A stretch of DNA of 64,000 nucleotides from Nitrososphaerota archaeon (GTDB taxonomy: Archaea > Thermoproteota > EX4484-205 > JAAOZP01): NCBI GenBank assembly GCA_011605725.1, contig JAAOZP010000017.1:32001-96000 (forward strand). Direction: 5' to 3'. Numbering within the stretch: position 1 is the stretch's first letter; the number at the start of each line of letters is the position of its first letter. Both the position numbers and the translations under genes were made by a program. Shown here one piece after another: positions 1-64,000 of the stretch. Under the pieces are notes generated by a model that was given only the letters and a program-made list of their open reading frames with translations, ran no database searches and was not told where the DNA came from.

Positions 1-178
1 ATATAAAGAATACTAGTGCACGCAGTCCTTCTACCAGTAATGTTTCTGCTTCAAGCAAATTGTCTAGCTTCTTTTTTTAGGCTATAAAACTGTTTTTCGT
101 CAGAGATAAGATTTTAACGACATTTGTCTAACTGCTTCATTAGGGAAGAACAATTCCCCTTTTTATTGGCATAAATCT

Positions 179-640
179 CTAAATAGGGATATTGAAATCC
201 TCTTTAACCACGGTTAAGACGAAATGAGTATTGGTCCTCTCAACGTTCGGCATTGAGAGAATTCTCTTTGTAAACCTGCTTAACTCAGCCGGGTTCCTAA
301 ACTTGCTTATCACTATGGCGTCAACATCCCCAGTGACATCGTAAACAGCGCACACACCTGGCAGCTCAGCCAGCTTCTTCTCCACCTCCACGAGTTTACC
401 TTTTGAAACCCTTATCTCAGTAACACTGGTAACTGAGAACCCGAGTTTCTCGTAATCAACGCTTAAAGTATACTTTTTCAAAACCTTGTTTTCCTCCATT
501 CTTCTAATTCTTGCTAGAACCGTTCCAGGAGCGACTCCAAGCTCGTTAGCTATTTTCCTGTAGGACATTCTGGAATCAGTCATAAGCTGCCTGAGTATCT
601 TCAGGTCCAGTTCATCCAAGGCTGGCTCCGTTGAAGACAT
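179..640 (-). CDS. Lrp/AsnC family transcriptional regulator
   Basis: N-terminal HTH (LDELDLKILRQL...SYRKIANELGV..GTVLARIRRM) and C-terminal RAM domain (VYDVTGDVD). Confidence 0.95.
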   Translation of the reverse strand: MSSTEPALDELDLKILRQLMTDSRMSYRKIANELGVAPGTVLARIRRMEENKVLKKYTLSVDYEKLGFSVTSVTEIRVSKGKLVEVEKKLAELPGVCAVYDVTGDVDAIVISKFRNPAELSRFTKRILSMPNVERTNTHFVLTVVKEDFNIPI

Positions 641-669
641 GACTAACCATACTAGTGTAAGGTTATAGG

Positions 670-1887
670 TTATAAAAGTTTACTAACCATGCTGTTCAAC
701 TTTTCAAGGAAGCCATGCAGAATGTTTTCATACTCTGTTAAGTCTCTTCCACCCGGATAGTTAACATATTCGCAGACATGCGAGACTTCGAACCCAGCTT
801 CGCCAAGCTTTGATGAAAGCTGGTTTGCCGCAGTCCCTCCCCAAAGCTTCGTCACAGTCACCGCTGCAAGTTTTCCACTACCGATCTTCTTTATCCGGAG
901 AAGCTCGACAATGCTGCTTAAAGGGGGAAACACGTTCCCCTCGTAGGTTGGCGTTATGAAGATTACCCCTGCCGAATCAACTACGTCGGTTAAAACATTA
1001 TTTACACTGCTGACCACAGCGTTATGGACAGCAACCTCGTCAACCATATTCTTAACGACTTCGCATGCGTATTTCGCAAGCTGCTCCGTTAAACCGTACA
1101 TAGAACCATATATAATCGTTACCTTCTTCCTACTCTTTAGCGTGCACCAGGAGGTTAACTCCTTAATAAATTCAGGTATCCTGCTTCTTAAAACAATTCC
1201 ATGGGACGGAGCAATCATCCTCAGGTTTAAACCAAGTTTTCCAATCTTGTCTAATGCCCTCATAACCATTTGTCTGTATGCTGCAACGACTGTTGCAAAA
1301 TACTCCTTAGCACTAAGCATGTATTGCTCGAAGTCGCACTCATCGTCGAAAACAGGCTTCTCTAAAGCGCCGAATGCTCCGAAAGCATCGGAGCTAAACA
1401 GGATACCCTCGTCCTCAAGATAAAGGAACATGGTGTCGGGCCAGTGTATCCAAGGAAGCTCGATAACCCGAAGCTTTCTTCCACCGACTCTTATAGTATC
1501 GCCATCTTTAACAATCCCTGTTTCAACGTTAAACATACTCTTCATGAAAGAGGAGGCTCTTAACGTGGAGTATAATGCGGGGTTACCTATTCTTTTTGAA
1601 ATCTCGCCTATAAGACCACTATGATCAGGCTCCGAATGTAAAACGGCTATATGCTTTATTCGATTCAAACCCGAGACCTGATTTAGAAGGCGCAATATTT
1701 CTTCAACATTATAGACGTTTTTAGAAGAATCTATTAAAAGATACTCATCGTCGTCAGCAACCAAGTAAGAATTGTAGTTAACTCCGCTAGGTATTGGCCA
1801 CATGTTCTCGAAAAGCCTAGTGTTAACGTCAGGTATGCTCAGCCAATAAACCCCTCTGCCAATAATCCTCCAAGACGGTGTGTACAT
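670..1887 (-). CDS. fprA: A-type flavoprotein / flavodiiron protein (MBL fold + flavodoxin)
   Basis: YNSYL, HSEPDHSG di-iron motif, HWPD, SDAFG, and flavodoxin motif YGSMYGLT. Confidence 0.92.
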   Translation of the reverse strand: MYTPSWRIIGRGVYWLSIPDVNTRLFENMWPIPSGVNYNSYLVADDDEYLLIDSSKNVYNVEEILRLLNQVSGLNRIKHIAVLHSEPDHSGLIGEISKRIGNPALYSTLRASSFMKSMFNVETGIVKDGDTIRVGGRKLRVIELPWIHWPDTMFLYLEDEGILFSSDAFGAFGALEKPVFDDECDFEQYMLSAKEYFATVVAAYRQMVMRALDKIGKLGLNLRMIAPSHGIVLRSRIPEFIKELTSWCTLKSRKKVTIIYGSMYGLTEQLAKYACEVVKNMVDEVAVHNAVVSSVNNVLTDVVDSAGVIFITPTYEGNVFPPLSSIVELLRIKKIGSGKLAAVTVTKLWGGTAANQLSSKLGEAGFEVSHVCEYVNYPGGRDLTEYENILHGFLEKLNSMVSKLL

Positions 1888-1900
1888 GCTAAACCTTTTT

Positions 1901-3193
1901 TTAAAAACGCTTTAAAAGGTTTCTCCGAATCGGAGCCTTAACAAAGCCCCGGGGCTTTTGCCTAACCCCAGTCAAGATAAAAACGCTAACCATGAGGAAA
2001 AACGCGGAGGCCAAGAAAGCCGAGTCATATCCATGAGTCTCAATAATCAAGCCTCCGACGATAGGAGCAATCGCCTGAGGGATTGCTCTCAAGGCGCTGT
2101 TTAAACCTATGTATGTTGGCCTATCTTCCTCCGGAGCCATCTCCATCAGGAATGGGAAGCTTGAAACCATGAATGAACTGAAAGACGCTCCTGAGAGAGC
2201 AAACACCAGCATGAAGTAGCTTGTTGAAGAGGAGGCAAGCGCAGTGATGGTTGCTAAGATTCCAGCCATGTTCCCCGCTATAAGAACAGTCTTATGGCCA
2301 TATTTCTCCTGAATAAGCCCCCAGAGGATGTTGGTGAGTATCTGCGCCCCTACAAGGACTGATGTGAATAAGCCTATTTCGAAGCTGCTTGCCTTAAACC
2401 TATCTATAGCGTATGCCGTGTAGAATGAAGAGGCTATGGCTCCGAAGGAACCGATTATTCCTGAGAACGTGTAAAACATGTAGTTTCTGTCATTCTTAAT
2501 AATCCTCGGGATCTTGCTGAAGTATTCTCTGACGTCACGCTGGTTTCCAACAGCGTTTGAAGGCGGCTCGTCTATAAACATGATGTCCAACCAAGATATG
2601 GAGACAAGTATGAATGCAGTCAGAAAGCACATAGCATAGTTAACTGGGTATTTGAAGAAATCCATGTAAAAAGCCACAGCAATACCGCTCGCCAACCCTA
2701 AAACTGATGAAGCAAAGTTTGCAGTTGCGAAGAAGAATCCTCTCTTCTCCTCAGGAATAGCCTTTGCAACAATATCTAGCCAAGCTGTGGTGCATAGTCC
2801 TGCAGAAACATTTATCGTAATATATGAAGCATATAGCAGCAGCAGAGTTAATGAAGGATCTTTTTCAGCAAGAAGTAGAGTTGAGAAGGCAATTATCAGC
2901 CACGGTATTCTTTCACCAGGAGTTATTTTAAGTAGAAAAGGCTTCTTATACCTCCTCATTTCTACTCTTCCTGCTGAAACCAGCTGGAAAAAATTCCATC
3001 CAAAAACCGATATTGTTGAGATCAGTCCAACAGCGATTTTAGAATCCGTTAGACTCATTACAAAGGCGGGGAGAACAGTAGTTATGGAAACGAAGTTCAT
3101 GGCTGAACCATACGCCATCCAGTCTATAAGCAGGATTAGAAGGTTTCTCCTATACCTTTTTTCCGAAGCCTTATCGCTAGGTGTCTCGGCCAT
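1901..3193 (-). CDS. MFS transporter
   Basis: About 12 hydrophobic segments; motif A-like WGLIQEKYGHK; PEEDRPTY. Confidence 0.88.
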   Translation of the reverse strand: MAETPSDKASEKRYRRNLLILLIDWMAYGSAMNFVSITTVLPAFVMSLTDSKIAVGLISTISVFGWNFFQLVSAGRVEMRRYKKPFLLKITPGERIPWLIIAFSTLLLAEKDPSLTLLLLYASYITINVSAGLCTTAWLDIVAKAIPEEKRGFFFATANFASSVLGLASGIAVAFYMDFFKYPVNYAMCFLTAFILVSISWLDIMFIDEPPSNAVGNQRDVREYFSKIPRIIKNDRNYMFYTFSGIIGSFGAIASSFYTAYAIDRFKASSFEIGLFTSVLVGAQILTNILWGLIQEKYGHKTVLIAGNMAGILATITALASSSTSYFMLVFALSGASFSSFMVSSFPFLMEMAPEEDRPTYIGLNSALRAIPQAIAPIVGGLIIETHGYDSAFLASAFFLMVSVFILTGVRQKPRGFVKAPIRRNLLKRF

Positions 3194-3292
3194 TTATGAA
3201 GCCTCCTTATAAAAACCGGATTTAAATTTGTTTTCCCGTTTCACCTCCACTGAAAAACTTATTTCATCCCTCCTTATAATGGGAATGATGGA

Positions 3293-3832
3293 ATGTCCTA
3301 TGTGAAAATTGGAGAATGCACCATAAGGCTTGTGAAAGGCGATATTACAAAACTGAGAGCCGACGCGATCGTTAACGCTGCTAACAGTCTGCTTAGACAC
3401 GGAGGAGGCGTAGCGGCTGCAATAGTCCGGGCTGGAGGCAGGATTATTCAGGAGGAGAGCAACAGGATAGTTGAGCAAAGAGGACCCGTGAAAGTTGGGG
3501 AAGCAGTTTACACTACAGCAGGCTCCTTACAGGCGAAGTATGTTATTCACACAGTCGGTCCAAAGATGGGAGAGGGCGATGAGGATGAGAAGCTTCGAAA
3601 CGCCACGCTCAACAGTTTGAAGCTTGCTGAGCAGTTGGGTTTAAGCTCAATAGCATTTCCAGCAATATCCACAGGCGTGTTCGGCTACCCTAAGGATAGG
3701 TGTGCGCAAGTAATGTTAAGGACGATCAGGGAATATGTTTCTTCAGGTGGAAAGATCAGGGAGATCATACTCTGCCTGTATGATGATGAAACATACAGGG
3801 TTTTTGAGGAAACACTCTGGAAAATGTTTTAA
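3293..3832 (+). CDS. Macro domain protein (ADP-ribose binding / O-acetyl-ADP-ribose deacetylase)
   Basis: GDIT, AIVNAAN, GGGVAAAI, HTVGP, AFPAISTGVFGYP motifs. Confidence 0.95.
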   Translation: MSYVKIGECTIRLVKGDITKLRADAIVNAANSLLRHGGGVAAAIVRAGGRIIQEESNRIVEQRGPVKVGEAVYTTAGSLQAKYVIHTVGPKMGEGDEDEKLRNATLNSLKLAEQLGLSSIAFPAISTGVFGYPKDRCAQVMLRTIREYVSSGGKIREIILCLYDDETYRVFEETLWKMF

Positions 3833-4013
3833 GTTTCTTGTTTAAGTATGTGGGATTGCCAGTTTGTCAACCCTGTTTTAGATATGTCTAGCGACTAAAA
3901 GCTTTATGAATTGTATTTAACCGACTAATGTTCACTCAGCTCCTTAAGACGTGGGAACCGCGTTAAAAAGTTTTATATAAAAAATCGGATTAGCGTTCAC
4001 AGATAAGACTGCC

Positions 4014-5099
4014 ATGAGGATTGGGAGAGGCATAAGGGTTAAAAAGCTACTTGGAGAGGGTGTTTTGAGAATACTCAGGACAAGAAACCTTGTTGACAAG
4101 ACTCTCCGGATTAAAAGAAACGGGGATTTTCTAGTCATACCTCTCACCATGGAGGTTCAGAGGGAGGAGTTGAGAAAGCTGGGTGTTGAAGGGGATTTGG
4201 TGGTTGAAGGGTTTGAGGAAGCCACTAGTACGCCGAGCCTGTTTGAAAACCTTAGAAATGTTTTATCTGATGACGATTTAAAGATCGTGCCGCGATCGTA
4301 TGATGTGATTGGCGACGTCTGTATTCTTCAGCTTCCTAAGGAACTGTATGACCGTCGCAAGATAATTGGAGAAGTGTTTCTAAAAACCATGAAGAACATA
4401 AGAATGGTGCTTAACAAGACTGAACCTCTTTCTGGCGAGTATAGGGTTGGTGGATACGAGGTTTTAGCCGGCGAAGGAAGCATGGAAACAGTCTACCGGG
4501 AGCATGGTTGCATTTTTAAACTCGATATTTCAAAAGTCTTCTTCACACCGCGGCTCTCAGCCGAAAGAATAAGAGTGGCCTCACTAGTTAAACCTGGAGA
4601 AGTTGTCTGCGACCTTTTCGCTGGAATAGGGCCTTTCAGCATAATTATTGCGAAGAAAAACCCTAGCGTAAAGGTTCATGCTTGCGACATAAACCCATAC
4701 GCCTATAAATACCTTGTTGAAAACATAAGGTTGAACAGGGTTGAAGACAGGGTTAAGGCGTATCTTGGAGATGCTAGAGAACTGTCTGAGAAGAGTTTGA
4801 AAAACGTTGGTGACAGAATTATTATGAACCTACCGATGAGCTCTGAAATGTATCTTGATGCAGCTAAGAATGCGCTTAAAAAACGCGGGGGAATAGTGCA
4901 TCTTCACGTCTTCCTAGAGAAAGATACTGATCCTGATGAAAAATATGCAAGGATTTCAGAATCGTTCAGAAGGCTTGGCTGCGAAACCAAGCTCTTATCC
5001 TCAAGAAGAATAAGGGAGGTTGCTCCCTTTAAATACCATTGGGGTTTCGACATAGAGGTTAAACCGGAAAACGCTGAGTTACAGGCTTCCAGTTCCTAG
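4014..5099 (+). CDS. trm5: Trm5/Taw22-family tRNA (G37) methyltransferase
   Basis: SYDVIGD, REHGCIFKLD..KVFF.PRL..ER, DLFAGIGPF SAM motif, IIMNLP. Confidence 0.88.
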   Translation: MRIGRGIRVKKLLGEGVLRILRTRNLVDKTLRIKRNGDFLVIPLTMEVQREELRKLGVEGDLVVEGFEEATSTPSLFENLRNVLSDDDLKIVPRSYDVIGDVCILQLPKELYDRRKIIGEVFLKTMKNIRMVLNKTEPLSGEYRVGGYEVLAGEGSMETVYREHGCIFKLDISKVFFTPRLSAERIRVASLVKPGEVVCDLFAGIGPFSIIIAKKNPSVKVHACDINPYAYKYLVENIRLNRVEDRVKAYLGDARELSEKSLKNVGDRIIMNLPMSSEMYLDAAKNALKKRGGIVHLHVFLEKDTDPDEKYARISESFRRLGCETKLLSSRRIREVAPFKYHWGFDIEVKPENAELQASSS

Positions 5100-6172
5100 T
5101 TGGAAGCGGGTTCACCTGTCTGTATCAATAAAGATTTATTTAGGTCTATTTTGACAACAACTCTTCTTCCAACCATTCCAGATACCGCTTCATACTCGGA
5201 GGAATCATTCCCAGCGCATTCAATCACACCCTGGCTTGTTTTAACACGCGTAACTATTTTCCTACCTGCAAAAAGTGTGCTTAAAAGCTCTCCCTCCAAC
5301 AGGCCTTCACCCTCCAGGCTTATTGAAGCATCTTCAGGTCTGAATAGGAGAACCATTTTCCCGTCCACCTTAGACCCATGCCACCTCATCTTAAACTCGC
5401 CGCTTGGAAAGACAAGTCTGATGGTTTCCATGTCTAGGCGTTCAACCCTGGTTTCAAGCCTATTAACGAACCCTAGGAACCTCGCGGTTTTCTCCGTAGG
5501 GGGCTTCACGTACATCGTGTAAGCATCAGCATAAGAATCTATGACTCCGTCGAACATCGTGGCTATAAAGTCGCCCATGGCGAATGCTTCAAGCTGGTCG
5601 TGTGTAACATATATTGTTGTAATGCCCAGCTTCCTCTGAATCGTCCTTATTACGCTGGATATTTCTGCCCTTAGCCCAGCATCTAGAGCAGTAAGAGGTT
5701 CATCCAAGAGCAGTAGCCTAACTTCGAACGCTATCGCCCTCCCTATTGCCACCCTTTGCTGTTGCCCCCTGCTCAGCTCGTGGGGCCGCCTCTCTTCAAG
5801 CCCGGAGAGCTCAACTAGTTCCACAACCTCCTTAACCCGTCTACCGATTTCCTCTGGACTCCTTCCCCTGGCCTCTAATGGGAATGCAATGTTCTCCCTA
5901 ACATTGAGGTTTGGGAATAATGCTGGGCTTTGGAAAACCATCCCGACGTTTCTCTCTCTAGGGGGGAGACCAGTCACGTCTTTCCCGTCGAATAGAATTC
6001 TACCCGAATCAGGCTTAAGAAGCCCCGCGATTATTCTGAGCGTAGTAGTCTTACCGCATCCGCTGGGACCCAGAAGAGCAAGTGTTTTCCCAGGCGGGAT
6101 GCTGAAACTGACGCCCCTTAACGCTTCAAAGTTTCCAAACCTTTTCCTTAGATCCTGTGCTTCAAGCCTCAT
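5096..6172 (-). CDS. thiQ: Thiamine ABC transporter ATP-binding subunit (ThiQ-like)
   Basis: Walker A GPSGCGKT, signature LSRGQQQR, LLLDEP, VTHDQ; operonic with the thiB/thiP-like genes under a TPP riboswitch. Confidence 0.8.
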   Translation of the reverse strand: MRLEAQDLRKRFGNFEALRGVSFSIPPGKTLALLGPSGCGKTTTLRIIAGLLKPDSGRILFDGKDVTGLPPRERNVGMVFQSPALFPNLNVRENIAFPLEARGRSPEEIGRRVKEVVELVELSGLEERRPHELSRGQQQRVAIGRAIAFEVRLLLLDEPLTALDAGLRAEISSVIRTIQRKLGITTIYVTHDQLEAFAMGDFIATMFDGVIDSYADAYTMYVKPPTEKTARFLGFVNRLETRVERLDMETIRLVFPSGEFKMRWHGSKVDGKMVLLFRPEDASISLEGEGLLEGELLSTLFAGRKIVTRVKTSQGVIECAGNDSSEYEAVSGMVGRRVVVKIDLNKSLLIQTGEPASN

Positions 6173-7813
6173 TCAAATCATCCTCACTCTTTCTTTTGAA
6201 AATTGCGACCCGGCTGTTTCAACAATAATTACTATTGAAGTGAGGAGCGAGGTTAAGGCTAACGCCAGGTTAAGCCTTCTGTAATCTATAAGCAGGTTGA
6301 TGGCTACTGGGATCGTCATCAGGTTGAGCGTGCTGAAGAAGGTTGAGAACGTGAAGTCGCTTAAAGACGAGGAGAACGCCATTAGAAGCGTCGCTACCAC
6401 GGCGGGCAGTATGAGCGGTATTTCAACCCTTATAAGCCTGAAGACGACGGTTGCACCATGAGCATCAGCAGCTTCACGGTATTCTTTAACTATTCTGCTC
6501 CAGGATGCTTCGATAATTCTGGTTGCAAGCGGCACGACTACTGCTGACTGGCCTATCACCATGAGCATCCAGCTTCCATATAGCTTGACAATGCCAAAGC
6601 CGTAGGATAGAAGTATTCCGAGGGCAAGTGATGAGCGCGACATTGTTAATGGAAGAACCATAAGTATGCTTACGATTTTCTCTAAAACACCGCCGGCAAG
6701 CTTTGAAGACCAAACTATCGCAACGGAGAGCAGTGTTGAAAAAACTGAGACGATGAGCGCTATCGATAGGCTTTGAAGAAAAATCTCGCTGAGGCTGAGG
6801 CCGAAGCCGAATTTAAAATCGCAAAGCTCCCTGAAAAGCAGCGGCACGGAGTGTCCTGCCTCTAAAAACGGGCCTACAACCGGTATCACGATGGGCGTAA
6901 GCTCGAAAACGCAGATGAACACCACGTATGCAGCCAGAAGAATCCCGCTGAAGCTTGAAAAGAGCTTTGAAACAGGTTCCTCAACATGACGCTCCACTGA
7001 GGAGGGGGCATAGTATTTTTCCCTTAAAAAAATAATTATGATCGACAAGAACAGTGTTGACGATAGTTGAAGCAGAGCTATGGATGATGAGACTGGTTTA
7101 AACCTGGTGGCGTATATCTCGACCTCAAGTGTTGTAAACTTTCCTCCCACGAGCATTGGTGTGGAATATGTTATGAATGAGAATGCGAACACAAGTAGTG
7201 AGGCAGCAACCATGTGCGGCGTTAAAAAGTTTAAGTATACTGTTTTGAAGACTCGTAGAGTTGAGCCTGAGAAAACCCTGGCGGCATCTACAAGGTCTTG
7301 ATCAACAGAGGAAAAGCCCTGTTCAAGAATGAGGGTTGCTAACGGAACATAGTATATTACGTGCGCCAGTATCACAGCCCACATTGAATATAGGATTTTA
7401 ACAACCGGCTCGCCTGTTGCGAAAATTTGGGAAAGAAGAGAGTTGACGATTCCTTTTTCCCCAAGCAACACTATAAGGCCCTCTGCTACTGTGAAAGCAG
7501 GGACAAAGAACGGTGTAAGTAAAACATACTCTAGAATCCTCTTTCCTTTAAACGAATACTTAGCTAGGAAGAATGCTAATGGGAGAGATAGAAGCAGGGT
7601 AATCAGCGTTGAGAAGACGGCTTGCATAAGAGTCCCGTAGAACAGCCTATGAATATAGTCGTCAAGAAGGATATTTACAAGGTCCTTCTGGTTCACGTTG
7701 CCTATTAGAAAGGATAAGGGCATCATGTAGAAGAAGAGCAGGAATAAAAAGAAAGGCGTGAAGATTAGAAGCTTCCTGATGATGCTCATCCGGTTTTTAC
7801 CTCTCTCCTCCAC
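6173..7813 (-). CDS. thiP: Thiamine ABC transporter permease (ThiP-like, two fused permease domains)
   Basis: Two EAA-loop motifs (DAARVFSG, EAADAHGA) and about 12 TM segments; overlaps the upstream binding-protein gene. Confidence 0.8.
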   Translation of the reverse strand: MEERGKNRMSIIRKLLIFTPFFLFLLFFYMMPLSFLIGNVNQKDLVNILLDDYIHRLFYGTLMQAVFSTLITLLLSLPLAFFLAKYSFKGKRILEYVLLTPFFVPAFTVAEGLIVLLGEKGIVNSLLSQIFATGEPVVKILYSMWAVILAHVIYYVPLATLILEQGFSSVDQDLVDAARVFSGSTLRVFKTVYLNFLTPHMVAASLLVFAFSFITYSTPMLVGGKFTTLEVEIYATRFKPVSSSIALLQLSSTLFLSIIIIFLREKYYAPSSVERHVEEPVSKLFSSFSGILLAAYVVFICVFELTPIVIPVVGPFLEAGHSVPLLFRELCDFKFGFGLSLSEIFLQSLSIALIVSVFSTLLSVAIVWSSKLAGGVLEKIVSILMVLPLTMSRSSLALGILLSYGFGIVKLYGSWMLMVIGQSAVVVPLATRIIEASWSRIVKEYREAADAHGATVVFRLIRVEIPLILPAVVATLLMAFSSSLSDFTFSTFFSTLNLMTIPVAINLLIDYRRLNLALALTSLLTSIVIIVETAGSQFSKERVRMI

Positions 7814-8811
7814 TTTTCAAGCCACTGTTCAACGCTTCCCGCAATCTCAGCGTTGAAGGTTACTTTCTCTGAAGGTATTGGAGCGTAGCTAAACAATTCG
7901 ACGGAAGCCTTAGGGTTAACAGGATACATGTATCCTTCAGGTGCAATAAGGTTCTGCGCCTCAGTGCTTAAAACGAACTCTATGAACTTCTTAGCTATTT
8001 CAGGATGCTTAGCGTTCTTAACTAAAGCTATGCCTTCCCTGTAAACAAATCCCTCGACAGCCATGCTTGTAAGGTTAGGAGTCTCCTCGTAACCCACGTC
8101 AGTGTTAAACATGGGTCCAATAGCAACCTCACCTTTTTTCAAAGCCATTATAGAGGAGGTCCAGCCTGAAGGATGAGTCTTAACATTATGCTCAAGCTGT
8201 TTTAGGAAGCTGAATCCTTCTTCAACACCTTTAACGGATAAAACCCATACTAAGAATGATAAGCCTGTTCCGCTTGAAGTCGGATCCTGGTAGAATACTA
8301 GGCCCTTATACTCTGGTCTAAGCAGGTCGTCAAGCCTCTCAGGCGGTGGAAGGCCTAGTCTGGCGAGGATACTGCTGTTGTATGTTATTATAACGTAGCC
8401 TTTATCCATAGGTATAACCGTGCCAGTATGATCCCATATTTCATCCACCGGTATCAGTGAAATATTCTGAGGCCTATACGGCTCTAAAACACCTGCATCT
8501 ATCAAGGTTTTCGCATAAAATTCAGGAATACCCATTATTACATCAGCCACTGGAGAATCTTTTTCAAGGATGAGCTTGTTAGCTATCTCGATTGAACCCA
8601 TGCCGTAGCTTATGAAAGTCACGTTCACGTTAGGATACCTGTTTTTAAACTCTCTCACAAAAGCCGTTGCGAGTCCTGATATTCCCCTAGGCCCGTAAAT
8701 TATCAACGTGTCTTCAAGCCTAGGCTGACTGAGTTGAAGATACAGTATTGAAGACACTATGGCTAGCACTGCAGCTGCCGAAGCCAGCATTATTCTCCAG
8801 CCTATTCTCAT
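7786..8811 (-). CDS. thiB: Thiamine ABC transporter substrate-binding protein (ThiB/TbpA-like)
   Basis: N-terminal anchor; LILEKDSPVADV, QDPTSSGTGLSFL, YMYPVN typical of ThiB/AfuA-type binding proteins; TPP riboswitch upstream; SD GGAGGTG at 8824-8818. Confidence 0.85.
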   Translation of the reverse strand: MRIGWRIMLASAAAVLAIVSSILYLQLSQPRLEDTLIIYGPRGISGLATAFVREFKNRYPNVNVTFISYGMGSIEIANKLILEKDSPVADVIMGIPEFYAKTLIDAGVLEPYRPQNISLIPVDEIWDHTGTVIPMDKGYVIITYNSSILARLGLPPPERLDDLLRPEYKGLVFYQDPTSSGTGLSFLVWVLSVKGVEEGFSFLKQLEHNVKTHPSGWTSSIMALKKGEVAIGPMFNTDVGYEETPNLTSMAVEGFVYREGIALVKNAKHPEIAKKFIEFVLSTEAQNLIAPEGYMYPVNPKASVELFSYAPIPSEKVTFNAEIAGSVEQWLEKWRREVKTG

Positions 8812-8856
8812 TTATCCCACCTCCTTTCATACTGGGCGGTAGAAGAAGGAGCGTCG

Positions 8857-8955
8857 GGTAGCTTCCCTACGCCGGTATTATCCGGATCAGGTTAATAGGG
8901 GTCGACCCCCATGCAGGGTCCTCTCAGCCGGGCTTCCCCAGCTCCCCCAGCTACC
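8857..8955 (-). ncRNA. TPP (thi-box) riboswitch aptamer
   Basis: Minus strand reads GGUAGCU-GGGGGA-GCUGGG-GAAG-CCCGGC-UGAGA-G-GACCC-UGCAUGG-GGGUC-GACCCC-UAUUA-ACCUGAU-CCGG-AUAAUA-CCGG-CGUAGGGA-AGCUACC. It contains GCUGAGA, ACCUGAUC, UAAU and GCG.AGGGA, with intact P1-P5 pairings. Confidence 0.95.
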
Positions 8956-8983
8956 GCCGTTAAGCTCCCTTATGAAACAATCG

Positions 8984-8992
8984 CTTTATAAG
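8984..8992 (-). promoter_or_regulatory. Probable TATA box of the riboswitch/thiBPQ transcript
   Basis: CTTATAAAG on the minus strand, about 26-30 nt upstream of the GGCGGUAG leader and aptamer start. Confidence 0.6.
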
Positions 8993-9065
8993 TATTACTC
9001 CTGCTGTTCCGTCAGCGTTTGGAAAAATATATAATGTTTACGTGTTACAAACAGGTTCTCAAGGA

Positions 9066-9875
9066 ATGACCAAGATAAACTATCACATTCACAGCACGTA
9101 TAGTGATGGACGGGCCTCAATACTGGAGTATGTTGAGGAAGCAGCTAGAAAGGGGTTTAACGAGATCGCCTTTACTGAACACTTAGCAATACGGCCAGGA
9201 TCAATGAAAAAACTGTATTACTCTATAGATGTCTCCAAGATAGATGATTATGTTAAAGAGGTTAGAGAGGCTGAGAAAAGTTTAAAGGGCTTAAAGGTGA
9301 AGGCGGGTTTAGAGGTCGACTACTTTCCAGGCTCAGAATCATTGCTTAAAGACATCTTAGGAAGCAACGATTTGGATTTCACCATGGTGAGCATCCATTG
9401 GATAGGCGAGTTTTGTCTAGACTGTGTAAAGTATAAGAAGGCTTTTCAAATCGCGGTTAGAGAAGAGGGTTTCGACAAATTCTACTCGAAGTATCTGAAG
9501 CTTCTTGGAGAAGCAGTGGAATCAGGATTGTTCAACGTTATTGCGCACTTCGATATAGCTAGAAACTGGGGTTTCAAAACCTCTAATGATTTTAAGATGG
9601 ATGAGCTCATGATCCTGGAAAAAGCAAGTAGCCTGGGAATGGTTGTTGAGGTTTCCAGCAAGGGGTTGAGAAACCCTGTTAACGAGCCGTATCCGACTCG
9701 GAAGATTCTAGAATACTGTAGCTCCATCAAAATACCGATTACACTTGGTACTGATGCCCATAGGCTGAGCGAGATCGACTCAAACTATGATTCTATAGTT
9801 GAGTATGCTAAGACTGCTGGTTACTCAGAGTTAGCCACGTTCGACAGGAGGAAGCTGACTCTCGCTCCTTTTTAA
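9066..9875 (+). CDS. PHP-family phosphatase, HisJ/HisK histidinol-phosphatase-like
   Basis: YHIHSTYSDG, FTEH, GLEVDY, SIHW, AHFD, GTDAH. ATG at 9066 preferred over GTG 9042. Confidence 0.85.
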   Translation: MTKINYHIHSTYSDGRASILEYVEEAARKGFNEIAFTEHLAIRPGSMKKLYYSIDVSKIDDYVKEVREAEKSLKGLKVKAGLEVDYFPGSESLLKDILGSNDLDFTMVSIHWIGEFCLDCVKYKKAFQIAVREEGFDKFYSKYLKLLGEAVESGLFNVIAHFDIARNWGFKTSNDFKMDELMILEKASSLGMVVEVSSKGLRNPVNEPYPTRKILEYCSSIKIPITLGTDAHRLSEIDSNYDSIVEYAKTAGYSELATFDRRKLTLAPF

Positions 9876-10321
9876 GCCTCTTTAAACCATCGGCCTAAGC
9901 CGCCTTCCGTCTTTCTAACCCTGAATTGCTCAGCCTCCTTAAGAACCTCCTTGTAATGAGGATATTTAATTCTACTTATAGCTTCTTCTAAGCCTAGCCA
10001 TTCGAAGCCCTCGTGCTCCCAAGATATTGAAACATTTTTCTCCAAGGCTTCTCCTAGAAATAGGACTAGGGTTTTGCTGACGAGTGTACCGTCATCCCTC
10101 CTATAATAGTAGTTTAAAACTTTTCTGAAGCCAGGTATGACCCTAATTTTATCTATCCCGCTTTCCTCCTTCAATTCTCTCAAGGCTGCCGCGAGTTCAT
10201 CCTCGCCCTCCTCTATATTGCCCTTTGGAAAATCAAGCCTGCCTCCGATTTTTAGAAACAAGTATTTCACTTCACCGTTTTCCTTAGTAAAAACTATGAA
10301 GCCGGCGGACTTCTCTTTCAT
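9872..10321 (-). CDS. NUDIX hydrolase (Ap4A hydrolase-like)
   Basis: Nudix box PKGNIEEGEDELAAALRELKEESG; EKSAG start and SWEH motif typical of Ap4A hydrolases. ATG at 10321 preferred. Confidence 0.88.
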   Translation of the reverse strand: MKEKSAGFIVFTKENGEVKYLFLKIGGRLDFPKGNIEEGEDELAAALRELKEESGIDKIRVIPGFRKVLNYYYRRDDGTLVSKTLVLFLGEALEKNVSISWEHEGFEWLGLEEAISRIKYPHYKEVLKEAEQFRVRKTEGGLGRWFKEA

Positions 10322-10416
10322 CCGAGAGCTGGACAATAAGCTTTAACCCCGGTTTCTCTTTATAAGTTTTTTCGGGAAAAGCTTATTTTTAACGCCCGCA
10401 ACATGTAGAATGATGA

Positions 10417-10866
10417 GTGATGGAGAAGGAAGAGCTTTTAAAAATGCTCAACCATGCGCTTGAACTCGAGCACGCGGCTTATGTGCAGTACCTCAGTCAC
10501 GCTGAGCTGATAGACGGTGAGAACGCTGAACAATTAATAGCGAGGCTTAAGGAGATAGCAAACGATGAGAAAACCCATCAGGAGAAGTTCAGGTCTCTAA
10601 TAGGCATGCTTGGTGGAACGCCCAGCATGAGTATTGCAGAAACCCATCCGGCTAAAACAGTTAGGGAAATACTTGAGCAGAATCTGAAGGATGAGAAAGA
10701 GGCTGTCGACACGTACAGGAAGATATATGAAGCGGTTGTCAGAGGAAGGGGAAGAGGATATTATGATATGCTTCTTGAACATGAAATAAGACACATAATG
10801 ATGGATGAGCAGGAGCACATAACTGAGCTGGAACTATTGCTCGGAAAGTCAGGCGAAAGCTATTAA
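10417..10866 (+). CDS. Ferritin-like di-iron protein (bacterioferritin/rubrerythrin-like)
   Basis: Two E...ExxH sets (ELE..DEKTH; EKE..DEQEH) in a four-helix bundle pattern. Confidence 0.85.
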   Translation: MMEKEELLKMLNHALELEHAAYVQYLSHAELIDGENAEQLIARLKEIANDEKTHQEKFRSLIGMLGGTPSMSIAETHPAKTVREILEQNLKDEKEAVDTYRKIYEAVVRGRGRGYYDMLLEHEIRHIMMDEQEHITELELLLGKSGESY

Positions 10867-10879
10867 ACTCTTTAAAAAA

Positions 10880-11833
10880 CTACCGGAATATCCAGTTAGG
10901 GTTTGCTTCTTTCTCCTCAACCAAACTTCTCAACGCTTCCCTATCTGTAATTTCTTTAACTGGTTTCATCAGCGCTTCCTCCTCTTCCGGAGACATGGAG
11001 AAGTTTGCCAAGTATGTCTTCCCGTTCAAGTATCTTAAACGACCCCTAACTTTTTCACCTATCCTTTTGTCAACCTCCTTAAAGTCCTCAGGCGACAGCC
11101 TAAGCCCTTCCCAAGGTTTTAAACCCATTACGAAACCCCAGTCGTCGCAGAAGCTTTTAACATAAACATGCAGAGGAACGGAGGCTCCAAAAACCCTTCT
11201 AACAGTCCAGAATATTCTTCTAAACTGGCTGCTCTGAAACGCGGTTGCCTGAGTAATAAAGGATCCGCCTGGCTTAAGAGCATTATGAACCATCCTGTAA
11301 AACTCTATGGAGTATAGTAGAACTGAAGGCCCTCCCTCCACGGGGTCAGTCAAATCTATCACTATTGAATCATAATAATTCTTTTTGCGCGATATGAATT
11401 TCCTAGCGTCAGTATAGTGAATTCTAACTCTCCGGCTTTTCAACGACCCCTTGTTTAAACGTTGAAGATATTTTTCAGAGACTTCAACAACTCTTCTATC
11501 TATGTCTACAAGATCCACTTGCTCAACATCCCTGTATTTTAAAACTTCTCTAAGCGCGCAGCCATCTCCTCCCCCCAGTATGGCGATACGCCTCCTGTTT
11601 TCAGCGTTCAGAAGCGGTGTGTGAACAAGCGTCTCGTGATACCTGTATTCATCGTATTCAGCAACCTGAATAAGGCCGTCCAGCACCAAGCATAATCCGA
11701 ATTCAGGTGACTCCACTAGTTCTAAGGTTTGAAACCTTGTTCTCTCAGCAAGCAAAATCCTGCTTACTCTGAAGAGAAAGTAATTGTTGAAAAGGTCGAG
11801 TGTTAAGTATCTTGCTCTAGTTAACCTGGACAT
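10880..11833 (-). CDS. speE: Polyamine aminopropyltransferase (spermidine synthase family)
   Basis: LVLDGLIQ, YHETLVH, ILGGGDG, IDLTDP motifs. Confidence 0.93.
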   Translation of the reverse strand: MSRLTRARYLTLDLFNNYFLFRVSRILLAERTRFQTLELVESPEFGLCLVLDGLIQVAEYDEYRYHETLVHTPLLNAENRRRIAILGGGDGCALREVLKYRDVEQVDLVDIDRRVVEVSEKYLQRLNKGSLKSRRVRIHYTDARKFISRKKNYYDSIVIDLTDPVEGGPSVLLYSIEFYRMVHNALKPGGSFITQATAFQSSQFRRIFWTVRRVFGASVPLHVYVKSFCDDWGFVMGLKPWEGLRLSPEDFKEVDKRIGEKVRGRLRYLNGKTYLANFSMSPEEEEALMKPVKEITDREALRSLVEEKEANPNWIFR

Positions 11834-12206
11834 GTTCTAACACTCCTCGCCTAAGCTCCCTGTACCGTACTTTTTTAGCTTTCAGAGCCCTGGTTATGTG
11901 TCTGAGAGCTAGCTTCGGCATGCTTCTCTTCCCACATGTGAATATATCTATGGCTGCATAGCCGTACTCCGGCCATGTGTGAATAGCTATGTGAGACTCC
12001 GCTATAACCACAACTCCGGAAACACCCTGGGGAGTAAACTTATGGAAACTGCAATCTATTATCCGTGTCTTGGCTTTTTCAGCAGCTTCCATCACTGTTT
12101 TCCTAACATATTCTAAGTCATCTAGCAGTTCTTCATCGCAATAGTATAGCTCCGCTATTATTTGCTCACCTAAACACATTATTCCACTCATTTCTGATTT
12201 TTTCAA
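11817..12206 (-). CDS. speD: Pyruvoyl-dependent S-adenosylmethionine decarboxylase proenzyme
   Basis: GVSGVVVIAESHIAIHTWPEYGYAAIDIFTCG with the E/SH cleavage site; overlaps speE. Confidence 0.9.
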   Translation of the reverse strand: MKKSEMSGIMCLGEQIIAELYYCDEELLDDLEYVRKTVMEAAEKAKTRIIDCSFHKFTPQGVSGVVVIAESHIAIHTWPEYGYAAIDIFTCGKRSMPKLALRHITRALKAKKVRYRELRRGVLEHVQVN

Positions 12207-12578
12207 AATAGTGTATACTAAAACGATTTAAATTTTACGGTTTAAGCGTCAAAAATAAGGTTAAAATGTTTTTTCTTGGAAAAAAACGATTTTAAGTAGA
12301 AATTATAATTGAATGTTGAACAATACCTGACTTAGTCTTTTTTTCGGCTTCAAAAAGCATTTTTCTTCTGTTTTTTTAATTTTAAAACGCTTAACACGTT
12401 TTTTCAAGTCTCATTTTCCAGCATAGTATGTGGAAGACGGCCGGGGAAAACGCTGGAACCATGGCTGCGCAGGCCGTGTTAAAACCCTTGCGTCTAAGAA
12501 TCATTCCGTCAGCACACAGCCTTGTCCATCAAATAATGGACCGGGCGGGGTGAGCCCTCATGCTGCAAACCGTGAACC

Positions 12579-13541
12579 TCAGTAGGAGGATTTTAAAAGC
12601 AGGTCTAAATACCTGTAGCCACCGTCCGGCAGGACTGTAACAATATTTCCACCTTTAAAGTCTCCAGCCGCTTTCAAACAGGCTGAAACATTCGCCCCCG
12701 AAGATACTCCGCACAGCAAACCCTCGATCCTAGCAAGCTGAAGAGTTGTCTGAACAGCCTCTTCATCGCTCACCAGCATGACCTTGTCGACAAGACCCAG
12801 GTTATCCTGAAGGATTTTTGAGACAAAACCCTCTCCAATGCCTTCTATTATATGCGGTATCCCGGTTATCTTTGAAGTACTTATACCGTAAAACATGTTG
12901 TATAGCGCCGGGGAATTCTCAGGCTCGACTGCGATTAAACGCACATCTGGATACTTTTCCCTCAAGGCCTTTCCGACCCCTATAAGCGTCCCGCCGGTTC
13001 CTACTCCTGCGATAAAGGCGTCTATCTTCTCATCCAGTTGCCCGAGGATCTCTCTACCCGTACCCTCATAATGAGCCTTAACATTATCCTCGTTTGAGAA
13101 CTGGTTGACTAGGAAGCCATTAGTCTTTTCAGCTATTTCCTTAGCCTTTCTAACTACGCCCTCCATACCCTCCCTCTCAGGAACTAAAACTATCTTAGCG
13201 TTTAACGCATGCATCATCTGCCGCTTAGCCTTAGCAGTGGTATCCGGCATTACTAAGACAGCGCTGTAGCCTTTAACTGCTGCAACCATCGCGACAGATA
13301 TTCCTGTGTTTCCGCTAGTAGCCTCAACTATGATGGAGCCTGGTTTAAGAAGACCCTTCTCCTCCGCGGAGTTAATTATTTGCAGCGCAACCCTATCCTT
13401 TATGCTTCCCGTCGGGTTTAGGAACTCCAGTTTTGCAAAAATATTTGCTCCTGCTTTTTTCGAGATGCTGCTTAATCTTACTAAAGGGGTTTTTCCTATT
13501 GCACCAAGGACGTTGGGAACTTTCATATCCCGATCAGACAT
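12579..13541 (-). CDS. cysK: Cysteine synthase (PLP-dependent, CysK/CysM family)
   Basis: NPTGSIKDR PLP lysine, EATSGNTG, GVGTGGT, IEGIG. Confidence 0.9.
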   Translation of the reverse strand: MSDRDMKVPNVLGAIGKTPLVRLSSISKKAGANIFAKLEFLNPTGSIKDRVALQIINSAEEKGLLKPGSIIVEATSGNTGISVAMVAAVKGYSAVLVMPDTTAKAKRQMMHALNAKIVLVPEREGMEGVVRKAKEIAEKTNGFLVNQFSNEDNVKAHYEGTGREILGQLDEKIDAFIAGVGTGGTLIGVGKALREKYPDVRLIAVEPENSPALYNMFYGISTSKITGIPHIIEGIGEGFVSKILQDNLGLVDKVMLVSDEEAVQTTLQLARIEGLLCGVSSGANVSACLKAAGDFKGGNIVTVLPDGGYRYLDLLLKSSY

Positions 13542-13695
13542 GGCTTAGACTGGCTTATCAGCTTATAAACTCTAAGTGTAAAGCCTTTCTGATCCTTGAC
13601 TGATTATGAGAATGCATAGAGGTTTATGAAAAAGCAATTAGGAGGCTTCATAGCCAAAAACATGGGAAAAACATTGTTAACAGAATACCGGGCTA

Positions 13696-14214
13696 TTAAG
13701 ATAGGCGTGCCGTCCCCCTGAATATGGTTAGCATCCTGCCGGCTTCATCATTTAAAGCGCCCGTTCCTCTGACAGCATATAGGCCACCGCCCATCCAGAA
13801 GTACTTTATGTGAAGCGCCAGAGTTATCGAGCGCCCGTCGCAGCTAAGTCTAAGTAGGATAACATTCCTCTCGAGAAGTATGACGCCTTCCGCTTTATCA
13901 ACGCTGTAACTATTCTCGCCGATCTTAATTGTTCCCGTAACTGATTTAACGGGGATAAGATTCTTCCGTTTAACGCCAAGCTCAAGAGTCAAGTCCATAG
14001 TGAGCCTCATCCTTTCATTCTTCTCGTCTATTTTTCTTACAGTCACTCCATTCACATGAATAGAAACCTTTGAGTTTGAGCTCATTGAAGATACTTCTCC
14101 ATCAGGTTCCCCGACGATGTTTAGCGGCAACATAGCTAAAACTACTATCGCCAATAGGCTCATTAACAGCGTCTTTTTGAATTTCTCTATGTTTCTCATC
14201 TTCACCACCTCCAT
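13696..14214 (-). CDS. Hypothetical secreted/membrane-anchored beta-rich protein
   Basis: Basic N-terminus plus hydrophobic signal; GGAGGTG SD suggests a start near MRNIEK; beta-strand-rich body. Confidence 0.7.
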   Translation of the reverse strand: MEVVKMRNIEKFKKTLLMSLLAIVVLAMLPLNIVGEPDGEVSSMSSNSKVSIHVNGVTVRKIDEKNERMRLTMDLTLELGVKRKNLIPVKSVTGTIKIGENSYSVDKAEGVILLERNVILLRLSCDGRSITLALHIKYFWMGGGLYAVRGTGALNDEAGRMLTIFRGTARLS

Positions 14215-14251
14215 CTAGAAATGTTTTAACCCTGCTTTTTATATCTGAGGC

Positions 14252-14303
14252 ATGATTCGTATGGATGATTCGTCCATAAACTTTAAAAATATTGATGAAT
14301 CAA
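14252..14303. promoter_or_regulatory. Candidate operator between divergent promoters
   Basis: Imperfect palindrome TATGGATG-ATT-CGTCCATA (14260-14278), direct repeat ATGATTCGT x2, and TTGAT-GA-ATCAA (14292-14303), all in the divergent promoter region. Confidence 0.45.
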
Positions 14304-14317
14304 CATTTTAGACAATC

Positions 14318-14947
14318 TTGGACGGCTTACTGTTCCTATCCATTCTTACGGAGCCGGTGTGCGCAGTAATCAGCTTCATAATAAGTTATTATGCGTATAA
14401 GGGTTATAGAATATCGTCTGCCAGTAAACTTTTTCTACTGCATCTAGGGTTTTTATTGCTGGGTGTAAGCCTGCTGCTCCGCTTTATAACATTCGGCTTT
14501 CTCATCGCGTTGCGAATATCAGAACCATTGTTTCAAGCTTTAAGATCAAAAGTTCTTCTCGGAGGAATAGTTTTCTCCTCCCTTCAGCTGATTGCTTACG
14601 TTCTCTTCTCCGTATCGTACACCTCAAAGGCAGAATCATTCCAAGAGAATGGAAAAAATCTAGCTATTCTTCCAGGCATATACATCATCTTCTTCAACCC
14701 TCTTTTAGAACTTATCTCTCTCACTATACTCGGCTACGTTTTGGCCCGTGCTTTAATACTCTTCATTTATAAAACTGAAGGAAACTCCCTTCTAGTCCTA
14801 CTGGGTTTCACCTGTTTCTTCATAAGCCACCTTTTCTTCCTCTTCGCGACATTAGGTGAAGCACTTGTTTTCCTCGGCCAGATGATACAGCTCCTCGGCT
14901 ACATATTCTTTTTAATAATGTTGACACGGGTGGCCAGGTCGGTTTGA
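14318..14947 (+). CDS. Multi-pass membrane protein (about 6 TM, internal duplication)
   Basis: Hydrophobic throughout; repeated LGF...LQL(I/L)(A/G)Y pattern; stop overlaps the wHTH start. Confidence 0.75.
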   Translation: MDGLLFLSILTEPVCAVISFIISYYAYKGYRISSASKLFLLHLGFLLLGVSLLLRFITFGFLIALRISEPLFQALRSKVLLGGIVFSSLQLIAYVLFSVSYTSKAESFQENGKNLAILPGIYIIFFNPLLELISLTILGYVLARALILFIYKTEGNSLLVLLGFTCFFISHLFFLFATLGEALVFLGQMIQLLGYIFFLIMLTRVARSV

Positions 14948-15231
14948 CTGCTCCAAAGGAGTATCGTTCAAAGGCACGCATATACTTCGACATACTGAAT
15001 CAAATAGCCGAGGAAGGTGGTAGAGCTGGACCCACACGTATTCTTTACGGTGCAAACCTGTCGCATGACCGTCTGACTAAACACTTGGCCCAGCTTATCA
15101 ACCTAGGGTTAATCGTTGAGGAAAAGGAGGAGGACAGGGTGTTCTACTCTTTAACTGAGAAAGGAATGGCTTTTATCCAAGAGTTTCGCCGGATACAGGC
15201 TTTCGCCAAAGCCTTTGGAATACCTATTTGA
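14944..15231 (+). CDS. Archaeal winged helix-turn-helix transcriptional regulator
   Basis: YRSKARIYFDIL...TRILYGANLS...YSLTEKG pattern. Confidence 0.88.
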   Translation: MTAPKEYRSKARIYFDILNQIAEEGGRAGPTRILYGANLSHDRLTKHLAQLINLGLIVEEKEEDRVFYSLTEKGMAFIQEFRRIQAFAKAFGIPI

Positions 15232-15352
15232 AAAACCTTCACAATGCCTTTAGCAGCCAGCAATAAACAGTTAAACAGAGTTCAGAATCAATCTTCTCGG
15301 CTTCAAGCATGGAAAGATTTATGAGTGTAAGCAGGAGATTATAATACTGGTA

Positions 15353-16141
15353 ATGGAGACAATCGCCAAGATTAACGAGCCGCTTCACGGTTATGTTCAG
15401 GAGATAGCGTTAATCCCTGTGAATAAGCTTAAGGTTATAGAGGTTCAGAGAAAACCATCTGCTCCACATGTTAAGAGGCTTAAAAGCTCGATTAAGAAGA
15501 TAGGCTTCACCATACCGCTGATAGTTGTCAGAAGAGGGGAGGATAACATAATAATCGACGGTCAGCACAGGTTTCTGGCAGCGAAGGAGCTTGGGATAAA
15601 AGAATTGCCTGCGATAATAATACCGGAGAAGTATGCGCACAACCTGATGGAGCTTAACGTTGAGAAGCAGATGTCGCTGAGGGAGAGGGCTTACGTTGCG
15701 CTCAATGTCTACAGGATGTATTTGAATGAAAACCCGTCTATGAAGGAGGACGATGGGAGAATAATGGATTCTATAGAGTACGCGTACTACGTTACTCTTG
15801 GAGTAGCTTATGAGAAGAAGCCTAGGGTATCGGGATCGCCCTACGAGCCATTATTGAAGAAAGTGGACGGTTTTCTCTCGAAGCCGCTGAAAGACGCTTT
15901 TGTCGAAAGAGAGAGGAGGGCGGGAATCATAATAGAGACCGATGATTTAACCAGGGATGTTGTAAAGAAAGTCAAAGAATTGGGGGTTGAACACGAGTTC
16001 CTGTACAACGAGGTCGTTTCTTTCTGCAACCCTATGAAGAGGAAGAAGAAGGTTTCGCAGAGCTTCGACAACATTTTCAGCGCGCTGCAGAAGAACTTGA
16101 AGGACCTAGCTCAAAACCCTGAGAAAATTTTAAGGAAGTAG
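15353..16141 (+). CDS. ParB/sulfiredoxin N-terminal domain protein
   Basis: LKSSIKKIGFTIPLIV...IIIDGQHRFLAAKELG ParB-N motif followed by a helical C-terminal region. Confidence 0.82.
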   Translation: METIAKINEPLHGYVQEIALIPVNKLKVIEVQRKPSAPHVKRLKSSIKKIGFTIPLIVVRRGEDNIIIDGQHRFLAAKELGIKELPAIIIPEKYAHNLMELNVEKQMSLRERAYVALNVYRMYLNENPSMKEDDGRIMDSIEYAYYVTLGVAYEKKPRVSGSPYEPLLKKVDGFLSKPLKDAFVERERRAGIIIETDDLTRDVVKKVKELGVEHEFLYNEVVSFCNPMKRKKKVSQSFDNIFSALQKNLKDLAQNPEKILRK

Positions 16142-16159
16142 CGTAAATAAGGCTCACGG

Positions 16160-16990
16160 CTACGGTTTGGTGATCATTCTCACTGTAGCTAGCAGCAAAA
16201 TGGTGCCCAACAACAGTTTCAGAAGATCTTCGCTTACAGCGGTTGCGAGGCTGGCTCCAATATACGAGCCTAGGACTGAGGCGGAGCCCATCGTTAACCC
16301 GACGGCAACACCATAATTATTCAAGTGGCCTATGCGCCAGTGCTTCATGAAGCCGGCTAATATGGTCGGGATGGAAACCAGCAGGCTTACTGTCCCCGCT
16401 ATTTTAACTGGGAGTCCAAATAAGTAAATAAGGGCGGGAATTCTATACTCTCCTCCTGCAACTCCCAGCAGGCCTGAAACAATCCCGATTAGAAGGCCGA
16501 TGAGTATCGAGAGGCCGATTTCAATCAGGTACGGGAATGAGATGCTTGAAATTGGCCATTCCACCAACGGGTCTAGAATCATCCTCAGTCCTGCTGCAAT
16601 CAAAAGTGCTATTAGAGACTTCCTTAACAGGCTTTCATTTATCCTTCCAGACAGGCGTGCGCCAATATACCCGCCTAAGATTGAGCCGGGAGACATGAAT
16701 AGTGCGATGGCGGTTACCTCTGGGTTGATCAGGCCGCCCCAATACCTTATGGTAAACGAGACGGAGACTGTTAAGAGCCCGATCAACAGGTTTGTAACTA
16801 TTGAGAGCAGAACTGGTAAATCCAGAAGGTGGAGCAGGACGGGTATTCTGAACTCTCCTCCCCCCACGCCCAGTAGCCCGGATGCTAAACCAATTGAAAA
16901 ACCAGAGAATGCGCAAATAAGGAGTTTACCCGTTTTGAATCCGTGAGCCAAGCTTTTTAGAGTGCCGTACACCATTCTTAGTGCTCCCAC
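16160..16990 (-). CDS. TauE/SafE family (sulfite exporter) membrane protein
   Basis: Duplicated SGLLGV(G/A)GGE motifs. Confidence 0.88.
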   Translation of the reverse strand: MGALRMVYGTLKSLAHGFKTGKLLICAFSGFSIGLASGLLGVGGGEFRIPVLLHLLDLPVLLSIVTNLLIGLLTVSVSFTIRYWGGLINPEVTAIALFMSPGSILGGYIGARLSGRINESLLRKSLIALLIAAGLRMILDPLVEWPISSISFPYLIEIGLSILIGLLIGIVSGLLGVAGGEYRIPALIYLFGLPVKIAGTVSLLVSIPTILAGFMKHWRIGHLNNYGVAVGLTMGSASVLGSYIGASLATAVSEDLLKLLLGTILLLATVRMITKP

Positions 16991-17032
16991 AGATCTATTG
17001 CGTATTTAAATCTGTGACGCACGTTGCCGGTT

Positions 17033-17533
17033 TTACTCTACGACCATCCTTTCCGAAACGGTTGTAAAAACGTTCTTAGAATAGTGTAAGACCGGTTGAA
17101 AGTCGAGTTTTTCAACATGCTCCTCTAAAACCTTTCCCACGACGAGCCAATGGTCTCCAAACTCCTTGAACAGCTCCACTCTACACTCCAGCTGGACCGG
17201 CATGTTTCTCACGAGCGGTGGCTTAACAGCCTTAGCCATTCTTGTCTCCAACCCAAGTAGGGTGAACTTGTCAACCTCTCTCCCAGATTTCGTGCCGCAC
17301 GCCCAAACCCTATTAATCATCTCCATCGGAGGAATGGCTAATACGAATTCTCCAACTTCCCTCAGGTTTTCAAAGGTCTTCCTCCTAGGGGAGACTGCAA
17401 ATGCAACATACTTTGGCTCAAAGCTTATGGGCATTAGGAATGAGAAGGCAGCGATATTCGGTTTTCCTTGACGGTCGCAGGTGATCACGAGACCAGTTAC
17501 CCTTGGGAATATGATTTCGCTAATCCTAGTCAT
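17033..17533 (-). CDS. Flavin reductase family protein
   Basis: PISFEP, T.ENL...GEF, GTKSGREVDKF, LECRV, GDH. Confidence 0.9.
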   Translation of the reverse strand: MTRISEIIFPRVTGLVITCDRQGKPNIAAFSFLMPISFEPKYVAFAVSPRRKTFENLREVGEFVLAIPPMEMINRVWACGTKSGREVDKFTLLGLETRMAKAVKPPLVRNMPVQLECRVELFKEFGDHWLVVGKVLEEHVEKLDFQPVLHYSKNVFTTVSERMVVE

Positions 17534-17633
17534 ATTTAAGACTAGGAAAGCTGGACTGTTAAATTTTTCACTGAATAATGCTTTAGGAACGGCATTTGCT
17601 CGACCAACCCTGTTGGTGGGTTAGGCAAGCTGA

Positions 17634-18275
17634 CTACCTGCCTTCCAGAATCTCCCTTATCCTTCTCAGCTCGGCTAGTATCTGCTGATCCACCCCTACT
17701 TGCGGAGCTGTTTCCACACCGGCTTCAACAGCCACTGGCCTAAGACTCCTAACCATGTCTAGAATGAAGCTCCTCACCTCTTCGACGTTCTTAATGCCTT
17801 GGAGAACCGCTTCCGCAACCCCGTAGCCGCCTCCGGTAGCAACATGATACCCGGCTGTTTGAACACGAAGCTCCCATAGGCCTAAGACTCTGGAGACAGG
17901 CCCCTGCCGAATGTCGACGTTAGTTATACGGTTGTAAGGCACTATGCTCTTCTGCTTCCACCACACCCCCTTCTCAACAATTATTTCGCTCTCAGTAAAA
18001 GTGTAGGACAAGCATTGGTAATACAGGTTTATCCAAATAATCGAGGGGATAAGTATTAGGAGGAATACGATTGTGAGGATGAACACGACTGTCGTGAGAA
18101 CCTCTAGGCCAAGAGTGAGAGGGGAGAGCATTATTAAGATGCTTATGAGGCATAGTGGAAAGACGAGGACTAGTGTTAAACCGATTAGAAGGTAGATGTA
18201 TTGAAGCTTCTTGAAAGACGGGCCCGGCTTAAACCTTTCACCAACTCTAACATTCATGCACGTTACTTGTTTCAA
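17634..18275 (-). CDS. Membrane protein with bacterial PH (bPH_2) domain
   Basis: Two TM helices, then GVWWKQKSIVPYNRITNVDIRQGPVSRVLGL..LRVQTAG. Confidence 0.85.
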   Translation of the reverse strand: MKQVTCMNVRVGERFKPGPSFKKLQYIYLLIGLTLVLVFPLCLISILIMLSPLTLGLEVLTTVVFILTIVFLLILIPSIIWINLYYQCLSYTFTESEIIVEKGVWWKQKSIVPYNRITNVDIRQGPVSRVLGLWELRVQTAGYHVATGGGYGVAEAVLQGIKNVEEVRSFILDMVRSLRPVAVEAGVETAPQVGVDQQILAELRRIREILEGR

Positions 18276-18478
18276 CAGCAGTATCTACGTATATAAGACT
18301 TTTCCAGCGATTTGCAACAGGTTTTGAAAAAGCTATTTTTCCCGCTCGCCCCGCGGAAAGATGCGAGAAAGCATTATGGAGCGGCTGAGTGCAGCCTGCG
18401 AAAAACACGGTTCAGCTTCCCATGCTGAAGGCAAGCCTCGGGAGCTATGGTCTTCCAATATTTCCCAGGAAAACCGTT

Positions 18479-18985
18479 TTATTGTTGGGCCTCTACCTCT
18501 CTGAAACCGTTCTCCACATACTGGAGGCCTCTCCGAAGCATTTTGAAAACCTTCTTTCCGGCCTCGACACCTGTTTCACTCACAAAGCCCCTCTTTATCA
18601 GTATGCTCATGTACTGCCTGGGGTTTTCAAGCCCGCTTAGCCTAGCCTCCTCCTTAAACTTCTCCACATCCTCGTAAGTAAAATCTCTTTTCTCAACCAT
18701 GTACAGGTAGTAGCCGATCAACAGTATCTTCTCATAGCCCTTCAGCATATCCGGCTCCCTGCCAATCCTTTTAGCCTCTTCGGCGAGAAACTCGGTGAAG
18801 GTGATGCCCTGAGGCGGAGGCTGCGGCTCAATTACTCTAGCAGGCTCAAGCTTCTCCTGGAGAAACTCGTTCTTAAGCCTGTCGAAAGTAGTCTCTACAA
18901 ACTCCCTGCTGCCCCAGACCTCCACTTCAACGTCCCTCTTCCTAACCCTCACACCGTATTCCGGTTCACCGTTTTGCATATTCAA
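18479..18985 (-). CDS. Hypothetical protein (small N-terminal domain + probable C-terminal winged helix)
   Basis: Normal codon usage; Pro-rich linker; C-terminal LIKRGFV...FKMLRRGLQYVE wHTH-like ending. Confidence 0.65.
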   Translation of the reverse strand: MNMQNGEPEYGVRVRKRDVEVEVWGSREFVETTFDRLKNEFLQEKLEPARVIEPQPPPQGITFTEFLAEEAKRIGREPDMLKGYEKILLIGYYLYMVEKRDFTYEDVEKFKEEARLSGLENPRQYMSILIKRGFVSETGVEAGKKVFKMLRRGLQYVENGFREVEAQQ

Positions 18986-19024
18986 GCCGGGGAAGCATGT
19001 TTCTCAAAGAAATATAAGGCTTTC

Positions 19025-21019
19025 TCAGGAGAGGAACCCGCTTATCTCCCTCACGAGGTTTTCAATCTTCAAATGGGACTGCATGTCCTCCCTCCAGTCG
19101 GGGGGAAGCTTATCTCTTAGTCTTCCATATATCCTGCTGTCCATGATTACTATAACACCCCTATCCTGCTGGCTTCTTATAAGCCTACCCGCCATCTGGG
19201 CTAAGGCAACTATGCATGGCGTGGTGCTAGCATATTCGAAAGCTTTTTCGCCAAACTTCTTCTCATAGTATTTTAAAAGAGCCTCATGCATCTCACTCCT
19301 TTTAGGATAGGGTAGGCCGACTATTACGACTGCGGAAAGGAGGGAGGAGCCCTCGCTCGTAAGGTCCACACCCTCGCTTATCTTGCCCCTGGCAACACCT
19401 ACCGCCACACAATTATCGTTATCCTTGAGGAATCTTAACACATCCCTAACCCTGGTCTTCAAGTCCTCCCTTATTATCGGACGGCTTATCATGATTCTCG
19501 CTGAAACCCTCTCCATCAGCTCGTAAGACGGAAAGTATACTGCTACCCTCCCGTTTACTGATTCAATTATTCTCTCGAGTCTCTCAGCTATCCTGCCCAC
19601 CATCTCCTCCCTAAGCTCATACTTGGTTGTCACAGCCCTGTCCACGAGAATCAGCCTGTTTTCCCTTTTAAACGGCGAGGGAAGGGAGAGCGTCACCACC
19701 CGGTGCTCATCCAAGCCTAAAACATCCTTATAGTAGTTGAAGTCCCATAGTGTTCCAGACATTAAAACGGCTGACCTGACCCTGTTCAGGCTTCGCGTCG
19801 CCCTTGAAACATCCAGCGAGCATATTCCAATCCTCACTATCCTCCTGCCGCCAGCATCCTTCTCAACCCTAGCATACCTCACAGTGTCCTCAGAGTCTTC
19901 GGAAACCCATTTTTGAACAAACTCGGCGATCCTTCCAAGGTGTGACACAGGTGGCTTCCCGGAATCCATTTTCATCGAAACTATTCTTTCAGATTCATCC
20001 ATCATTTTCTGAAGGATTTCAAGCACTTTTCCCCCTGGAAGGCTAAGGGCCTTGAACAGAGAAGCTTCTTCCCCTTCTAAAACATGGTTCTCCCCTACGC
20101 CCACCTGCTTCAAAGCGTTTCTACCAAGCCTATCCATGAAAGCTTTGAAAAGCCTTATGAAACGTTTTTCTTCAAACCCGTACTCTACAGCCTCTTTCCA
20201 AGCTCTTAACAGGGTTCTCGTGGAAACCTCGTCTGAGAGAAGCCCTGAAGCAGCGGAAGGTAGGGAATGAGCCTCGTCGAAAACAATGTTCACACTGCTC
20301 ATCTGCATCCTCCCCCTGGCGAATATGCTTCTTCTAGCCTCATCTATCAGAAAATGATTGTAGTTGCCTATTATAACGTCTGATTCCGCAGCAGCCAGCC
20401 TGGTGAGTTCATACGGACACATGCCTCGTGAGGAAGCCTCCTCGTATACTTCCTCCGGGGTTAAGACCCGTTTGACACTGGTCTCCTCCAGAAAAACCAT
20501 TGCCTTCCTAGAGGGCCTCCAGTCCCTGAAGACTTCAGTGTAGAAGGTGCATAAGGATCCTGAAGCATTCTTCTTAAGCCTGCTGCAATACGTTAGGAAG
20601 CTCCGGTAATCCATTCTCCCAACATCCATCCTCCCCCTGGCTAAGGGGCACATCTCCTGCCTGCTCACCATCAGCGTTGCCCTGAGGACTGCCCCAGTTT
20701 TTTCAGCAATCGTCTTAAGCTCCCTAGCGTATATTTCAAGCTCGTTCCTAGTCCTAGTCAGGATGAACAGTTTCCCAACCTCCTCAATCTCCCTCGCCAT
20801 CAAGTATGCTGTTAAAACTGAAACTGATTTCCCGGTTCCACATGGAGACGATAATAACCCTATCCTCCCCCTGGTGAAAACGTTGAGTATGAACCCTATT
20901 GCTTCAAGCTGGTGCCCCCTGAACTCTGAATAGGGAAAGTATTTTCTAGCCCATTTCTCAACCGTCTGGTGCAAAGGCTTCCGCATCCTAATCATGGATA
21001 CGCTTAAAAGCGTTAACAC
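19025..21019 (-). CDS. xpd: XPD/Rad3/DinG family Fe-S DNA helicase
   Basis: Q motif FRGHQ, Walker A SPCGTGKS, four Fe-S cysteines incl. CPYE, DEAH box, MSGTL, GKISEGVD, QMAGRLIR. Confidence 0.92.
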   Translation of the reverse strand: MLTLLSVSMIRMRKPLHQTVEKWARKYFPYSEFRGHQLEAIGFILNVFTRGRIGLLSSPCGTGKSVSVLTAYLMAREIEEVGKLFILTRTRNELEIYARELKTIAEKTGAVLRATLMVSRQEMCPLARGRMDVGRMDYRSFLTYCSRLKKNASGSLCTFYTEVFRDWRPSRKAMVFLEETSVKRVLTPEEVYEEASSRGMCPYELTRLAAAESDVIIGNYNHFLIDEARRSIFARGRMQMSSVNIVFDEAHSLPSAASGLLSDEVSTRTLLRAWKEAVEYGFEEKRFIRLFKAFMDRLGRNALKQVGVGENHVLEGEEASLFKALSLPGGKVLEILQKMMDESERIVSMKMDSGKPPVSHLGRIAEFVQKWVSEDSEDTVRYARVEKDAGGRRIVRIGICSLDVSRATRSLNRVRSAVLMSGTLWDFNYYKDVLGLDEHRVVTLSLPSPFKRENRLILVDRAVTTKYELREEMVGRIAERLERIIESVNGRVAVYFPSYELMERVSARIMISRPIIREDLKTRVRDVLRFLKDNDNCVAVGVARGKISEGVDLTSEGSSLLSAVVIVGLPYPKRSEMHEALLKYYEKKFGEKAFEYASTTPCIVALAQMAGRLIRSQQDRGVIVIMDSRIYGRLRDKLPPDWREDMQSHLKIENLVREISGFLS

Positions 21020-21025
21020 GCTTGC

Positions 21026-24000
21026 CTAACGCTGAGAATCCTGTTTTACACGGCCACTACTTCTCTCTTTCCCCTCGTCTTTAAAGCCTCTCCTCCTACG
21101 CCTCATTCTTAAAGCGAGAGCAGCCAGCAGCGGGGTTACGGATATCAGTGGAAACAGGTTTGTCTCTCGATTACTCCAAACCCTGACTGCGTGGGGAACA
21201 GTGTTCTCAGAGTATGCTACAAGTATAACTGGGTTTAAACCGTTCCCATCCGGAAGCTCTAGGCAGGCTTCCAGACATGAGCCTGGTTCAAGGTCTCCAA
21301 GGTTTTTTTCAACACCCGTATCCGCCACCTTAACCCTGACATTCCTGACGACAAGATGCTTAGCGAGAGACCTAACCCTGACCATAATCCTCCTCCCGTC
21401 GTACTCCGCATGATCTATTTTTAGCGCAAGCCTCTCGTCGAAGAAGAATCCTCCGGGAGGATTAAGAAACACGGTCATGCTTGAATTGTCACTCTGAACC
21501 TGGAGAACCCTTATTGAGCAGAATACTTCCGGAGGATATCCTTCAACCCTAATTTTAACCGGCAGACTGACAATGCCTGAATCAGCCTCAAGGCTTAGTA
21601 ACGCTTCAAACCCATACTGGTCGCCCTTTAAAACTGGGCTGCTCCAGTCAAGCCTAACAATCCTGACTCTGCAATCCCCGACTGTTCTCCATATGCCGGA
21701 GGGATGCGGATCCCATTTGAAGACGATTATTCTCTCAACGCAGGAAGAGTTATATTCAGAATCGCTCAAAAACAGCATTATTCTACCATTATCGTCTGAC
21801 AGAATCCTCTTTCCAGAGAGGCTTGTGTAGACGGGTAGGCTGCTTGCAGGGGAGCCGTTGTGAGCCCAGTGCGCCGTGGCGCAGAACACCCTGGTCCCGT
21901 TCAAGTCCAAAACGTAGTCGGAGGTTATGTTGAAGGCTGTGAAAACAGCCTCGATACTGAGCATGTCGCTGTAAACATTTTCTTCAAGCACCTTCACGCA
22001 GTAATGGTAAACACCTGGCTTAGACTCGGTCCAGTTGAAGCTAACCCCGTCGCTGGAGACTATAGTGCTTCTCACGACTGTCCCGTTTGAAGACAATACT
22101 CCAACCCTAATCCCGTGGGCAATACTATTGTTGCACTGCCACACAACCCTGGGTATCGTTATGTTGAGAAGATCCATTATGTTCAGCATAATGCTGAAGG
22201 AATAGTTTTCCAGAAGAATATTGTTCAAGAAAACCCTGGGGCAAGTGTCGTTAGGATTGCTGAATCTCACCCAGTTGGGAAACAGGGTTACGGTGCATGG
22301 TTCAACGCAGCCTAGGAAACCGGCAGCGTCGAAAGATGCTTTGGAAAAACCTTTTTCAGGTATTCTCAGCCTGAAGGATGCTGGACTCTTCCCGACGAGC
22401 CCGGTTTCAACCCATCTTACTTCAATCCCTTTCAGCAGCATGCTGTTGAACGAGAGCCTTGCTGAAACAGTTATCTCAACCTCTTCTCCCGGTCTACCTA
22501 CTACAATTGTTCTAGACGGTTCCAGCACTATTCTAGTGAAGATGATCCTAAGATGGGTCTCCCCCTCTATGAACCCGTCGCTCGCCTTCAACTCTCCCTC
22601 GTAAGCAACATCCCTGCCGGTTAACCTTAGAGTTGCAGCTCCGTCAACCCCTGTTAGGACAGAGGAGCCTGAAGGCTTAAACTCCACCAGCACGCCGGCG
22701 ACCGGTGTGAGGCTGTGAGAATAAACTGTTTTTACTGAAAAGCTTGGTGAAGCATTGTTGCAAGCGTAGTAGGAGCCTTCTAAGAAAACAGCGTCTACGG
22801 TTGAGACCTCAAGCTTAATCAGTGTGAAAACTATTCTTACGCAAGCCTCCTGGCTCAACCCGGCCCCGTTCTCGTCGACCACGACGAAGGTTAAGCAGGT
22901 TTCGCAGTCTTTCTCAACATACGTGAAAACCGCCTCTCCATCTTTACTGGTTAAAGCCTTGTTTCCGAAGGAATCCCTTATCCTAATCCCAGCCGCTGGA
23001 CTGCCGTCATGAGAGTGGTATGCTGCAACAGTGACGACCACGGAGGAACCGCTCCTAGCCCAGTAAGCACTGTTTCTAAGAACCCCGCCTGAAACACTTT
23101 TCACACTAAGCCTGTAGGAGGACCATGTGACTGTGAAGGTCACGTTACCGCCAGTCGTAGAAGTTATACCCATGTAAACTCCTTTAGGAGGGTTGAAAGA
23201 GTATTTCCTGACACCGGGGATGGATTCTGAGACCCTATAAACTTCTATCCTAGAGTATTCCCCAAGACAGTCGTAAACCCTAACCCTGAGCTCAACAGTC
23301 TCGCCCAGCATGTGTAAACCCAGATCAGACGGTCCAATCGGCTCGATCCCCATGGAGTCGAAACGTAGACTTATCTGCGGTAAGTCGACTGTAAGCGTTA
23401 ACTCATCAGTCCTGTTTCTAGATGAGAAAAAAATTCTTCTGGAGAAAACTCCTCCGCCAAGCTTCTTTAAGACGCAGCTGCCAGTTTCAACCCCGCTGGC
23501 AGCATCCTCCACAACCCATCCGTCTGCGCTGTAGAACCTTATTCTCTGAGACCAGTATACAGTAGAGCCGCTGTCAGCCCACGCGTCTAATCCGTGTACA
23601 AATGTTGAACCGGTCATGTTTAAGCCCAGGTACTCTATGGTCGTTACAAGGTATTCTCCTGAGGTGAATCCGACTTCATCCCCGTTGCTAACCGCTACAG
23701 CGATAATTTTCACCCCTGTTTCCGCAGTTCCCTCAGAGTAGACAGCGTCCACCCGGTATCCCTCGAGTGGTTCAACAAGCGGAGCCGAGCCCCCTATTCT
23801 CACCAGAACCGGGCTTGAGAAAAACCATGTATCCCTGTTAACTCCTGTGAACAATGCTTGCTGAAGGCTTCCCGGAGCCCCGCAGCCGGTTTTCTCAACA
23901 CTGTTCCAAACAGCTTTCCAGCTTACGAAACCAGCATCCGGATCTCCCGGAAGCCTGAAGGTGAAAACATGAGTCACCTTCCCATTCAGAGCAGCTTCAG

Positions 24001-24577
24001 CCTGGTGGGACTCAGCCTTAACCATTCCCGTACTCTCTATTTTAATATCCATAGTTGCACAGGCCATGGAGCGTTCTTCATAGATGTTTGAAACCACCTT
24101 CACTACGATGCCTATTGTAAGCTCAACAGTATGAGTACCCGGTTTGAGCTTCGCAGCTTTAGAGTAGCAGCTTGCCCACCAGTATTCTTTTCCAAGCTCG
24201 TAAACCTTCGCACCGTCCACGTAAACCTTCAGATACTTTTCCTGAATAATCCAGCCGTCTGGAACAGGGTTACGGTCGTCTCCACAAACATAAATGTTTG
24301 CCTCTTCTCCTTCGGGAACAGTGATTGTCGCAGTGGCTGTTTTCAAGTCGCCGTATACCCCTTGACCGTTAGCCCTAATCTGGAGATAGCCTGTTCCGCC
24401 GCACCAGAGACTCTTACTGAAAGAATAGCTTATTTGAACAGTATCCGTCTTTAAACCGCTCCACGAGTAGGAGGCCGGTATGCTTCCAGGATGGGCGTCA
24501 GCCTGAACCAGGTATTGAAGCAGGACTATGGCTAAAGTAGGCAGCAGGGTTCTCCAAATTATTTTCGAAGCCCGCAT
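21026..24577 (-). CDS. Large cell-surface protein with tandem Ig-like repeats and C-terminal membrane anchor
   Basis: Signal peptide; repeats such as SHDGSPAAGIRI, SHSLTPVAGVLV, AHNGSPASSLPV; C-terminal hydrophobic stretch followed by RMRRRRR. Confidence 0.75.
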   Translation of the reverse strand: MRASKIIWRTLLPTLAIVLLQYLVQADAHPGSIPASYSWSGLKTDTVQISYSFSKSLWCGGTGYLQIRANGQGVYGDLKTATATITVPEGEEANIYVCGDDRNPVPDGWIIQEKYLKVYVDGAKVYELGKEYWWASCYSKAAKLKPGTHTVELTIGIVVKVVSNIYEERSMACATMDIKIESTGMVKAESHQAEAALNGKVTHVFTFRLPGDPDAGFVSWKAVWNSVEKTGCGAPGSLQQALFTGVNRDTWFFSSPVLVRIGGSAPLVEPLEGYRVDAVYSEGTAETGVKIIAVAVSNGDEVGFTSGEYLVTTIEYLGLNMTGSTFVHGLDAWADSGSTVYWSQRIRFYSADGWVVEDAASGVETGSCVLKKLGGGVFSRRIFFSSRNRTDELTLTVDLPQISLRFDSMGIEPIGPSDLGLHMLGETVELRVRVYDCLGEYSRIEVYRVSESIPGVRKYSFNPPKGVYMGITSTTGGNVTFTVTWSSYRLSVKSVSGGVLRNSAYWARSGSSVVVTVAAYHSHDGSPAAGIRIRDSFGNKALTSKDGEAVFTYVEKDCETCLTFVVVDENGAGLSQEACVRIVFTLIKLEVSTVDAVFLEGSYYACNNASPSFSVKTVYSHSLTPVAGVLVEFKPSGSSVLTGVDGAATLRLTGRDVAYEGELKASDGFIEGETHLRIIFTRIVLEPSRTIVVGRPGEEVEITVSARLSFNSMLLKGIEVRWVETGLVGKSPASFRLRIPEKGFSKASFDAAGFLGCVEPCTVTLFPNWVRFSNPNDTCPRVFLNNILLENYSFSIMLNIMDLLNITIPRVVWQCNNSIAHGIRVGVLSSNGTVVRSTIVSSDGVSFNWTESKPGVYHYCVKVLEENVYSDMLSIEAVFTAFNITSDYVLDLNGTRVFCATAHWAHNGSPASSLPVYTSLSGKRILSDDNGRIMLFLSDSEYNSSCVERIIVFKWDPHPSGIWRTVGDCRVRIVRLDWSSPVLKGDQYGFEALLSLEADSGIVSLPVKIRVEGYPPEVFCSIRVLQVQSDNSSMTVFLNPPGGFFFDERLALKIDHAEYDGRRIMVRVRSLAKHLVVRNVRVKVADTGVEKNLGDLEPGSCLEACLELPDGNGLNPVILVAYSENTVPHAVRVWSNRETNLFPLISVTPLLAALALRMRRRRRGFKDEGKERSSGRVKQDSQR

Positions 24578-24604
24578 TCCGATGAAATCTTGTCACCCGT
24601 ACAC

Positions 24605-25492
24605 TTAAGCACCAATATTGCTTGAAACAGCCTGGGCGAGATTGAGAAAATCCTGAACACTAAGCTCGAAAACCCTGCTTCTCTCCGGGATAATTTGGAA
24701 AACACTGTTGTAAGCATGCTTCCCCTTCTCCCCGTAAAGCTTTTCAAGACTGTTTCTTAAAACTTTTCTCGCAAGCCTGTTTCTCTGGCTGAACATTGTT
24801 CTAAGCAGGTTTTCCAGAATATTCATGTCCACATTTCTTCTCGAAGGTTTGAAACAGAGGACTGCGTGAGCAACCTTAGGCCTGGGATAGAACGAGGAGG
24901 AGGGGAAAAAGCCTAGCACGCGTGGCTCAGCCACCGTGTTAACCGAGACCGTCAACCTGCCGTAGCCTCTTGTCCCCGGTTTCGAGACGATTCTCTCAGC
25001 AACCTCCTTCTGCACGGTGACCACGGCTTTCTCAAAGCTCTGCCCCAGGATTTTGAATATTACTGGGGTTGAAACATGGTAAGGGATGTTCCCAGTGTAA
25101 ACGTTACCGTTTAAATCTATCTGTGTGAAGTCGCCTTGAACAACCTCAACGTTTTTAAAAGTTGAGAACCGGTCTTTCAAAACCCTTACGAGCACAGGGT
25201 CTATTTCAACAGCCTTAACTTTTGAACCATGCTTAGCCAGTTCGAACGTCAAGGTTCCCAATCCTGCTCCTATTTCAACAATAACATCGTTCGGCTTAGG
25301 CTGAATGTTTTCAACAATCGTTTTCACCAGATGTTCGTCGACGACAAAGCTTTGGCTAAGCCTCTTTTTAGGCCTTATTCCGTATTTCTTTATCAGACGG
25401 ATTGTCTCTGCGAAAAGTTCTCCACGATACGGGTGAGGAATGCTCCTGCTTGTCTGCGAGCCTACTCCTCTCCTAGTCGACACGTAGTTCAA
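24605..25492 (-). CDS. rsmA: 16S rRNA m6,2A dimethyltransferase KsgA/Dim1
   Basis: PKKRLSQSF, EIGAGLG, GNIPYH, QKEVAER, YGRLTV, FYPRPKV. Start codon uncertain. Confidence 0.95.
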   Translation of the reverse strand: MNYVSTRRGVGSQTSRSIPHPYRGELFAETIRLIKKYGIRPKKRLSQSFVVDEHLVKTIVENIQPKPNDVIVEIGAGLGTLTFELAKHGSKVKAVEIDPVLVRVLKDRFSTFKNVEVVQGDFTQIDLNGNVYTGNIPYHVSTPVIFKILGQSFEKAVVTVQKEVAERIVSKPGTRGYGRLTVSVNTVAEPRVLGFFPSSSFYPRPKVAHAVLCFKPSRRNVDMNILENLLRTMFSQRNRLARKVLRNSLEKLYGEKGKHAYNSVFQIIPERSRVFELSVQDFLNLAQAVSSNIGA

Positions 25493-26951
25493 GAGTATAC
25501 ACGCTAACTGCCTTCAACAATGGGAAAGCCATGTTGGGCGGAGTATATTCCACGCACAGCTCAACGTTAATCATGTAGACACCGCTGGCAACAGTCCTCT
25601 TCAAATCCATGCTTAAGAATATGAATCTTGCTTCCCCGACTGTTATGTTCACACTTTCAATGCTTACCCCTATCTTCGGGAATCCCTCGCCAGTTGAAAA
25701 GTAAAACATGCCTAAATCCGATGGTGCATACGTATCTGACGGGTCATGCTTGTTTACCCTCAGGAAAACTTTGCCTTCAAACCCGTTTAAAGACCCGATT
25801 AGAAAATCGACGGTAGTCTTCCCGCCGGGTGACGCGTCTACACGTGGAAAATACGCCACTATGCCTGGAGCAGGATCATTATAGGTTGAAGAAACATTCG
25901 CAACCCCCAGCTTAACCACCTTTAACTCGCGATTGCGCGACGGGGTTTCTACAACAAAGGTTAAATCATTTATTCCGAATGGGGAACGCTCATCTATCTC
26001 CATCGTAATAACCACCCCGCTGTAGTTCCTCGGGGCTAAAAAGAAGTTGCTACCGTTAAACTCGATGAGACTGAGCCCAATATGGCTTGAGTAAACATGC
26101 ACTGTTTCGTCGAAACCGTAGAGCGGTGTAACGCTCACCAGGATGTTCACAACATCACCTGGCTTAGCAATAGTGATGTTCGGTTTGAAGCATATTTTGA
26201 AGTCTGGCGGAGGAGCCTCTGAAACTTCTATCGTCAGATTCACCAGAGCCTGATAGCTCGGCGATTTTAAAACCACTGTGAAATTATTAACACCAACTGG
26301 AATGCTCCTATTTGTTTTAACACTTATCCCAAGCATTTTCACACCCTTATCTATAACGCTTTTCTCAAGCATTGAACCCGGTAGACCCATTATCGAAACG
26401 TTTACAGTCTCGTTGAACCCGGCGTGCGGGGTTATTGAAATGTTCAACAGGAATGATTCAGTCTGAATGATGCTTGCGGGTTGAAGGTTCACACTGGCTT
26501 CAAACCAGGGTTTCTCAACCTCTTTAACGACCATTTCAAGACATGTTTTCCTCTCAACCTCCAAGTATGAGCCTGAAATGTTAACTAAATACGTGCCTGC
26601 AGAGAGACCAGTTGTGTTCAGAGTTAAGATAGCGTTTCTCGAAGACGGGGATAGAACCCAATTTGAAACAGAGTAGTCGATGCCAACCGGGTTTTCAATC
26701 TTAAGGACTACGCTTCCCTGAAAAGCACCCTCCGGCACAAGGGTTATGAGCATGTTCACAACCTTTCCTTGAAAAACCTCTACCCGCGTAGTGTTCAGCT
26801 CAAGCCTGAAGTCGTACACGGGCGGAGGGGGTGTGAGAACCTTCGTGAACAGAAAGTAGACAAGAACTACTGCAAGCAGAGCTACCGAGACTACTGCGAT
26901 GATTGGAAGCAGTCTTCTAATCTTCTCCTCATCCTCGCCCGGTTCGAACAA
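25473..26951 (-). CDS. Membrane-anchored surface protein with four Ig-like repeats
   Basis: N-terminal TM helix, poly-Pro, then four repeats (F..V...G....I.P..GF...V.L); many NxS/T sequons. Confidence 0.75.
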   Translation of the reverse strand: MFEPGEDEEKIRRLLPIIAVVSVALLAVVLVYFLFTKVLTPPPPVYDFRLELNTTRVEVFQGKVVNMLITLVPEGAFQGSVVLKIENPVGIDYSVSNWVLSPSSRNAILTLNTTGLSAGTYLVNISGSYLEVERKTCLEMVVKEVEKPWFEASVNLQPASIIQTESFLLNISITPHAGFNETVNVSIMGLPGSMLEKSVIDKGVKMLGISVKTNRSIPVGVNNFTVVLKSPSYQALVNLTIEVSEAPPPDFKICFKPNITIAKPGDVVNILVSVTPLYGFDETVHVYSSHIGLSLIEFNGSNFFLAPRNYSGVVITMEIDERSPFGINDLTFVVETPSRNRELKVVKLGVANVSSTYNDPAPGIVAYFPRVDASPGGKTTVDFLIGSLNGFEGKVFLRVNKHDPSDTYAPSDLGMFYFSTGEGFPKIGVSIESVNITVGEARFIFLSMDLKRTVASGVYMINVELCVEYTPPNMAFPLLKAVSVYTLELRVD

Positions 26952-27037
26952 GTGTCGCCTATAATGGTAAAGAAGGATTTTTAAAGTTCTCGTTTAAACA
27001 GAAACTCTTTAAAGCCTCCTGTAAGTTATGAAGAATT

Positions 27038-28252
27038 ATGCCCCTGGATCCCTACGTCGTCAGAGAGGATTTTCCCATCCTTAAAAGGGTTATAAACGGT
27101 AAAAGCCTTGTTTACTTTAACAATGCTGCGACAACCCAGAAGCCAGTTCAAGTTGTGGAAGCCATAAAAAACTATTATTACAATTATAACTCTGATGTTA
27201 TGCGTAGCGTAAACACGTTGAGCTCTCAGGCGACTGAGCTCTACATGGAGGCGAGGCGTAAAATAGCTGGGTTCATAAGCGCGCAGGAGGATGAAATAGT
27301 TTTCACCAAGAACACGACTGAGGGCTTAAACATGATTGCGGAAGCACTCTCCGGGAGAATCAGGGAGGGGTCTGTGGTCGTGACGAGCATAATGGAGCAT
27401 CACAGCAACCTCCTGCCCTGGAGGAGAGTTGCAACTAGAAACGGCGGGAGGCTGACGATAGTTGGAATGAACCGGGATTTCACGATAGACATGGATATGG
27501 TTGAGAAAAGCCTTGAAGAAGGTTGTGAGATACTTACTGTCGTGCATGTTTCAAACGTTCTTGGAACGGTTAATCCTGCTGGCGAGCTTTCAAAGCTTGC
27601 TCACAAGCATGGAAGCCTCTTCATACTTGACGCTGCCCAGAGCGTGCCGCACATGCCTTTTAACGTTAAAGAAATAGATCCGGATGCTACGGCTTTCAGT
27701 GGCCACAAGATGCTTGGTCCGACAGGCATAGGAGTACTATATGTTAAGAGGCGTATTCTGGAAGAAGTTGAACCCCCGCTTCTCGGAGGCGGGATGGTTA
27801 AGACAGTTACCCTTGGAAACCAGGTTTATGAGGACATTCCCTTCAGGTTTGAAGCCGGCACTCCCAATATTGAGGGCGTAATCGGGCTAGCAGCCGCCGT
27901 CGACTACCTGCGCAAGATAGGAATGGAGAATATTGCTGAACACGAGTTGAAACTGGTTAAGCACCTCTTGGAAGGATTAGACAGGAGCATGGTTGAGGTC
28001 TATGGACCCGGCGAGGCTGCGAAGCATGCCGGCATCTTAAGCTTCAACGTTAAGGGTGTTCACCCCCATGATGTGGCTCATTTTCTCGATGCAGACGGGA
28101 TCATGATAAGGTCGGGCGCCCTCTGTGCTGAGCCGCTTGTAAACGCTCTTGGAGTAAGCGCTGTCGCCAGAGTAAGCTTTTACCTCTACAACACCCTGGA
28201 GGAAGTCGACAGGTTTCACGAATCCGTCAGGAGGATGAAGCAATTCGTATAG
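27038..28252 (+). CDS. sufS: Cysteine desulfurase, SufS group II
   Basis: NAATTQKP, EHHSN, DAAQ, SGHKMLGPTGIG, FEAGTP, RSGALCA catalytic Cys. Confidence 0.95.
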   Translation: MPLDPYVVREDFPILKRVINGKSLVYFNNAATTQKPVQVVEAIKNYYYNYNSDVMRSVNTLSSQATELYMEARRKIAGFISAQEDEIVFTKNTTEGLNMIAEALSGRIREGSVVVTSIMEHHSNLLPWRRVATRNGGRLTIVGMNRDFTIDMDMVEKSLEEGCEILTVVHVSNVLGTVNPAGELSKLAHKHGSLFILDAAQSVPHMPFNVKEIDPDATAFSGHKMLGPTGIGVLYVKRRILEEVEPPLLGGGMVKTVTLGNQVYEDIPFRFEAGTPNIEGVIGLAAAVDYLRKIGMENIAEHELKLVKHLLEGLDRSMVEVYGPGEAAKHAGILSFNVKGVHPHDVAHFLDADGIMIRSGALCAEPLVNALGVSAVARVSFYLYNTLEEVDRFHESVRRMKQFV

Positions 28253-28303
28253 CTGCTGAACGGGTGAGGAACAACGGAGAGTTCAAAGAATCTCCGGGAA
28301 TTT

Positions 28304-28651
28304 TTGAAACGGTTTAAAAACCCTGCTAACTACGGCGTGATTGAGAATGCTGACCTTGTCTCGGAGGAGACGGATTACTCTTGCGGAGACAGGCTGAGAA
28401 TGTTTTTCAAGCTTGAAAACGGGAGGATTGTAAACGTGAAGTTTACCTCGGAAGCATGCTTGTTCTGCAATGCTTCAGCATCCCTACTCGCCGACCTGGT
28501 TAAGGGGAAAACGCTCGAACAGGCGCTCAGCCTTAAAGAAGACGATCTTCTAAGACTGTTCAACACGGATTCTAAAAGCCCTCGCTACCGCTGTATAATC
28601 CTCCCTTTAAGAGTCATGAAGAAGGCTCTCCAAGGAGTTGGGAAAAGCTAG
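28304..28651 (+). CDS. sufU: Fe-S cluster scaffold / sulfur acceptor, SufU/IscU-like
   Basis: FKNP.N.G, CGD, ACLFCNASAS, RYRC; directly downstream of sufS. Confidence 0.85.
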   Translation: MKRFKNPANYGVIENADLVSEETDYSCGDRLRMFFKLENGRIVNVKFTSEACLFCNASASLLADLVKGKTLEQALSLKEDDLLRLFNTDSKSPRYRCIILPLRVMKKALQGVGKS

Positions 28652-29310
28652 ACTCCACCGTTCTCCTCAGATCTTTTCGAAAGAATCTCGACCCAAGGAT
28701 TGTCTTTCAAGAAGGAAGGGAGTTCTCCAGCCTTCGTCTGCTCCTTAGGGGGAAAGGTTTTTCGAACAGGCTCTTCAACAGCCATTGTTTTACCCTCCAA
28801 TGTCCTCCTTAGATCCCTGACTTCCCTCAGCAACGAGAAGTATGCTTTTTCAAGAGAGTCGACTCTTTCAGAGAGCTCTCTTATCATCGACTCTATCCTC
28901 ATAAGGCTTCTCTCCAGAGACTGGGTTTCAACAGGTTTCTGAACCTGCCTGATTAGATCCTTCTTAAGCCTGTTCTCCGCCGGAAGCCTCTCCTCCACGC
29001 TGTAATCATCGTACAAGATTAATCCAACACCCTTCTTCAGGAAGGAAGCCGTCTCCACATCCTCCCCAAGGATTCTAGGGGCAGCAACGTAAACCATGCT
29101 GTACTCATCGGCTTTTTCGATCACCGAGGCTAGAGCCTCATAGAGAATAATCCTGTCCGCCTCCTCCTCGAAAAGTATTTTAACCAAGACTTCCTGCCTG
29201 CCGTTTGAGAAAACAAGTTCACTATTCTCCTCAGCATACTCTATAGTCTGGAAACCGTTTTTGGAAAAGTATTTCTCAACCCTCTGCACAACCCTTTTGG
29301 AGAAGCTCAT
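28648..29310 (-). CDS. Arcadin-2-like crenactin-binding protein
   Basis: Translationally coupled to crenactin (ATGA overlap at 29307-29310). C-terminal LPSFLKDNPWVEILSKR resembles the crenactin-binding C-terminal helix of Pyrobaculum arcadin-2 (N.WV.IL..R). Central coiled coil. Confidence 0.8.
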   Translation of the reverse strand: MSFSKRVVQRVEKYFSKNGFQTIEYAEENSELVFSNGRQEVLVKILFEEEADRIILYEALASVIEKADEYSMVYVAAPRILGEDVETASFLKKGVGLILYDDYSVEERLPAENRLKKDLIRQVQKPVETQSLERSLMRIESMIRELSERVDSLEKAYFSLLREVRDLRRTLEGKTMAVEEPVRKTFPPKEQTKAGELPSFLKDNPWVEILSKRSEENGGV

Positions 29311-30575
29311 CTGAACTTCATCCATCCCTCCATTCTTTCCCAGCTCCACCTGAAACCCTCTGGAACAGCATAGCCGTAAACTATGCATCCCCTCCAAACC
29401 GAATACTTGGGAGAACTCGCCATCACGACCCCTGCTTCCGAAACTCCTTTCTCACCGAGCATAATCTTAATCTTGTCAACCGAATTTACACAGGCGTCTT
29501 CAAGACCTGGAGGAACCTTCCATTCAAAGTTTCCGCCGGACAGTATTATCTGCCTGTACAAGTATGGTTGAAGCTCAACCGGGCATTTCTCAATCGACTG
29601 AACTATTGCCTCAGCCATGTCAACCATACCTAGGAAAAAAGTGTCTCCAACCTTAACATCCCCAGGCCTAGGCATCCCCCTTGCAAAATAGCTTTGAAAA
29701 ACCTCGTGATTAGGGTTAAAAACATACTCGCCTATGAGGAACCTGAGCCAACCGTTATCCTCAAGCGTGATCCTCAGCCTGGTTCCAGGTATGTTTATCA
29801 CTGATGCAAGCTTATCAGGGTTCTCCTTTCCAAACCGGATTGCCTCCTCCAGCCTTCTCGGCACCAAGCCAACCTGCTCCTTCACCTGTCTGACAACAGT
29901 CTCCTCCTTAGCAAGATCACCGTATCCACTGTCCTTCAATATCTCTGCCGTTATTGAGTTAGCATCTCCACCACCCCTGTTTAAAGCTATGATTGCAGTT
30001 CTGACGGGATATCTCGAGATCGGGGTTATCTGCGTATTGCCGTGGCCGGATTCTACGACAACACTCGTCGGAACCTTATGGGATATTGCAACCGCCAGGG
30101 GCTGCGGGATTATCGTGGCTGCCGCAACATTATGCTCCTCCGAATCTATTCTCCTGTAGATGTCGAACAGTTTTTCATACATGTATCTCGGCGCGACTGC
30201 TGACAGGGATGCTACAACGTAAAAACCGTTGAAGCCCTCCTCCTTAGGAGTGAATTCTCTCAACGCCATTCGGGAAACCTCTTCGACAACCTGCCAAGCT
30301 CTAGTGTCATTCTTATCTATCACACCGTTTCTGAAAGGATAGACGAGTCTTGACGCCAAGTCTTCCCTTGCCTCCAGGTAGAGCGGGATATCCTTGCCGA
30401 CTACAACCTCCTTACCCTCACCCATTATCCTAGTCATTATCGCATCCTTATCCGGAAAATACCCTCTGTTCTCCGTCAGCTCCGGTGTTTCCCCAAGCGA
30501 GATCGGGCCATACTTGAAGAAACTAGTACCATAATCCATTCCCATTACGTGTGAACGCTTATACGCCTCGGACAA
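29307..30575 (-). CDS. Crenactin (archaeal actin)
   Basis: DYGTSFFKYGPI, IIPQPLAVAI, VESGHGNTQITPIS, ALNRGG, GLVPRRL, RFLIGEYVFNPNHE, IILSGG, YSVWRG..YGYA.P...W....EGW all match crenactin. Confidence 0.96.
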   Translation of the reverse strand: MSEAYKRSHVMGMDYGTSFFKYGPISLGETPELTENRGYFPDKDAIMTRIMGEGKEVVVGKDIPLYLEAREDLASRLVYPFRNGVIDKNDTRAWQVVEEVSRMALREFTPKEEGFNGFYVVASLSAVAPRYMYEKLFDIYRRIDSEEHNVAAATIIPQPLAVAISHKVPTSVVVESGHGNTQITPISRYPVRTAIIALNRGGGDANSITAEILKDSGYGDLAKEETVVRQVKEQVGLVPRRLEEAIRFGKENPDKLASVINIPGTRLRITLEDNGWLRFLIGEYVFNPNHEVFQSYFARGMPRPGDVKVGDTFFLGMVDMAEAIVQSIEKCPVELQPYLYRQIILSGGNFEWKVPPGLEDACVNSVDKIKIMLGEKGVSEAGVVMASSPKYSVWRGCIVYGYAVPEGFRWSWERMEGWMKFR

Positions 30576-30703
30576 TTCTCTTCACACTCTACTACCTATA
30601 CTCCTTTTTAAACCATTTAAAAAAGGTAATGGGCGGAGCCTCCTAGCTTACCAACCCCCCCTAGCCGTCCTTTAAAAACCTTATAAGACAATGGTTCAGC
30701 AAG

Positions 30704-31225
30704 CTAAATACCCAGTAGGCTTCTAAGCATTTCTGAAACAGTCCTACTTCTAACCGTTTTCCCGGAAAGAATCTTTGAAGCCAGGTTCATCCCCCTGTTT
30801 GGTTTGAAAAGCCTGTAGGAGAAAGTGGCGACCCCCTTATCGGGATAGGTTGAAACCCTGACTCCAACCCCCTCAACATAAAAGTTTTCACCCATTCCTT
30901 GAAGATGCTCGATACTACCCTTGACAGTAAAGTAGACTTCAACATAATCGCATAATTCAAGAATAGTGTTAACAATACTGTCAGCGATCAACGGGCTTCT
31001 TAAACCGGTGAAATGGAGTGAAACGTGAAGGGTTTTCTCAAGCTCCTCCTCATGGAAAAGCGTCATGCTGAAACCCTCGTAAACCTCCGTCCGGAGCCTT
31101 GTAGAAACATGTTTAGAAATCTTCTTAAGAGCTTCGATAAGCAATCGCCAGTATCCGGCTTGCTCCTTGCCAAAATAAGCCTCCACCCTCATGAAATACT
31201 CCTGTTTCTCCGGCTGGCTGGCCAT
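30704..31225 (-). CDS. Hypothetical protein upstream of crenactin
   Basis: 173-aa ORF with typical codon usage and alternating alpha/beta pattern; no family recognised. Confidence 0.7.
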   Translation of the reverse strand: MASQPEKQEYFMRVEAYFGKEQAGYWRLLIEALKKISKHVSTRLRTEVYEGFSMTLFHEEELEKTLHVSLHFTGLRSPLIADSIVNTILELCDYVEVYFTVKGSIEHLQGMGENFYVEGVGVRVSTYPDKGVATFSYRLFKPNRGMNLASKILSGKTVRSRTVSEMLRSLLGI

Positions 31226-31278
31226 CAGCCTGATGACTCTAACAGAAGGAGATTTAAAACATTATCTGCACCATCTAC

Positions 31279-31680
31279 TTAATCCTCCTGCCACTGAAAA
31301 CAGCTTACCAACAGCCTTCTCCAGTTTTCCCAGGTCCATCCGTATTTAATCTGCACGCGAAAAGGATATAGAATCGGAATTCCGTAAACGGTCGTCAACG
31401 GGGTTTCAACCGTAGACGCGAATCCTAGCAGCGCCATCGTAAGGCTCAGCCTCTCGACGAATAATTATTTGTTGTGTAGTATCGTCGTTAATGCCGGAGT
31501 AAAATTATGATTAGCTCTTAATACTTGTGAAGCCGAGTAGGTTGGCTAGCGCGCGCTAATCCAGGCTTCCAGGATTTTTAAGAATAGTAGTCGCAAGAAC
31601 ACGTTGACAAACAAGAATAATAGCGCTCTAGAGCAATACTCTAACGATGTTTTTACCGTGAAAACGGCAATTCTTAAGTA
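31279..31680 (-). pseudogene. Possible decayed membrane-protein gene remnants
   Basis: Interrupted frames give YLRIAVFTVKTSLEYCSRALLFLFVNVFLRLLFLKILEAW (like an ABC-2 permease N-terminus) and a later hydrophobic fragment; stops and no clear start. Confidence 0.25.
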
Positions 31681-31824
31681 TCAACTAATGATTTATTGAC
31701 ATCCACTTATATTTAAACTAGGGGTTCTCCGGTTTTCCAAGATCCTTTTTGACACCACTCTCTGGAAAACCTAGGCTGAACCATAAAGGTTTTAAACACT
31801 GAGTTTTCGAATGGGTGCTAGAGC

Positions 31825-33498
31825 TTGCCAGCCGTCGAAACCAGGAAAACTATCGGGTTGAAAAAGGTATGGAGCAGGATTATCGCTCGGCTGGACAAGC
31901 TTTCCGAGAAAAAAACAGTCGTGTACTCTCTTTACTTCGCTTCAATAATATTCTTCCTCGGAATCATTCTCCTCCCCTCTCTGCTCGGAATCCTGCTTAA
32001 GCTTGATACAGCCATGAGCGTGTTGTCAGATCCAGAACTACTGAAGAGATCTTTTTCAGCAATCTTCTCCTCTGTAATCTTGGCCAGCATAGTCTCGGTT
32101 CTGGATGTGGTAACCGGGTTGCCCCTGGCCTGGGTTATTGCCAGGAAGAAATACCGATGGTTAAGCATCGTAGACTCTCTCGTGGACTTTCCTCTTATAG
32201 TCCCCACGGTAATACTTGGTTATTCGACGCTCCTCCTCTGGTGCGAGGAAACACCTTTCTCCATCATCGGTTTTAACGGTATTTCACCAGGTTTCATAAC
32301 TGTTTTACTCCTTCATTTCGCCTTCTCCTACCCTGTGGTTGTAAGGATTCTCGTCGGCAAGCTTCTTGACATAGAAGCTACGTACGAGGTTGCCGCCAGA
32401 ACTCTTGGCGCATGCTCCTTCACCACGGCGAGGACAATAACGATACCCATGCTTAAATCCGGAATAATCGCTTCATTAATCCTGTCTTTCGCAAGATCGC
32501 TCTCTGAAACCGGGGCGACCATAATGGTTGCAGGAAGTTTTGAAAACGGCCCAGTGTTCATAAAGAAATCAATAGATGCGGGACTAGTTCCCCCCATGGT
32601 TTTCGTAAGCCTCGTCCTAATAGTTTTCTCAATACTGATACTAGCGGGTTTGAGACTGTTCGGCTTCAAGTTGAAAATACCCTTTAGGAAGTCTTACAGA
32701 ATCGAGGCAGCTTTAAGCGTGGAGCGCGTCACCCGCCTTAGAGACGCGTCTGCAATAATCATCTTCCTGTTTCTCGTCTTCTTACCCGCTTGCTTCATGG
32801 TCCTATCCAGAATGCATTTAATGCTTTCCAGCAGCTTGCTGGGAGAAATTTTCACCCTCCAAGGAGCATGGTTCACATACTGGGTGAGCGTGCTGAACTC
32901 TTACGTAATAGGCTTCTTGACAACTTTAATCAACATTGTGTTCACCCTGCCGATGGCGACGATAATCGTCAGGAGAAAACTTGGAGGCTTGGTTTCAAGA
33001 ACTCTGGAGGCTTTAAGCACAACGTCCATAATAATGCCCTCAGTCGCCCTAGGGGTTTCACTGAGCCTCTTCTGGGGAACCACAGGGGTATCGGATTTCA
33101 TTCTTGTTCTCCTAGCACACCTGTGTATCACCTACCCCTACATGGTTTCAACAATGGTTTCAGTTCTAGAAGATATTCCGGTGGAGCTTGAGGAAGCTGG
33201 AAGAACTCTTGGGGGCACGCCTTTCAAAGTCTTTAGGTCAATCGTGCTTCCGGTAGCGAAGTACTCCTTCCTCTCCGGGGTAATTCTCACCTTCACGAGA
33301 AGCGTGAACGAAACCGGCGCTACCTTAGCGGTTTCAAAAACGTTTAAAACAGTGTCAGTATTGCTGGTTGAATGGGTTAAGGCGCCAGGGATGAAGGTTG
33401 AAGCCGGCGCCGGCACTATGGTGCTCATGCTTCTCTCAATAATCCTCCTCGTAATCTTCAGATACATCTACACGAAGGGGGGTGGCGGGGTTGCCTAA
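31825..33498 (+). CDS. ABC importer permease, two fused domains (molybdate/sulfate/Fe3+ class)
   Basis: Two EAA motifs (EVAARTLGA, EEAGRTLGG); FARSLSETGAT and FTRSVNETGAT. Confidence 0.88.
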   Translation: MPAVETRKTIGLKKVWSRIIARLDKLSEKKTVVYSLYFASIIFFLGIILLPSLLGILLKLDTAMSVLSDPELLKRSFSAIFSSVILASIVSVLDVVTGLPLAWVIARKKYRWLSIVDSLVDFPLIVPTVILGYSTLLLWCEETPFSIIGFNGISPGFITVLLLHFAFSYPVVVRILVGKLLDIEATYEVAARTLGACSFTTARTITIPMLKSGIIASLILSFARSLSETGATIMVAGSFENGPVFIKKSIDAGLVPPMVFVSLVLIVFSILILAGLRLFGFKLKIPFRKSYRIEAALSVERVTRLRDASAIIIFLFLVFLPACFMVLSRMHLMLSSSLLGEIFTLQGAWFTYWVSVLNSYVIGFLTTLINIVFTLPMATIIVRRKLGGLVSRTLEALSTTSIIMPSVALGVSLSLFWGTTGVSDFILVLLAHLCITYPYMVSTMVSVLEDIPVELEEAGRTLGGTPFKVFRSIVLPVAKYSFLSGVILTFTRSVNETGATLAVSKTFKTVSVLLVEWVKAPGMKVEAGAGTMVLMLLSIILLVIFRYIYTKGGGGVA

Positions 33499-34585
33499 AG
33501 TCGTGTTGGAAAAAGTTTCTAAAAAGTTTGGAAGAATCACCGCTTTAAATGAGATAAATCTGATGCTTGAGGATGGAGAATACAGTTGTATCCTGGGCCC
33601 CACCGGAAGCGGTAAGACCACTCTTCTCAAGATCATAGCAGGACTTGTAGAACCGGATTCCGGCGATGTTTACATAGATGGTAGGCGGGTTACTGGAACA
33701 CCGGCTGAAACAAGAAACGCTGTCTACATGCATCAAAACTACGCCCTCTTCCCCCACTTAACAGTCAGCCAGAACATAATCTTCGGCCTAACGGCAAGGG
33801 GTTTCAGTGAAGAGGATGCCAGGAGAAAGGTTTCCGAGGTTCTTGAAATAGTTAGGCTCAGAGAATGGGCAGACGCCTATCCGAGAGAACTCAGTGGAGG
33901 GATGCAGCAGAGAGCCGCCTTAGCAAGGTGCTTAGCAACCGGGGCACGGCTCCTACTTCTGGATGAGCCTCTGGGCGCGCTTGACGCCAGGCTTAGGCTG
34001 GAGGTTAGAAGAGAGCTGAGCAGAATAGCTGAGGAGCTTAACCTCACAGTGGTTCACGTTACCCACGACCAATCGGAAGCCCTGTCTCTCGCAGACAGGT
34101 TAATCCTCATGAGGAATGGGAAAATCGTCCAGGCGGGTCCTCCCGAGGAAGTCTACTTTAAGCCCAACAGTATTTTTTCAGCGTATTTCGTAGGGGAAAG
34201 CATTTTCCTTGAAGGCATTATTAGGAGTGTTAATGGGCGAAACGTCACGCTGGAGCTTAAAAACGGCATGGCTATCGAAGCATTGTCCGATGACAGTTTC
34301 AACATGGGAGAGCTGGCTGTAGCTGCCGTAAGATGTGAAGACATTGAGGTGGGTGGAGGACCGTTAACAGGAAGCCTTAAAGAAGTCAACTTTCTCGGCA
34401 GCTTCGCAAAGCTGGTTTTCGAGCTGCCAAGAGGGTTGAAAATAATCGTGAACATACCGTTGTCAAGATTCATAAAGGAGGAGTTCAGGATTGGAGCAAG
34501 TTTCCAGCTGTCAATACCTAGGGAAAAAGTCCACCTGTTTAAGCCGCCTTCCAAGGGTTTGGCTGGAGAGATTGAGGCTGTCTGA
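33482..34585 (+). CDS. ABC importer ATP-binding subunit 1 (with TOBE domain)
   Basis: GPTGSGKT, LSGGMQQR, LLLDEP, VTHDQ. Confidence 0.92.
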   Translation: MAGLPKVVLEKVSKKFGRITALNEINLMLEDGEYSCILGPTGSGKTTLLKIIAGLVEPDSGDVYIDGRRVTGTPAETRNAVYMHQNYALFPHLTVSQNIIFGLTARGFSEEDARRKVSEVLEIVRLREWADAYPRELSGGMQQRAALARCLATGARLLLLDEPLGALDARLRLEVRRELSRIAEELNLTVVHVTHDQSEALSLADRLILMRNGKIVQAGPPEEVYFKPNSIFSAYFVGESIFLEGIIRSVNGRNVTLELKNGMAIEALSDDSFNMGELAVAAVRCEDIEVGGGPLTGSLKEVNFLGSFAKLVFELPRGLKIIVNIPLSRFIKEEFRIGASFQLSIPREKVHLFKPPSKGLAGEIEAV

Positions 34586-34587
34586 AA

Positions 34588-35664
34588 ATGCCCAGCGTTA
34601 AAGTTGAGAGTGTCACGAAAAGATTCGGAGGATTTACCGCCCTAGAGAAAGTGAGTATAAACATTGAGGATAGGGAGTATGTCTCCATAATAGGTCCTTC
34701 AGGATGTGGCAAAACAACTTTACTGAGAATAATTGCAGGCATAATACGTGATTACGAGGGCCATGTTTACGTTGATGGGAGGCTTTTCGACAGTGAGCCT
34801 CTGGAGAAGAGGGGAATAGGATACGTGTTCCAAAACATTGCTTTATTTCCAAACATGAATGTTGGTGGAAACGTTTCTTACAGTCCCAGGGCTAAGGGGT
34901 TGGATAAGAGCGTTGTGAGAACAACCACCATAGAGATGCTTGAGCTTATGAAACTGACGGAACGCTACTACGATTACCCGAGGTCTTTAAGCGGGGGAAT
35001 GCAGCAGAAGACAGCTTTAGCTAGGGCATTAGCATCAAACGCTAGGCTCCTGCTACTGGACGAGCCGCTCTCGCTCTTAGACTTGAAAGTTAGGACTGAG
35101 CTAAGATACGAGCTTAGAAGAATAGTTAAAGATCTTGGATTAACAGCGATCCATGTAACTCACGACCAGGAGGAGGCCATGGCTATCTCAGATAGGATAA
35201 TAGTTATGAGGAGGGCTCGCGTCGTTGAAGACGGCACCCCGTTAGACCTTTACCTTCATCCCAAGAGGATCTTCACAGCCTACTTCCTTGGCGAATCCAA
35301 TATTTTCGAAGGAAACGTTGCTGAGGCTGATGAAGACACGGTTTCGATCGATGTTGGAAGCCTTTTGATCAAGGCTAGGAATACGGGGTTCCAGACTGGG
35401 GAGAGGGTCGTAGCGATGTTGAGGCCTGAGCTGGTTGAGCTTGGGGGAGATATTAACGCAAGGGTTTTGAAGAAAACGATAGAGGGATTGTTCAGCCGGA
35501 TTATCCTAGATGTTAACGGAATCAAGATAATTATTAAGCAACCATACTCGATTGTTTCAGGGATAGGTGAAGGCTCTTATGTAAAGATAAGGCTTCCTGA
35601 GAAGCATATTCTAGTTTATAAGTATCCAGGGAGAGACTTATATAGCGAGCTCTCGCTCTATTAG
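34588..35664 (+). CDS. ABC importer ATP-binding subunit 2 (with TOBE domain)
   Basis: GPSGCGKT, LSGGMQQK, LLLDEP, VTHDQEEA. Confidence 0.92.
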   Translation: MPSVKVESVTKRFGGFTALEKVSINIEDREYVSIIGPSGCGKTTLLRIIAGIIRDYEGHVYVDGRLFDSEPLEKRGIGYVFQNIALFPNMNVGGNVSYSPRAKGLDKSVVRTTTIEMLELMKLTERYYDYPRSLSGGMQQKTALARALASNARLLLLDEPLSLLDLKVRTELRYELRRIVKDLGLTAIHVTHDQEEAMAISDRIIVMRRARVVEDGTPLDLYLHPKRIFTAYFLGESNIFEGNVAEADEDTVSIDVGSLLIKARNTGFQTGERVVAMLRPELVELGGDINARVLKKTIEGLFSRIILDVNGIKIIIKQPYSIVSGIGEGSYVKIRLPEKHILVYKYPGRDLYSELSLY

Positions 35665-35665
35665 G

Positions 35666-36358
35666 TTGAAAATGCCGTACAGAGACATGGAAGAATGGCT
35701 TAAGGATAGGAGGAAGGCCAGGGTTCTGGATCTTCTGGCTTCCCACGCAGACAAAGTTTTTCAAGTAGTCGATGAGCTTCTGAAGATTACTAAGGCCTCC
35801 ATGAATGCTTTAGACTCAGAGGTAAAAACCGTATTTGCTAGACAGGACCAAATGGAAAGAGAAGCCGATTTCCTTAGGAGAAAGGTGATGGATGAGATTG
35901 CTAGAAGCGAGCTTCCACCGGATATGAAAAAATATTTCATGGAGCTTTCGAAGGAAGTCGACATGGTTGCGGACTATGCTCATGGGGCGGGCAGGATACT
36001 TACTTTCCTGCCTTTAAGCAGCTTGAAACACGGTATAAAGGATAAGATAGAGCAGATGTGCGTGAAGACTCGAGGATGCGCCTTAAACCTTAGAGACGCG
36101 TTGGCAGCGTTATCATCTATGGATTATGATAAAGCAGTTTACTTAAGCGATGAAGTTGAAAAAGGCGAGGAGGAGGTGGATATGCTTTTCACGGAAGCCA
36201 GAGGGATACTGTTAAACGAAGAATACTCTAATATGGATCCAAGGATACTGTTATTTCTTTCAAATTTTTTAAAGGAGATAGAGGATACGTGCGACAGATG
36301 CGAAGACTCCATAGACCACTTAAGAGTCCTTCTCGTAGGCCTAACTAAACCAATATGA
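35666..36358 (+). CDS. DUF47 / PhoU-like phosphate transport regulator
   Basis: All-helical with duplicated E.EAD / EEEVD and D..AD / D.CEDS.D motifs. Confidence 0.85.
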   Translation: MKMPYRDMEEWLKDRRKARVLDLLASHADKVFQVVDELLKITKASMNALDSEVKTVFARQDQMEREADFLRRKVMDEIARSELPPDMKKYFMELSKEVDMVADYAHGAGRILTFLPLSSLKHGIKDKIEQMCVKTRGCALNLRDALAALSSMDYDKAVYLSDEVEKGEEEVDMLFTEARGILLNEEYSNMDPRILLFLSNFLKEIEDTCDRCEDSIDHLRVLLVGLTKPI

Positions 36359-36361
36359 ACG

Positions 36362-37939
36362 TTAGGCACCGATTTTCTTCACAACCCCGAGGCCTCTGGT
36401 TCTCCCCTCTCTGAAAATAAATGTGTCTCCAACCCTTATGTATTCAGGCCTCTTTATGAATTCAAACTCAACGATATCCGTGTCCCCAGTCCTTAGAGCT
36501 GGTTTCCTCATCCTGACTATTCTCGCAGCCTGCTTAACAGTCCTAGTCTGTATAACAGGCTCGTAGCCTAGCATTATGGTAGTCGGATGGTGCAGTATTC
36601 TAATTTCAGCAGTGAACCGTCTCACGGCATAGGCTTTAGCTCCAACATCAAGCAGAACCATTCCGGTCCTAATCTCATCATAGTCAACATTGGTTATTGC
36701 TAACGCGGCTATTTGGCCGGCAATAGCCTTTTCAACATGAACCCTGTTTACGTGAATAGACTTAACCCTTACTGTTCTAAAAGAACCGTCTTCGAAAGGC
36801 CCGAGTAGAAGCATCTCATCCCTCTTAACAATCCCCTGCTCGACAAGGCCGCCTACAACAAGGCCAACACCCTCTACATAAAACTTCTCATCGATAAAGC
36901 AGAGGGTTTCCATGTTGGACTTTTCAGCCCAGTCTGTTTTAGGTGGGAGAGCATTTAAAAAGGCTTTCAACTCAGCTAAACCTCTTCCAGTGATGTTTGA
37001 AACTAAAAATATCGGACAAACCCTAAGATGCGGCATCACTCTTGACGCAAGAGAAGCATCGCCACCGCTTTTAATCAGGAACGGTATCTTGTTAACGCCG
37101 GGAAGCTTTAGAATTGTTTCAATATCGTTAAGAGTTCTTGAGAGAACTTCCGGCGGGGTAATATCTATCTTAGTCACAACTATGAAGACAGGTATTTTCA
37201 GGGCAACGGATAACCCAAGGTGTTCCCTAAAAGTCCCTATTGGGCCAGCATTGCTTCCTACAACTATACAGACGTAATCAGGAAGATTACCGAGAATACC
37301 TCTTATAGTTGTTTTTAAATATTTTTCATGACCTGCTAAATCTATGAGAGAAATGATCTTTGAACCGTTCAGAAAAATTTTAGATTCATCGTAAGAACTC
37401 ATGGAATCGTTTATCGAACAACCTTTAGAGTCGAAACCTAGAAGGTGGATTGAAACCGAAGAGGATCTTCTAAACTTAATCTCATGAAGATATCTTGCAA
37501 CCATGCTCATTGCTGCACCATTACCATCATCGAGTCTACCAGATATTAACACTCCTTTTAACGTAGACTTCCCGGAGTCCACGTTTCCCAAGAGGGCTAC
37601 TGAGACCTGAACAGGTGGAAAATCCGTAGTTCTTCGCACGAGTACTTCAAACACTTTACCCCTTCTGCCTTTTTCAACCCTGGTAATCATACAGGAGGCG
37701 CCTATCGTTTTAGCTATAGTATCTAATGCCTTCAAAGACTCTTCTGCTTCTTCATCCGTAAGACCGACGGCTTCACCCTCATCACTTACCCCTATCTCGT
37801 AGAAAGCCTCGCCCCTGCCTTCGTTAAGCCTGTAATTCAACTGGGTGGCGAGCTGCTGAAGCCTCTTTTCATCACTCGGGTTCAGCAGAAGCTTATACTC
37901 TACGTTCCCCTCCTCTTTTTCTTTCTCCAAACTTTCCAC
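36362..37939 (-). CDS. GTPBP1/GTPBP2-family translational GTPase
   Basis: EGNVEYKL..LATQL.YRL.EG.GEA.YEIGV.D N-domain, GNVDSGKST, DLAGHEKY, TKID, HHPTTI, FREGRTRGLG. Confidence 0.92.
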   Translation of the reverse strand: MESLEKEKEEGNVEYKLLLNPSDEKRLQQLATQLNYRLNEGRGEAFYEIGVSDEGEAVGLTDEEAEESLKALDTIAKTIGASCMITRVEKGRRGKVFEVLVRRTTDFPPVQVSVALLGNVDSGKSTLKGVLISGRLDDGNGAAMSMVARYLHEIKFRRSSSVSIHLLGFDSKGCSINDSMSSYDESKIFLNGSKIISLIDLAGHEKYLKTTIRGILGNLPDYVCIVVGSNAGPIGTFREHLGLSVALKIPVFIVVTKIDITPPEVLSRTLNDIETILKLPGVNKIPFLIKSGGDASLASRVMPHLRVCPIFLVSNITGRGLAELKAFLNALPPKTDWAEKSNMETLCFIDEKFYVEGVGLVVGGLVEQGIVKRDEMLLLGPFEDGSFRTVRVKSIHVNRVHVEKAIAGQIAALAITNVDYDEIRTGMVLLDVGAKAYAVRRFTAEIRILHHPTTIMLGYEPVIQTRTVKQAARIVRMRKPALRTGDTDIVEFEFIKRPEYIRVGDTFIFREGRTRGLGVVKKIGA

Positions 37940-38262
37940 TAGATTATTTAGGAAGTTAATTAACTTTATCGGTTGTTGCTTCCGGACATAAAAATAAGAG
38001 CATACGTTGATAGACAGGAACGGGGCTTTTTAATTTAACACGGTTATAATATTGCCGAATACCGTTGGAAAAACTTATGAACAGTTTAAGTAGAAAGGGC
38101 GGTGAAACGTGAGGAGAAGAGGGTCGAGGGATGTAAAAACAGATGACCTCAACTTACCCATCTGACTTCCTAGATTTTTAGCAAGTAGGATGAAAACATT
38201 TATTTTAAAAACGACAACAGGATGTTTAAAAAGATGGTTAAAGTCTGGGGAGGTTTAGAATA

Positions 38263-41200
38263 ATGATTGCGATCTATACCGGACTATGTCCAAGCTGTGG
38301 TGGAGATATTAGTTCAACCAGGCTTGAGAGAGGACTTCCATGCGAAAAATGTTTGCCGAATGAAAGTGTTGAAATCAGTAAAATAGCTTCAGGAAAACTT
38401 AGGGAAATACTGGAAGTCAGGAGGCTTGAGGAGGAGTGGACAAACTTCTTTAAAAAGTTTCTAGGATCCTCACCCTGGAGCCTCCAAGCCTCCTGGGCGA
38501 GAAAAGTTTTTCTTAAAAGATCTTTTGCACTCATAGCGCCTACGGGAGTGGGCAAAACATCTTTCGGAATAAGTATCGCTGCTTTTCTGGCTGAAAAAGG
38601 AAAGAGATCCTACATAATAGTTCCTACGAAAATCCTAGTCGAACAAGTAAAGGAAAAATTGGAGAAAACCGTGGACAGAAATTGGATTATAGCTTTTGGC
38701 GAAATGAACGAGAAAGAGAAGGAGAAAGCTAAGGAAAGGATCCGTAATGGGGACTTCCGAATAATAGTATCGACATCAATGTTCCTATACAAGAACTATG
38801 ATATCATACCTAGACCATTAGATTTTGTCTTCATCGACGATGTGGATTCTTTTCTTAAAACAGCAAAAAACATAGACAAATCATTATACTTAATTAATTT
38901 TGAAAAAGAGGATATTGAAAAGACAATGGAGCTTATAAAAGCGAGAAAACTTCAAGGTGAAGAAGACACTAAGACTTTTTACGAGGAAATTAAAAAGATT
39001 TCTATGAAGGCAAGAGGAGTGATAGTCGTTTCTTCAGCAACTTCAAATCCTCGTAGCAGCAGAATAAGGCTGTATAAGGAACTACTTGGATTTGAAGTGG
39101 GCAAACCTTCCTTCTACATCAGGAATGTGGTTGACGCCTTCTCGTATTCTAAAGAAGAATACGACTTAGTAGACTGGATTAAAAAACTGGGTAAGGGAGG
39201 ACTAGTTTTCGTTTCCTCCGATAAAGGTAAAGAATACGTTAATCACATCGTCCACCTTTTATCGGAAAAAGGTATTAAAGCTCTTTCATACGAAGAACTC
39301 GGAGAAGAAAACATTAGGAAATATGAGAAAGGCGAAATAGATGTTTTAGTCGGCATTGCAAGCTATAAGAATCCGTTGGCACGAGGCATAGATCTACCTC
39401 ATGTAGTTAAATACGCGTTATTCTTCGGCGTTCCAAAGATCGTTATAAGCCTTAAAATCGAGGAAAACGCGATGCATCTTCTTTGGCTTGTTGCTTCAAT
39501 CAGAAGCATTGCATCTAAACATGACTATCTGAAAAAGTTTCTACCGAGAATAGACAGTTGGTTGAGATTTTTGAAACGCTCAACGTCCTTTCTTTCTGAA
39601 GAAGACAGGATTGTCAGTGAAAAAATGAAACTCTATTTAGAACGTATTCGAAGCGAGATAATGGAGTTTTTAGAAGACAGGGAGGTTTCAGAAATCATTG
39701 AGAGGTCAAAGGAGTTATCATTAAGAAGGACGATAGATGGGTTTATACTTACAATTTCAGATGCCACTGCTTATCTCCAAGCGAGTGGAAGGACTTCAAG
39801 ACTGTATGCTCAAGGCTTAACCAAAGGTTTTTCGCTTATACTAATTGATGACGAAAAATCTTTTCATCATCTTCAGAAGAAAGCGAGATGGTTCGATGAG
39901 GAGATAAACTTTGTAGATGTGAACAGTATCAAGTTAGAAAAACTGTTAAAGGAGATTGAAGAAGAAAGGGAAGTAGTGAGGAGAATACTTGAGGACAAGG
40001 CAGGAGGGGAAACACGAGATATTTTGAAACCTGTACTCATTGTCGTAGAGTCGCCGAATAAAGCCAAGACCATAGCAAGTTTCTTCGGTAAACCAATAGC
40101 TAGAGTGCTAAACGGACATAAAGTCTATGAAACCGCCACGGGAGACAACTATCTACTTATAACGGCTTCGCTCGGTCATGTTTTCGACTTGGTTAAAAAT
40201 AAGCATTTCCATGGTGTTCTTATCGATGGCAATAATATAGTACCAGAGTATGAGATTATAGAAGGCAAAGAGAAAATTGTGGAAAGCCTTGTAGAAATAG
40301 GGATGGAGATTGACAGGATTCTAATAGCTACTGACCCAGATACAGAGGGGGAGAAAATTTCGCATGATTTGATGCTTCTTCTGAAACCCTTTGTTAAAGA
40401 CGTGGAACGGATAGAGTTTCACGAGGTTACTAGAAAAGCGATAGTGAAGGCCATAAAAGAACCGAGAAAATTCAATTTGAACATGGTTCAGGCGCAGATC
40501 GTTAGAAGAATTGCAGACAGATGGGTTGGGTTCGAATTATCACAATATTTACAGAAGGTTTTCAATAAGAACTGGCTTTCTGCCGGAAGAGTTCAAACAC
40601 CTGTGTTGGGATGGATAATAGAAAGAGATAACCTTAGCAAGGAGAAAATATTCATAGTATTGGTAACGCTAAAGAAGGATAATAAGATGCTTAGACTGGA
40701 GTTTCCGTTTGAAAATAAAAATGAGGCGGAGAGCTTTTTCGATAGGCTTGAAGAATTAGAATTTAAGGTCGTTGAGGAAAAAGAAGAAACAAGGCTTCCT
40801 CCTCCACCTTATAGAACAGACACCATGCTTAGAGATGCCGGTGATAAACTGAAGTTTAGCCCAACTGAAACCATGCGGCTAGCACAGGATCTTTTCGAAA
40901 TGGGTTACATAACCTACCATAGGACAGACTCAGTAAGGGTTTCTGAAACAGGAATTAGCCTGGCGAAAAAGTATGTAGAAGAAAATTTTTCACCTTCCTA
41001 CTTTCATCCAAGAACATGGAGTAAGGAGGGGGCTCACGAATGCATTAGACCAACTAAGCCTATTGATGTTGAAGATGTTAAGACCATGATGCTTGCAGGC
41101 CAGATAAGAGGCTTAAACAGAGACCATGTTATGCTTTACGATTTGATTTTCAAAAGATTCATAGCAAGTCAGTTAAAGGAATGTAAAGTTAGAGTAGTAA

Positions 41201-41706
41201 GGCTTAGGGTTAAGGCATTTAACATTGAAAAAGACGTTGAGATCGTTAAAGATATTGTGGAAGAAGGCTTTAACCTTTCACTCCCATTAGAGACTCAACC
41301 TTCATTCGAAGGTAGAATACCGGTTTCAACCTGCAAAAAACTCCTACAGAGACCTAAAGCTTACCCGCATACATGGGCAAGCATAGTCCAGGAGATGAAG
41401 GAGAAAGGAATAGGTAGACCTTCAACATACGCTACGATAATTCAAACTTTGTTGGAAAGAGGGTATGTAGTAGAGAGGAAAAGCTTTCTCATACCTACAA
41501 GCCTGGGGAAAACAGTTTATAACTTTCTTAAGAAACATGAAAACATTGTTGAGTTTGTTTCAGAAGGGTTCACAAGAATTTTAGAGGAGAAGATGGATGA
41601 AATCGAGCAAGGAAAAGAGGATTGGCAGAAATTACTGTTCGAACTATATCAAAAGATAGGAGGAGCAATGGAGAGGCTGAAAGGAGTAGAAAAAAATGCT
41701 GCTTAA
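38263..41706 (+). CDS. rgy: Reverse gyrase
   Basis: N-terminal Zn finger (CPSCGG...CEKC), APTGVGKT, DDVD, QASGRTSR, TOPRIM VESPNKA and DPDTEGE, SAGRVQTP, catalytic ITYHRTDS, GIGRPSTY. Confidence 0.98.
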   Translation: MIAIYTGLCPSCGGDISSTRLERGLPCEKCLPNESVEISKIASGKLREILEVRRLEEEWTNFFKKFLGSSPWSLQASWARKVFLKRSFALIAPTGVGKTSFGISIAAFLAEKGKRSYIIVPTKILVEQVKEKLEKTVDRNWIIAFGEMNEKEKEKAKERIRNGDFRIIVSTSMFLYKNYDIIPRPLDFVFIDDVDSFLKTAKNIDKSLYLINFEKEDIEKTMELIKARKLQGEEDTKTFYEEIKKISMKARGVIVVSSATSNPRSSRIRLYKELLGFEVGKPSFYIRNVVDAFSYSKEEYDLVDWIKKLGKGGLVFVSSDKGKEYVNHIVHLLSEKGIKALSYEELGEENIRKYEKGEIDVLVGIASYKNPLARGIDLPHVVKYALFFGVPKIVISLKIEENAMHLLWLVASIRSIASKHDYLKKFLPRIDSWLRFLKRSTSFLSEEDRIVSEKMKLYLERIRSEIMEFLEDREVSEIIERSKELSLRRTIDGFILTISDATAYLQASGRTSRLYAQGLTKGFSLILIDDEKSFHHLQKKARWFDEEINFVDVNSIKLEKLLKEIEEEREVVRRILEDKAGGETRDILKPVLIVVESPNKAKTIASFFGKPIARVLNGHKVYETATGDNYLLITASLGHVFDLVKNKHFHGVLIDGNNIVPEYEIIEGKEKIVESLVEIGMEIDRILIATDPDTEGEKISHDLMLLLKPFVKDVERIEFHEVTRKAIVKAIKEPRKFNLNMVQAQIVRRIADRWVGFELSQYLQKVFNKNWLSAGRVQTPVLGWIIERDNLSKEKIFIVLVTLKKDNKMLRLEFPFENKNEAESFFDRLEELEFKVVEEKEETRLPPPPYRTDTMLRDAGDKLKFSPTETMRLAQDLFEMGYITYHRTDSVRVSETGISLAKKYVEENFSPSYFHPRTWSKEGAHECIRPTKPIDVEDVKTMMLAGQIRGLNRDHVMLYDLIFKRFIASQLKECKVRVVRLRVKAFNIEKDVEIVKDIVEEGFNLSLPLETQPSFEGRIPVSTCKKLLQRPKAYPHTWASIVQEMKEKGIGRPSTYATIIQTLLERGYVVERKSFLIPTSLGKTVYNFLKKHENIVEFVSEGFTRILEEKMDEIEQGKEDWQKLLFELYQKIGGAMERLKGVEKNAA

Positions 41707-41734
41707 GCATTATCATCTTATTCTGCAAAACTAA

Positions 41735-43357
41735 TCATCCTTCGACGCAGGCATCTATAAAACCCTTAAAAAGTGGTGCAGGTTTAAGAGGCCTCGACTT
41801 AAACTCGGGATGAGCCTGCGTCGCCACAAAAAAGGGGTGATTAACGAGCTCGATGAACTCTACAAGCCTACCGTCCGGAGAGACTCCGGAGAAAACCATT
41901 CCATGCTTCTGAAGAACCTCATGATACTTAGGATTCACCTCATACCGATGCCTATGTCTCTCGTAAACCAGTGAAGCCCCCCCGTAAAGTTTAGAGACCA
42001 ATGTACCTGGCTTCAAGACAGCAGGGTATGCACCTAGCCGCATAGAAGCCCCGTATCTGGATTCTTTCAATATTTCCTTCTGTTCCGGAAGAATATCGAT
42101 AACAGGGTGAGGCGTACCCGGGTCAAACTCGGTTGAATTAGCTTTCTCCAGTCCGATGACGTTTCTCGCATACTCTACGACTGCGAGTTGAAGCCCTAGG
42201 CAGAGACCTAGAAAGGGCATTTTCTTAACCCTAACATATTTTATCGCAGCTATTTTACCTTCGATGCCCTTAGTGCCGAAGCCGCCAGGAACAATCACCC
42301 CATTAAGCTCGTCAAGAATAGAGAGTTTATCAGAATCTTTTTCGAAATCCGTTGAATCCATAAACTTGAAAACCGGTTTCAGAAAATTGGCTGCGCACGC
42401 ATGTTTAACTGCCTCTATTACAGAAATATAGGCGTCCGGAAGCCTGTATTCACCGATCTCGAAATATTTCCCAACTATCCCTATCGTTACTTTCCGCGAG
42501 GCATTGTTCAAAGCATCAACGAAATGCTTCCAGTCGTCAAGCTTAGGTTCTCTCAGCCCAATGCCAAACTTTTCCAAAATCTTTTTCCCAAGATTCTGCT
42601 GTTCAAATATTAATGGAAGCTCATAAACGTTCTCTAAGTCCGGGTTTGAGATAATATGATCCTTCGGCACGTTGCAGAATACTGATATCTTCTCCTTCCT
42701 AACGTCATCTATGAAGCCTTCAGCCCTACAGATTATAAAGTCTGGCTGTATTCCAAGTTCACCTAGCTTTTCAACTGATTGTTGAACAGGCTTAGTCTTC
42801 ATCTCGCCAAGATGCTTAGGAATCGGAAGATAAGCTACATGTACGAATATCACCTTGTCTCCATCACCCTTCATCATTCTCGCAGCCATATAGTAGATTT
42901 CGCTCTGATACTCGCCAACGGTTCCACCTATCTCGACGATGGTGAAGTCGGCTTCAGCCTCTTCAGCCGCAACTCTAATTCTCCGTTTTATTTCATCAGT
43001 TATATGCGGAATAACCTCAACAGTCTTGCCCAAGTATTCACCCCTTCTTTCCCTCTCGATAACCGCCCCGTATATTTGGCCGGTTGTAATATTGTTTTTC
43101 CTAGGAATGTTTATGTCCAAGAATCTCTCATAGTGTCCAAGATCCTGATCTATCTCCCCAGCATCCTCAGTAACCCAGACCTCACCGTGCTCAGTCGGCC
43201 TAAGGGTGCCGGCGTCATAGTTTAGATAGGGATCTATCTTTACAGCCGTTACCCGGAAGCCTCTGGCTTGAAGAATCTTTCCTATCGAAGCTGCAGTAAT
43301 GCCCTTTCCTATCCCGCTGATAACACCCCCAGTTACAAATATGTAGTTTGTACGCAT
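41735..43357 (-). CDS. pyrG: CTP synthase
   Basis: FVTGGVISGIGKG, KIDPYLN, KTKPVQ, PGGFG, GLCLGLQ, HRHRYEVN, QAHPEF. ATG at 43357 preferred. Confidence 0.98.
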   Translation of the reverse strand: MRTNYIFVTGGVISGIGKGITAASIGKILQARGFRVTAVKIDPYLNYDAGTLRPTEHGEVWVTEDAGEIDQDLGHYERFLDINIPRKNNITTGQIYGAVIERERRGEYLGKTVEVIPHITDEIKRRIRVAAEEAEADFTIVEIGGTVGEYQSEIYYMAARMMKGDGDKVIFVHVAYLPIPKHLGEMKTKPVQQSVEKLGELGIQPDFIICRAEGFIDDVRKEKISVFCNVPKDHIISNPDLENVYELPLIFEQQNLGKKILEKFGIGLREPKLDDWKHFVDALNNASRKVTIGIVGKYFEIGEYRLPDAYISVIEAVKHACAANFLKPVFKFMDSTDFEKDSDKLSILDELNGVIVPGGFGTKGIEGKIAAIKYVRVKKMPFLGLCLGLQLAVVEYARNVIGLEKANSTEFDPGTPHPVIDILPEQKEILKESRYGASMRLGAYPAVLKPGTLVSKLYGGASLVYERHRHRYEVNPKYHEVLQKHGMVFSGVSPDGRLVEFIELVNHPFFVATQAHPEFKSRPLKPAPLFKGFIDACVEG

Positions 43358-43514
43358 GGCGGAAATCACGGCAACCCTGTAATAAGCCTTTCGCCAGTAA
43401 CTGTGGAAAATTGCCCCTAATCACTCCTTTTCCACTACCATTATTTAGCAACTGCGCTAGAGGAGCTGGAATAGTAGTGCGCGCTACCGGGTTGGAGAAA
43501 GAGACGAGGGATTC

Positions 43515-44891
43515 TTAACCCGGAGAAGCCTCATACCTGCCCTGCAGACCCCGAACAACCCATGGCGTCTCAGACCTGTGGAAGTACACTCCATAGTATG
43601 AAGAGAGCATTGCAGCTTTATCCCTCCTATCATCTATCAAATTCCTAGTCTCTCCGGGATCATCGACCAGGTTGTATAGTTCATCCGGTTGCCCCTCAGG
43701 TCTCTTTATATAGCTCCACTCCCTATCCCTTATGCACCTGTCTACAGCTTCATGGTAGCCTGCAATAATGTGGCTCCTATGCTCCTCCCTCCCGTTCCTA
43801 ATCACATCTAGAAAGCTTCGCCCCTGCATGCATCTAGACTCAGATTCTAATCCAAGGGCTTCCAGAGCAGTTGGTAAAACATCCGGCAACTGTATGAGAG
43901 CATATACATCCTTATGTTCACAGCCCGGTAAATATGCGATGAACGGAACCTTCAGCAGCTCGCTATACATTCTATCCGGACCCTTAAGAAATTTCCCATG
44001 GTCAGCAAGCGGATGCCCGTGATCGGCAGTTACAATCATGATTGAGTCATCGTAGAATCCAAGCTCCTCTAGGGCTTCAAGCAGAATTCCGAAGCAATGG
44101 TCTACGAAAGATGCTTCGCCAGCATATAAGCCCCTAATGTAGTCTATTTGCTCCTCAGTAGCCCAGCTCCTAGCGTATCCGCCCATAGGCAGTATTAGTC
44201 TAGGACCATTATACGAGGGGTCTGTGTAAGTATCGAATCGTGGAGGCGGATCCCATGGCTCATGCGGGTCGAAACAGTCAATCCAGAGGAATACATTTCT
44301 ATGCGCACGGTTCTCCTTAAGCCACTTAGCAGCTTCACTAAACACCCTAGCTGGGAAATAATCTTCCTCGGATTTGAAGTCATCCGTGTTCGCCAGATAT
44401 CTTGCGATAAGCCTTCTCCAATTCTCAGGATAATTCTCGTTAAAAAATTTCTCAACCTTCCTCTTTGGAGGAGAGGATACATGGGCGTCATACTCCTGCC
44501 CCCTTATCCACCTGAAGCAGTGGAAGCTCCTGTGATAGTTCATGTCAGGCCTAAACAAGTGGTATGTGTCAGATATTAGCCCGCAAACAAAGCCACGTTT
44601 AGACAATATGTCGGCTGCAGTAATATCCTTCGGATATGGTAGAAGAGGCTGCCAAGGCCTATATGGCAGAGAGAACATCCCAGTTAATATCTCGTATCTA
44701 ACGGGGATTGTAGGTAAACCGGATGGATACGCATTATGGAAAACAATGCTTCTCCTTGCAAAAGAGTCCAGATTAGGAGTTTTACACGCAGGCACATTCT
44801 TAAAGATCCCCTTACCCCCATTGTAATAGCTAACATGATCCTGCCTGAAACTGTCCAGGATAATCAGTATGAAGTTCCTAACAGTACTCAT
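43515..44891 (-). CDS. Sulfatase-like hydrolase (alkaline phosphatase superfamily)
   Basis: ILDSFRQDH, TPNLD, PTIPVR at the CxPxR position, DPHEPWDPP, TADHG, ELYNL..DPGE..N. Confidence 0.88.
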   Translation of the reverse strand: MSTVRNFILIILDSFRQDHVSYYNGGKGIFKNVPACKTPNLDSFARRSIVFHNAYPSGLPTIPVRYEILTGMFSLPYRPWQPLLPYPKDITAADILSKRGFVCGLISDTYHLFRPDMNYHRSFHCFRWIRGQEYDAHVSSPPKRKVEKFFNENYPENWRRLIARYLANTDDFKSEEDYFPARVFSEAAKWLKENRAHRNVFLWIDCFDPHEPWDPPPRFDTYTDPSYNGPRLILPMGGYARSWATEEQIDYIRGLYAGEASFVDHCFGILLEALEELGFYDDSIMIVTADHGHPLADHGKFLKGPDRMYSELLKVPFIAYLPGCEHKDVYALIQLPDVLPTALEALGLESESRCMQGRSFLDVIRNGREEHRSHIIAGYHEAVDRCIRDREWSYIKRPEGQPDELYNLVDDPGETRNLIDDRRDKAAMLSSYYGVYFHRSETPWVVRGLQGRYEASPG

Positions 44892-45003
44892 CTTCCTATC
44901 CGCCTCTAACCAGGATTTTAAGATGTAACGACGTATAAAAGCATATGTTCAAAAAAAGCCCTTATGCTATTAGGTAATTTTTAAAACATTTTCAGAGAAT
45001 GTT

Positions 45004-45088
45004 AAGTCAGCTCGTTTTGGAGATTCCACGGATTGAAGCAGATATAGATGAGGTTTACAAGATTGTTAAGGAGAATTTGACTTGTTAA
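45004..45088 (+). pseudogene. Possible remnant of a HEPN/DUF86 (HepT-like) toxin gene
   Basis: Three frames give ARF, HG and DIDEVYKIVKENL, resembling the DUF86 C-terminus (FRN.L.H.Y..ID...VY.I...L). Confidence 0.3.
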
Positions 45089-45145
45089 TGTCTTCAGAAA
45101 AGCCTGTATGAAAAAGCATAAGAGTATCAAAAAGTTTTTTAAGAC

Positions 45146-46183
45146 TTGAATAATCGTGCACACGTCTTGAGGTTCATAAGATGTAGGGAAATAGCTCCAC
45201 GCCTTAAGGGGAGGGTTGCGATAATCGGTGCTGGACCAGCTGGTTTGACCGCGGCAGGCTCCTTGATCTGCGAGGGGGTTGAAGTTGATGTTTACGACAT
45301 GCTGCCGGAAGCAGGGGGTCTATTATTATTCGGCATTCCCGAGTTCAGAATTCCTAAGAAAGGGGTTAGGGAGGGCGTGAAAGAGCTTCAGGAAAAAGGG
45401 GTTAGTTTCCACCTTCGCAAGAAGATTCATGATTCAGACGACTTTGACATCGATTTTAGCGAGATAGTTGGGAAGTATGATGCTACTCTGATAGCTACTG
45501 GAGCATGGGAGCCGCGTAGGCTGAACGTGGAGGGGGAGGAGCTGAATGGCATTTTCCACGCGGCACCCTACATTGTGAAATACTATTTGACGAAGTACGG
45601 CTACTCCACTCCTTCAAGCCTTCCGAGCCTAGGAAGCTCCGTCGCAGTAATCGGAGCTGGTTTAACAGCAGTAGACTCAGCTCTCCTAGCTCTTGAAACA
45701 GGTGTTAAAGAGGTTATGCTAGTGTATAGGAGAACAAGGAGAGAGGCGCCAGCTGGCGAGAAAGAGCTTAAAATGCTTGAGGAAAAAGGTGTTAAAATAG
45801 TTGAGCTTAAGGCTCCCGTCGGGTTCAAGGGTGAAGACGGAAAGGTTAGGCAAATGATCACCATAGACATTAAACTGGGCCCACCCGACAGGAGTGGGAG
45901 ACCCTCGCCAATACCCGTCCCTGGGTCTGAAAAAGTGTTTGAAGTTGATTCAGTAATAGTTGCGACAGGAGGGGTTTCGACACCACCTTTCAAGAAACAT
46001 ACGGACAAGATACGTGTGAGTGAAGACGGCAGGATAATCGTTGACGATAAGAGGAGAACGACTTTGAAAGGGGTTTTCGCGGCGGGGGACGTTGAATCCG
46101 GACCCTCTCTGATAGGGCCAGCTTTAAAATCCGGTTTAATCGCAGCAGAATCAATAAAGGAGTATCTGACAAAACGAGTGTAA
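45146..46183 (+). CDS. FAD/NAD(P)-dependent oxidoreductase, GltD/SudA-like without the N-terminal Fe-S domain
   Basis: IIGAGPAG, GGLLLFGIPEFR, IATGAW, VIGAGLTAVD, YRR, FAAGD. Confidence 0.88.
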   Translation: MNNRAHVLRFIRCREIAPRLKGRVAIIGAGPAGLTAAGSLICEGVEVDVYDMLPEAGGLLLFGIPEFRIPKKGVREGVKELQEKGVSFHLRKKIHDSDDFDIDFSEIVGKYDATLIATGAWEPRRLNVEGEELNGIFHAAPYIVKYYLTKYGYSTPSSLPSLGSSVAVIGAGLTAVDSALLALETGVKEVMLVYRRTRREAPAGEKELKMLEEKGVKIVELKAPVGFKGEDGKVRQMITIDIKLGPPDRSGRPSPIPVPGSEKVFEVDSVIVATGGVSTPPFKKHTDKIRVSEDGRIIVDDKRRTTLKGVFAAGDVESGPSLIGPALKSGLIAAESIKEYLTKRV

Positions 46184-46241
46184 TGTTTCACCAGCAAATG
46201 CTACCAGGTTCCTATGGTTTAAGATTTTTAATGAAACGCGT

Positions 46242-47303
46242 TTAAAAATCCCATTCAACAGGCACTTCCCTGTCTTCAATCGCAGACCGGTGGATTGCTT
46301 CAAGTATGGCCTGAACTCTTAACCCCTCGATTGCTGGAGAAAACAGGGGCCTGCCTTCTTTAACCGACTCTATGAACTTTCGAATCCTCATCTTGTATAT
46401 GTCTACGTTAGGCATCTGGTCCTGTGGCCTAACAGTCACCCTAACACCTTGAATCTCCCTGTATACTTCGAAAGGATCCAGCTGGGCTCCGCCGTTTGTC
46501 CCAAGTAATTCAACGCTAAACCTGTCTCTATCTATGAATGAAGCCCAGTTCGTCTCAAGAAGCATTGTGAAATCATTCTTAAACTTAACCATGCCGAAAG
46601 CGTTGTCTTCAACCTCAAACTCCGTCGGGTTCCATGTTCCACCCCAGCAGCCTCGCCGGGCCATTTCAGGATTATTCCCAAACTTTGTGTAAAAAACTCC
46701 GAACGCTGATTTAGGCTTAGGAAAGTTCATAATGTACATCGCGAAGTCGACAGCGTAACAACCTATGTCGAGCAACGGGCCTGCGCCTGCAAGCGTCTTA
46801 CTAAAGAAAGTTTTTCTCGGAGGTATCCCCCATCTTCTCAAAGCAAGTGCCCTGCAATAGTAGATTTCACCAAGCTCGCCAGCGTTAACCATGTTCCTCA
46901 GCATGTTTAAGTCGGGCCTGAACCTAGTTTGGAAGCCGACGATAAGAATCCTACCTGTCTTCCTAGAGGCCTCATACATTTCCAACGCGTCCCTAAGGTT
47001 GCCAGCCATAGGTTTCTCCGTCAAAACATGCGCACCAGCCTTCAACGCTGCGACTGTAGGATCCTTGTGGAACATGTTCGGAGTGCAAACGCTCACTGCG
47101 TCAAGCTCCTCCTTTTCAAACATACTGTTGAAATCCGTATAATACCTTGGTATTTTAAAATCCTCAGCTAAGCTTCTCGCAGCAGCAGCATCAATATCAG
47201 CACACGCAGCAATCTCAACATCATTCATCTCCTTGTAGTGTGGAACATGAGTTCCCCTTGCTATTCCGCCGCAACCAACTATCCCAACTCTGATCCTGCC
47301 CAT
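46242..47303 (-). CDS. Gfo/Idh/MocA family oxidoreductase
   Basis: GIVGCGGI, VCTPN..H, EKPMA, GPLLDIGCY. Confidence 0.92.
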   Translation of the reverse strand: MGRIRVGIVGCGGIARGTHVPHYKEMNDVEIAACADIDAAAARSLAEDFKIPRYYTDFNSMFEKEELDAVSVCTPNMFHKDPTVAALKAGAHVLTEKPMAGNLRDALEMYEASRKTGRILIVGFQTRFRPDLNMLRNMVNAGELGEIYYCRALALRRWGIPPRKTFFSKTLAGAGPLLDIGCYAVDFAMYIMNFPKPKSAFGVFYTKFGNNPEMARRGCWGGTWNPTEFEVEDNAFGMVKFKNDFTMLLETNWASFIDRDRFSVELLGTNGGAQLDPFEVYREIQGVRVTVRPQDQMPNVDIYKMRIRKFIESVKEGRPLFSPAIEGLRVQAILEAIHRSAIEDREVPVEWDF

Positions 47304-47654
47304 TTCAACCTGGCGGGGAAAGAGGTTTTTAATAAGGATTTAGTTGAACCATCTTTTTACGGCAGGCAGATTCTAACGTCTCTCCGCATTATGGAGAAGG
47401 TTTCGGGTTCACATGTTTAAAGCCTGTTCTATCGGTTTAAACAAGTTTAAAAATAATCCCTTCATAAGCATTTCTGCAACATTTGCTCTCATTATAATAT
47501 TCATGCTGGAGCTCAGTCGGCGGTTGCAAGAATGATGGAAAGGCTTCCCCAGCATATGGTTATTTTTCATGTAGGCGAAGAAACCGATAAAATGTGAATA
47601 TTCTCATGCAAATCAGTTCTTTAAACTTTTTAATACAGCATTTTAATGGATCAT

Positions 47655-47712
47655 ATCGATGAGGAATGGAGGTGATCTCTGAATAGTGATGAGAAACTCC
47701 ATTCTGACTCGA
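47655..47712 (+). ncRNA. C/D box sRNA
   Basis: Box C ATGAGGA 47659-65; 13-nt guide ATGGAGGTGATCT; D' CTGA 47679-82; C' GTGATGA 47686-92; 11-nt guide GAAACTCCATT; D CTGA 47704-07. Flanking TCGA/TCGA stem; TTTTAATA TATA-like element about 25 nt upstream. Confidence 0.75.
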
Positions 47713-47714
47713 GT

Positions 47715-48530
47715 TTAAGACGGGTTTCTGAAGGACCGAATTATTTCTTCTCCAAGGCTTCTTGAACACGCGGCTACAACCGGGCTTTTCGAGACGGGCA
47801 GCAGTTTAACATTGAGATCCTCCGCTTCCGCGTTCAACACAACTCCTCCAGCCTCCTTCACTATTAAGAACGCTGCTGCAAAGTCAAGGCTCCTTAGAAA
47901 ACCCCTTAGGTCAACGAAGGCGTCTGCTGCTCCCGATGCGACTAAACATAGTTCAATCGCGTCAGACCCTAATGATCTAACGTGCCTAGCCTTCTCAATT
48001 ATGCTTGACATCCTGCTAACGTAGCCCGGCAGTCTCCCCCGAATGTTCAAGTCAACAGATATCAGAGCCTCCTCGATTCTTCCCACATTTGAAACCCTTA
48101 GTCTATGTCCGTTTAAGAACGCTCCTCGATTCTTCTCAGCATAGTAAAGGTCACCGGTTAAAAGATTGATAACACCGGAGCACACTGTGTCGCTAAGATC
48201 TTCCCCTTCTGCAACCCCTATTGAACAGCTGTAGCACGGGTATCCTCTCGAAGCGTTAACACTCCCGTCAACAGGGTCGACGATTATTAGGGGAGGCCCC
48301 CCGCTTCCAATCTCCACCACCCCTGATTCTTCACTAACTAACGTGGCATCTTTGAAGAAAATTCTTGTTGCCTCGAGAATCATTTCTTCAGCAACCTTAT
48401 CCACCATGAAGGTCTGGTCGCCGTAAGGGTTTATCGCGACTCTCTCACGGATCGAACGCTCATCCATCTCCTTAATCTTTTCAAAACATTTTCTCAACGT
48501 CGTCCTAACGTACTTAAAATACTCGTCCAT
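47715..48530 (-). CDS. suhB: Inositol monophosphatase / FBPase (SuhB family)
   Basis: VSEESG, VDPVDGS.N, RSLGS, LDFAAA.LIVKEAGG. Confidence 0.9.
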   Translation of the reverse strand: MDEYFKYVRTTLRKCFEKIKEMDERSIRERVAINPYGDQTFMVDKVAEEMILEATRIFFKDATLVSEESGVVEIGSGGPPLIIVDPVDGSVNASRGYPCYSCSIGVAEGEDLSDTVCSGVINLLTGDLYYAEKNRGAFLNGHRLRVSNVGRIEEALISVDLNIRGRLPGYVSRMSSIIEKARHVRSLGSDAIELCLVASGAADAFVDLRGFLRSLDFAAAFLIVKEAGGVVLNAEAEDLNVKLLPVSKSPVVAACSRSLGEEIIRSFRNPS

Positions 48531-48830
48531 CTCGACATTCCCACGGTTTCTCAGCCCTTATAGACTTTATGGCTTCACACACCAGCTACAGGCATGTTAA
48601 GCCGACTTCCTCATAGGCACATGGCACGTGGACACACGATGTGGAATTATTTTTGCGGACTTAACCTATTCTACTGCGCTTGAGAAAACACTATGCAGAA
48701 GCTTCTAAACATTTTGAAAACCCGTTGGATACCCATATTATTTAAAGGCTTTAAGAACAGCTAACATGCCGTTTCCACTAAGCTTACCCGTTTCGATTAG
48801 TAGAGTTTAATAGCCTGTGGTTTTCCCCTA

Positions 48831-50075
48831 ATGCTTCTGATGGCTGGCAGTGGAAAAACCGGGAAACTGAGGCTTATGTACGGAAGGGCTTTTGCCAGCT
48901 CTTTAAGCAACAGCATGATCTCCCCCTTCATCTATGTTTATGCCGCCCGAATCGGAGCGTCTCCCGGAGAAATAGGTTGGATGCACTCTTTCAACAACCT
49001 TTTCGTCAACAGCCTTCAAGTACCCTGGGGAAGGCTAAGCGACATGCTTGGAAGAAGAGTTAGCATCATAGTTGTCACAAGCATTTTAGCATCACTCATC
49101 TGGATACCCATGGCTTTAACGTCCGAACCCAAAATATTCCTGCTCCTAGTTGCACTATACTTCTTACTGAGCTCCGCCGCAATTCCTGCTTGGAACGCTC
49201 TTTTAAGAGAGACGACTCAACCCTCTTCAAGAAGCATTGTGGTTTCAAACATGAACATCGCCTCGCTTCTCGGGAGCCTGATTGCAACATCACTCTCAGG
49301 ATGGCTTATAGACTATTCCGGAGGAAGTCTCCTAACACCCTCAGTGATAGCGGTTTCTGTAAGCTTGGCCGGGTCTCTAATTCTTCTAAGAATAAGGGAG
49401 GATAGAAATCGTAAAACCAGCCTTAGAAGCATCATGACGGCATTCAGAGTGTCGGACATACCTAGTTTGATAAACGAGAACAGCGATTTCAAGCTTTTCC
49501 TTAAAATATCAGCGCTACAGGGTTTCTTCATGTCTTACGCATGGCCTCTTTTCACCATCACCACCGCGACGATCCTCAACCTGAGCATGACTGAGGTTGG
49601 AGCAATCTCCGTAATTCAAACTATCGCTACGCTCACAGCTCAACCATTAATTGGTCGCTTAGCTACTTTAAAAGGCAAAAAACGCCTGATGGTGATGTAT
49701 TACGTTTCGCTCACCGCAGTACCGTTAGCATACTGCTTCGCCCAAAGCTTTCTTCACCTGGCTATTCTCAGTGTTTACCTGGGCATCATGTTGGCAGCAG
49801 GTAATGCAACAATACTCCCATATATTCTAGACATTATTCCTGAAGACCGTGTTGGCGAGTTAACCTCCATATACAACATGGTAACTGGAATATCTTATTT
49901 CACGGGCTCGGCTGTCGGAGGGAACGCGGATGAGCTCATGAGCCTCTATTTCGGGAGAAGGCTGAGCCTTCAAATAGGATACTTCGTTTCCGCCGCTGGA
50001 AGACTTGTTTCAGGATTTTTCTTTCTAAGGATTAACGAGAAGCCGTCGACTCATAGAGTTGAAAAAGCAGCTTAG
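48831..50075 (+). CDS. MFS transporter
   Basis: WGRLSDMLGRR motif A and about 12 TM segments. Confidence 0.9.
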   Translation: MLLMAGSGKTGKLRLMYGRAFASSLSNSMISPFIYVYAARIGASPGEIGWMHSFNNLFVNSLQVPWGRLSDMLGRRVSIIVVTSILASLIWIPMALTSEPKIFLLLVALYFLLSSAAIPAWNALLRETTQPSSRSIVVSNMNIASLLGSLIATSLSGWLIDYSGGSLLTPSVIAVSVSLAGSLILLRIREDRNRKTSLRSIMTAFRVSDIPSLINENSDFKLFLKISALQGFFMSYAWPLFTITTATILNLSMTEVGAISVIQTIATLTAQPLIGRLATLKGKKRLMVMYYVSLTAVPLAYCFAQSFLHLAILSVYLGIMLAAGNATILPYILDIIPEDRVGELTSIYNMVTGISYFTGSAVGGNADELMSLYFGRRLSLQIGYFVSAAGRLVSGFFFLRINEKPSTHRVEKAA

Positions 50076-50091
50076 CCGTCATGAGAGAATC

Positions 50092-51057
50092 CTAGAAGAA
50101 GTCTATGGATAATGTTTTAAGAACATTCTCTATCTCAGCAAGCTCCTGCTTGCTCAGCCTCCACCCTGCTGCGCCAGCGTTCTCCTCAGCCTGCCTAGGG
50201 TTTTTTGCACCAGGTATCGGTACGACACCACCCTCCCTCAGCAGCCAGTTCATAGCAACCTGAGCAATAGTCTTACCCCTCTCCCTAGCAATCTTCTCTA
50301 AGACTTTCAGTAGACGGCTTATCTCATTAAGGTTCTCATCTGTGAAAAGCTTGTTCCCCCTTCTAATGCTGTCTGAAGGCTTATTGCTTAAACCATACTT
50401 TCCAGTTAGTGCCCCCTGAGCCAGAGGACTGTACGCGATCACCGTTATGTTCTCCCTTCTGCAATAGGGCAGAACCTCCTCCTCAATCTCCCTCTGCAGC
50501 ATGTTGTACCTAACCTGGTTTGAAACAATGCTTGCTTCAGATAAGTGTCTCCTTGCCTCCTCCAGGTCTCTGACGGCGAAATTACTAACACCGATTGCTC
50601 TTATCTTACCCTCCTTGTAAAGCCTCTCCATGGCTTGCATAGTATGCTTAAGCGGAACTTGCTCCCATGGGTCTGGCCAGTGAACCTGGTAAAGGTCTAT
50701 CTCCCTAACTCCAAGCCTTCTTAAACTGTGTTCAGCAGCCTTTAAAACATCGTTATACCTTAAATGCCCACCATGAACCTTTGTGGCGATGAGAAGGTTC
50801 TCCCTTCCAACCTCCCGTATTGCTCTGGCAACAACTTCCTCAGAATGACCTCCACCGTATGCTTCAGCAGTATCTATAAGGTTAACCCCGAGCTCGTGAG
50901 CTCTGACTATAGCCTTCACTATTTGTTCATCCTCAACATCAGCTCCCCATGCTTTCCCACTGGCCTGCCAAGCGCCGAAACCTATTACAGAGGCTTTTAA
51001 ACCGCTTCTACCTAGTTCAACATACTCCAATGGAAACACCGTTTTAAGCTGGTTCAC
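50092..51057 (-). CDS. Aldo/keto reductase
   Basis: DTAEAYG, IATK, DLYQVHWP, IGVSNF, AYSPLAQG, PIPGAK. Confidence 0.95.
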   Translation of the reverse strand: MNQLKTVFPLEYVELGRSGLKASVIGFGAWQASGKAWGADVEDEQIVKAIVRAHELGVNLIDTAEAYGGGHSEEVVARAIREVGRENLLIATKVHGGHLRYNDVLKAAEHSLRRLGVREIDLYQVHWPDPWEQVPLKHTMQAMERLYKEGKIRAIGVSNFAVRDLEEARRHLSEASIVSNQVRYNMLQREIEEEVLPYCRRENITVIAYSPLAQGALTGKYGLSNKPSDSIRRGNKLFTDENLNEISRLLKVLEKIARERGKTIAQVAMNWLLREGGVVPIPGAKNPRQAEENAGAAGWRLSKQELAEIENVLKTLSIDFF

Positions 51058-51180
51058 AATCTTACTTATTAAAACTTTTAACGAACAAGCCCTATAAACT
51101 GTTTGAACCTTTTCTAAACTTTTCTAAACCCATATTGTCTAACCGTTAAATACCTTAAATTTATATACCATGGACAAGGT

Positions 51181-52017
51181 ATGTGGAGCGGCAGAATGTC
51201 TGTGAAAGGTCTAAACTTGGGAAAAGAGTATGTAAAGCTTAATCCTAAAGAAGTTTTATGCGCAGAATATTGCCCCGACTCTAAGCTTATTGAGATTTCC
51301 GTGAAGATTAGAAATATTCCTGGAGCATTTACCACAGTCATCAAGACCCTGTACGAGAGAAAGATTCGGCTTTGCTCCGGTTTTCATACAGTAAGCAGGG
51401 AGGGCGATACTGCTCTAATAGGCGCATTCATAGATATTTCACACTCGGATGTTCAAGCAAAAGATATTGTTAGAGAGTTGGAGAGCCTGGATGAGGTGCT
51501 GGAAGTCAATGTCTCCGAAAAAGTTTTCAACAGTATGATAATTGATAGCCTACACTTTCCGCTGCTGGTTTCAGGTGAGAGAAGCTTCACGTTTAGGGTG
51601 GAAACTTTCGGAAGCATTGTGGAGAGCCTTTATGAGAAGTTTGGAACCGGGGCTGCTGTCGTGCTCTACCAGATGGGAGTGTCAGCGGGAGAAGACAAGG
51701 CAAGGAATGTTCTGAATAATTACCGTATGGATAAGCTGGATGTTTTAAGGTTGATACTGGCGGAGAGGACTGCTAAAGGCTGGTGTGTGGCTGAAGTGGA
51801 GGAGTTCAACGATAGAGGAGCGACACTGACAGTTAGAGAATTGTTCGAATGCTTGCCTTTCAAAGGTAGGAAGGAAGAGGCCTTCAGCCAATTCTTCAGA
51901 GGATACTTAGCCGGAATATTTGAAAACATTTTGAACACCAGCGTGAGCGTGACGGAGGTCGAGTGCATCGCCAAGGGCGATCCTGCCTGCAAATTCATTG
52001 TTCAAGCTAGGGGCTAG
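51181..52017 (+). CDS. ACT-like + V4R (4-vinyl reductase) domain ligand-binding protein
   Basis: N-terminal ACT-like NIPGAF..V; C-terminal LFEC...FFRGYLAGIF...EVECIAKGDPACKF V4R motif. Confidence 0.82.
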   Translation: MWSGRMSVKGLNLGKEYVKLNPKEVLCAEYCPDSKLIEISVKIRNIPGAFTTVIKTLYERKIRLCSGFHTVSREGDTALIGAFIDISHSDVQAKDIVRELESLDEVLEVNVSEKVFNSMIIDSLHFPLLVSGERSFTFRVETFGSIVESLYEKFGTGAAVVLYQMGVSAGEDKARNVLNNYRMDKLDVLRLILAERTAKGWCVAEVEEFNDRGATLTVRELFECLPFKGRKEEAFSQFFRGYLAGIFENILNTSVSVTEVECIAKGDPACKFIVQARG

Positions 52018-52081
52018 GAAGAGTAGCTTAATAACCCTGGTTGATTCTAAAGTTTATATCTATATCCGGTGATTTTTACTC

Positions 52082-53638
52082 ATGTTTCCAGAGAATTTTC
52101 TCTGGGGGGTTTCAGAGGCAGGTTTCCAGTTTGAAATGGGCGACCCTCCCGGAAAAAATATTGACCCGAATACGGACTGGTTTAAATGGGTGCATGACAC
52201 GGTGAATGTGAGCAGGAGGATTGTTAGCGGTGATCTTCCAGAGAACGGTGTAAACTACTGGGAGCTTTACGACTCAGATCATGACCTGGCTGAGGAGCTG
52301 GGCATGAATGCTTACAGGCTGGGAGTAGAATGGAGCAGGATATTCCCGAGGGATACTGCAGGAGCCAGGGTTGACGTGGAGATTAAGGATGGGAGGATAG
52401 TTAGAATAGATTTCGACGAGAAGGTTCTTGAGAAGCTTGAGGCCCTGGCCAATATGGATGCTTTAAACCATTACAAGAAAATTATTGAAAACCTTAGGGA
52501 TAAAGGGTTTAAGGTAATAGTGTGCCTGAACCACTTTACTCTTCCAATCTGGATTCACGACCCGATTGTTGCAAGGAACACTGGTCTGAGAAGCGGTGCG
52601 AGAGGCTGGTATGATCAGAAAACTATTGTCGAGTTCTCGAAATACGCCGGGTTCCTAGCCTGGAGGCTGGGCGACAAGGTTGACATTTGGGCTACTTTCA
52701 ACGAGCCTAATATTGTTGCTGAAACAGGGTATTTCCTGACTACGAATGGTTTTCCTCCTGGCGTTAGAATGAATGCTTTAAACGCGTTGAAAACTTTTAA
52801 ACGCGTCTTGATGAATATGATTGTCGCACACGCGAGGGCTTTCGAAGCCATAAAGAAGTTTGACACTCAACGGGCTGATCCCGATAGCTCGCTTCCCGCG
52901 TCAGTAGGCGTTATTCAACACGTCATCCCGGTTATGCCTTTAAACCCCTTGAGAGAAGCTGATTCACATGCTTCACGTTTCATTAGAAATGTTCACAACA
53001 ATCTGTTCGTGGAAGCAGTCTCATCAGGATGGGTTGACAAGAATCTCAACATGGTTAGGGATGGCGACGAGGTTGAAAAAGACCTTAATGGGAAGCTTGA
53101 CTGGCTTGGAGTAAACTACTACACGCGAATGGTTGTTAAGGGAAGGACTTCTCTTCTAGCTAAGTTGCTCATGGGCATCCGGGGTATTCCGGAGATTATG
53201 GAGGGCTACGGCTTAACGTGTAGGGCTAGAGATGTTTCCCGCGACGGCAGACCCACGTCAGACTTCGGCTGGGAGCTTTATCCTGAGGGCCTTGTGGAGA
53301 CACTCCTCGAAATGTCTAGGTACGGCAGACCCATGTTCATTACTGAAAACGGCGTCGCCGATTCTGAAGACAGGCTTAGACCCAGGTATATCGTTGAACA
53401 CTTACGGGTTCTAGAGGAAATCGTCAGTGGGAAACGCGTTGACGTCAGAGGATATTTCCACTGGGCTTTAACGGACAATTACGAGTGGGCGCAGGGGTTC
53501 AGCATGAAGTTTGGACTCTACAGCGTAAACCTGAACACTAAGAAGAGAATCCCGAGGAAAAACAGTGTCGAAACTCTTAGAAGAATCATTCAGAATAGGA
53601 CGGTTGGAGCATACGATAGTTTTTCCAGGCGGGTTTAG
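52082..53638 (+). CDS. Glycoside hydrolase family 1 beta-glycosidase (LacS/CelB-like)
   Basis: FLWGVSEAGFQFEMG, NHFTLP, TFNEP acid/base, GVNYY, ITENG nucleophile, DNYEWAQG. Confidence 0.96.
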   Translation: MFPENFLWGVSEAGFQFEMGDPPGKNIDPNTDWFKWVHDTVNVSRRIVSGDLPENGVNYWELYDSDHDLAEELGMNAYRLGVEWSRIFPRDTAGARVDVEIKDGRIVRIDFDEKVLEKLEALANMDALNHYKKIIENLRDKGFKVIVCLNHFTLPIWIHDPIVARNTGLRSGARGWYDQKTIVEFSKYAGFLAWRLGDKVDIWATFNEPNIVAETGYFLTTNGFPPGVRMNALNALKTFKRVLMNMIVAHARAFEAIKKFDTQRADPDSSLPASVGVIQHVIPVMPLNPLREADSHASRFIRNVHNNLFVEAVSSGWVDKNLNMVRDGDEVEKDLNGKLDWLGVNYYTRMVVKGRTSLLAKLLMGIRGIPEIMEGYGLTCRARDVSRDGRPTSDFGWELYPEGLVETLLEMSRYGRPMFITENGVADSEDRLRPRYIVEHLRVLEEIVSGKRVDVRGYFHWALTDNYEWAQGFSMKFGLYSVNLNTKKRIPRKNSVETLRRIIQNRTVGAYDSFSRRV

Positions 53639-53641
53639 AAA

Positions 53642-54022
53642 ATGAGCCGTAGGAAACCTATTTACGTTGTTCAAAAGCATGCGGCTACCCACCTTCATTA
53701 CGACCTAAGGCTTGAAATGGATGGTGTTCTTAAAAGCTGGGCCATACCCAAGGAGCCGGAGGACAAGCCTGGTGTGAAAAGGCTAGCGATACAGGTTGAG
53801 GATCATCCTCTAGAGTACTCAGAGTTTGAAGGAGTTATACCTGAAGGCCAGTATGGCGCGGGCAGGGTTGAGAAGTGGGATTACGGGGACTATGAGCTTG
53901 TTAAAAAGACGGATAGAAGCATAGAGGTTGAAATACATGGGAATCGTTTAAACGGACGCTTCATCCTGACGAAGTTTGACAGAGCCGGGGAAAACGCTTG
54001 GCTCTTCTTCAAGAAGAAATGA
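53642..54022 (+). CDS. Stand-alone LigD-type DNA 3'-phosphoesterase (PE) domain
   Basis: YVVQKHAATHLHYDLRLE.DGVLKSWAIPK, RLAIQVEDHPLEY, YGAG.V..WD.G. Confidence 0.93.
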   Translation: MSRRKPIYVVQKHAATHLHYDLRLEMDGVLKSWAIPKEPEDKPGVKRLAIQVEDHPLEYSEFEGVIPEGQYGAGRVEKWDYGDYELVKKTDRSIEVEIHGNRLNGRFILTKFDRAGENAWLFFKKK

Positions 54023-54189
54023 CATTCCTCGCCTTGGCCAGGAGGCTCCCAGTAGGCTCATCCCGCCTGGTTCAGGACTGTTTCAAACCAGCCCGTCATA
54101 CGCGTGCAGCACATAGCCTGCTTAGCCATTGCTTCCCCTTGCCAATTTTTATAAGCTTATGCGCTATGAAAAAACAGTGGCTTTAGGAA

Positions 54190-55200
54190 ATGGGAGTAAG
54201 GATAATTGGAGAAAGCCTGAGGAACATTCCCTGGCAGGATAAGCCTGGGGACTACGAGGGAGTGGTCTGGAGGTATGATAAGAACCCTCTGACCAGGCGG
54301 AACCCTACTAGGAGCACCGCCAGAGTATTCAACAGTGCTGTAGCACCTTTCAGAGGAAGATTCGTAGGGGTTTTCAGGGCAGACCATAAGGATGGTAAGG
54401 CTAGGCTCCACGTCGGCTGGAGCGACGACGGTATTTCTTGGGATATCGAGGACGAAGTGATCACGTGGAAGGATACTGATGGAAAAGTATACCAGCCTAA
54501 CTATGCCTACGACCCGAGGGTTGTTAAAATAGAGGACACGTATTACTTAACGTGGTGTACAGATTTCTACGGCCCGTCTATTGGAGTAGGCTTAACGAAG
54601 GATTTCAGGGAGTTCACTAGGCTTGAGAACGCTTTCCTCCCGTTCAACAGGAACGGCGTCCTCTTCCCCAGGAAAATAAACGGTAAGTATGTGATGCTTT
54701 CAAGGCCGAGCGACGCTGGCCACACTCCTTTCGGAGACATTTTCCTGAGCGAGAGCCCGGATATGATTCATTGGGGGAGGCATAGGAGGGTTATGGGCAG
54801 GGGAGGCTCAGGATGGTGGCAGGGCCTTAAAATAGGCGCCGGCCCAATACCTATTGAGACAACAGAGGGGTGGCTTCTCTTCTACCACGGCGTGGTTCTA
54901 ACTTGCAACGGCTACGTCTATAGTTGTGGCGCAGCAATACTCGACATAAACACTCCGTCAAGAGTTCTCTACAGGTGTAGAAACTATCTTTTAACTCCTG
55001 AGAAGGAGTATGAGACAGTGGGTTTTGTTCCAAACGTGGTTTTTCCCTGCGCAGCCCTAACTGACTCGGACACAGGGAGAATAGCGATCTACTATGGTTC
55101 TGCAGACACCTATGTTTCGCTGGCGTTCGCGAAGGTTGACGAGGTAGTGGAGTACGTTAAGGAAAACGCGGAGCCGTTTCACGAGGGAGAGGGAAGATAA
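54190..55200 (+). CDS. GH130 beta-mannoside phosphorylase (beta-1,4-mannooligosaccharide phosphorylase-like)
   Basis: VFNSAV, YAYDPRV, PFNRNGVLFPRKING, SRPSD.GHTPFGDI, KIGAG, VPNVVFPC, YYG.AD. Confidence 0.93.
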   Translation: MGVRIIGESLRNIPWQDKPGDYEGVVWRYDKNPLTRRNPTRSTARVFNSAVAPFRGRFVGVFRADHKDGKARLHVGWSDDGISWDIEDEVITWKDTDGKVYQPNYAYDPRVVKIEDTYYLTWCTDFYGPSIGVGLTKDFREFTRLENAFLPFNRNGVLFPRKINGKYVMLSRPSDAGHTPFGDIFLSESPDMIHWGRHRRVMGRGGSGWWQGLKIGAGPIPIETTEGWLLFYHGVVLTCNGYVYSCGAAILDINTPSRVLYRCRNYLLTPEKEYETVGFVPNVVFPCAALTDSDTGRIAIYYGSADTYVSLAFAKVDEVVEYVKENAEPFHEGEGR

Positions 55201-55320
55201 GTGCGCACGTATGAGGACTCCTAGGGTATGCTATTCTACATGCTGGATCAATGAAGGTTTATGGCAAGTTCGGGAAAACTTTATATCTAGGTATGTGATA
55301 TACTTAAGTAGGTGATATCA

Positions 55321-55716
55321 ATGTGTGGCGGAAGAAGACTGCCTGCTGGATCATGCTGCCATGGTGAAGGAGGGTGCCACGGCGAAGGAGGACATATTTA
55401 TCTTAAAGAAACCCCTGTTAAAGGGCTTTTACACTTATCAATCCTGAACTTGGTTAAGAATGGACCTATTTACGGTGCTGAAATACATAGGGCTTTAAAA
55501 GAAAAGTATAACATTGAGGCTCCAAAAGCCATAATCTATGGTCTATTGAGGAGAATGGAGCACGCTGGCTTCCTAGTTTCCTCATGGGACGTTGAAGGAG
55601 GTGGGCCGGCGAGAAGGAAATACAAGATTACTGATGAGGGGCTGGACTATCTTAAAGACTCCTTGGAAAACCTTAGGAGGGTTAAAAGCCTCGTCGACCT
55701 TTTAATAGCCGAGTGA
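55321..55716 (+). CDS. PadR family transcriptional regulator with Cys/His-rich N-terminal extension
   Basis: KGLLHLSIL..GPIYG...IYGLLRRME..GFL...W....GPARRKYKITDEG; ATG 55321 follows an AGGTGA SD. Confidence 0.92.
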   Translation: MCGGRRLPAGSCCHGEGGCHGEGGHIYLKETPVKGLLHLSILNLVKNGPIYGAEIHRALKEKYNIEAPKAIIYGLLRRMEHAGFLVSSWDVEGGGPARRKYKITDEGLDYLKDSLENLRRVKSLVDLLIAE

Positions 55717-55747
55717 AAGAATAGGCAGACCAAAGAGGAGTAGGCGT

Positions 55748-56665
55748 ATGAGTACTATAGAGGCCGTAGATTTACATAAAAGGTTTGGAAGCATCCCGGC
55801 TGTTAACGGCGTTAGCTTCAAAGTGAAAGAGGGTGAAATATTCGGTTTCCTGGGACCCAACGGCGCCGGGAAGACAACGACCATCCGAATCTTGACGGGC
55901 ATATTGAAACCTGATAGTGGTGAGGCTAGGATAATGGGCTATGATGTTCATAAGGATCCTGTTAAAGCCAGAATGCTTACTGGAGTGGTTCCCGAGGAGG
56001 CTAATCCATACCCAGACCTGTCGGCTTGGGATAATCTTATGCTTGTCGGATACCTATACGGCTTATCTAAACACGCGGCCGGTGAAAGGGCTGCTAGACT
56101 GCTTAAGCTTCTCGACCTTTATGAGGTTAGAGGGAGGAAGGCTAGGAGTCTTTCTAAAGGGATGAGGCAGAAGCTTCTTGTAGCCATGGCTCTGATCGGC
56201 GAGCCTAAAGTACTCTTCTTAGACGAGCCTACGTCGGGGCTCGACGTTTTAAGCGCCAGGAAGATACGCAGCCTAATCCTTGACCTGAAAAATAATGGTG
56301 TTACGATTCTTTTGACAACGCATAACGTGGAGGAGGCTGGTGAACTTTGCGACAGGATTTCTATAATAAACGGTGGGCAGATAGTTGAGACAGGAAGCCC
56401 CGATGACTTGATGATTAAATCCGGCTTATACACATACATATCCGTGAAATTCGACAGGCCGGTTGATCCAGAGGACGCGGCACAATTCTTTAAAGATTGG
56501 GAGCACAGGGTTCAAGGCTCAAGGATTCTCTTGATTTGCAAAGAATCGGCAGAGCCCGTAGTCAGGGTTGTTGAATACGCTAAGGCGAGAAGCCTCAGCA
56601 TAATCGACATCCATACGTCTCCACCAAACCTAGAGGACGTATTCGTGAAAATTATTGGGGGTTAA
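55748..56665 (+). CDS. ABC exporter ATP-binding protein (DrrA/NodI-like)
   Basis: GPNGAGKT, LSKGMRQK, FLDEPTSGLD, TTH. Confidence 0.93.
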   Translation: MSTIEAVDLHKRFGSIPAVNGVSFKVKEGEIFGFLGPNGAGKTTTIRILTGILKPDSGEARIMGYDVHKDPVKARMLTGVVPEEANPYPDLSAWDNLMLVGYLYGLSKHAAGERAARLLKLLDLYEVRGRKARSLSKGMRQKLLVAMALIGEPKVLFLDEPTSGLDVLSARKIRSLILDLKNNGVTILLTTHNVEEAGELCDRISIINGGQIVETGSPDDLMIKSGLYTYISVKFDRPVDPEDAAQFFKDWEHRVQGSRILLICKESAEPVVRVVEYAKARSLSIIDIHTSPPNLEDVFVKIIGG

Positions 56666-56667
56666 GG

Positions 56668-57432
56668 ATGATGAACACGGAATCCTTCAGCCATTTATGG
56701 AGAAGCACATGGGCAATATGCCGTAAGGACATTAAGCTTTACTATGCTAAGGGGCCTATAGTTGTAACCGGCGTGCTTTTCCCCCTGTTCCTATGGGGCG
56801 CCTTCTACATCGGTAGGGGGCTGGAGCCTAGAGAGGGGTTGGCTTCTTTAATAACGCTTACGATTTTCTTCACGTCCTCCTCAGTCACGCCGATAATAGC
56901 GCCTTGGGAAACCAGGCAGAGGACCCTGGAAATGCTTCTATCCAGGCCGGTGAAAGTCACTACAATACTTATTGGCGATATCTTAGCCTCCACAATATTC
57001 GGATTGATTTTCACTCTTCCAATCGTTCTTTACAGCATAGTTCTCGGAGCAGCGTTAAGCAATGTTTTAACGGCTATAGTAATAATTACAGTTACCGTCA
57101 TAGGATTCTCAGCTCTAGGCGTGCTTTTCTCAGCCCTACCCACAGATACGCCTGCAGACGTGGTCCTGTTGTCAAGCGCCGTTAAGCTACCGTTAGTATT
57201 CGTCAGCGGGGTACTTGTGCCGCTTACACAGCTTCCAACATGGGCCTTATCAATAGCTGCAGCCTCACCATTAACATATCCCACAGATCTTTTAAGGCGG
57301 CTTTATACAGGCGATGCCTTTTTCCCGGAATCGGTGGATATCGTGATGTTGATGATCTTTACAATCATGTTTACAGTCGGAGCTCTGAAGCTTCATGAAA
57401 AAACATTGTCTGCAAGACTGCAGCGGAGATAA
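56668..57432 (+). CDS. ABC-2 type exporter permease
   Basis: TLEMLLSRPV, FVSGVLVP...LP.W, SPLTY. Confidence 0.9.
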   Translation: MMNTESFSHLWRSTWAICRKDIKLYYAKGPIVVTGVLFPLFLWGAFYIGRGLEPREGLASLITLTIFFTSSSVTPIIAPWETRQRTLEMLLSRPVKVTTILIGDILASTIFGLIFTLPIVLYSIVLGAALSNVLTAIVIITVTVIGFSALGVLFSALPTDTPADVVLLSSAVKLPLVFVSGVLVPLTQLPTWALSIAAASPLTYPTDLLRRLYTGDAFFPESVDIVMLMIFTIMFTVGALKLHEKTLSARLQRR

Positions 57433-57525
57433 GGATATTGGGATCACTACGTCTTAGAATGACGGGGTCTCGAATGATTTTAAAAACAATATAGCCTTAA
57501 TTTTGATGAATAAGCTCAGTAGGGT

Positions 57526-57978
57526 TTACCTGATAATTAACACAGACCCCTTGAACCGGTTCACAACCCTGCTTGCAACGCCTCCAAGAATACGACCCGA
57601 TTTCCCAAGCCCCTCGCCCCCTATGACTACAAGATCATAGTTTCCTTTCTCAGCCTCCTCGATTATGATTGAAGCCGGGTCGCCGACTCTGCTTAAAAGC
57701 CTCACTTTAACACCCATCTCTTCAGCCATTATTCTAGCCTTCTCCAGTATCTCATCTCTCTCCCTGATCAGGCTCATCCTGGTTGAATCAGGGAGCACGA
57801 CGAGTTTAGAAGACTGCTCTACGCTCGGCTCAATCAAGGTTTTCGAAGGTGCTTCTGAAACATGCAGTATTGAAACCTCGACCTCGGGATACTGAAGCTT
57901 AATCTTCAAAACCGTCTCAACAGCCTTATCCGAAGCAGGAGAACCGTCTGTTGCAACAAGAATCCTCCTAAACATCAC
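57526..57978 (-). CDS. Universal stress protein (UspA family)
   Basis: RILVATDGS, GDPASII, DLVVIG, LGGVASRVV. Confidence 0.93.
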   Translation of the reverse strand: MMFRRILVATDGSPASDKAVETVLKIKLQYPEVEVSILHVSEAPSKTLIEPSVEQSSKLVVLPDSTRMSLIRERDEILEKARIMAEEMGVKVRLLSRVGDPASIIIEEAEKGNYDLVVIGGEGLGKSGRILGGVASRVVNRFKGSVLIIR

Positions 57979-58083
57979 TCAGATTAGAAAAAACATGTGT
58001 TAATAAACCTTCATTTCAAATGAGCGCGCTCCAAGCTACAAGTCTATGGCTGCGGGAGTAGGCAAGGATTCCCTGTCGAGGCT

Positions 58084-58956
58084 TTAATACTGGCCTAGGG
58101 CACCTTCCCTTCTAGTCGAGTCGTAAGCCTTTTTGAAGAACCATAGTGAAAAAGGCAGTACCACTACTATGAAAAGCACGAGCTTTAAAGTGTTCTCCAT
58201 TATCATGGGGCTGTCGAACCCCTCACCATTCATCAAGCACCTCCTTAACCCGTCAAGAGAGTAGGTTAGTGGGAACGCGTTTCCAACCCATTTAAGCCAG
58301 TCGGGCAGCAAACCCAGAGGGTAGAGGACTCCGGAGAAAAGCTGGGTTAGCCACGAGAAGGCCCAGACTATTGGGTCACCCTGCTTAAGCTTGAGTATCA
58401 TTGCAGCCCCGAGCACTCCGATAACCATGTGGCTTGCAACCAGCAGGATGGTTAAAACGAGTGCAGCGGTAATCGACCCAGGGGTTAAGAGTAGTCTTAT
58501 TCCCAGGAGCACTCCCATGCCGAGTGAGGCAAGCAGGAAGTAGGAGCCTATTATGAATCTGAAGGCAGACTCTCCTAGGAGAAAAACCCTGAAGCTCGTG
58601 TTTGAGGAAAGGAGTGTCTCCATAGTTCCGTTCCACTGCTCCTCCCTTATCGCGTCTGAAAGGCTTGAAACAGAGGCGAAAACATAATGTTGTAAGGATA
58701 TTCCTATGACTGAGAAGGTTAGATAGTCTGCAGCATATCCTGCATCAATCAACGCTTGCGGAGTGACGATCATAGATACGAAGTAGTATGTTGCCACGAA
58801 AGTCAGGGAGCTTAGAACGTCCAGCGTTATCCAGAGCTTATACGTCCACCAGATTTTAAAATCCCGAATAATGAAGGCAACGGCTTTTTCAACAGCACCA
58901 ACTCTTCCTCGCGGAATGTTTTCTGCCATGTATTTAACAATATCCTCAACCCTCAA
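58084..58956 (-). CDS. ABC-2 type exporter permease
   Basis: EQWNGTMETLL, FSGVLYP..LLP.W, PLTYSLDGLR. Confidence 0.9.
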   Translation of the reverse strand: MRVEDIVKYMAENIPRGRVGAVEKAVAFIIRDFKIWWTYKLWITLDVLSSLTFVATYYFVSMIVTPQALIDAGYAADYLTFSVIGISLQHYVFASVSSLSDAIREEQWNGTMETLLSSNTSFRVFLLGESAFRFIIGSYFLLASLGMGVLLGIRLLLTPGSITAALVLTILLVASHMVIGVLGAAMILKLKQGDPIVWAFSWLTQLFSGVLYPLGLLPDWLKWVGNAFPLTYSLDGLRRCLMNGEGFDSPMIMENTLKLVLFIVVVLPFSLWFFKKAYDSTRREGALGQY

Positions 58957-58966
58957 ACTCAGCCAC

Positions 58967-59845
58967 CTAGTAGGATGAAGTGGTTCCCTCCCTCCTTATC
59001 CTATTATAACCCCAAGCCAGCGTTTTCAAACCCAGTGGGACGAGCATAATGCTGAAGACCCCCAGAACCACTATGTCGGTTAAAACTTTCAAATCAAGGA
59101 TTGAGGCGCCGAGTATTAGCACCCTCCTCATACCGTCTAGGGCATAGGTATATGGGAAGAGCATTGATAGAAGCTGTACGGCTGGGAAGCGTTTAAGCAG
59201 TTCCAAAGGATATAGGACTCCGGCGAGAAACTCGTTGACTGCTGCAAGTATGAATACTAGCGGGTCGCCCCTCTTGTAAACCATTATTATTCCCGCAGCC
59301 ACTAATCCTAAGGCTTGGTTTGAAACAAGCATCAACACGAATAGGGTTATGAACAAGAATAGTGACTGAGGGGTGAACGAGAGTTTTGCACCAAGCCCAT
59401 AAACCCCGACGGTGAACACCCCCACCAGGTAGATTAGGCTAACTAAGTATCCGCGTGCCGTGAGACCTATGAAGAATATGAACATGTTTATCGGGGTTAC
59501 TGCAATAGTTTCAAGAGTACCTCCTCTTATTTCATGCTGGATCGAGTGGCTCAGCCTCGTTAAGCATGCCCAAAGATAGTTTGAGGTGGCTACTCCAACC
59601 AGGGAGAAGGCGAGATAGCTGGTCCCCCAGCCGCTCTGCGAAAGCCGGGTCGGGTCGACCTGCATGCCTACGAAGTAGTACATGACGACTGAGGCGAATG
59701 TGCTTAAAAGATCCATTATGAGCCAAGACTTATAGGCCAACATCATTTTAAGCTGGGACCAAACAACTGCAGAGAGTTGTCTTAAACTAGATTTAGTCCG
59801 CTTCTCCTCAACCATGAAGAGCTTTAGAACCTCAAGTCTATTCAT
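58967..59845 (-). CDS. ABC-2 type exporter permease (paralog of 58084-58956)
   Basis: EIRGGTLETI..TP, LAGVLYP, PYTYALDGMR. Confidence 0.9.
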   Translation of the reverse strand: MNRLEVLKLFMVEEKRTKSSLRQLSAVVWSQLKMMLAYKSWLIMDLLSTFASVVMYYFVGMQVDPTRLSQSGWGTSYLAFSLVGVATSNYLWACLTRLSHSIQHEIRGGTLETIAVTPINMFIFFIGLTARGYLVSLIYLVGVFTVGVYGLGAKLSFTPQSLFLFITLFVLMLVSNQALGLVAAGIIMVYKRGDPLVFILAAVNEFLAGVLYPLELLKRFPAVQLLSMLFPYTYALDGMRRVLILGASILDLKVLTDIVVLGVFSIMLVPLGLKTLAWGYNRIRREGTTSSY

Positions 59846-60819
59846 TTCTCCTCATCAGTCAAGCTTAGAAAGACTTCTTCAAGATTTGGGAGAGCGACCT
59901 GAACTCCTATCGTTCTCAACCCGTTTAAGCTGAATACTTTAGGGATTTCTGATAACGCTTGCTCCTCATCTCTAACCTCAGCCCTGATAACGGTATGATC
60001 CTCCTCTGACTCAACGCTTATAATCCTCTTAACAACCCTTAACCCCTCTAAAATCCTAACCGCCTCTTCAGCAGAGCCTCGGAACCTAACTTCAACACCC
60101 ATGTATTTCCTAGTTATTTCGCTAAGCCGGAGTGGAGTGTCAACCGCGATGACTCTACCTTTATTCATCACAGCTATTCTGTCGCAAAGCCTTTCAGCTT
60201 CAAATATGTTGTGAGTTGTGAAGACAATCGTCTTATGAAGCTCCCTGCAGAGAGCCTGCAGTAGCCTGCGGGTCTCTATTGCCCCTGTAGCGTCAAGCCC
60301 AACAGTCGGCTCATCCATAAGCAGTATTGGCGCGTTGGAAAGCAGTGTTCTCGCCAGCATGACTCTCATTTTCATGCCTGTGGAGAAATCCTTAACAAGC
60401 CTGTCAGCATCCTTGTCTAATTCGAAGAACTCGAGCAGGGCGTCTATCCTTCTTCTGGCTACGTCTTTAGGAATGTTCTGCAGATAGGCGTAGAACTTTA
60501 AGTTGTCTCTTGCTGAAAGCCTCCAGTAGAGAGCCCTCCCACCTGTTTCCCCGTGTAACCATCCTATACATTCCCTAACCTTTTCAGCATCCTTAACGAC
60601 GTCAAAACCAGCCACTCTCGCAGTACCCTCGTCGGGAATAACCAGTGTGCAAAGAATTTTTATCAAAGTCGTTTTACCGGCACCGTTTGGCCCTAAGAGA
60701 CCGAAAAACTCACCCTCCCTGATTGAAAGGCTTACATGGTCAACTGCTACGATTCTCTCTTTCCCGCCGTCTCCCTTGAAATACTTAGTTAGGTTCTCAG
60801 TCTCAACCGCTGTGTTCAT
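59842..60819 (-). CDS. ABC exporter ATP-binding protein
   Basis: GPNGAGKT, FSTGMK, LMDEPTVGLD, TTH. Confidence 0.93.
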   Translation of the reverse strand: MNTAVETENLTKYFKGDGGKERIVAVDHVSLSIREGEFFGLLGPNGAGKTTLIKILCTLVIPDEGTARVAGFDVVKDAEKVRECIGWLHGETGGRALYWRLSARDNLKFYAYLQNIPKDVARRRIDALLEFFELDKDADRLVKDFSTGMKMRVMLARTLLSNAPILLMDEPTVGLDATGAIETRRLLQALCRELHKTIVFTTHNIFEAERLCDRIAVMNKGRVIAVDTPLRLSEITRKYMGVEVRFRGSAEEAVRILEGLRVVKRIISVESEEDHTVIRAEVRDEEQALSEIPKVFSLNGLRTIGVQVALPNLEEVFLSLTDEEK

Positions 60820-61280
60820 GGGCTAACAGCTCTTCACCGTTTTTTGCTTAAACCACTTATTATTCTCTTAAAAACTTTTGGATTAAATTCTTCGGAGCAA
60901 CTAATTTGCCGTTAGAATCCCGTGGCAGGATGTGGGAGTATGATCGTGAATCCCGGATTAAGTGTGAGGCTGGATTAAAAAGGCTGTTGCTGCACATATC
61001 GTAGTTCAATTTAAACAGTTTTAACTTTTTTAATCATAAATCACTTTTTCTCCTATCGACCCGCATTCAACAGTCACGCGTATGTAGCAATTAAAACAGA
61101 CAAGGGTTGAACGGATTTTTATAAGAAACCAATTAAAAATATTCTAAACCCCACATGTCTTTCGAAAAAATTTAACGCATAAACCTTGTTTTCAACTGGA
61201 ACAAATATAAAGAAGAGGGATAAACCGTGATGAACTGTTTTGAACCATTCTGAACTATATAAGAACGTGTATGTAAAGAA

Positions 61281-61943
61281 GTGAAAGAAAGAATAATTGC
61301 AAAATTTATAAGAGAGGCCTACGATTACCTAAGCACCATGGCGGAAAGAGATCAGGAAGCTGAAGATGAGAAAACCGACTTCGATAAAATAATAGCACGT
61401 TACAGGATGGCTGTTTCAAAACGGGATGTAAAGGATACGGAGGAGAAGAAACCTACATCAGTAGTTGAAAAGAACATTCCTATGGAAATGCCAGTTAAGA
61501 AAGAAGAACCGATGATAACTGTTTCAAGACCTATTCAGAAAGACATCGTTACGGGCGAAGACACTGAGAAAATTTTCGAATGGGTTAAAGTTGTGGAAAG
61601 CGCTGTACAAAACTGCATCTCGCAATCCAAAGGATTGATTAGTTCAATAAGCGTATTGCTTCCCGACGGTATCACGTGCCTAAGCTTTGGCTCACGCATC
61701 GACATAGATGAAGACATTCTAGCCGCCTTCATAGGTGAGCAGTTTGAACTGTTCGAAAGCTACGGTAGCGTTCTGAAGATAGGTGAGGTAGAGGAGATAG
61801 AGTATACTGGGAAGAATAGTGTTGTCCTAATGAGATCAGGTGGTGGTCTAAGGCTGATGGCTCTGTTGAATGATAAACGTTACGTGAGACTGGCCAAGAT
61901 ATATTTGGAGAGAATGTTGAAAAGCATTCCGAGGCTTGAATGA
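61281..61943 (+). CDS. Roadblock/LC7 (MglB-like) domain protein with N-terminal extension
   Basis: C-terminal about 120 aa: SVLLPDGI...DEDILAA...LKIGEVEEIEYTGKNSVVLM...L.ALL....RLAK; charged low-complexity linker. Confidence 0.75.
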   Translation: MKERIIAKFIREAYDYLSTMAERDQEAEDEKTDFDKIIARYRMAVSKRDVKDTEEKKPTSVVEKNIPMEMPVKKEEPMITVSRPIQKDIVTGEDTEKIFEWVKVVESAVQNCISQSKGLISSISVLLPDGITCLSFGSRIDIDEDILAAFIGEQFELFESYGSVLKIGEVEEIEYTGKNSVVLMRSGGGLRLMALLNDKRYVRLAKIYLERMLKSIPRLE

Positions 61944-61952
61944 GAAACAGGT

Positions 61953-63152
61953 TTAGAACCCCGCTATTTCGTTAAAAGCCTTGCTCATTATTCTTAACCC
62001 ATTCCTTATGTTTTCAACAGAGTTGGCATAGCTTATCCTAACGTAGCCTTCCCCGAAAGACCCCATTGCTGACCCATGTAGCACTGCAACCCCATATTTT
62101 TCAAGCAGAATAGAAGCCAGTTTCAAACTGTTAATATTAGCCCTATTGATTATTTCCTTAACGTTGATAAATCCGTAGAAGGCTCCTCTAGGCCTAACCA
62201 TGTGGACACCATTCATTTTAGAGACTTCTTCAATAACAATCTCCCTCCTGGCAGCATATTGTTCAACCATCCGTTTGACAGCGCTAGAACCGTTTCTCAA
62301 GGCCTCTATCCCTCCTACCTGGATGAAGGAGGAAGGGCATGCCGTAATCAGGTTTAAGACGAGTTGAAGAGGCTCCGTCAAATGCTTCGGCGTAATCACG
62401 TAACCAAGCCTCCACCCCGTCATAGCATAGTATTTTGAGAAGCCGTCGACCACTATAGTGTTCTCCAGGTTTTCGTCAAACTGGATTGGAGAATAATGCT
62501 TCAAACCATCGTATATTATGTACCTGTACACCTCGTCGCTAACGACGTATGCACCAGCATCCTTAGCTATCTCAACAATACCTTTAACGTCATCCTTGCT
62601 TAAAACCGCTCCAGTAGGGTTTTCTGGAGAATTTATGATTATCGCCTTAGTCCTATCTGAAACAAGCTGGTTAACTTCCTCAGGAGTCATTCTAAACTCG
62701 TCCTCCTCCCTGAGCCTGACAGGCACAGGTTTCCCTCCGAAGAATCTCACCCCGCTCTCGTAAGCCGGGTAACCCGGGTTCGGATAAAGCACTTCATCCC
62801 CCTCCTCCACTATTGAAGCTAATGCTGCGAAAATAGCTTCCTTAGAGCCCAGTGTTACTGAAACGTTTTCAAAACATACTTCAACACCTAAATCATTAGC
62901 AGTCTTATCAGCAATTGCCTTCCTCAGCTCCAGCATGCCAGGAGTAGGAGTGTAATGTGTATTCCCATCTTTCAACGCCCTGATCGCAGCCTCCCTTATG
63001 TTAGCCGGCGTGACGAAATCAGGCTCGCCAATCTCTAGATGAATTATTCTTCTACCCTGTGTTTCAAGCATCTTTGCATTACCCAGCACTATGAAGGAGC
63101 TTTCGCCCTGTATGTTTAGGGCTCTTCGAGCAGCATTGAGTCTAGGTTTCAA
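61953..63152 (-). CDS. Class I/II PLP-dependent (aspartate-type) aminotransferase
   Basis: IGEPDF, NSPENPTG, SDEVY, GFSKYYAMTGWRLG, RISYA. TTG 63152 after a GGAGG SD preferred over 63230. Confidence 0.93.
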   Translation of the reverse strand: MKPRLNAARRALNIQGESSFIVLGNAKMLETQGRRIIHLEIGEPDFVTPANIREAAIRALKDGNTHYTPTPGMLELRKAIADKTANDLGVEVCFENVSVTLGSKEAIFAALASIVEEGDEVLYPNPGYPAYESGVRFFGGKPVPVRLREEDEFRMTPEEVNQLVSDRTKAIIINSPENPTGAVLSKDDVKGIVEIAKDAGAYVVSDEVYRYIIYDGLKHYSPIQFDENLENTIVVDGFSKYYAMTGWRLGYVITPKHLTEPLQLVLNLITACPSSFIQVGGIEALRNGSSAVKRMVEQYAARREIVIEEVSKMNGVHMVRPRGAFYGFINVKEIINRANINSLKLASILLEKYGVAVLHGSAMGSFGEGYVRISYANSVENIRNGLRIMSKAFNEIAGF

Positions 63153-63349
63153 TTTAACGCCGTCCTCCCAAGGAGGTGCTATTTCAACTTTTTCAAGCCT
63201 GATGAGGAAAAATATACGGTAAGGATACACGTAGCTGCTTTAGCTTCGCGCGCTACGGCAGAAAGGTTCGGATTTCCGGTTTTTAAGAGTCCTACAGGCC
63301 TTAGGATGGTTCCGATAAAAGCTTATTCGCCTCCCAGCTAAACTTATGT

Positions 63350-63664
63350 TTGGAAATGGTGGTCGTATTAGAATTCAGCATAGTTCCGGTTGGAGAGGGG
63401 ACAAGCCTTTCAAAAATCCTTGCCCACGCAATAAGGGAGCTTGAAAAAATGGGGGTTAAGTACGAGTTAAGCCCTATGTGCACAGTTTTCGAAGCACAGA
63501 GTCTCGAGGAGGCTTTGAAAATAGTGAGGATTGCGCATGAGGCTGTTTTTAAACAAGGTGTTAAACGGGCCGTTACAATCATAAAAATAGATGATAGGCG
63601 GGATGTGGAGAGAAGCATGAAGGATAAAATTGACTCTTTGAAGAAGGCTGTTGAAGGCGTTTAA
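63350..63664 (+). CDS. MTH1187/YkoF-like thiamine-binding protein (DUF77)
   Basis: [26 protein letters not shown]...[12 protein letters not shown]. Confidence 0.9.
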
Positions 63665-63713
63665 TACTTTCAACGGGAAAGCTTTTTATTTTAAACCGCT
63701 TAAAAGCAGGAGT

Positions 63714-64000
63714 ATGCTTAGCATGCTGAAGGTGTCAGGATCGAAGCCGATAAACGAGACCTACGATGTTATAATCATAGGCTCGGGACCTGCTGGTTTA
63801 ACCGCAGCAATATACACTGGCAGAGCGAGGCTGAAGACACTCGTCATAGCAGGCTCTTCTTGGGGAGGACAGTTAATGCTAACATCTCAGGTTGAGAACT
63901 ACCCGGGTTTTCCGGAGGGTATACTTGGACCAGACCTTATGAACAACATGTTGAAGCAGGCTGAACGATTTGGAGCTGAAATAGTTTTTGAAGACGCGGA
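63714..64000 (+). CDS. trxB: Thioredoxin-disulfide reductase (5' part, runs off the window)
   Basis: Not in the ORF track. Own translation: [40 protein letters not shown]...[26 protein letters not shown]. Confidence 0.92.

Follow-up and report, generated by a model that had tools for sequence, protein, structure and literature searches.

In many archaea, the thiamine genes are repressed by ThiR, a ThiN-domain protein, and in Escherichia coli the importer operon thiBPQ (tbpA-thiPQ) is itself under a TPP riboswitch. The TPP riboswitch of E. coli thiM is a translational OFF switch (the model is summarised in PMC2018614); formation of its helix P1 frees an anti-Shine–Dalgarno (anti-SD) sequence to mask the Shine–Dalgarno (SD) sequence, and its anti-anti-SD is part of the 3' strand of P1 and forms the local hairpin P8*. 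For the Archaea, Rodionov 2002, as cited in PMC5473149, described THI elements in Thermoplasmatales; these TPP aptamers before thiamine transport or synthesis genes are known from sequence analysis only. In the survey of McCown 2017, the riboswitches of all classes taken together numbered only 6 in Crenarchaeota and just one each in Korarchaeota and Thaumarchaeota. As of 2021, a single natural archaeal riboswitch had been experimentally tested, that for fluoride in Thermococcus kodakarensis (PMC8241225), and no experimentally tested archaeal TPP riboswitch was found in the literature that we searched.

Here, we analyze an element on the minus strand of a 64,000-nt stretch of contig JAAOZP010000017.1 (the window, to which all positions refer; Table 1). 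It is best read as a TPP riboswitch at the mRNA 5' end of a thiamine-type ABC importer, acting as an OFF switch on translation, and we give this reading a probability of about 0.7; that TPP is bound, where transcription starts, and how translation responds are inferred. Devices of this kind are well known but little documented in this lineage. The element belongs to the same aptamer family as thiM and is built on the same three parts (SD, anti-SD, and anti-anti-SD), the anti-SD being predicted to become available once P1 has formed. In contrast to thiM, the predicted anti-anti-SD lies at the RNA 5' end (leader and 5' strands of P1 and P2), so that the ligand-free helix would be long-range and enclose the whole aptamer; moreover, a second anti-SD tract is present, and the host is archaeal, with a habitat at about 60 °C. 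Like the Thermoplasmatales elements, the aptamer precedes thiamine-type transport genes, but in a different phylum (Thermoproteota/TACK, Brockarchaeota). Like the T. kodakarensis fluoride riboswitch, it is a natural element of a thermophilic archaeon, although ligand and aptamer differ. The regulatory task is that of ThiR, performed there by a protein and here, presumably, by an RNA. As in E. coli thiBPQ, genes for a binding protein, a fused double permease, and an ATPase follow a TPP aptamer, but the similarity is at the subfamily level only: the ThiB, ThiP, and ThiQ equivalog cut-offs are not reached, and the ATPase is longer; the substrate may be thiamine, TMP, TPP, or a precursor.

Table 1. 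Features of the leader and the ABC importer operon (window positions)
Feature	Positions	Strand	Remarks
Putative archaeal promoter	8985..9000	-	BRE-like purine-rich stretch 9000-8993, then TATA box TTATAAA 8991-8985
Predicted transcription start	8958..8962	-	about A8961/A8960; T/A initiator, 26-27 nt from TATA centre
TPP riboswitch aptamer, RF00059	8847..8958	-	covariance model; CUGAGA pyrimidine-sensor motif 8926-8921
Leader, 18 nt, GGCGGUAG-CU-GGGGGAGC	8941..8958	-	RNA 5' end; 5' strands of P1 and P2, alternatively "anti-anti-SD"
Platform tract 1, GCUCCUUC	8845..8852	-	includes CUCCUU 8851-8846; invariant in relatives
Platform tract 2, UUCUACCGCC	8835..8844	-	resembles 16S 3' end; predicted main anti-SD
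Loop of SD-masking hairpin	8825..8834	-	8833-8828 variable among relatives
Predicted Shine–Dalgarno, AGGAGGUG	8818..8825	-	complement of 16S 3' end; invariant in relatives
AUG of ThiB-like gene	8809..8811	-	ORF 7786-8811; N-terminus MRIGWR kept in relatives
ThiB-like solute-binding protein, 341 aa	7786..8811	-	TIGR01254, 143 bits (cut-off 93.4)
Fused double permease, ThiP/PhnU2-like, 546 aa	6173..7813	-	two BPD_transp_1 stretches
ABC ATPase, 358 aa	5096..6172	-	ABC_tran domain

Host lineage and gene context

The host is a TACK-group archaeon of the Brockarchaeota. Its near relatives, which are MAGs of Brockarchaeota, come from springs of about 60 °C, in agreement with the sequence-only reading, which had assumed a TACK archaeon living at high temperature. 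That reading had also considered that the contig might be bacterial. A bacterial contig or contamination was rejected: the window encodes a crenactin (E 1e-113 to 4cj7/4bql, "actin/actin family protein", chains that we take to be Pyrobaculum calidifontis crenactin), a Trm5b-type methyltransferase gene adjoins the operon, and the same locus is present in at least eight independent archaeal MAGs. It had further proposed a ThiB phylogeny to look for bacterial ancestry, and a recent bacterial origin of thiB was not supported; all relatives with at least 54% identity come from archaea, and the closest bacterial sequences share 26–33% identity and stand on branches of at least one change per site, in a tree whose sampling was pattern-limited and in which one alphaproteobacterial group is misplaced by long-branch attraction.

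The three importer genes are adjacent on the same strand, and the ThiB-like ABC operon expected behind the aptamer is thus present, with a match to the thiamine ABC binding-protein subfamily model (TIGR01254). The score of the binding protein for the equivalog model TIGR01276 is 80.9 (cut-off 317). In the PDB, it is related to P5PA (ligand PLP), to an iron(III)-binding protein, and to the thiamine-binding TbpA of E. coli (2qry, E 3e-22). The ThiP and PhnU2 models align across the full permease with scores below their cut-offs, and the PhnT2, PotA, and ThiQ models all remain below theirs on the ATPase.

No thiamine synthesis genes were recognisable in the 93%-complete genome. The organism is thus apparently unable to make thiamine, and the importer is probably its sole supply; these Brockarchaeota probably depend on vitamin B1 from their neighbors, with the switch regulating the importer. 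A search of the 93%-complete assembly for a ThiN domain (PF10120), as in a ThiR-type regulator, gave no match. Within the genus, the distribution of thiB coincides with that of the full aptamer: both are present in the same 8 genomes, whereas thiB was not detected in the remaining 8, one of which (G008) retains only a decayed aptamer.

Aptamer, putative promoter, and Shine–Dalgarno sequence

A cmscan search against Rfam matched positions 8958-8847 of the minus strand to RF00059 (TPP) over model positions 1–105 with 72.0 bits (gathering score, 54.3 bits; E 3.2e-12). This is the only RF00059 match in the 2.23-Mb genome (E 2.7e-14 per genome), and it is far beyond chance. The covariance-model check proposed earlier therefore gave a significant match, and the aptamer is complete as claimed, with all consensus elements where they had been placed. 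The alignment agrees with the consensus at every upper-case position (GGGG.GC box, CUGAGA, ACCC, and ACCUGAU...UAAU...GCG.AGGGA), the pyrophosphate-sensor arm ACCUGAUCCGGAUAAUACCGGCGUAGGGA is present, and P1 is formed by GGUAGCU (8955-8949) and AGCUACC (8863-8857), the end of which lies 45 nt upstream of the AUG of the TIGR01254 binding-protein gene. Among 29 archaeal aptamers of the same phylum, compensatory (double) changes were found at 10 of the 19 RNAalifold consensus pairs. Within the genus, P5 shows one G-C to A-U swap, and 93% of the cells in the aptamer helices are paired, compared with 29–55% when the partners are slid. These patterns indicate that the aptamer structure is under selection. 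We take the element to be a genuine TPP-sensing riboswitch, with TPP binding itself predicted.

Comparison of the thiB leaders of relatives, as suggested in the sequence-only reading, revealed that aptamer, TATA box, SD, and platform are kept in the genus sequences that were compared. The conservation profile consists of the TATA box, a variable spacer, and then a near-invariant stretch from GGCGG to the SD, with the few variable sites in predicted loops. The TATA box that had been noticed at about 8991-8985 was confirmed; TTTATAA(A/G) is kept in 8/8 genus relatives, the 22–26 nt from there to GGCGG vary freely in sequence, and both the box and its spacing are conserved. The start is predicted at about A8961/A8960, just before GGCGG, because of the usual archaeal TATA-to-start spacing and the point where conservation begins.

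The 16S rRNA of the same genome ends in ...GGAUCACCUCCU, and AGGAGGUG (8825-8818) is therefore a perfect 8-nt SD by complementarity. Its GGAGG starts at -13, within the genome-wide SD peak at -16 to -12, where SD 5-mers reach 21.7% versus 9.4% in a control window. On these grounds AGGAGGUG should be an SD fit for the host ribosome. An upstream ORF was considered and rejected, as the out-of-frame AUG at 8830-8828 is missing in two relatives (G003 and G007). The variability at 8833-8828 fits unpaired bases of the hairpin loop.

Expression platform

The sequence-only reading had located CUCCUU (8851-8846) and AAGGAG (8826-8821) correctly, and CUACCGCC (8842-8835) is indeed the exact complement of GGCGGUAG (8958-8951). 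In the unconstrained minimum free energy (MFE) structure, the leader (8958-8941) pairs with the whole pyrimidine tract (8852-8835) over 16 bp around a 2x2 internal loop from 37 to 60 °C. The structure has an energy of -63.8 kcal/mol at 37 °C and -35.8 kcal/mol at 60 °C, and 0/7 of the SD bases are paired. This helix includes the pairing of GGGGGAGC (8948-8941) with GCUCCUUC (8852-8845), so that P2 is broken as well as P1. Capture of CUACCGCC by the leader had thus been recognized correctly as a pairing, but the helix is 16 bp long instead of 8 bp, also takes up GCUCCUUC, and is incompatible with P2.

The aptamer-enforced fold lies 6.5 and 4.2 kcal/mol above the MFE at 37 and 60 °C, respectively. 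Given typical TPP aptamer affinities, we judge this gap to be reachable by the ligand binding energy. In the aptamer-enforced ensemble, the SD is 0.9–0.99 paired, and in 8/8 genus relatives it is 0.68–0.86 paired when the aptamer is closed. The main partner is tract 2, by pairing of UUCUACC.CC (8844-8835) with GG.GGUGGGA (8824-8815) at probabilities of 0.6–0.83 (about 0.8); tract 2 is the predicted partner in 8/8 genus relatives too. The earlier proposal of an SD-sequestering platform therefore holds in that the platform can mask the SD and that a leader/CUACCGCC alternative exists, but the main anti-SD is CUACCGCC instead of CUCCUU. Being the main anti-SD, CUACCGCC competes directly with the leader and is not a separate anti-sequestor.

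The wiring first proposed, in which CUCCUU (8851-8846) masks the SD by pairing with AAGGAG (8826-8821) and CUACCGCC stays in the loop as an anti-sequestor, captured by the leader in the absence of TPP, is unlikely. Its pairing, a 6-bp stem with a 19-nt loop, has a probability of about 0.05–0.08 when the aptamer is enforced, whereas the CUACC register reaches about 0.8. No base would take part in both leader capture and SD masking in this arrangement, and the two might coexist in a pseudoknot (connecting loops of 3 and 8 nt, judged by eye), so that exclusivity is not built in. On the other hand, both 6-mers are invariant in all relatives, CUCCUU is also part of the ligand-free helix, and the CUCCUU/AAGGAG pairing survives in relatives in which A replaces G8817 and the other hairpin is thereby shortened.

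Conservation of the platform is strict. No change was seen in the leader (8958-8941) among 8 genus sequences and the metagenome relatives with 75–82% identical ThiB; in such relatives, down to 75% ThiB identity, the platform is still identical as well. The sole variable position of tract 2, 8843, sits in the 2x2 internal loop. As 16/16 pairs of the ligand-free helix and 6/9 pairs of the masking hairpin never vary, covariation says nothing about either of them.

Taken by themselves, the platform complementarities exceed chance only marginally. The duplex energy of the 16-bp helix was matched by 94/2000 dinucleotide shuffles and 64/3000 random genomic 30-mers. The SD pairing energy was not above chance (matched by 950/2000 shuffles), which is explained by the pyrimidine-rich tract. 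Raw complementarity was therefore not used as evidence, and the strict conservation, together with the coupling between P1 and the ribosome-binding site (RBS), is better support. At 60 °C, the RBS window is unpaired with a probability of 0.85 in the absence of P1, and the presence of P1 lowers this value only to 0.55. This difference of 0.30 compares with 0.05 ± 0.09 in shuffled platforms and was reached by 2/60 of them. The observed coupling was reached by 0–2 of 60 shuffles in all four genus-type leaders analyzed. In the sister family, with platforms of unrelated sequence, it was beyond the shuffles in 5/8 leaders and not in the other 3/8.

Proposed mechanism and alternatives

Here, we propose a mechanism for the OFF switch based on the predicted folds and the conservation. 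Transcription would start about 3 nt before GGCGG, and the aptamer would be the first part to fold. When TPP is bound, P1 (8955-8949 with 8863-8857) and P2 would be locked, and the tract 8852-8835 would remain free to pair with AGGAGGUG. In this masked state, the UUCUACC.CC (8844-8835) register with GG.GGUGGGA (8824-8815) would predominate, CUCCUU/AAGGAG would be a minor form, and the 30S subunit would be excluded. When TPP is scarce, 8958-8941 would capture 8852-8835 once the latter has been made, probably nucleating from the unpaired 5' GGC. The 16-bp capture would break P1 and P2 and sequester both anti-SD tracts, leaving the SD and AUG open. In folds of the growing transcript, P1 is retained up to a 3' end at 8842 (37 °C) or 8838 (60 °C); the structure then flips to the 16-bp helix, which leaves about 15–20 nt of synthesis for ligand capture. 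With P1-only enforcement, the two states are nearly isoenergetic, and in 5/8 genus relatives the unconstrained MFE structure at 37 °C already has P1 and a masked SD. Switching may thus be under kinetic control or incomplete.

A platform acting by transcription termination was ruled out, because the leader contains no U-run longer than two and hence no archaeal oligo-U terminator. It is also improbable that a functional aptamer has another output, namely transcript stability or factor-dependent premature termination, for example by exposing the 5' end that is paired in the ligand-free state. The ligand-free helix does use the very 5' end of the predicted transcript, and the near-isoenergetic states argue against a simple thermodynamic SD switch. 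However, the oligo-U tract is missing, no nuclease or termination signal was found in the sequence, a perfect 8-nt SD stands beside two conserved anti-SD tracts, and the coupling exceeds that of shuffles. A non-regulating relic, inherited or transferred, whose platform is kept as a promoter-proximal or translation-enhancing sequence, is highly improbable despite the decayed copy of G008, since the ligand-contact motifs are all intact, compensatory changes are present, and the co-occurrence with thiB is strict, the decayed copy lying exactly where thiB is absent.

This leader is a practical candidate for a first biochemical test, because it is compact (about 150 nt), has a perfect SD and mutually exclusive pairings, and has relatives with different platforms. 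A possible use is as a thiamine-controlled expression tool for moderate thermophiles.

Occurrence of TPP aptamers in the phylum

TPP aptamers were found in 31/151 sampled genomes of the phylum, including Bathyarchaeia and Methanosuratincola. They are not rare in this phylum, and the earlier statement that they occur mainly in Thermoplasmatales is too narrow. The class of the host contains this one order only, and a class-level search adds nothing. As a wider and rather doubtful extension, TPP riboswitches might be old and common in those TACK classes that do not belong to the classical Thermoproteia (Brockarchaeia, Bathyarchaeia, and Methanomethylicia). The Brockarchaeal form would then be 5'-anchored, its first 18 nt serving as a toehold-driven decoy for the two anti-SD tracts, and TPP would control both ribosome access and the exposure of the 5' end to decay. 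Such a decoy would be a distinct archaeal platform design and not a copy of the bacterial thiM type. The gene context of the aptamer, both here and in relatives, is thiamine-related (ThiB-like, ThiW, ThiT, and ThiC), and an association of the aptamer with thiamine genes is also seen in Spirochaetes.

Aptamer and promoter

A cmscan search against Rfam 15 gave a single match within the 64-kb window, RF00059 (TPP) at 8958–8847 on the minus strand. The full model is covered with 72.0 bits (E = 3.2e-12) against a gathering score of 54.3, and the aptamer proposed in the sequence-only reading is thereby recovered by the covariance model. No other TPP match occurs in the host genome (2.23 Mb, 20 contigs). 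The motifs that had been placed by eye on the minus strand between 8992 and 8809 were all found at their positions.

Elements of the TPP riboswitch leader
Feature	Position	Strand	Basis
TATA box TTATAAA	8991–8985	−	sequence reading
Leader GGCGGUAG	8958–8951	−	sequence reading
P1, GGUAGCU with AGCUACC	8955–8949 with 8863–8857	−	5 bp in the Rfam model, and two further G-C pairs
CUCCUU	8851–8846	−	sequence reading
CUACCGCC	8842–8835	−	sequence reading
AAGGAG	8826–8821	−	sequence reading
AUG start codon	8811–8809	−	sequence reading

In an alignment of 29 aptamers of the phylum, compensatory double changes occur in 10 of the 19 consensus pairs. Within the genus, 93% of the pairing cells are compatible with pairing versus 29–55% after sliding the partners, and P5 shows a G-C/A-U swap. 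Among the eight genus sequences, a TTTATAA(A/G) box that follows a purine-rich, BRE-like stretch is invariant, the 22–26-nt spacer after the box varies freely, and near-invariance starts at GGCGG. Because the usual archaeal distance from the TATA centre to the start is 26–27 nt, transcription is predicted to begin at about A8961/A8960. The intergenic region is shared with a divergent PHP-domain, HisJ-family phosphatase gene (9042–9875, plus strand), an arrangement retained in six genus relatives and found neither in G010 nor in the sister family.

Predicted folds of the expression platform

The unconstrained minimum-free-energy (MFE) structure (−63.8 kcal/mol at 37 °C, −35.8 at 60 °C) differs from the aptamer fold: the 5′ 18 nt form a long helix with the platform, in which GGCGGUAG (8958–8951) is predicted to pair with CUACCGCC (8842–8835) and GGGGGAGC (8948–8941) with GCUCCUUC (8852–8845), the two halves being split by a 2×2 loop (8950–8949 and 8844–8843). 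None of the seven Shine–Dalgarno (SD) bases is paired in this structure. When the Rfam aptamer structure is enforced, the best fold has −57.3 kcal/mol (37 °C) or −31.6 (60 °C), and the SD is 0.9–0.99 paired. Its dominant partner is UUCUACC.CC (8844–8835) with GG.GGUGGGA (8824–8815), at 0.6–0.83 per pair, a hairpin also predicted in all eight genus relatives. The sequence-only reading had assigned masking to a CUCCUU/AAGGAG hairpin, with the leader releasing the SD by pairing with CUACCGCC; the leader pairing stands in the unconstrained fold and the maskable SD in the aptamer-enforced one, but that hairpin carries only 0.05–0.08 in the latter and the CUACCGCC register dominates. The hairpin loop contains an out-of-frame AUG (8830–8828, minus strand), a short way upstream of the SD; since two relatives lack this AUG, it is probably meaningless.

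The main anti-SD is predicted to be CUACCGCC, whose sequence is similar to that of the 16S 3′ end; the leader GGCGGUAG, which resembles the SD GGAGGUGG, would act as its decoy. In folds of the growing transcript, P1 persists up to a 3′ end at 8842 (37 °C) or 8838 (60 °C), followed by a flip to the long helix, so TPP would have about 15–20 nt of synthesis to lock the aptamer. An archaeal oligo-U terminator is ruled out as part of the design because the leader contains no U-run longer than two.

Evidence for a switch

Raw complementarity is weak evidence here, as the aptamer is G-rich and the tract opposite it pyrimidine-rich. Of 2000 dinucleotide shuffles, 94 attained the long-helix energy and 950 the SD pairing energy; of 3000 random genomic 30-mers, 64 attained the long-helix energy. 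Covariation in the platform is uninformative, since the helix pairs never vary, even in metagenome relatives with ThiB only 75–82% identical. The few variable sites are in the internal loop (8843), the hairpin loop (8833–8828) and the linker (8855/8853), and at 8817. Coupling was evaluated at 60 °C as the probability that the ribosome-binding site (RBS, −17 to +3) is unpaired with and without P1, with 60 dinucleotide shuffles of the platform as control.

Coupling of P1 to the accessibility of the RBS
Leader	Unpaired without P1	Unpaired with P1	Difference	Shuffles attaining it
Host	0.85	0.55	0.30	2 of 60
Host platform shuffles			0.05 ± 0.09	
Four genus-type leaders			0.26–0.36	0–2 of 60
Sister family (platform sequence unrelated), 5 of 8			0.23–0.48	0–2 of 60
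Sister family (platform sequence unrelated), 3 of 8			not above shuffles	

The conservation pattern and this coupling support a switch. The sister-family leaders contain a segment that is complementary to the aptamer GCAAGGGGUGC box and overlaps the anti-SD; the modeled switch logic, not the sequence, is common to both groups. Two results argue against a simple thermodynamic switch: the states are 0–2 kcal/mol apart when P1 alone is enforced, and in five of the eight relatives the MFE at 37 °C is already that of the masked state. The SD matches the host 16S 3′ end perfectly over 8 nt, with GGAGG starting at −13, and SD 5-mers peak genome-wide at −16 to −12 (21.7% of long ORFs versus 9.4% in a control window). 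This fit supports SD-dependent initiation and does not bear on the switch energetics.

On the predicted folds and the coupling test, the claim of a TPP OFF switch acting on the SD in a thermophilic TACK archaeon appears right in outline, with a wiring other than the one first proposed. The predicted logic is that of Escherichia coli thiM, an SD, an anti-SD and an anti-anti-SD with P1 deciding (PMC2018614). The topology is different: in thiM the 3′ strand of P1 is used, whereas here the predicted decoy is made up of the RNA 5′ end together with the 5′ P1 and P2 strands, and there are two anti-SD tracts. Sequence analysis has revealed TPP riboswitches in archaea since 2002, and McCown (2017) counted 79 riboswitches in Euryarchaeota, six in Crenarchaeota and one each in Korarchaeota and Thaumarchaeota (PMC5473149). 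According to a 2021 paper, the sole natural archaeal riboswitch tested experimentally was the Thermococcus fluoride riboswitch (PMC8241225). Our literature search turned up neither work on riboswitches of Brockarchaeota or Bathyarchaeota nor an experimental test of any TPP riboswitch from archaea. The leader is of value as a clean model in which control of translation by a riboswitch can be tested in archaea.

Operon, host and thiamine supply

Three genes follow the aptamer on the same strand, encoding a binding protein (341 aa), a fused double permease (546 aa) and an ABC ATPase (358 aa). The binding protein belongs to the TIGR01254 thiamine-binding subfamily (143 bits, cut-off 93). Its PDB relatives are a PLP-binding protein, an iron(III)-binding protein and E. 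coli TbpA, so the putative label "ThiB-like" rests on family membership and the riboswitch.

A bacterial origin of the contig is excluded. The host 16S rRNA is archaeal (1450 bits, 62.1% GC, 3′ end ...GGAUCACCUCCU), a Trm5b/Taw22-type tRNA methyltransferase flanks the operon, and MAGs named Candidatus Brockarchaeota or Thermoproteota encode proteins that share 83–92% identity with the binding protein. A crenactin gene (29307–30575, minus strand) matches the PDB chains 4cj7 and 4bql at E = 1e-113; these carry the label actin family protein, and we take them to be Pyrobaculum calidifontis crenactin. The assignment to a thermophilic TACK archaeon is thus borne out. Brockarchaeota with 2.1–2.3-Mb, 47%-GC genomes come from springs at 60–63 °C, in a paper silent on thiamine and riboswitches (PMC8065059). 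In a ThiB tree of limited sampling, which supports no claim of root or donor, Brockarchaeota are close to Bathyarchaeia; very long branches set the bacterial homologues apart, so we see no sign of a recent bacterial gift of thiB.

Searches of the 93%-complete host genome yielded no ThiC, ThiE (TMP-TENI), ThiN or thiamine pyrophosphokinase. Thi4 has no convincing match there, only short ones to the first ~60 model positions inside much longer ORFs, most likely reflecting a shared nucleotide-binding segment. ThiL is present (C20:3707–4645; 188.7 bits, just above the cut-off). The host is probably a thiamine auxotroph, and this gene set offers no evident route from imported thiamine to TPP, unless TMP or TPP is imported or an unrecognised kinase exists. 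A ThiR-type regulator would require a ThiN domain, which was not found, and the riboswitch is the only recognisable thiamine regulator in the 93%-complete genome.

Gain, loss and distribution of the aptamer

The order was sampled with 26 genomes, 17 of them in the host's genus. Eight of these 17 (host included) carry a full aptamer, and exactly those eight carry thiB; in eight others neither was found. The remaining one, G008, has a decayed aptamer (44.6 bits), and no thiB was found in it. This below-threshold copy (L015, G008:C2:88498–91601, ~1501–1604) has a deletion in the P2/P3 region, a partly retained platform and no SD, and looks like a relic left after importer loss. In the sister-family genus g5, the leader of thiB is short and promoter-proximal and lacks an aptamer, so the riboswitch was gained or lost within the order. 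In this low-GC genus (L052 1440–1503 from Brockarchaeota DRTY-1.bins.18, G021, G022 and G024), thiB is 62–63% identical, its TATA box is only ~30 nt from the ATG, and no TPP aptamer was found in the leaders even at E ≤ 1.

The premise that riboswitches are rare in archaea, with TPP aptamers reported mainly from Thermoplasmatales, was overstated. The TPP aptamer is common in parts of the phylum (31 of 151 sampled genomes), including 8 of 15 genomes of the Ca. Methanosuratincola family and 6 of 6 of one Bathyarchaeia family, and was not found in several large families (0/20, 0/13). It precedes ThiW, ThiT, ThiC or ThiB-like genes. In many ThiT/ThiW leaders (L027, L029, L032, L037, L039 and L040, of which only L029, from G138, is in a family shown as Bathyarchaeia), the start codon is 4–8 nt past the aptamer AGGGA, in an A-rich stretch with no SD, and P1 is weak or missing, L037 showing five mismatches. 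In these leaders it must presumably be the aptamer itself that occludes the initiation site. Two Bathyarchaeia ThiC leaders (L005 1650–1670 and L026) contain U-rich tracts, for example UUUUUCUUGAUUUU, between the aptamer and the start codon. These resemble archaeal oligo-U termination signals, so some TPP riboswitches of the same phylum may act on transcription, not translation.

What the first reader, a model, noticed from the sequence alone, without database searches (positions are those of the whole stretch)
47655..47712. C/D-box sRNA whose guide matches the 16S anti-Shine-Dalgarno tail and can be masked by its own second guide
Seen in sequence: boxes C, D', C' and D have canonical archaeal spacing and an upstream TATA-like element. 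The D' guide AUGGAGGUGAUCU contains GGAGGUGAUC, the complement of the conserved 16S 3' end GAUCACCUCC. The D guide GAAACUCCAUU is complementary to AAUGGAG, spanning the end of box C and the D' guide, so the RNA can fold on itself. Established: the D+5 rule directs 2'-O-methylation. Inference: it would target the C of GAUC (about E. coli C1533) next to the anti-SD. It could instead act as a chaperone for 16S 3'-end maturation or as a self-masked anti-SD decoy affecting translation initiation. I do not know of a described archaeal sRNA with this arrangement.
Basis: partly seen in the sequence, partly recalled or inferred. Interest (0 to 1): 0.75.

Follow-up and report, generated by a model that had tools for sequence, protein, structure and literature searches.

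The report
Self-folding guide RNA for 16S tail
This is a real, conserved small archaeal methylation-guide RNA built to mark the mRNA-binding tail of 16S ribosomal RNA; that kind of RNA is already proven in Nanoarchaeum, and only its conserved habit of folding over its own ribosome-binding-site-like sequence is unusual.

Summary
Observation confirmed: boxes C/D'/C'/D at 47659-47707 in a Ca. Brockarchaeota genome (0/100 shuffles), found in 14 of 16 congeners (12 intact), each with a TATA-like element about 30 nt upstream. The D' guide makes 10 Watson-Crick pairs plus one G-U with the genome's own 16S tail, placing +5 on C1533. The tail is not followed by AUU.

Targeting this tail is known. N. 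equitans sR13 and sR20 direct verified Am1534 and Gm1530, and Cm1533 was measured in I. hospitalis, guide unknown (PMC5389701). The same D' module recurs across archaea and co-varies with the tail. The S. acidocaldarius copy is a published L7Ae-bound RNA with no target assigned. I. hospitalis sR305, conserved in 3/3 Ignicoccus genomes, is a candidate for the missing guide.

The guide-guide helix is conserved, with one compensatory pair. But the D guide also fits one 23S site (about E. coli 945; chance 3-9%), so masking may be partly a by-product. Decoy, mini-ORF and acetylation-adaptor readings are disfavoured. Expression in this genome is untested. The scan has already found such guides on other DNA (at least 16 genomes). 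Verdict: new member of a known kind.

The parts
47627..47635 (+). TATA-like promoter element about 30 nt upstream of box C
   Evidence: TTTTAW at -29 to -33 in 14 of 15 genus copies, arising from different sequence in the two clades; kept here although the upstream macro-domain gene of relatives lies 44 kb away in this genome. Function inferred.
47656..47659 (+). 5' strand of terminal stem (pairs with 47709-47712)
   Evidence: MFE fold; flanks are variable among homologues
47659..47665 (+). Box C (AUGAGGA)
   Evidence: conserved in alignment A1
47666..47678 (+). D' guide; 47668-47677 antisense to the 16S 3' tail; +5 base G47674 opposite C1533 (G000:C9:85041)
   Evidence: the 10-nt core is invariant in 13 of 15 genus copies
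47679..47682 (+). Box D' (CUGA)
47686..47692 (+). Box C' (GUGAUGA)
47693..47703 (+). D guide; pairs in cis with 47665-47671; candidate weak target in 23S at G000:C9:86283-86293 (+5 on C9:86287, about E. coli position 945, base of H39)
47704..47707 (+). Box D (CUGA; CCGA in 4 homologues)
47715..48530 (-). Convergent inositol monophosphatase (suhB-like) gene; its stop lies 8 nt from box D; linked to the sRNA in all genus copies
   Evidence: Pfam PF00459 E 1e-35; synteny
46242..47303 (-). Divergent Gfo/Idh/MocA oxidoreductase gene (context only, not present here in relatives)

Best explanation
An independently transcribed box C/D sRNA of about 55 nt. With L7Ae, Nop5 and fibrillarin it uses its D' guide to direct 2'-O-methylation of C1533, the C of GAUC just 5' of the anti-SD core, most likely on pre-30S particles. 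When free, the RNA rests as a hairpin: the D guide extends the k-turn stem over the GGAG part of the D' guide and leaves a GUGA toehold open. The 16S tail can still open it (net -5 to -6 kcal/mol) and so free the D guide, which may act as a weak second guide for 23S G~945. Shown here: boxes, conservation, complementarity to the organism's own tail, guide-tail co-variation, machinery genes. Inferred: transcription, RNP assembly, methylation, timing, and any purpose of the masking.
For: Boxes and guide conserved in 14/16 congeners while flanks diverge. 10 WC pairs including +5, meeting the 9-bp criterion of PMC4644070. With 0-4 nt allowed between GAUC and box D', 34 of 35 matches have exactly 1 nt, the C1533 register. 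Guide follows target: Sulfolobaceae tails have A where ours has C (8/8) and their guides have U where ours has G (7/7). Archaeal pattern hits mostly carry a box C upstream, bacterial hits do not. Cm1533 was measured by RiboMeth-seq in I. hospitalis; Am1534 and Gm1530 are sRNA-guided in N. equitans (PMC5389701). The S. acidocaldarius look-alike is a real L7Ae-enriched 54-nt RNA (PMC5539422 Table S1). Fibrillarin, Nop5 and L7Ae genes are present. Two boxes with one guide suffice for specific methylation in vitro (PMC1635284).
Against: Two congeners (G016, G003) carry degenerate copies, so the RNA is dispensable in some lineages. The S. solfataricus 16S modification table lists no Cm at the equivalent position 1490; but Sulfolobaceae copies lack a clear box D, the flexible tail is hard to see by cryo-EM (my inference), and I did not confirm the module in S. 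solfataricus itself. The self-hairpin costs about 5 kcal/mol (70 C) to 14 kcal/mol (37 C) to open in a protein-free model.
Confidence: 0.75

Rival explanations
1. Ordinary double-guide sRNA (16S C1533 plus 23S G~945), like N. equitans sR20. The guide-guide helix is largely a by-product of a purine-rich guide lying next to a pyrimidine-rich one. This is a variant of the best explanation, not an exclusive alternative.
For: All 11 D-guide variants pair without mismatch over positions 1-9 with one 23S site that is invariant in 9 genomes; it is the top D-guide site in all 7 intact cases with rRNA available. I derived the target pattern from the guide variation before searching. The L229 variant makes 10 bp with one G-U. 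A perfect antisense to this site would already self-pair at -7.0 kcal/mol, and 7.7% of random rRNA-antisense 11-mers pair with the D' guide as well as ours does.
Against: Chance of such a site in shuffled rRNA is 3-9%. In this genome the duplex has 7 WC + 2 G-U and a mismatch, below the 9-WC criterion. No methylation is predicted near this position in seven archaea. No copy is the perfect 23S complement, and observed variants rank at the top for cis pairing among 23S-compatible guides. A compensatory A-U/G-C pair changed at least twice on the tree, though it lies next to the k-turn, where stem extension is expected.
Confidence: 0.4
2. Non-methylating chaperone or checkpoint: the RNP holds the 16S 3' tail during 30S maturation and releases it later; methylation is incidental or absent.
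For: A checkpoint role was proposed for Neq sR13. Sulfolobaceae keep the D' guide and k-loop in 14/15 genomes without a clear box D, and no Cm1490 is listed for S. solfataricus.
Against: The +5 register is fixed. All four boxes are intact here. This genome has KsgA/Dim1, unlike Nanoarchaeum. The guide does not reach past the tail into the spacer. The modification itself exists in I. hospitalis.
Confidence: 0.12
3. Anti-SD decoy that binds mature 30S subunits and tunes translation initiation, switched by the self-hairpin.
For: The guide is a perfect 10-nt SD. About 20% of long ORFs in this genome have an SD 5-mer 6-11 nt before the start, so the anti-SD is in use. The hairpin leaves a toehold open.
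Against: The GGAG core is predicted 97% paired. A decoy needs neither four boxes nor a fixed register. Strong masking is not general among archaeal C1533 guides (-1 to -7 kcal/mol outside this genus against -9 to -11 in it).
Confidence: 0.05
4. The element is a Shine-Dalgarno sequence plus start codon (GUG/AUG inside box C') of a small ORF.
For: SD-to-start spacing is plausible and a 10-codon frame is open here.
Against: The frame length varies from 6 to at least 50 codons, and a 1-nt indel shifts it in one clade so that it stops in box D. It does not explain boxes C, D' and D.
Confidence: 0.02
5. SNORD13/snR45-like adaptor guiding Nat10 acetylation in helix 45.
For: It binds next to h45. S. 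solfataricus has non-CCG ac4C in h45, for which adaptors were suggested.
Against: No Nat10/TmcA domain above cut-off in any of 17 genus genomes. SNORD13 uses 5' and internal antisense elements (18S-A pairs with nt 1854-1859), whereas here there is a single canonical +5 guide and no second h45 complementarity.
Confidence: 0.02

Closest known systems
Nanoarchaeum equitans C/D sRNAs sR13 (Am1534 + Am1408) and sR20 (Gm1530 + 23S Cm1920); PMC5389701, sequences in PMC4644070
   Same: Four-box archaeal sRNA with a guide antisense to the 16S 3' tail. sR20 also uses the D' guide and couples it to a 23S site.
   Different: Register is C1533, not A1534 or G1530. The second guide pairs with the first and has at best a weak 23S target. 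The host has KsgA/Dim1. Not homologous by the second guide.
Cm1533 of Ignicoccus hospitalis 16S (PMC5389701: 'presently unknown sRNA'); candidate guide IHO sR305 identified here
   Same: Same predicted nucleotide. sR305 has an 11-bp D' guide in the same register if its D' box is the variant GGCU; conserved in 3/3 Ignicoccus genomes.
   Different: Variant internal boxes; D guide variable, without strong self-pairing (-0.8 to -5.1 kcal/mol).
S. acidocaldarius 'K-turn sRNA' 1400450-1400505, co-transcribed with Sac-sR15 (PMC5539422 Table S1)
   Same: Same D' guide, box D' and box C' module; expressed and L7Ae-bound; its guide matches that species' own tail.
   Different: No clear box D, tandem with sR15, no target assigned in the paper, no conserved masking helix.
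SNORD13/U13 and snR45 (PMC9670809)
   Same: Box C/D RNA pairing near the SSU 3' end; pre-SNORD13 masks its own antisense elements.
   Different: Acetylation guide needing NAT10, with split antisense elements; here a canonical +5 guide and no Nat10 in the genus.

Membership tests
Archaeal box C/D methylation-guide sRNA | Boxes C, D', C', D in order with 10-13 nt guides | tested here: met
Archaeal box C/D methylation-guide sRNA | At least 9 consecutive WC pairs with rRNA or tRNA including the +5 position (D' guide) | tested here: met
   10 WC + 1 G-U with own 16S tail
Archaeal box C/D methylation-guide sRNA | Second (D) guide with a canonical target (double-guide type) | tested here: inconclusive
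   23S site 7 WC + 2 G-U here, up to 9 WC in relatives; chance 3-9%; no tRNA or spacer target above 6 WC; the 3' third of own 23S is not assembled, relatives' 23S used instead
Archaeal box C/D methylation-guide sRNA | Boxes and guide conserved in relatives | tested here: met
   14/16 congeners, 12 intact
Archaeal box C/D methylation-guide sRNA | L7Ae, Nop5 and fibrillarin encoded | tested here: met
Archaeal box C/D methylation-guide sRNA | Expressed, bound by core proteins, target methylated in vivo | not testable with these tools
Existing Rfam family | Covariance-model score above gathering threshold | tested here: not met
   No Rfam hit at the locus, nor at eight look-alike loci apart from the neighbouring sR15 and a tRNA
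Neq sR13-type KsgA-bypass checkpoint RNA | Second guide on h44 (1408) and host lacking RsmA/Dim1 | tested here: not met
   No h44 complementarity; RrnaAD gene present
SNORD13/snR45 acetylation guides | Nat10 partner and split antisense elements around h45 | tested here: not met

The most novel reading that the evidence does not exclude
The guide-guide helix is a selected gate. It hides the SD core so that an abundant SD-bearing sRNA does not jam mature 30S subunits, opens only by toehold invasion of the pre-16S tail, and then releases the D guide for 23S G~945: a self-gated, ordered double guide that couples small- and large-subunit maturation.
Probability: 0.15. Interest if true: 0.7.

Novelty: new member of a known kind. 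Interest (0 to 1): 0.38.

Why it matters
Guides against the anti-SD region are established, so the RNA itself is not surprising. Two things give it modest value. First, it belongs to a widespread, register-fixed C1533 guide module that supplies candidates for two published loose ends: the unknown guide of Cm1533 in I. hospitalis (sR305) and the unassigned L7Ae-bound RNA behind sR15 in genetically tractable S. acidocaldarius. Both can be tested directly. Second, the conserved self-masking offers a simple model for how a cell might tolerate an RNA carrying a perfect Shine-Dalgarno sequence.

Tried and rejected
Rfam scan: no family at the locus. AUU after the 16S end: absent. tRNA, 5' leader and ITS targets for either guide: none above 6 WC; 5S rRNA was not searched. 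Mini-ORF: frameshifted among homologues. Nat10 adaptor: enzyme not found in the genus. Homologues in the other three families of the order: none found in the 9 genomes searched, 57-93% complete. Masking as a general property of C1533 guides: not seen outside this genus. Precedent for Gm at 23S ~945: none among seven archaea. The U-to-C change at D-guide position 6 first looked like evidence for the 23S target over cis pairing, but it keeps cis pairing in a shifted register, so it does not discriminate. A sigma-70 promoter scan was uninformative for an archaeon. One search used a mis-registered structure and was redone. Two literature searches for guide-guide pairing in archaeal sRNAs found no direct precedent, which is not proof of absence. 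A reverse scan for other sRNAs in this genome gave mostly chance hits, so no within-genome baseline for guide-guide pairing could be built.

Full report
OBSERVATION. The element is present as described: box C 47659-65, a 13-nt D' guide, box D' 47679-82, a 3-nt loop, box C' 47686-92, an 11-nt D guide and box D 47704-07. It lies between a divergent Gfo/Idh/MocA gene and a convergent inositol monophosphatase gene. The four-box pattern is unique in the window and absent from 100 shuffles. It is the best of only three strict four-box matches in the 2.2-Mb genome. Rfam has no family for it. Loci identical to those of congeners are titled Candidatus Brockarchaeota; the phylum search places S. acidocaldarius in the same phylum. 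Fibrillarin, Nop5 and L7Ae are encoded.

THE D' GUIDE. The genome's 16S gene (C9:83551-85048) ends in the usual tail followed by UAC, not AUU. The guide makes 10 Watson-Crick pairs plus a terminal G-U, and the fifth base upstream of box D' faces 16S nt 1491, the E. coli C1533 equivalent. A 10-mer match occurs in 0.17% of shuffled rRNAs. No tRNA or spacer site exceeds 6 WC pairs. Fourteen of 16 congeners have the RNA at the same place beside suhB. Twelve keep the 10-nt guide core unchanged while flanks diverge; two (G016, G003) are degenerate. A TTTTAW element sits 29-33 nt before box C in 14 of 15 copies. In one clade it overlaps the stop codon of an upstream macro-domain gene, in the other it lies beyond it. 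In this genome it stayed with the sRNA although the macro gene is 44 kb away. This argues for an own promoter (inference).

WIDER FAMILY. The module guide + box D' + box C' occurs in 14/15 Sulfolobaceae genomes and in Thermofilaceae, Desulfurococcales, Njordarchaeota, Micrarchaeota and others. Archaeal hits mostly have a box C upstream; bacterial hits do not and look like chance. With 0-4 nt allowed before box D', 34 of 35 matches have one, the C1533 register (kin are not independent and a few hits lie in ORFs). The guide follows its target: Sulfolobaceae tails carry A where ours has C (8/8) and their guides carry U where ours has G (7/7). The S. acidocaldarius copy is listed in PMC5539422 Table S1 as an L7Ae-enriched 54-nt 'K-turn sRNA ... 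could be C/D box sRNA', with no target. Second guides differ by lineage.

WHAT IS KNOWN. PMC5389701 shows by MS and RiboMeth-seq that N. equitans 16S carries Am1534 (sR13) and Gm1530 (sR20), and that I. hospitalis carries Cm1533, guided by 'a presently unknown sRNA'. It is the only paper in the library with the term Cm1533. I saw sR13 and sR20 in the PMC4644070 supplement first (listed there without these targets); earlier scan notes then pointed me to the 2017 paper, which I read. The same supplement holds IHO sR305 (no prediction). It has an 11-nt perfect complement to the I. hospitalis tail, and a variant internal pair GGCU/UGGCC that places +5 on C1533. It is conserved in all three Ignicoccus genomes searched. 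This is a candidate, not a proof.

THE SELF-PAIRING. The MFE fold pairs 47663-71 with 47697-705 (z -2.9). Across 15 copies the 7-bp core is 91% paired, with one A-U/G-C compensatory pair in three sequences (3 of 500 shuffles reach that cell count; relatedness is not controlled). On a suhB tree that pair changed at least twice. It is the pair next to the k-turn, where stem extension is ordinary. In a protein-free model the GGAG core is 97% paired, a GUGA toehold is about 90% open, and 16S-tail binding remains favourable by 5-6 kcal/mol. Cis pairing of -9 to -11 kcal/mol in this genus is stronger than in other lineages (-1 to -7).

THE D GUIDE. Its variation consists of transitions only. All 11 variants are compatible, through G-U pairs, with a single 23S site that is invariant in nine genomes (own C9:86283-93, +5 on C9:86287). 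Counting on the alignment in PMC4644070 puts it near E. coli 945 at the base of H39 (approximate). The chance of such a site is 9% over 9 positions and 3% over 10. Here the duplex is 7 WC + 2 G-U, under the usual criterion, and no precedent was found. Cis pairing explains most of the same variation, so the two constraints cannot be separated. No copy is the perfect 23S complement, and the observed variants are the best self-pairers among 23S-compatible guides, which hints that both act. I put the 23S target at about 40%.

MECHANISM AND RIVALS. Most likely (0.75) a methylation guide for C1533 that rests as a hairpin and is opened by the 16S tail or by RNP assembly. A pure chaperone role (0.12) is suggested by the box-D-less Sulfolobaceae copies and by the lack of Cm1490 in the S. 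solfataricus table. Against it are the fixed register and the presence of KsgA. A decoy (0.05) is opposed by masking and register. A mini-ORF fails on a frameshift. A SNORD13-like role fails on the absence of Nat10 in 17 genomes. Expression could not be checked.

VERDICT. Real and conserved; a new member of a known kind. The scan has already noted anti-SD guides in at least 16 genomes, once with self-pairing (not checked by me). The self-gating reading would be a new variant but has a probability of about 0.15. Interest 0.38.

Noticed in passing
L249 (G180:C1:507253-507275, minus), L250, L251: I. hospitalis sR305 and its orthologues in two other Ignicoccus genomes carry an 11-12 nt guide to the 16S tail before a variant D' box (GGCU), with +5 on C1533: candidate for the published unknown guide of Cm1533.
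   Followed up: partly
L051:1486-1540 (S. acidocaldarius 1400450-1400505) and L042-L052, L244-L246: Sulfolobaceae keep a half sRNA (D' guide + k-loop, no clear box D) in tandem behind sR15, between sua5 and a nuoB-like gene; its guide matches their variant 16S tail. Published as L7Ae-bound, without target.
   Followed up: partly
PMC4644070 supplement: Thermoproteus tenax sR141 also has a D guide complementary to the anti-SD tail.
   Followed up: no
L038:1501-1526, L039:1501-1526: In family f28 the same D' guide doubles as a possible SD for a long ORF whose start codon lies in box C'.
   Followed up: no
L010 (G016) and L016 (G003): Two congeners carry decayed copies, with mutations in both the guide and the internal boxes.
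   Followed up: partly
whole genome: Very few canonical four-box C/D sRNAs are detectable in this hot-spring archaeon (3 strict matches). Probable further ones with degenerate halves lie at C11:56159 (minus) and C1:174986 (plus), plus a 66-nt tRNA-Trp intron at C11:37283-37422.
   Followed up: partly
window 3253-3832, 30703-31261, 47655-48530: The macro-domain gene and the gene that flank the sRNA-suhB pair in relatives lie 44 kb and 17 kb away here; the sRNA-suhB pair stayed together through rearrangements on both sides.
   Followed up: partly
window 8847-8958 (minus): TPP riboswitch (Rfam RF00059, 72 bits) directly upstream of an ABC transporter operon (5095-8811).
   Followed up: no
genus-wide: No Nat10/TmcA RNA acetyltransferase above cut-off in any of 17 genomes of this thermophilic genus.
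   Followed up: no
L053, L063, L067 (G010): Genome G010 holds additional, foreign rRNA operons (one clearly bacterial): bin contamination.
   Followed up: no
G000:C9:86643-87277: Own 23S gene is cut at the contig end and matches the model only in pieces after position 1783; relatives G007 and G013 have 23S genes about 750 nt longer, possibly with an intron.
   Followed up: no
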